This document shows, in pieces, positions 1 to 26,112 of a stretch of DNA of 26,112 bases (within the stretch, counting starts at the first letter, position 1; each line of letters starts with the position of its first letter). The DNA lies in NCBI GenBank assembly GCA_030668875.1, contig DAOVER010000040.1, positions 1 to 26,112 on the forward strand, given 5' to 3'. Below the pieces are notes generated by a model. The model saw only the letters and a list, made by a program, of their open reading frames with translations. It made no database searches and had not been told where the DNA came from. The translations under genes and the position numbers were made by a program. The DNA comes from Candidatus Heimdallarchaeota archaeon. Lineage in GTDB: Archaea > Asgardarchaeota > Heimdallarchaeia > Heimdallarchaeales > Heimdallarchaeaceae.

Positions 1-332
1 CATGTACATCACTTCTTAAATACTCTTCAAATAACTGGTTTAAAAATCTGTTTAAGAAATTCTATCTGTTTTTTTTAATCCTTTGATTTAAGCTGGAAAA
101 ACGAATTTAGGTTTATTCTCTATAAGAGATTTTTCAGTTTCTCCATCAGGTAAAAACTCTTTGAGGATCAATTTAACCAATGAAAAAGCTTGTTTTCCAA
201 ATGATAATGTAAAGCATCTAGAAAAAATGCGAAATGTTTCTCTTTGTCAAGATGAAACCCTAATGGTGTGAAAAAGGGGTCTTCTTTATTCAGTGTCTCT
301 TTTATAAAATTATTTGCATATCTAAAAATTTC

Positions 333-1335
333 TGTTAACTCAACAGACATGGGTTACACTTGAGGGCATATGGAGAGTCAAGGGCACATTCATAAGTCTT
401 TCACCAGGAGTTTGAAGGGTTATTCCTTGATGAGGGCGGGAGAAGTTGTAATAATCACGATAGCGACGGAGGTCAGCGTTACAGTAAGTTAAGCCTAGCC
501 TCTTCATCTCCCTGATGATTGTACCATGGAGACGTTCGACTTTACCACAAGTTTCGGGATGATAAATTCTTGCTCGGATATGGTCGATAATACCTGTTTG
601 ACACCAACGGGTGAAGGAACTTGTCCCCCCTCTTCGTGGGTGGAAGATGGCACCATTATCCGTTAAGATCTGACGGGGAGTGCCATAGGTTTGCATAGCC
701 TGACCTAAGAGCTGGAGGATGTCCCAAGTCTTAACAGGGCGGGGAAAGAACTTTGCTGCTACACAGAACCTTGAGTGGTCATCAATAACACTCACAAGGT
801 GAAGGTGTTGTCCTTGCTCTTCTACCCAGAAAGGTCCCTTGATATCAATCTGCCAGAGGTCGTTAGGTTCTTCTCGTTCAAACCTTTTCACTCTCTTGTA
901 AGCTTTCTTTGTCGTTCTCCAGGTTTCCTCCCCCTCTTGTTGGAGCGTCTTCCAGACAGTCGTGTGAGAAAGGTCTATCCCTTCGAGGGTTAATACATAG
1001 GCTATCTTAATTATATTGTAGGCATTTGCTCTCCTGAGTTCAAGAATACGCTCTTTCTTCTCTTCTGTCACTTTCCTCTTGATCGTCTTGGGTCGTGAGG
1101 ATCTTTCCTTGTACCATTCCCCTTCAGGGTTCTCTGCATACCTTTTCATCCACTTATAGATGAACTTCCTGCTGACCATAAACGCTCTAGCTAGGTGGGT
1201 AATGTTTTCGCCTTTCAAAGCCTTTTTAACTACAATTTTTCTCAGTTTTACCAGGTTACGGTTGGGATTCATATGTATCACATACCCTCCGTAACCCATT
1301 CTTTTAAACTGTTACCAAGGTGGGTTTAGTTAACA
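333..1335 (-). mobile_element. IS481-family insertion sequence, 1003 bp
   Basis: Ends 5'-TGT...ACA-3'. Left IR 333-358 TGTTAACTCAACAGACATGGGTTACA vs reverse complement of right IR 1310-1335 TGTTAACTAAACCCACCTTGGTAACA (20/26 identical). A single transposase ORF fills the element. Visibly more GC-rich than the flanks. No target-site duplication found. Confidence 0.9.
340..1299 (-). CDS. IS481-family DDE transposase (HTH + rve integrase core)
   Basis: N-terminal HTH (LARAFMVSRKFIYKWMKRY), LWQIDIKG (D1), VIDDHSRF, ILTDNGAIF (D2), PETCGKVERLHGTI (E), YNFSRPHQG. The stop codon lies inside the left IR. Confidence 0.93.
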   Translation of the reverse strand: MGYGGYVIHMNPNRNLVKLRKIVVKKALKGENITHLARAFMVSRKFIYKWMKRYAENPEGEWYKERSSRPKTIKRKVTEEKKERILELRRANAYNIIKIAYVLTLEGIDLSHTTVWKTLQQEGEETWRTTKKAYKRVKRFEREEPNDLWQIDIKGPFWVEEQGQHLHLVSVIDDHSRFCVAAKFFPRPVKTWDILQLLGQAMQTYGTPRQILTDNGAIFHPRRGGTSSFTRWCQTGIIDHIRARIYHPETCGKVERLHGTIIREMKRLGLTYCNADLRRYRDYYNFSRPHQGITLQTPGERLMNVPLTLHMPSSVTHVC

Positions 1336-1379
1336 AGAATACTAGAGGTAGAAAAAAGGGAATTAAGAATACTGTATCC

Positions 1380-2588
1380 TTAATTCTTTTGTTTATGCTC
1401 TTCCAGGAGTTTAATGAATTCAGGAATGATCTCATGCATATTCCCAACTATTCCAAAGTCTGCTACTTTGAAAATTGGTGCTTCAACATCGTTATTTACC
1501 GCTATAATGGTATTGGAGGAAGTCATTCCAACAAGATGTTGAATTGCTCCTGAAATCCCAAATGCTATGTATAGTGTTGGGGCAACAGTTTTTCCTGATT
1601 GACCTACTTGCTGAGGATGTGGTAACCAACCCATATCGACAAGAGCTCTTGAGCCAGAAACAGTTCCATCTAATACCTTGGCAAGATTTTCAACAACTTT
1701 GAAATTCTCTTTGTTTCCAATTCCACGACCTACTGAAACAAGAATTTGCGCTTCTTCGATGTTGATACCTTCATCATGGGATGTGATTTCCTCAATAATT
1801 TTAGTCCTTATACTAAATGGTTTGAGATTTACATCAATTCTTACTATTTCTCCAGTTTTATTCTCATCTGGATCTGGTTTTGGAAAGACATTTGGTCTTA
1901 CTGAAGACATTTGTGGTCTTGTATAAGGTGACAGAATAGATGCCATAATATTACCTCCAAAAGCTGGACGAGTTTGAAGTAACTGTCTGTTTTCATTGAT
2001 GTCTAAACCTGTACAATCAGCTGTTAAACCTAATGCTAGTCTTGCTGCAATTCTTGGAGCTAAATCACGACCATTAGGGGTTGCTCCGTATAGGACCACA
2101 GAAGGTTTCTCTGCTGCAATGACAGATGAAATAACTGTTGCATACCCATCAGTAGAATACTCTTCTAGCAGCTCATGTTCGCAAAGATAAACAATATCTG
2201 CTCCATGGTGGATAAGAATTGGTACTAGATGCTCAACCTCTTTACCAAGTAGAAGAATTGCGAGTGATTCACCTAGTTTATTAGCTAGTTCTCTACCCTT
2301 ACCTAGTAATTCTAAAGCAACATTTTTGATTACAATTTTTCCATCTTTTTTCTCCCATTCTCCCCAGACAAAAACTTTGTTGAATTTAGCTAACTCTTCT
2401 TCAGAAATTGCTTTTCTTTCAATACTCAATGCTTCGAAATTACACGCACTTACACATGCTCCACAAAGAGTACAATTATCAAGAACTTTAGCTTTCTTTG
2501 TTTCTGGAACAACTATGATTGCGCCAAAAGGACAAACTCTCTCACACGCTTTACAACCTGTACATGCTTCTATATTTACTTCCAACAT
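1380..2588 (-). CDS. etfA: Electron transfer flavoprotein alpha subunit with N-terminal 2x[4Fe-4S] ferredoxin domain
   Basis: CTGCKACERVCP and CTLCGACVSAC motifs, LTADCTGL, QTRPAFGGNIMA, VSVGRG, QVGQSGKTVAP, GISGAIQHLVGM. Start placed at ATG 2588 after an AGGGTGAG SD-like sequence (ORF track uses GTG 2597). Confidence 0.95.
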   Translation of the reverse strand: MLEVNIEACTGCKACERVCPFGAIIVVPETKKAKVLDNCTLCGACVSACNFEALSIERKAISEEELAKFNKVFVWGEWEKKDGKIVIKNVALELLGKGRELANKLGESLAILLLGKEVEHLVPILIHHGADIVYLCEHELLEEYSTDGYATVISSVIAAEKPSVVLYGATPNGRDLAPRIAARLALGLTADCTGLDINENRQLLQTRPAFGGNIMASILSPYTRPQMSSVRPNVFPKPDPDENKTGEIVRIDVNLKPFSIRTKIIEEITSHDEGINIEEAQILVSVGRGIGNKENFKVVENLAKVLDGTVSGSRALVDMGWLPHPQQVGQSGKTVAPTLYIAFGISGAIQHLVGMTSSNTIIAVNNDVEAPIFKVADFGIVGNMHEIIPEFIKLLEEHKQKN

Positions 2589-2593
2589 ATTTC

Positions 2594-3397
2594 TCACCCT
2601 TTAATAAAATTATTTTCTACTAAATAGTTTAGAAGTTTCTGTGCAGCAATTTTAGGGTCGCTCCCATCGACTATTTCTCCCCCGGTTTTAGCTGGTGGCG
2701 CAAATATTTTATCTACTTGAGTGGGAGAAGCTTGTAATCCTATTTTATTTTCATCAATGTTCATATCCGTTGCGGTAAGAGTTTCAATGGGTTTGTTTCT
2801 CGAATCTAATACCTGTTGCATAGATGGTATTCTTCGAATATTAGATCCTTTACTCATCGTTACTAATGCAGGCATTCTTGTTGAAAGAATTTGGTAACCA
2901 GTTTCTGTCTCTCGTTTGACTTCTACTCTTTTTCCATTGACTTTCACATCTACTCCGTAAGTTATTTGTGGAATACCTAACTGTTCAGCTGTTTCTGCTG
3001 GAACTTGTGCTGTATCCCCATCAATGGCTTGTTTTCCTGCAAGTATCAAATCAAAATTAGGTTCTATATGCACTATGCCTTCTTTGAGAGCAGTGGATGT
3101 AACCCAAACATCAGAACCAGCAAATTTTCTATCAGATAGAAGATAGCCTTTATCAGCTCCTAGTCCTAGACATCTGTATAAAACAGCTTTAGCTTGAGGA
3201 GGGCCCATTGTAATTGCAGTAATTTCAATGTTCAATTCGGGAAGCTCTTGTTTTAATTTTACAGCTTGATCCAAAGCATATTCGCAGTAAGGATTAAGAA
3301 TAGAATCTACACCTTCTCGGATTAGTGTTCCTGTTTCGGGATCAACTGCTACTTTGTCCGCTTCAGGAACTTGTTTAACAAGAATTACGATTTTCAT
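2594..3397 (-). CDS. etfB: Electron transfer flavoprotein beta subunit
   Basis: MKIVILVKQVP, ILNPYCEYAL, TMGPPQA, SDRKFAGSD, GKQAIDGDTAQVP, SPTQV. ATG 3397 overlaps the upstream stop (ATGA); an alternative ATG is at 3403. Confidence 0.95.
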   Translation of the reverse strand: MKIVILVKQVPEADKVAVDPETGTLIREGVDSILNPYCEYALDQAVKLKQELPELNIEITAITMGPPQAKAVLYRCLGLGADKGYLLSDRKFAGSDVWVTSTALKEGIVHIEPNFDLILAGKQAIDGDTAQVPAETAEQLGIPQITYGVDVKVNGKRVEVKRETETGYQILSTRMPALVTMSKGSNIRRIPSMQQVLDSRNKPIETLTATDMNIDENKIGLQASPTQVDKIFAPPAKTGGEIVDGSDPKIAAQKLLNYLVENNFIKG

Positions 3398-5031
3398 ATA
3401 CATCTACTCCTTGGGAATATATTACCACAATTAACTAAACAATGTGGATCGAATTTACACTTGATTGCCTTCATTTGTTCAATTCCTTCTTCTCCAAACA
3501 TAATCTCTAGATATTCATGTTTTATCTTTCCTATCCCATGTTCTGCTGAAACAGAACCACCAAAAGAAACCGCTTTTCTAGCAAATATCATATAAAGTTC
3601 TTTACCTTTTTTCAGTTCTTCCAAATTCCTTGGAAGAATATTAACGTGAACATGATTGTCACCTATGTGGCCCCAGACAACGTACTCAAGCCCTTCTTCC
3701 TTAAGAGATTCATGATAGAACTTCATTATTTCTTTTAGATATTTGTCTTCTACTGACATGTCAGTACCGAGTTTGTGAATTGAGGGATATTGTTTCTTTC
3801 TTTCAGCTATAATATTATTAACCATTTCAGGAACTGCGTGTCTAAAATGCTTTATGCGCTCTAATTCCCTGTCTTCATATACGCACCATGTATCTTCAAG
3901 CGAAGAATTGCACCTCTGGAGAATCACGCTTATTTGAGTAAATACTTTCTCTATGTCTTCTTCAGAATACGCCAAATCAAAAGATATGGCGGTTTTGACA
4001 TTTTCTCCAATGTTTGGCATATTCACAAATTTTGGATCTATTTTCTGTTTATCTCTCACCAAATTTAATGCGTGATTATCAAAATATTCTATGAACTCGG
4101 GCGAAAGATTCTCATCATCTCGAAGAAGTTTTACAAAATCGATAGCATCTTCTTCATTTCTGAAGAAACCTACACATGACATTTGAGCATTGTATTCCTT
4201 GATCCAGATATCTGCTTCTGTGATGATACCAAAAATACCTTCAGATCCAATGAATAAATCAATTAAGTCCATGTTTGGCTCAGTAAATAAACCCGCAGCA
4301 TTTTTTACCTTTGGCATGTGATAATATGGTGCTTTAATGATTAATTCCTTTCCAGCTGTTTTCACAACGAAGATGCCATCTTCAGCCTTATATTCACCTC
4401 GAGTAATGTTTAAAACCTCACAAGTTCCAAGAACAACACGGATACGGCGAACCCAATCTCTTGTAGAACCATATTTGAAAGATCTGGCACCTGATGCATT
4501 GGCACATATTGTACCGCCTAATGAGGCGGTCATTTCTGTAGGATCCATTGGATAATACATTGTACACTCTTCTATGAATTTTTCAACCCAATTACTTTCA
4601 GGTGGGATACTTTGACTTGGGTCACATTTTTTGAATTTTACATATTCATTTATCTCATTAAGAGAAATACTTGGTTGGCAACGCAAAAACCAGCGCTCTG
4701 CATCTTCATCAAAACCAATACCAATGACCTCATTCATCCTTTCTAAGGACATCACGGCTCCACCGAAAGGGACAGCAGAACCTACTATCCCAGTTCGAGC
4801 GGCAGAAATTGTGATCATATTACTTTCTTCTTTCATCTTGTTAATGATGGAAACAATTTCATTTTCTGTCGTTGGGAAAAACAGCCATTCTGCGTTACCC
4901 CCACTGATTTTAGATTCATCAACTAAATAACTGGGATAAGACTCTGAAATAATCATCTCTCCCTTAATTGACTTAATATCATCAAATGGGGCAGAATCTA
5001 TTTTTTCTGCAACAATAATATTTGTGGGCAT
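3394..5031 (-). CDS. FAD-linked oxidoreductase, GlcD / D-lactate (2-hydroxyacid) dehydrogenase family
   Basis: FAD-binding PCMH motifs (RTGIVGSAVP, YPMDPTEMTASLGGTICANASG, DLFIGSEGIFGIITE). C-terminal metal-binding GHIGDNHVHVN and SAEHGIG. AGGAG SD. First gene of the etf operon. Confidence 0.9.
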   Translation of the reverse strand: MPTNIIVAEKIDSAPFDDIKSIKGEMIISESYPSYLVDESKISGGNAEWLFFPTTENEIVSIINKMKEESNMITISAARTGIVGSAVPFGGAVMSLERMNEVIGIGFDEDAERWFLRCQPSISLNEINEYVKFKKCDPSQSIPPESNWVEKFIEECTMYYPMDPTEMTASLGGTICANASGARSFKYGSTRDWVRRIRVVLGTCEVLNITRGEYKAEDGIFVVKTAGKELIIKAPYYHMPKVKNAAGLFTEPNMDLIDLFIGSEGIFGIITEADIWIKEYNAQMSCVGFFRNEEDAIDFVKLLRDDENLSPEFIEYFDNHALNLVRDKQKIDPKFVNMPNIGENVKTAISFDLAYSEEDIEKVFTQISVILQRCNSSLEDTWCVYEDRELERIKHFRHAVPEMVNNIIAERKKQYPSIHKLGTDMSVEDKYLKEIMKFYHESLKEEGLEYVVWGHIGDNHVHVNILPRNLEELKKGKELYMIFARKAVSFGGSVSAEHGIGKIKHEYLEIMFGEEGIEQMKAIKCKFDPHCLVNCGNIFPRSRCI

Positions 5032-5082
5032 TTTGATGCTCCTATAATAATTGTAATTTCTACATTGTGTGATGAAGGTTTT

Positions 5083-5093
5083 CTATATAAAAG
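5083..5093 (-). promoter_or_regulatory. TATA box for the dehydrogenase-etfB-etfA operon
   Basis: Minus strand reads CTTTTATATAG, about 50 nt upstream of ATG 5031. Confidence 0.55.
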
Positions 5094-5211
5094 ATTAACT
5101 ACATAGTCGTTTGGAGGGATAAGAGCTTAGAAAAGTCTACTAGACTCATAGTTCAACAGATAAATTAATATGTTTTACTATGTCATAACCAGACAGTTAA
5201 GTGGTAGTAGT

Positions 5212-5628
5212 ATGCCAGATATAACAAACACGGAAAAAACAAGAATTCGTTCAACTGCAATAAGATTAGTGCATAAAATATGGGCATCCCCTTTCAGTGA
5301 AGGCGTCTTGATATATTCAGATCTTTCTGAAGATCTCTATATGAAATCTGCTAGATGGCGTATCTGTCTACGATGTGGTACAATAGATCAGAAAGAAAAA
5401 ATGATCGATGGAAAACATTCCTGTGATTTCAATACCAATAATTTTCCTGTGTTAGTTGCAACATCATGGTACAAATTAAAAGAATACTTTCTAGAGCATG
5501 GTTTTGTGAAACTCGTTGAAAAATATAATCTAAAACTCAAGCCACCAATTATGATCACGAAACAAGTTCCAGTAGAAGTTGAACAAGCGATAATTACAGA
5601 AGAAAAAGCAGTTACTAAAAGCAACTAA
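5212..5628 (+). CDS. Hypothetical small zinc-binding protein, paralog 1 (C-x2-C-x13-H-x-C)
   Basis: MPDI start at 5212 chosen by alignment with paralogs. SARWRICLRCG...HSC...FPVLVATSWYKLKEYF. Confidence 0.85.
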   Translation: MPDITNTEKTRIRSTAIRLVHKIWASPFSEGVLIYSDLSEDLYMKSARWRICLRCGTIDQKEKMIDGKHSCDFNTNNFPVLVATSWYKLKEYFLEHGFVKLVEKYNLKLKPPIMITKQVPVEVEQAIITEEKAVTKSN

Positions 5629-5776
5629 TTTCTATTTTAACTTTGAACCAATTTTACTCTGTTTTTTGATACATATAGACTTTTTTCTCACAAATCTTAT
5701 ATGCTATGTCATCTAAGGATATACATAGTCGTGTATACCATGCTTAACCTAAAGGGGTTTGAAAGGAGTTGAGATC

Positions 5777-6121
5777 TTGCCAGATATTCCTAATAAAGAA
5801 AAGCATTTGATTGAACTTATTGCTGATAGGTATAGTAAAATTCTTTCTCGTCTCAAATTTAGCAATGGATCTTTAGTTTATCAAAGAACCTATGAACAAC
5901 TATACATAAAATCTTCTCGCTGGAAATTCTGTCTGCTATGCGGAAAAATTGCTACTCCAACTGATTTTACCCGAGATATGCACAGCTGTCCCCCTCTTTT
6001 GTTTCAAAAGCACCCTATTTGCTGTTCAACCTCTTGGATAAAATTGCGTGATTTTTTCCTTTCGAACAAATATCTAGAGACTCTTTCTAAAGTTGGAGTA
6101 GAAGTTATTGATGAAAGTTAA
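5777..6121 (+). CDS. Hypothetical small zinc-binding protein, paralog 2
   Basis: TTG 5777 lies 8 nt after AAAGGAG and gives (M)PDI like the paralogs. SSRWKFCLLCG...HSC...STSWIKLRDFF. Confidence 0.85.
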   Translation: MPDIPNKEKHLIELIADRYSKILSRLKFSNGSLVYQRTYEQLYIKSSRWKFCLLCGKIATPTDFTRDMHSCPPLLFQKHPICCSTSWIKLRDFFLSNKYLETLSKVGVEVIDES

Positions 6122-6170
6122 TCATTACATTCTACGAGAATATAAAAAGAAAGAGAATTACCTTAGTATT

Positions 6171-6662
6171 TTATTCTACAATCTGTTCAATTTCAGAAAC
6201 ATCTTCGCTGATTAGTTCTTCTTCTGTGGGTACTATTTCCTCTCTTACAAGCCTGCGCTCCTTAGTTCTTCTAGAAACTCTTCTTTCAACACCAAACTTT
6301 TGTAGAATGTCAACATACTCTCCAGCCTGAAAGAAATCTCTTAACTTTAACCAGCTTGTTGTAACTAGATATGGAAAAGCAAGCTTATCAAAACTTTTTG
6401 TGCATTGATGAGTCTCTTTTGAGAGCTTACTTGTAGAATTGATCTCACCACATTTCAAACAAATTCTAATTCTTGCTTTACCATCATATAATTTTTCAAT
6501 AGTTTCTTGATAAACTTGCAACCCTTCCCCCAAAGGTGCATACAGGAGATCTGTAACAAATTTTTCAGATAAATCTTTTATTATGTTTTTTTCTTTATTT
6601 GTAATTTGATCTGTTGGTCCTCTGTGACCAAAATCTTCTTTGTCACTACTTGATTTATTCAT
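6171..6662 (-). CDS. Hypothetical small zinc-binding protein, paralog 3, with N- and C-terminal charged extensions
   Basis: KARIRICLKCG...HQC...FPYLVTTSWLKLRDFF. Convergent with paralog 2. Confidence 0.85.
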   Translation of the reverse strand: MNKSSSDKEDFGHRGPTDQITNKEKNIIKDLSEKFVTDLLYAPLGEGLQVYQETIEKLYDGKARIRICLKCGEINSTSKLSKETHQCTKSFDKLAFPYLVTTSWLKLRDFFQAGEYVDILQKFGVERRVSRRTKERRLVREEIVPTEEELISEDVSEIEQIVE

Positions 6663-6665
6663 CTA

Positions 6666-6866
6666 TTAATATACCTCTATATTGTATATCTCCTTCCTAC
6701 ATATATAAACATATTCCCATTGGCATTTTTGGCATACTGCCCCATGTTTACCCTCATAATATCTCTGATATGTCGGAAATATAGGCAATTTCTGCCTATT
6801 CTTGTTTTTTGTTAAATATTTGTTTAGCGGCTCACCTATTCCATTGTAGCGATATGATGTCCTCAT
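6666..6866 (-). CDS. Possible 66-aa ORF with H-x3-C-x2-C-x6-C
   Basis: ATG 6866 within ORF-track 6666..6920. Ends TAA-TAG-ATG in frame with paralog 3. No SD, and it overlaps a hairpin and a TATA-like sequence. Confidence 0.2.
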   Translation of the reverse strand: MRTSYRYNGIGEPLNKYLTKNKNRQKLPIFPTYQRYYEGKHGAVCQKCQWEYVYICRKEIYNIEVY

Positions 6867-6947
6867 TTCATTCAAACATGCTGTGCCAAATAAGTCGGAA
6901 TTATACCGACATTTCCACAATGCTTATATATGGTGTCGGAATAAGTC
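6771..6947. promoter_or_regulatory. Promoter of the small-ORF cassette with repeated GTCGG operator-like sites
   Basis: GTCGGAA at 6772, 6894 and 6935; inverted CCGAC at 6906; TATA-like TTATATA at 6924-6930; AATAAGTC at 6889 and 6940. Confidence 0.5.
6781..6810 (+). terminator. Hairpin followed by T-tract
   Basis: ATAGGCA (6781-6787), atttc, TGCCTAT (6793-6799), then tcttgtttttt. Confidence 0.4.
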
Positions 6948-6981
6948 CTACATAGAGACAAAAACTGGTGAAAAAAAAGTG

Positions 6982-7170
6982 ATGCAAAACGAAATAAAAA
7001 AACTGCTTGACCGCGAGTTTCGAAGTATCTACAAAGATTTGGATGCGATAACCTTGACCCTTACATTGAGATTATCAAGCTACAAAGAATATAACGATCC
7101 CTTCCTGCTTCCTTCTTCTTCAATTGGTTTTTTGGAATCTAACCTGCGAAGGTCAAACAAACAAAGGTGA
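6982..7170 (+). CDS. Small hypothetical protein (62 aa), cassette ORF1
   Basis: GGTGA SD at 6967-6971, then GTG 6979 / ATG 6982. MQNEIKKLLDREFRSIYKDL... Confidence 0.6.
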   Translation: MQNEIKKLLDREFRSIYKDLDAITLTLTLRLSSYKEYNDPFLLPSSSIGFLESNLRRSNKQR

Positions 7171-7175
7171 AATGA

Positions 7176-7322
7176 ATGAAAAATTACGAACTGGATAAAT
7201 ATTTGGATCAACAAATATCGGCACTCGAACACGAGTTGAAAAGGCTAAAAAGAGCCCGACGTGCTAGACGAGCAAAAGCTCAATCTAGCTTCAGATTTGG
7301 GGGAAATCCCGCTTTAGGGTAA
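7176..7322 (+). CDS. Small basic coiled-coil-like protein (48 aa), cassette ORF2, absent from the ORF track
   Basis: AGGTGA at 7165-7170, ATG 7176. My translation: MKNYELDKYLDQQISALEHELKRLKRARRARRAKAQSSFRFGGNPALG*. Confidence 0.7.
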   Translation: MKNYELDKYLDQQISALEHELKRLKRARRARRAKAQSSFRFGGNPALG

Positions 7323-7336
7323 CCCCCCTTTTTTTT
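7299..7336 (+). terminator. GC-rich hairpin + T8 intrinsic-terminator-like element inside the cassette
   Basis: GGGGG 7299-7303 pairs with CCCCC 7323-7327; inner CCC 7308-7310 pairs with GGG 7317-7319; T8 at 7329-7336. Confidence 0.6.
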
Positions 7337-7349
7337 AAGGTGAAAACAA

Positions 7350-7607
7350 ATGGCAACAAAAATTCAAACAAAAACCGAGTTCATCACAATCTTCAACAAT
7401 TTGAAAACTCTTTACAATTTCGAATTTATAGATGAAGAAACTTTCAACTTATTCCTGAAACAAATTGCAGAACATCTTCTAGCAACTAATATTGAAGGAT
7501 TGTATGATGAACAAGAAATCAAGACACAAGACATTAGTAAAGAAGTAAGAAAAGCCAAAGATCATGCTTTGAAGGACAAGCTAATGTATTTTGGTTCCTT
7601 CAATTAA
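7350..7607 (+). CDS. Small hypothetical protein (85 aa), cassette ORF3, SHOCT-like N-terminal motif
   Basis: AAGGTGA SD at 7337-7343, ATG 7350. NLKTLYNFEFIDEETF resembles the SHOCT pattern. Confidence 0.7.
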   Translation: MATKIQTKTEFITIFNNLKTLYNFEFIDEETFNLFLKQIAEHLLATNIEGLYDEQEIKTQDISKEVRKAKDHALKDKLMYFGSFN

Positions 7608-7629
7608 ACTTACAGAGGTGGACAAAGAG

Positions 7630-7950
7630 ATGATGTTACCTTCTTCTTCCTTTTTACCAAACTCTAGCGGTTTCATATGTTCAAGTCAATCACTCATCTT
7701 ACTCAAAGATTATGTTGATAATGTATTGTTGAAACACCTACCCACACCTATATATCTGTCCATCAGGGATCAGAACGGTTTGGAAAAAAAACTGCTCTTA
7801 ATAATTCTCCCTCTGATCAGTAATAATCCTGATCGTTCTGATTCCGCTATATTTTCCTTGCTTCTTATCATGCAGCAAGTTCTAGAGAAATCTTCTCTTG
7901 CCCCAATTAATAATATTGACAAAAACTTTACAGAGGTGATAAAAAAATGA
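7630..7950 (+). CDS. Hypothetical protein (106 aa), cassette ORF4
   Basis: GAGGTG SD at 7615-7620, ATG 7630 (ORF track starts at TTG 7591). Leu/Ile-rich. Confidence 0.65.
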   Translation: MMLPSSSFLPNSSGFICSSQSLILLKDYVDNVLLKHLPTPIYLSIRDQNGLEKKLLLIILPLISNNPDRSDSAIFSLLLIMQQVLEKSSLAPINNIDKNFTEVIKK

Positions 7951-8102
7951 GAAAGATCAGTTCTGATGCAATAAGCAGACTATTAAGAAACAAGGCTATC
8001 ATAAATCTATCAAGATTCTTAATCGCACTTGCTTCCCTATCAGCATTATTCTACGTAGCTTTAGCATCAATATCGGCAATCTATTACTTCGGAGCATATT
8101 AA
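7947..8102 (+). CDS. Small membrane protein (51 aa), cassette ORF5, absent from the ORF track
   Basis: GAGGTGA SD at 7933-7939; ATGA overlap with the ORF4 stop. MRKISSDAISRLLRNKAIINLSRFLIALASLSALFYVALASISAIYYFGAY*: basic N-half, about 28-residue hydrophobic C-half. Confidence 0.7.
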   Translation: MRKISSDAISRLLRNKAIINLSRFLIALASLSALFYVALASISAIYYFGAY

Positions 8103-8114
8103 TCTGAGCTCCAT

Positions 8115-8134
8115 CTTCTCTTTTTCTTTTTTTT
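8115..8134 (+). terminator. Pyrimidine/T-rich archaeal-type terminator closing the cassette
   Basis: cttctctttttctttttttt directly after the ORF5 stop. Confidence 0.55.
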
Positions 8135-8200
8135 AGTCATTTTTGCAGAAATCTTATATTATGCTCCTTCTAATGTTATTTTACTGTATGGTGTAGTAGA

Positions 8201-10513
8201 ATGTCCACTCCCCCTAAAGATGAGTTGATTTTTGTTGAGAAATTGCTTAGGGAAGGGAAACTGGATGAAGCGTTACAATTAGCAAGAGATTTGGAAAATG
8301 TAATAAATCTTGATTTAAACGATAAAATGGAAGCTAAATCCTTACAGTTAGAAATATTATCCATGCAATGTGATCATGAAAGGGTTCTGAAATTGGCTGA
8401 TATGGTGATTAACTTAAGCATCGAGATTAAATTACCCTATCATAGACTTGATGGGTTAATCTTTAAGGCACTATCTCTTGTCAAATTGAAAAAATTTAAT
8501 GAAAGAGATGAAGTAATCAATCAGATAGAAGCTTTGTTAGAACAAGTTAGAAAAGATGAAGATACTCAATTCATAAAGCGTGAAATTCGTTTTCAAATGA
8601 TTAAGGGAGAAGTATTTTTAGATGAGTATGAGTTTGAAAAATCTCTAGAAACATTCAATGAATCTCTGCTTTTAAACGAGAAATTAAACAACATGTATCT
8701 GAATGCTATAATAACAAAGAACATTGCAGATGTGTATTTCTATTATGGGCATTTAGATATCGCTATGCAAAATTATGAAACAAGTTTATCCATCGCAGAA
8801 GAATTAGGGTATAGACAAATTATTGCATTTATTTATCATATGATAGCAGGATTAAAGTTCAAAGAGGATAAACTTAAAGTAGCATTAGAATTTGAAAAGA
8901 AGAGTGGAGATATCTTCAGGGAATTAAATGATGAATACAATTTAGCTTTTAATAGTCAATATCTTGGTTTTCTGTACAAAGGATTAGGCAAATTAGACCA
9001 ATCCTTGGAACATCTTTTAAATGCAAGAAATTATTTCGAGCAAATTGGTCATAAGGCTCGAGTAATTAACGTGTTAATTAACATAATTGGTCTTTATAAA
9101 ACAAAAGGGGATTATGATAAAGCACTTTCAACTCTTGATAAATATTATAATATGAGTGAAGAGCTGGGGGACGAACATTGTTTAGGAATTGCGCATAGAT
9201 GGTATGGCTCAATTTATTGTGATAAAGGAGAACTCGACGAAGCGTTAAAACACTATCAAAAATCATTAGAAATATTCCAAAAATTCAAGACACTTGACAC
9301 TCTAGGTGGTCTCTATTACAGCTTCGGAGATCTTTATCTAAAGAAAGATGAATTAGACAAATCTCTAGAATACCATTTATTAGCTTTAGAGTTTAGAGAA
9401 AAAATGCAGATGGGAGACAAACTTAGCTTAATTGCATTATCTTTGAAATCCTTAGTAGTTCTATATTTGAATTTAGATGAAAACGAAGAAGCTCACAATT
9501 ATCTTGTAAGATTAGAGATTTTTAGTTCAGAGACAGATACTGTAGAGATAGAATATCTATATCTTTTAGCAAAATCTATTTATCTAAAATATCAAGGAGA
9601 AATCGGGACTGCAAATGAGTCTAAGAAGATTTTATTTGATTTAATTCATAAGCAAAATATCAATCACAGCATCTCTGTTGAAGCTATACTGAATCTTTGT
9701 GAACTTCTCCTAATTGAACTTGGTACAACGGAAGATATGTCCATTCTTCTAGAAACAAAAGGATATATCGCTCAACTTATTGAAATTGCTTCGTATAATA
9801 ATCTCTATCCCCTATTAGCTGAAACCTATTTATTACAAGCACAACTAGCTCTTATAGAAATTAAAATTGATGAAGCAAAATACTTTATTTCTAATGCTCA
9901 ACAAATTGCAGAGGAAAAAGGGTTGAGAAGATTAGCTATAATCATTTCTAATGAATATGATATGATTCTAGATAAATTGGACCAGTGGGATGATTTTACA
10001 AGGAAACTCCCCACAGTTGCTGAGAAACTTGAATTAACACATATAGAACAAATACTTAATCAAATGATAAAGAAGAGAATGATTGACACTTCATATGCAG
10101 TAAAAGAAGAAGAGTATCCCATCATGCTGTTTATTCTCAATACATCAGATACAATCCTTTTCACTGAAAATTTTGATGTAGAATTAGAAGAGCAAGATTT
10201 GGAGCAGTTTTTAGAAGTTCTCAAGGAAATAAGATTAGCAGAAAGCAGTGATATTATTCAGAGAAATAGATTCCAGGAATATACATACTTGACAAAAAAT
10301 ATCGATTCCTTTCTATTTTCTTATATTTTTGAAGGTAAAGCTTATTCCAGTATCAATAAGATGAATGCTTTTATTGATGAAATAAAGGATCCTTCTCCCA
10401 TATGGGATATCCTCAAGGATTCTGAAAATACTGGACAACCAATTAGTGTACTTAATAGAATGGCAATATCTCAAACGGTAAATAATATGTTTAAAAGAAA
10501 AAATGAAACATAA
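8201..10513 (+). CDS. Tetratricopeptide repeat protein with conserved linker and C-terminal alpha/beta (longin-like?) domain
   Basis: Repeated TPR-type helices (IADVYFYYGHLDIAMQNYETSL; YGSIYCDKGELDEALKHYQKSL). Paralog at 16723. Confidence 0.85.
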   Translation: MSTPPKDELIFVEKLLREGKLDEALQLARDLENVINLDLNDKMEAKSLQLEILSMQCDHERVLKLADMVINLSIEIKLPYHRLDGLIFKALSLVKLKKFNERDEVINQIEALLEQVRKDEDTQFIKREIRFQMIKGEVFLDEYEFEKSLETFNESLLLNEKLNNMYLNAIITKNIADVYFYYGHLDIAMQNYETSLSIAEELGYRQIIAFIYHMIAGLKFKEDKLKVALEFEKKSGDIFRELNDEYNLAFNSQYLGFLYKGLGKLDQSLEHLLNARNYFEQIGHKARVINVLINIIGLYKTKGDYDKALSTLDKYYNMSEELGDEHCLGIAHRWYGSIYCDKGELDEALKHYQKSLEIFQKFKTLDTLGGLYYSFGDLYLKKDELDKSLEYHLLALEFREKMQMGDKLSLIALSLKSLVVLYLNLDENEEAHNYLVRLEIFSSETDTVEIEYLYLLAKSIYLKYQGEIGTANESKKILFDLIHKQNINHSISVEAILNLCELLLIELGTTEDMSILLETKGYIAQLIEIASYNNLYPLLAETYLLQAQLALIEIKIDEAKYFISNAQQIAEEKGLRRLAIIISNEYDMILDKLDQWDDFTRKLPTVAEKLELTHIEQILNQMIKKRMIDTSYAVKEEEYPIMLFILNTSDTILFTENFDVELEEQDLEQFLEVLKEIRLAESSDIIQRNRFQEYTYLTKNIDSFLFSYIFEGKAYSSINKMNAFIDEIKDPSPIWDILKDSENTGQPISVLNRMAISQTVNNMFKRKNET

Positions 10514-10521
10514 GAGAAAAA

Positions 10522-11430
10522 TTACTTTTTACTCTTACGTTTTTTAAGATTAAGTATTGTTGTTAGAATAAAGACACTTGATAATACTGTTATGAAGAGA
10601 TATGCGGAGGCTGCAGTAACTGGGCATGTACAGTCCCTACACCCAAATAGATTTAGATTAACGGCATCATCCAGTATTATGGCAGATTTGTAGAAATACC
10701 CATTTTCAGTCATTACTGTCATAGATAATATATTTTCAGTTTCATTGTAAGACACAGTAAAATTAACAATCGGACTTCCATTAGGTTCTATTATAGGTTC
10801 TATATATCCACAGCAATAATAACCTGTCATGTCAAAACCCATTATTGGTATGTTTGCTTGAGCTTCCAGTGTATTTGCTGGTGTATCAGTTGTTAAAGAT
10901 CCACCACCTCTACCCCAGCAATCAACTGTATTACAGAAGGACATTGTAGTAGTAGATTTAGTACCATCTAAGTTTTCAGCTTCTACACTTATACTGTTAT
11001 GGTCTCCCGGTAAGAAAACCTCATCTACAGCAATTACAGCATCATATGAATTCCTGTCTTCATCAGGAGCTACATCATCAAATGAACTTTCACTGTCTTC
11101 AGTCACCACAGAAAGTGTGATATTGGAATCAGTATATAATATGTAATACCACGTAACATTGAACCAAATATCTGAAGAATTAAGTTCTGTGGTATTCCAA
11201 TATACTGAAACTTCACTAAGATTAGTTTCATTATCGTAAACTTTGATTCTTAAAATACCAGTAGAAGACATATCTGATAAATCAAAAATAATGACTGGTG
11301 GTGTTGAATCAGCTGCATCGAGGTTTGGAATATCATCCTGGCTATCAGGAGAGGAGTACAAAGTGTTAGTGGAGGTAATTAGAATTAAGCAAACTGTGAC
11401 TAAGAAAAGTATTTTGTATGCTTTTTTCAT
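10522..11430 (-). CDS. Secreted/surface protein with signal peptide and C-terminal membrane anchor
   Basis: MKK + hydrophobic signal; acidic Ser/Thr-rich body; clustered Cys; C-terminal TM followed by KKRKSKK. Confidence 0.8.
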   Translation of the reverse strand: MKKAYKILFLVTVCLILITSTNTLYSSPDSQDDIPNLDAADSTPPVIIFDLSDMSSTGILRIKVYDNETNLSEVSVYWNTTELNSSDIWFNVTWYYILYTDSNITLSVVTEDSESSFDDVAPDEDRNSYDAVIAVDEVFLPGDHNSISVEAENLDGTKSTTTMSFCNTVDCWGRGGGSLTTDTPANTLEAQANIPIMGFDMTGYYCCGYIEPIIEPNGSPIVNFTVSYNETENILSMTVMTENGYFYKSAIILDDAVNLNLFGCRDCTCPVTAASAYLFITVLSSVFILTTILNLKKRKSKK

Positions 11431-11561
11431 AGTAACTAAACAATTCTTTGATAAATTACTTAAACTTTACCCAGTTGTAGTCTGAAAGAAGGAATATATC
11501 AAATATTTTCGTAAAGAAAAATACAACGAACATACTGAATCTTCTCTCAGTTGTAATAACA

Positions 11562-11731
11562 AAGTCTTTTAAAGCCTTGGTAAAAAGAATAGTCAGAGAT
11601 GAGGAAGATAAGGAAATAAAAATTATTCTGTTTTTTCAACATTTCAGAAACTATGCTATTAATTGAAAAGAATCAAACATTCGCAACAATAATACTTGGT
11701 TTTGAATCATAAATAACTACAGATGAAATCA
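11562..11731 (+). promoter_or_regulatory. Promoter and long leader of DEAD-box helicase 1
   Basis: AAGTCTTTTAAA (11562-11573), TGAGGAAGAT (11600-11609) and TTTTTTCAAC (11631-11640) are all repeated upstream of helicase 2. Confidence 0.65.
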
Positions 11732-13003
11732 ATGAAATTTCAAGATTACAACATAAAACAAGAAATAAAACAAGCTTTAGACGAAATGGGGATACATACT
11801 CCAACAGATATACAGGAAAAAGCAATCCCCACAATAATAGAGGGAGAAAAAAGCCATATTTTAGCTCAAGCAAAAACAGGGACAGGGAAAACATTAGCAT
11901 TTTCTATACCCCTAGCTGAGAAACTTGACCCATCACTACGCAATGTACAAGCGGTGATAATGGTCCCAACAAGAGAATTATGTAAACAGGTATATCACGT
12001 AATAAGTGATGTAACAAAATACCGACATCTCAAAGCCGTGGAAGTTTATGGAGGGGTGTCCATAGATCGACAAATACGAAACATTCGATCCGGTGCTCAA
12101 ATAATAATTGCAACTCCCGGAAGACTAATTGATCTATACCATAGAAAAGCGGTAACTTTCAAGAAAGTCAAGTTCGTTGTTCTAGATGAGGCAGATAGGA
12201 TGCTTGATATGGGATTCCTTCCTGATATAGATTTCATTTTATTTGACGCTATGAAAGATGTCTTCCCAAGATTGTTATTGTTCTCTGCTACATTATTAGA
12301 GGAGATAAAGGAAATCGCTTCCGATTTCAGCTGGGGTCAAGAACTAATTGAAATAGATGTCAGCAAGGATGAACTCACCGTTGCTTCTTGCAAGCAATAT
12401 TACTATGAAATTGATGATCCTAAGAAGAAGTACAACGCATTCATCAAAATTCTGCTCAAGGAAAACCCAAAGTCTTGCATCATTTTTGTAAATACGAAAA
12501 GATGGGCAGCAATGCTGAAGAAAAGGCTCATTAACGATAGAAGAATTCAATTGAGAATAGATACACTGCAAGGTGACATGACTCAAAAGCAAAGAGAAAT
12601 AGTAATGAGTAATTTCAGGAAGAACAAGATTACTTGCTTAATTGCTACTGATGTTGCTGCAAGAGGATTAGATATCCCTCATGTATCTCATATATTCAAT
12701 TATGATTTACCTGTCGGAAATGCTGAAAATTACGTTCATAGAATTGGTAGAACATCAAGAATGGAAAGTGTAGGGAAAGCTATCTCAATTGTAGAAAGTG
12801 AACAAATGAATATGATTCGTCGAATTGAATCATTCATGAACAGAGATATACAAAAATCCTACTTAACAGAGAGCGAAAGGAAGAACGATCGTAGTAGAAC
12901 TAATTATTCTCAAAGAAAAACAACTGAACAAGTAACTTACAAAAAAGAAAAAGATGAGGCAGACGAAGATGATCCCTATTTAGCGGATCTTTCTCGTTAT
13001 TAA
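11732..13003 (+). CDS. DEAD-box ATP-dependent RNA helicase (copy 1)
   Basis: Q motif, AKTGTGKT, PTRELC, TPGRL, DEAD, SAT, ATDVAARGLDIP, HRIGRTSR. Start 11732 (or 11723). Confidence 0.97.
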   Translation: MKFQDYNIKQEIKQALDEMGIHTPTDIQEKAIPTIIEGEKSHILAQAKTGTGKTLAFSIPLAEKLDPSLRNVQAVIMVPTRELCKQVYHVISDVTKYRHLKAVEVYGGVSIDRQIRNIRSGAQIIIATPGRLIDLYHRKAVTFKKVKFVVLDEADRMLDMGFLPDIDFILFDAMKDVFPRLLLFSATLLEEIKEIASDFSWGQELIEIDVSKDELTVASCKQYYYEIDDPKKKYNAFIKILLKENPKSCIIFVNTKRWAAMLKKRLINDRRIQLRIDTLQGDMTQKQREIVMSNFRKNKITCLIATDVAARGLDIPHVSHIFNYDLPVGNAENYVHRIGRTSRMESVGKAISIVESEQMNMIRRIESFMNRDIQKSYLTESERKNDRSRTNYSQRKTTEQVTYKKEKDEADEDDPYLADLSRY

Positions 13004-13068
13004 TTCCCCTTTTCAATTTTACCTATTTTTTTATACAAAGAAGGATTTTCTACGAATCTGTTCAATCG

Positions 13069-13254
13069 AAGTCTTTTAAAACACTGCAATAAATGCACAC
13101 TTGTAGTTGAGGAAGATTAGAAATAAGCGATTATTTTGTTAAAGTTTTTTTCAACGCCCTAAATAATTGCTTAGAATCATGCCTTCAAAGAGTTGATACT
13201 TGATTTTAGGTCAGACTATAGAAAATTTAGGTTAAACTATAGATAGTGGTATCA
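13069..13254 (+). promoter_or_regulatory. Promoter and long leader of DEAD-box helicase 2
   Basis: AAGTCTTTTAAA (13069-13080), TGAGGAAGAT (13108-13117), TTTTTTCAAC (13146-13155), in the same order as for copy 1. Confidence 0.65.
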
Positions 13255-14610
13255 ATGAAATTTCAAGATTTAGATATAAATAGTAATATAAAACGCGCAT
13301 TAGATGATATGGGGATTGACACTCCAACTAAAATACAGAGTAGAGCAATTCCTAAACTCCTTGACGGGGGTAGAACACATGTTTTGGCTCAAGCTAAGAC
13401 AGGAACTGGAAAGACACTAGCTTTCTCCATTCCGATAACTAATCAGATTAGCCCAAAGCAAAAAACAGTTCAAGCAGTAGTATTAGTACCTACTAGAGAA
13501 TTGTGCAAACAAGTGTACAGTGTAGTTACTAAATTAAACAAGTATAGAAAATTGAAAACTGTAGAGGTTTATGGTGGAGTCTCTATCGACAGACAAAGAA
13601 AAGAGATTAGAAATGGAGCTCAAATTGTAATAGCTACTCCCGGAAGACTAATGGATCTTTACAGAAGAAAAGCCATCTCTTTTAGAGATGTAAGATTTGT
13701 TGTTTTAGATGAAGCAGATAGAATGCTAGATATGGGTTTCCTACCTGATATAAAGTACATTCTGTTTGACGCAATGAAAGGTGTTTCCCCTCGCTTATTA
13801 CTATTTTCAGCAACAATGCTCAAACAGATAACTAAGATAGCTCGTCAGTTTAGTAATGGTGAAAGGCTTGTTGAGTTAAATGTCAGCAAGGATGATATAA
13901 CAGTAGCTAGCTGTAAGCAGTATTATTATAAAATTAGAGAGGCTGGTCAGAAGTATGCTAGTTTTGTCACCTTACTCAAAATGGAACAACCCAAATCTTC
14001 GATTATTTTTGTTAATACAAGGAGATGGGGCGACAAACTTAAAAAGCGTTTAATACAAGAAAAAGGTCTCAATATGAGATTCAGCTCATTACATGGAGAT
14101 AAAACACAAAACCAAAGAGAACGTGTTTTGAGTGAATTCAGAAAGGAAAATATTGATTGTTTAATAGCTACAAATGTTGCTGCAAGAGGATTAGATATTC
14201 CTCATGTAACCCACATTTTCAATTTTGATATACCGAGAGAAGGACCAGAAATATATGTCCATCGAATAGGAAGAACATCTCGAATGGAAAATGAAGGAAA
14301 GGCAATTTCACTTGTTACTGATGATCAAATGAAAATGATCCGCGAAATAGAAAAATTCATGCAGAAACCAATTCAGAGGCTCTATTTCAGTGAAAATCAG
14401 CAGATTACTATACAAGCAAAATCAAAGAAATCTTCAAACTATGGTGAATCCAAAAAGAAATCCTCTAATTATAGTGGTTCCAAAAGGAAATCTTCAAACT
14501 ATAGTGGATCGCGAAAGAAATCTTCAAACTATGGCGGTTCCAAGAAGAAATCTTCAAACTATGGTGGATCCAAAAAGAAGAGCCCAATTGCTGTACCCGC
14601 AAGTGATTGA
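13255..14610 (+). CDS. DEAD-box ATP-dependent RNA helicase (copy 2) with repetitive basic tail
   Basis: Same motif set (ATNVAARGLDIP, HRIGRTSR). ATG 13255 shares the context tcaATGaaatttcaagatt with copy 1. Confidence 0.97.
   Translation: MKFQDLDINSNIKRALDDMGIDTPTKIQSRAIPKLLDGGRTHVLAQAKTGTGKTLAFSIPITNQISPKQKTVQAVVLVPTRELCKQVYSVVTKLNKYRKLKTVEVYGGVSIDRQRKEIRNGAQIVIATPGRLMDLYRRKAISFRDVRFVVLDEADRMLDMGFLPDIKYILFDAMKGVSPRLLLFSATMLKQITKIARQFSNGERLVELNVSKDDITVASCKQYYYKIREAGQKYASFVTLLKMEQPKSSIIFVNTRRWGDKLKKRLIQEKGLNMRFSSLHGDKTQNQRERVLSEFRKENIDCLIATNVAARGLDIPHVTHIFNFDIPREGPEIYVHRIGRTSRMENEGKAISLVTDDQMKMIREIEKFMQKPIQRLYFSENQQITIQAKSKKSSNYGESKKKSSNYSGSKRKSSNYSGSRKKSSNYGGSKKKSSNYGGSKKKSPIAVPASD
14421..14580 (+). 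repeat. 30-bp tandem repeat, 5 copies plus a partial, encoding KKKSSNY(G/S)GS
   Basis: Units start at 14421, 14451, 14481, 14511, 14541; consensus caaaaagaaatcttcaaactatggtggatc. Confidence 0.95.
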
Positions 14611-14788
14611 ATTGATGTGTTGATTGACAAAATATAGCTGTTAATCCTTTTTTATCCTTTTTACAACTCTTTTCTATTCTTTCTTTTCATAGTTTCTAAT
14701 TTCCTGGAACTTTTTTGTCTTGGTTAACAGAAAAATTAATATGTATCCATAAACTAATACACTTGAGAGTAATAACCAGGTGGTTGAC

Positions 14789-15199
14789 ATGCCCGACATA
14801 AAAGACAGTGAAAAAATAGAAATTCAGCAAATTGCAAAGAATTTCGTTATGCAACTATGGAAAGTCCCATTTAATGTTGGCTTAACCACTTATACTAAAA
14901 CAGCTGAAGCATTGTATGCTCAACACCACAGATGGAAATTTTGTCTTAAATGTGGACAAATAGCTAAAAAGGAGAACTTAACCGAAGGAAAACATGCCTG
15001 TTCTCTGGATTTCAAGGGTTTTCCAATAATCACTGAAACCTCGTGGTACAAACTCAAGCAATTCTTTTTAACAAATGCTTATTCTACTCTTCTGAAGGAA
15101 ATAGGTGTATCTGATCTTATCAAAACCGTTCCAATAAGAACAAAACAAAAAGAACCTGGAATATCTAAAGAAGAAGCTTCTGAAGCAATAGAATCTTAG
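14789..15199 (+). CDS. Hypothetical small zinc-binding protein, paralog 4
   Basis: MPDI start. HHRWKFCLKCG...HAC...FPIITETSWYKLKQFF. Confidence 0.87.
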   Translation: MPDIKDSEKIEIQQIAKNFVMQLWKVPFNVGLTTYTKTAEALYAQHHRWKFCLKCGQIAKKENLTEGKHACSLDFKGFPIITETSWYKLKQFFLTNAYSTLLKEIGVSDLIKTVPIRTKQKEPGISKEEASEAIES

Positions 15200-15257
15200 T
15201 TCTTTCACTGACTCCTCTTTCCTATTTTGTATTTCCTACTCATTTTTTCCAAAAACT

Positions 15258-15339
15258 ATTTATATGTGTCTCAATATAGACACATATGTATGTGAGTGAA
15301 AACGTGCACATACGTGCATTGTATTTTTGGTACATACAT
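15258..15339 (+). promoter_or_regulatory. TATA box overlapped by a 10-bp inverted repeat, plus further CATA/TATG repeats
   Basis: TTTATAT near 15259-15265; ATATGTGTCT (15262-15271), 6-nt spacer, AGACACATAT (15278-15287); CACATA-tg-TATGTG (15281-15294); ACGTGCA at 15302 and 15312. Confidence 0.6.
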
Positions 15340-15355
15340 AAAATGAGGTAAAAAA

Positions 15356-15634
15356 ATGTCGAAATATTTAGCGATCCACCCTTTTCCAGAACCAGCACCA
15401 ATAGAAGCTTTAACACCTGTCGGTCAGGCCGTCAAAGCTCATAGCAATGCTGATGCTTACTGGGTTAAGAGTTGGGCAATATTAAATGAACAAGGTCTTA
15501 TCAAGAAGATTTTGTGTCAATGGGATGCCAAAGATATAGATTCAATTAAAGCAATAATAGATAAAATTCCTAATCTTCCTACAGAAGGGATATTCCCAAT
15601 GGGTATATTTCAAGCAGAAGATTATAGAACTTAA
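15356..15634 (+). CDS. DUF4242-like (SCO4226-type putative Ni-binding) small alpha/beta protein
   Basis: YLAIH...YWVKSW...KILCQWDAKDIDSI follows the DUF4242 pattern. GAGGT SD. Confidence 0.65.
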   Translation: MSKYLAIHPFPEPAPIEALTPVGQAVKAHSNADAYWVKSWAILNEQGLIKKILCQWDAKDIDSIKAIIDKIPNLPTEGIFPMGIFQAEDYRT

Positions 15635-15643
15635 GAGGGTGAA

Positions 15644-16627
15644 ATGATGAAGATAAAAAACAAACTGAAATCAATAATAATTCTGTTTTGTCTCTCTTTA
15701 TTCCTTTTATATTTCCAGATGGGTAATGATGTACTAGCTTTTGATGAAAGCTTGTTAGTACCATCTGACAGAATAGAGATACACTCTGATGAAGTATTTG
15801 AAACCTTAGGTTTTAGTGGGTCTGGTACTGAAACTGATCCTTACATTATCGAGAATCTAGAAATATCAGCTGGAACCTATTACAGTAATATAGATATTGC
15901 CAATACTACGAAGTATTTTATTATTAGAAATTGCCATCTTAAGGGCGGTTATCATGGAATAAAAATAATTGATGTAGCAGAAGGAACGGTTCAGATGTTG
16001 GAAAATCTTTGTGAAGTCAATATGAAATATGGTATATGGCTAGAGAACACTAACGATGTTTACATAGCAAAGAATACGCTTGGACCATATAATACACTTG
16101 GTGTCAGACTTGAAAATTGTTCTTCAGTTACTATCACGGAAAATATTTGTGATGGAAATAATGGCGCGGGAATAATTTTTGCTAATTCTGAAAATATTAC
16201 TGTTACAAGAAATACTGCAAGAAACAATGTCTATATTGGAATAGAAAATAAATATTCAAATGATTCCTTAATAGCTTATAATCAGATAGAATACCAAAGT
16301 GAATCTGGGGTAAAAATAGCCGTTGGAGGTTGTAACAATATAATACACCATAATAATTTCATTAGCAATTTTGCAGGTACAGGTCAGGCACAAGCTACTG
16401 ATCATGGAGCATGCAACATCTGGTATGATGAAACAACACTTGAGGGAAATTACTGGAATGATTGGGACGGTGAAGGTAATTATAGCATTGACGGAACTGC
16501 AAATTGTTGTGATCTTTATCCATTAGCCAAACCATATAGTACAGAAGAAGCAACCTTCCCCTATTACTTGTTTATATTGACTTTTATTCCCATAACTTAC
16601 ATAATTCAAAGAAAGAGGAAACAGTAG
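15644..16627 (+). CDS. NosD-like right-handed parallel beta-helix surface protein with C-terminal anchor
   Basis: Signal peptide; GSGTETDPYIIENL; GIxLxNxxNxxIxxN repeats; IHHNNF...GNYWNDW...DLYPL; TM followed by RKRKQ. Confidence 0.88.
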   Translation: MMKIKNKLKSIIILFCLSLFLLYFQMGNDVLAFDESLLVPSDRIEIHSDEVFETLGFSGSGTETDPYIIENLEISAGTYYSNIDIANTTKYFIIRNCHLKGGYHGIKIIDVAEGTVQMLENLCEVNMKYGIWLENTNDVYIAKNTLGPYNTLGVRLENCSSVTITENICDGNNGAGIIFANSENITVTRNTARNNVYIGIENKYSNDSLIAYNQIEYQSESGVKIAVGGCNNIIHHNNFISNFAGTGQAQATDHGACNIWYDETTLEGNYWNDWDGEGNYSIDGTANCCDLYPLAKPYSTEEATFPYYLFILTFIPITYIIQRKRKQ

Positions 16628-16722
16628 AATTCTCTTTTCTTTATCTTTTTTCTATTTTTTTGGATAAAGTTATAATCAAAGAATGACTCCTATTCATGAT
16701 TCAATACAAGCGTGTTTAACTG

Positions 16723-25941: not shown

Positions 25942-26112
25942 AAGATGATTAAAATCTTATTCAATCTTGCTAGAAGTCTCTGAGCTGTCCCCCATTGCAT
26001 GTTGAGGTGGTGATGGTTAATACCTCTCCAATTTTCTTCCATTTTTCTACGAGTTTATATAGGAAAGTGCTGATATATGGGTAGTGCTTGGCGAAAACTC
26101 GCCATATTTATG

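What the first reader, a model, noticed from the sequence alone, without database searches (positions are those of the whole stretch)
6982..8102. Cassette of five tiny orphan genes with uniform GGTG ribosome-binding sites
ORFs of 62, 48, 85, 106 and 51 aa are packed head to tail (gaps 5, 27 and 22 nt, then an ATGA overlap). Each is preceded by GGTG(A/G), and two share TACAGAGGTG exactly (7611, 7929). Two are missing from the ORF track. The cassette has its own promoter and terminator. This layout is typical of archaeal virus or plasmid gene blocks, yet no integrase, capsid, replication gene or convincing att site is present. It could be a defective or satellite element, or a domesticated small-protein operon (inference).
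Basis: partly seen in the sequence, partly recalled or inferred. Interest (0 to 1): 0.72.

Follow-up and report, generated by a model that had tools for sequence, protein, structure and literature searches.

The report
Genus-specific regulated small-protein operon in Heimdallarchaeaceae
The five tiny genes are real, selected, chromosomally inherited genes found in a single genus of Heimdall (Asgard) archaea, most likely switched by a neighbouring new zinc-finger protein, and they are not a virus or plasmid remnant; what they do biochemically remains unknown.

Summary
The five ORFs (62, 48, 85, 106 and 51 aa), their spacing, and a GGTG Shine-Dalgarno before each are as described.

All five are under purifying selection (dN/dS mostly 0.05-0.6). 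The block is syntenic in related genomes of one Heimdallarchaeaceae genus.

The mobile-element reading is not supported:
- The block lies between the same Etf/FAD-oxidase operon and DEAD-box helicase in distant congeners.
- Its tetranucleotide composition is host-like.
- It has no IMG/VR, PHROG or PADLOC relatives.
- It sits at flank depth in metagenome contigs, with no excision joint.

Gene by gene:
- o1 and o2 (an Arg-rich coiled coil) are genus-only.
- o3 belongs to a Heimdall-only three-helix family.
- o4 is a sub-clade orphan.
- o5 is the membrane anchor of a longer repeat protein found in other species.

The recurrent core is a new Cys2-His-Cys protein family plus o2 plus small tail-anchored proteins. 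25 of 31 strong o2 copies lie within 1 kb of such a Zn gene.

The promoter TATA box is flanked by two conserved 6-N7-6 dyads (TGTCGG-N7-CCnACA). Other clades and other Zn paralogs show the same layout with different half-sites. I infer that the Zn protein is the operon's regulator.

Biochemical function is unknown. Interest is moderate.

The parts
6171..6662 (-). Zn163: divergently transcribed member of a new Cys-x2-Cys-x13-His-x-Cys protein family; candidate regulator of the cassette
   Evidence: The family alignment A5 has invariant C67, C70 and nearly invariant H84, C86. The AF2 core has pLDDT above 90 and no PDB or AFDB fold match. The family is present in genus g1 (23/23) and g10 (2/2) only, with 23 representative clusters among 1.84 billion proteins. 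25 of 31 strong o2 copies lie within 1 kb of a family member.
6770..6796 (+). Upstream conserved elements: a lone ATGTCGGAA half-site (6770-6778) and the palindrome GGCA-N5-TGCC (6784-6796)
   Evidence: Both are conserved blocks in the 5-genome intergenic alignment. GGCAA/TTGCC-like palindromes stand at the same relative place in other clades and in module 2. The genome holds 19 GGCA-N5-7-TGCC sites.
6893..6911 (+). Operator dyad O1: AGTCGG-N7-CCGACA, upstream of the TATA box
   Evidence: GTCGG-N7-CCGAC is the only such palindrome (spacer 5-11) in the whole genome. It is conserved in 5 genomes. The same layout occurs in module-2 promoters of G001 and G011.
6924..6930 (+). TATA box TTATATA of the cassette promoter
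   Evidence: It is conserved as TTATATA or TTAAATA in 5 genomes. Promoter function is inferred from position and archaeal promoter rules.
6934..6952 (+). Operator dyad O2: TGTCGG-N7-CCTACA, between the TATA box and the inferred transcription start (TACATAG near 6949-6955)
   Evidence: It is conserved in 5 genomes. The same dyad stands after the TATA box in G001 and G011 module 2. The start site is inferred.
6982..7170 (+). o1, 62 aa, soluble helical protein; SD GGTGA at 6967
   Evidence: dN/dS is 0.12-0.59. A profile finds it only in genus g1: 14 of the 23 other g1 genomes at E 1e-15 or better (16 at E 0.01), none in 6 genomes of other genera of the family. It is always immediately 5' of o2.
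7176..7322 (+). o2, 48 aa, N-terminal coiled-coil helix followed by an Arg-rich stretch (LKRARRARRAKA); the last residue is Gly in all 8 aligned orthologues; SD overlaps the o1 stop
   Evidence: Alignment A2. dN/dS is 0.35-1.1 among close relatives, yet the protein is 50% conserved across the genus. It is found in genus g1 only (19/23) and in 0 of 58 other genomes of the class, at 2-4 copies per genome.
7299..7336 (+). Hairpin (GGGGG...CCCCC) plus T8 over the o2 stop; possible internal partial terminator
   Evidence: Folding gives -18.7 kcal/mol with z-score -1.1, which is not exceptional. The hairpin and T7-8 are kept in the 5 close genomes, with a compensatory CCC/GGG to CCT/AGG change, but not in distant clades.
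7350..7607 (+). o3, 85 aa, three-helix protein of a Heimdall-only family; SD GGTGA at 7339
   Evidence: dN/dS is 0.14-0.21. The family has 76 clusters, all unnamed or 'hypothetical', from Heimdallarchaeota or Asgard. Paralogues exist at C29:8140-8391 and 8511-8771. AF2 gives three helices at pLDDT 62. The gene is truncated in G010 and deleted in G002.
7630..7950 (+). o4, 106 aa, sub-clade orphan in the variable slot between o3 and the membrane protein; SD GGTGG at 7617
   Evidence: Only 4 clusters exist among 5.8 billion proteins, all at least 73% identical. dN/dS is 0.20-0.60. It has no similarity to the 46-65-aa ORFs in the same slot of other clades. There is no clear TM segment.
7947..8102 (+). 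o5, 51 aa, tail-anchored membrane protein (TM 24-42); corresponds to the N-terminal anchor of 112-138-aa repeat proteins in other clades; SD GGTGA at 7935; ATGA overlap with o4
   Evidence: Maximum KD19 hydropathy is 2.27. dN/dS is 0.05-0.40. tblastn matches the N-terminus of the L006 repeat protein. The orthologues are listed.
8121..8134 (+). T5 and T8 tracts after o5, the likely archaeal oligo-T terminator
   Evidence: Read from the sequence. Function is inferred from the known oligo-T termination of archaeal RNA polymerase.

Best explanation
The block is a vertically inherited chromosomal operon restricted to one genus of Heimdallarchaeaceae, not a mobile element.

**Gene products.** It encodes five translated small proteins.
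- o1, o2 and o3 are soluble helical proteins. o2 is a coiled coil with an Arg-rich C-terminal half.
- o4 is a young sub-clade orphan.
- o5 is a tail-anchored membrane protein.

**Transcription.** It starts from a TATA promoter (6924) sandwiched between two 6-N7-6 dyads, O1 (6893-6911) and O2 (6934-6952). I infer that a dimeric DNA-binding protein sits on these dyads and controls access of TBP/TFB/RNA polymerase. The best candidate is the divergently encoded Cys2-His-Cys protein Zn163.

**Translation.** Each cistron carries its own GGTG Shine-Dalgarno. o1/o2 and o4/o5 are translationally coupled. A hairpin plus T8 after o2 may lower the dose of o3-o5.

**Evolutionary core.** The core is [Zn protein + o2 + small tail-anchored proteins]. 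It exists in two or three paralogous modules in other species. o1 and o3 are accessory, and o4 is recent.

**Function.** I infer that the products form a small complex at the cytoplasmic face of the membrane, with o5 as anchor. The biochemical role is not known.

**Shown:** the genes are real, the block is syntenic, its taxonomic range is narrow, the operator architecture is conserved, and Zn and o2 genes are linked.

**Inferred:** who binds the dyads, complex formation, and membrane localisation.
For: **Coding**
- dN/dS is below 1 for all five ORFs.
- All five have a GGTG SD, against a 10.7% genomic rate.
- SDs and starts are kept in orthologues.

**Vertical, chromosomal inheritance**
- In G001 and G011 the same order recurs: EtfA/EtfB/FAD-oxidase, Grx, Zn, o1-o2-o3, TM genes, Zn, o2', TM genes, Zn, Zn, DEAD helicase.
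- Flanking enzymes are 68-81% identical, while o1-o3 are 40-50% identical.
- In sister genus g10 the same interval holds one Zn gene and no o genes. In g13 it holds neither.
- Tetranucleotide composition is at the 59th percentile of genome windows.
- Contigs from 4 runs cover the block at flank depth with no joint across it.

**Taxonomic range**
- o1 and o2 are found in genus g1 only.
- The Zn family is found in g1 and g10 only.
- The o3 family is Heimdall-only.
- o4 has 4 clusters.

**Regulation**
- Two dyads flank the TATA box and are conserved in 5 genomes.
- GTCGG-N7-CCGAC is unique in the genome.
- Other clades have the same layout with other half-sites: TTACTG-N7-CnGTAA and ATGTCAT. G001 and G011 module-2 promoters again carry TGTCGn-N7 dyads next to the Zn orthologue closest to Zn163.
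- Promoters downstream of other Zn paralogues, which have no o2 nearby, also carry TATA-proximal TGTnnn dyads: window about 15260-15290 and C17 about 24070.
- 25 of 31 strong o2 copies lie within 1 kb of a Zn gene.
Against: - There are no expression data. No RNA run is listed as holding this DNA.
- No protein has a recognisable DNA-binding fold. The Zn163 model matches nothing solved.
- o2, with its basic coiled coil, could itself be the DNA binder.
- Codon adaptation of the cassette is low (2.6th percentile of long ORFs) and GC3 is 0.31-0.42 against 0.25. This may mean low expression or a somewhat atypical history.
- o3 and o4 have been deleted in two close relatives, so the five genes are not an obligate unit.
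- Related genomes are not independent, so the conservation counts overstate support.
Confidence: 0.62

Rival explanations
1. The block is a decayed or satellite mobile element (virus or plasmid remnant) that lost its integrase, capsid and replication genes.
For: - The genes are tiny, tightly packed orphans with strong SDs.
- Paralogous modules occur 2-4 times per genome.
- Gene content varies, with a young orphan (o4) and deletions.
- The small proteins evolve fast relative to the flanks.
- An rve-family transposase lies on the same contig at 340-1299.
- Codon adaptation is low.
Against: - The chromosomal position is the same between Etf and the DEAD helicase across the genus.
- Divergence scales with species divergence.
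- Tetranucleotide composition is host-like.
- There are no IMG/VR relatives of o2 or o3, and no PHROG hits.
- No integrase, att site or hallmark gene lies within the conserved interval.
- Depth equals the flanks, and no excision joint is seen.
Confidence: 0.08
2. The block is a toxin-antitoxin or defence-type module. The small hydrophobic protein(s), o5 and its paralogues, would be membrane-damaging toxins. The soluble Arg-rich or helical proteins and the Zn protein would be antitoxin and regulator.
For: - Small single-pass membrane proteins sit next to small basic proteins and a putative autoregulated promoter with operators.
- The modules are multicopy and variable, and are confined to one lineage.
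- They lie in a variable interval between core genes.
Against: - There are no PADLOC hits.
- o5 orthologues in other clades are 112-138-aa proteins with long acidic repeats after the TM segment, unlike membrane toxins.
- The modules keep one chromosomal place, whereas defence islands usually shuffle.
- No nuclease, ATPase or other effector domain is present.
Confidence: 0.12
3. o2, not the Zn protein, is the DNA-binding autoregulator. It would act like a reversed bZIP, with a dimerising coiled coil followed by a basic arm. The Zn protein would have another role, for example RNA or protein binding.
For: - o2 has a heptad-like N-terminal helix and an invariant Arg-rich segment.
- It is the first gene after the dyad-bearing promoter in module 2.
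- The dyad symmetry fits a dimer.
Against: - Dyad-bearing promoters also stand next to Zn paralogues that have no o2 nearby.
- The half-sites are 13 bp centre to centre, wider than a bZIP-type fork usually spans (established knowledge of bZIP-DNA complexes).
- o2's basic segment is nearly invariant across clades, while the operators differ between clades.
Confidence: 0.12
4. Some or all of the ORFs are non-coding chance frames in an AT-rich intergenic island.
For: - The ORFs are very short.
- o2 dN/dS approaches 1 between the closest pairs.
- There are no database families.
Against: - Frames, lengths, starts and SDs are conserved across species at 40-90% amino-acid identity.
- dN/dS is 0.05-0.6 for most pairs.
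- Profile hits have intact frames in 15-20 genomes.
Confidence: 0.03

Closest known systems
Divergent regulator-operon units of archaea, in which a repressor binds palindromic operators that overlap or flank the TATA/BRE (for example TrmB-, Lrp/AsnC- or MDR1-type control)
   Same: A small putative DNA-binding gene is transcribed divergently from, or just upstream of, its target operon. Two dyad operators bracket the TATA box. Operator half-sites differ between paralogues and clades while the layout is kept.
   Different: The candidate regulator has no HTH or other known DNA-binding domain. It is a new Cys2-His-Cys fold with no structural match. Binding has not been shown.
Gene blocks of small ORFans in archaeal viruses and plasmids
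   Same: Head-to-tail tiny genes with strong SDs, no database homologues and fast evolution.
   Different: The block has a fixed chromosomal position across a genus, host-like composition, no viral-database relatives and no hallmark or integration genes.
bZIP-type and arginine-rich-motif peptides (GCN4-type basic zippers; lambda N / HIV Rev-type ARMs)
   Same: o2 combines a short coiled-coil-like helix with a run of Arg/Lys/Ala residues.
   Different: The order is reversed, with the zipper first and the basic arm second. There is no sequence-family match, only sub-threshold coiled-coil hits. Nucleic-acid binding is untested.
Heimdall SNARE-like proteins and other tail-anchored proteins (Sec61-beta/SecG type)
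   Same: Small Heimdall proteins with a C-terminal TM anchor and a basic juxtamembrane region. One paralogue (49 aa) gave a sub-threshold Synaptobrevin hit (E 0.019, 15 bits against a cut-off of 26).
   Different: Heimdall SNAREs have an N-terminal three-helix bundle plus a full SNARE motif plus a TM segment, and are usually single-copy (bioRxiv 10.64898/2026.10.19.760048). o5 has about 22 cytoplasmic residues and no SNARE motif. It has no Sec61_beta Pfam hit.

Membership tests
Integrated or defective archaeal virus/plasmid | Integrase/recombinase, att repeats or replication/capsid hallmark genes within the element | tested here: not met
   Pfam, PHROG and NCBIfam scans of every ORF in 5170-8102 found nothing. 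The only transposase (rve, 340-1299) lies beyond the conserved Etf operon.
Integrated or defective archaeal virus/plasmid | Patchy presence at varying loci, or an empty site in close relatives | tested here: not met
   The interval is the same (Etf ... DEAD helicase) in G001, G011 and G000. The close relatives G016, G021, G010 and G002 keep the same immediate neighbours: Zn163, and TPR770 downstream. An empty state is seen only in other genera.
Integrated or defective archaeal virus/plasmid | Relatives on viral or plasmid contigs | tested here: not met
   IMG/VR scans with the o2 and o3 profiles gave no confirmed relative. The scan depends on short back-translated patterns, so distant relatives could be missed.
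Integrated or defective archaeal virus/plasmid | Composition deviating from the host | tested here: inconclusive
   Tetranucleotide distance is at the 59th percentile and GC is 0.352 against 0.337 +/- 0.024, both host-like. Codon adaptation is low, at the 2.6th percentile.
Known anti-phage defence / toxin-antitoxin systems | Match to a catalogued defence or TA protein model | tested here: not met
   PADLOC gave no hit for o1-o5 or the Zn proteins. Pfam showed no TA families.
SNARE / Heimdall SNARE-like proteins | SNARE motif of about 53 residues of heptads directly before a C-terminal TM segment, usually with an N-terminal helical bundle | tested here: not met
   o5 has only about 22 residues before its TM segment. 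The Synaptobrevin hit of a paralogue is below threshold and covers only the juxtamembrane region and TM segment.
Zinc-ribbon / zinc-finger DNA-binding regulators (for Zn163) | Four conserved metal ligands in a knuckle plus helix arrangement | tested here: met
   C67 and C70 are invariant, and H84 and C86 are nearly invariant, in 15 paralogues. The model places C67/C70 on a beta-hairpin at pLDDT above 90. Metal binding itself was not measured.
Zinc-ribbon / zinc-finger DNA-binding regulators (for Zn163) | Demonstrated or homology-supported DNA binding | not testable with these tools
   There is no sequence or fold relative with a known function. Support comes only from operator-like dyads next to the family's genes.
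Polycistronic archaeal operon with SD-led internal cistrons | Same strand, short or overlapping spacers, an SD before each cistron, one upstream promoter and one downstream terminator | tested here: met
   The TATA box is conserved and a T-tract follows o5. Co-transcription is not measured, and an internal T8 after o2 may split it.

The most novel reading that the evidence does not exclude
The cassette may be the visible part of a previously undescribed regulatory and membrane system specific to Heimdallarchaeaceae. An expanding family of new Cys2-His-Cys DNA-binding proteins would each read its own TGTnnn-N6-7-nnnACA dyads. Each would switch on small modules made of an Arg-rich coiled coil plus tail-anchored or repeat-bearing membrane proteins, and in paralogous cases NosD-like surface proteins. 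That would make it a lineage-invented circuit for remodelling the cell envelope or membrane in the closest archaeal relatives of eukaryotes.
Probability: 0.2. Interest if true: 0.6.

Novelty: new variant of a known kind. Interest (0 to 1): 0.4.

Why it matters
Roughly half of Asgard genes are unannotated, and small proteins are routinely missed. Two of these five fall under common ORF cut-offs.

This case shows a set of such genes that is real, selected, and organised with a dedicated promoter/operator and a new zinc-binding protein family. All of it was invented within one or two genera of Heimdallarchaeaceae.

It gives a concrete, testable unit for studying how new regulators and small membrane-associated proteins arise in the archaeal lineage nearest to eukaryotes: one regulator candidate, two defined 19-bp operators, and five small products.

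It also removes a false lead. It should not be counted as an Asgard virus or plasmid remnant.

Tried and rejected
- **Family scans.** Pfam, PHROG, PADLOC and NCBIfam scans of all five proteins and the Zn paralogues gave only sub-threshold noise: DUF1192, TT1_Tal, DUF4014.
- **o3 structure.** AF2 gave three helices at pLDDT 62, too weak for fold inference. VIA-wide hits (Z 6 or less) are generic helical hairpins.
- **Zn163 structure.** The model is good (core pLDDT above 90), but Foldseek against PDB gave no hit at E 0.001 or better. AFDB clusters returned one uncharacterised homologue only. VIA-wide gave Z below 5.
- **ESM Atlas.** Nothing usable for o3. Zn163 scored 0.76 at best.
- **Complex prediction** (Zn163 + o1 + o3 with o2 as partner): no verdict, score 0.02.
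- **Fused forms.** A search for longer or fused forms of the Zn family found none.
- **RNA evidence.** No RNA holder is listed for this DNA. The DNA runs are contigs only, so no transcript ends could be read.
- **o3-family IMG/VR scan.** The scan with the wide o3 alignment A4 could not be run because it has no conserved stretch. It was repeated with A1.
- **Rfam and tRNA scans** of the window found nothing.
- **Shared 11-mer as an insertion scar.** I considered that TTACAGAGGTG flanking o4 marks an insertion or duplication scar. I rejected this because the orthologues lack the repeat.
- **SNARE-like reading of the tail-anchored proteins.** I considered and rejected it.
- **o4 and the variable slot.** I tested whether o4 is homologous to the 46-65-aa ORFs in the same slot of other clades. 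There is no significant similarity.
- **Context of o3 paralogues.** They sit next to HTH-like genes, a coiled-coil protein and a nitroreductase, which gave no functional clue.
Full report
**1. Observation**

The window is a whole 26,112-bp contig (C11) of a 3.23-Mb metagenome-assembled genome that is 92% complete. Names attached to homologues place it in Candidatus Heimdallarchaeota / Heimdallarchaeaceae.

Reading 6700-8400 and listing ORFs confirms five same-strand ORFs:

| ORF | Coordinates | Length |
|---|---|---|
| o1 | 6982-7170 | 62 aa |
| o2 | 7176-7322 | 48 aa |
| o3 | 7350-7607 | 85 aa |
| o4 | 7630-7950 | 106 aa |
| o5 | 7947-8102 | 51 aa |

- The spacers are 5, 27 and 22 nt, then an ATGA overlap.
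- Each start is preceded by GGTG(A/G), at 6967, 7166, 7339, 7617 and 7935. The one at 7166 overlaps the o1 stop.
- In this genome GGTG at -18..-6 precedes 10.7% of long ORFs, and 2.6% is expected by chance. Five of five is therefore a real signal.
- The shared TACAGAGGTG (7611, 7929) exists. The 11-mer TTACAGAGGTG occurs only 3 times in the genome, but the orthologous cassettes lack the repeat, so I give it no weight.
- o2 and o5 are under 60 aa, which explains their absence from an ORF track.

**2. The ORFs are genes**

- A DNA search of 40 relatives found the block in 16 of 23 genomes of the same genus and in none of 16 genomes from other families of the order.
- It is complete in G016 (89% identity) and G021 (86%).
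- In G010 an internal deletion truncates o3. In G002 a 496-bp deletion removes o3 and o4.
- tblastn shows conserved frames down to 31-50% identity in more distant congeners.
- Nei-Gojobori dN/dS among the close relatives:

| ORF | dN/dS |
|---|---|
| o1 | 0.12-0.59 |
| o2 | 0.35-1.1 |
| o3 | 0.14-0.21 |
| o4 | 0.20-0.60 |
| o5 | 0.05-0.40 |

- o2 is the least constrained between close pairs. It nevertheless keeps an invariant LKRARR..A.A core, and its last residue is Gly in all 8 aligned orthologues.

**3. It is not a mobile element**

- In G001 (contig C7) and G011 (C41) the gene order is: EtfA(Fer4)-EtfB-FAD-oxidase, glutaredoxin, (NosD), Zn(-), o1-o2-o3, small ORF, TM-repeat protein, TM49, Zn(+), o2', TM', TM'', Zn, Zn, DEAD-box helicase.
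- The window has the same landmarks: Etf/FAD-oxidase at 1380-5031, DEAD helicases at 11723 and 13246, and NosD at 15644.
- The flanking enzymes are 68-81% identical between G000 and G001/G011, while o1-o3 are 40-50% identical. The small proteins evolve fast but along with the species.
- In the sister genus g10 (G040) the same interval holds DEAD helicase, racemase-like gene, one Zn gene, a membrane protein, and FAD-oxidase-EtfBA, with no o genes. In g13 (a closed genome) neither Zn nor o genes are there.
- The cassette's tetranucleotide profile is at the 59th percentile of random 1.1-kb genome windows. Its GC is 0.352 against 0.337 +/- 0.024.
- Codon adaptation is low, at the 2.6th percentile of long ORFs.
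- o2 and o3 profiles have no confirmed relative in IMG/VR. There are no PHROG or PADLOC hits.
- Contigs from four marine-sediment runs cover 5000-9000 at the depth of the flanks, and no joint skips the cassette.

**4. Range of each family**

| Family | Range |
|---|---|
| o1 | Single copy; genus g1 only: 14 of the 23 other g1 genomes at E 1e-15 or better (16 at E 0.01; 15 and 17 of 24 with G000 itself); 0 of 6 genomes in other genera of the family; always directly 5' of o2 |
| o2 | g1 only (19/23); 0 of 58 other genomes of the class; 2-4 copies per genome |
| o3 | 76 clusters among 5.8 billion proteins, all unnamed or 'hypothetical', from Heimdallarchaeota or Asgard |
| o4 | Four clusters, all at least 73% identical |
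| Zn family | g1 23/23 and g10 2/2, nowhere else in the class; 23 representative clusters among 1.84 billion proteins; no fused forms |

- o3 also has tandem paralogues beside HTH-like genes, for example own genome C29:8140-8391 and 8511-8771.
- o4 is unrelated to the 46-65-aa ORFs in the same slot of other clades.
- o5 is a tail-anchored protein with a TM segment at 24-42. It aligns with the N-terminal anchor of 112-138-aa proteins that carry acidic repeats after the TM segment in other clades.

**5. Anatomy of the module**

- Comparing coordinates, 25 of the 31 strong o2 copies (E below 1e-10) lie within 1 kb of a Zn-family gene. Two of the six exceptions sit at contig ends.
- Two module types exist:
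  - Module 1: Zn divergent, then o1-o2-o3-TM.
  - Module 2: Zn co-directional, then o2'-TM'-TM''.
- The recurrent core is therefore Zn + o2 + small membrane proteins. o1 and o3 are accessory, and both are dispensable in some lineages.
- The G000-clade cassette carries module-1 genes. Its Zn163 is closest to the module-2 Zn of G001 (49.6%).

**6. Promoter and operators**

- The 5-genome alignment of the Zn163-o1 spacer shows conserved islands:
  - an ATGTCGGAA half-site (6770);
  - a GGCA-N5-TGCC palindrome (6784);
  - dyad O1, AGTCGG-N7-CCGACA (6893-6911);
  - the TATA box TTATATA (6924-6930);
  - dyad O2, TGTCGG-N7-CCTACA (6934-6952);
  - TACATAG, the likely start region;
  - the SD.
- GTCGG-N7-CCGAC is the only such palindrome in the 3.2-Mb genome.
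- The module-2 promoters of G011 and G001 have the same plan. G011 has ATGTCGC-N7-CCGACAT, then TATA, then ATGTCGC-N7-CCTACAT. G001 has TGTCTG-N7-CAGACA, then TATA, then TGTCGG-N7-CAGACA.
- Module-1 promoters of the G007/G011 clade use TTACTG-N7-C(G/T)GTAA on both sides of a TTTAAATA box. Those of G001/G006 use ATGTCATCATAA repeats.
- In the own genome, promoters just downstream of two other Zn paralogues, with no o2 nearby, also carry a TATA-proximal dyad:
  - ATGTGTCT-N6-AGACACAT before the 92-aa gene at 15356;
  - ATGTAAC-N6-GTTACAT before the NosD-like gene on C17.
- A constant layout with half-sites that vary by paralogue and clade, always next to a Zn gene, is what a family of dimeric DNA-binding regulators would leave. 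This is inference. The Zn163 model (pLDDT 77, core above 90; two helices, a Cys-knuckle hairpin, two helices) matches no solved or predicted fold of known function.

**7. Other features**

- A GGGGG...CCCCC hairpin with T8 (7299-7336) covers the o2 stop. It is kept, with one compensatory pair change, in the five close genomes but not beyond them. It is not unusually stable, at z = -1.1. It may act as a partial oligo-T terminator that lowers o3-o5 relative to o1-o2.
- T5 and T8 tracts (8121-8134) follow o5.
- The TPR gene at 8201 has its own TATA box. It is not linked to the cassette in other clades.

**8. What it most likely is and does**

- I commit to a chromosomal, genus-invented, regulated operon of small proteins, controlled through the O1/O2 dyads, most probably by Zn163.
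- The products are likely to act together at the membrane. o5 would be the anchor. o1, o2 and o3 would be cytoplasmic helical partners. o2 might bind nucleic acid through its Arg-rich arm.
- The complex prediction gave no verdict, and no RNA data exist. Complex formation, localisation and the biochemical role therefore remain inference.
- The rivals are a decayed mobile element, a TA/defence module, o2 as the real DNA binder, and non-coding frames. They are weighed in their own sections.

**9. Comparison with the known**

- The unit works like the common archaeal arrangement of a regulator beside an operator-flanked promoter, but the candidate regulator belongs to no known DNA-binding family.
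- The small proteins belong to no known family.
- A sub-threshold Synaptobrevin hit on a paralogous 49-aa anchor does not make these SNARE-like. Heimdall SNAREs have an N-terminal bundle, a full SNARE motif and a TM segment, and are usually single-copy.

**10. Verdict**

- The virus/plasmid interpretation is not supported. The 'domesticated small-protein operon' alternative is supported.
- Novelty: new protein families in a familiar type of genetic unit.
- Interest is moderate at 0.4. It would be higher if the Zn family is shown to be a new class of archaeal transcription factor.

Noticed in passing
window 15255-15295 and G000 contig C17 about 24065-24115: Promoters just downstream of two other Zn-family paralogues (Zn139 at 14780; Zn147 on C17) carry TATA-proximal palindromes with different half-sites: ATGTGTCT-N6-AGACACAT and ATGTAAC-N6-GTTACAT. 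They precede an SCO4226-like 92-aa gene plus NosD, and a NosD-like beta-helix protein.
   Followed up: partly
G000 contig C29 8074-8774 (locus L029 3075-3775): Two tandem o3-family paralogues (87 aa each) lie beside two divergent 228-aa HTH-like genes, a TBP gene and a 262-aa coiled-coil protein. The same 'context B' recurs in many congeners, sometimes with a nitroreductase.
   Followed up: partly
L004 (G010:C28) and L005 (G002:C44): There are independent deletions inside the cassette. G010 lost codons 34-85 of o3 between two TTCAA(T/C)T microhomologies. G002 lost 496 bp running from o3 codon 12 into the 3' end of o4. o1, o2 and o5 stay intact in both.
   Followed up: yes
L030 (G001:C7 8061-11449) and L032 (G011:C41 5603-9699): Other species carry two adjacent paralogous modules. 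One has Zn, o1, o2, o3, a TM-repeat protein and TM49. The other has Zn, o2' and two 47-50-aa tail-anchored proteins. A third o1-o2-Zn set lies on G001:C11 at about 65.5-66.5 kb.
   Followed up: partly
L013 941-1357 (-), L008 1188-1586, L018 2056-2436: o5 orthologues in other clades are 112-138-aa single-pass proteins. Their part after the TM segment consists of 11-12-residue acidic repeats, each ending in Arg (D..D..L/V.R type). They have no Pfam match.
   Followed up: partly
window 340-1299 (-): An rve-family (IS481/IS630-like, HTH + integrase core) transposase sits at the contig start, separated from the cassette by the conserved Etf/FAD-oxidase operon.
   Followed up: no
window 6784-6796: The palindrome GGCA-N5-TGCC lies about 140 bp upstream of the TATA box. 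GGCAA/TTGCC-like versions stand at the same relative place in all clades and in module 2, which suggests a second cis element.
   Followed up: partly
window 6690-6706 (- strand): The Zn163 promoter reads TTTATATATGTAGGAA on the minus strand. That is a TATA box followed by an ATGTAGG half-site, the same word as the right arm of O2 (CCTACAT), which hints at autoregulation.
   Followed up: no
window 8352-8723: Contigs in three of the four runs laid join 8352 to 8723, skipping 370 bases inside the TPR gene at 8201-10513. This is probably a strain variant or a repeat collapse within the TPR array.
   Followed up: no
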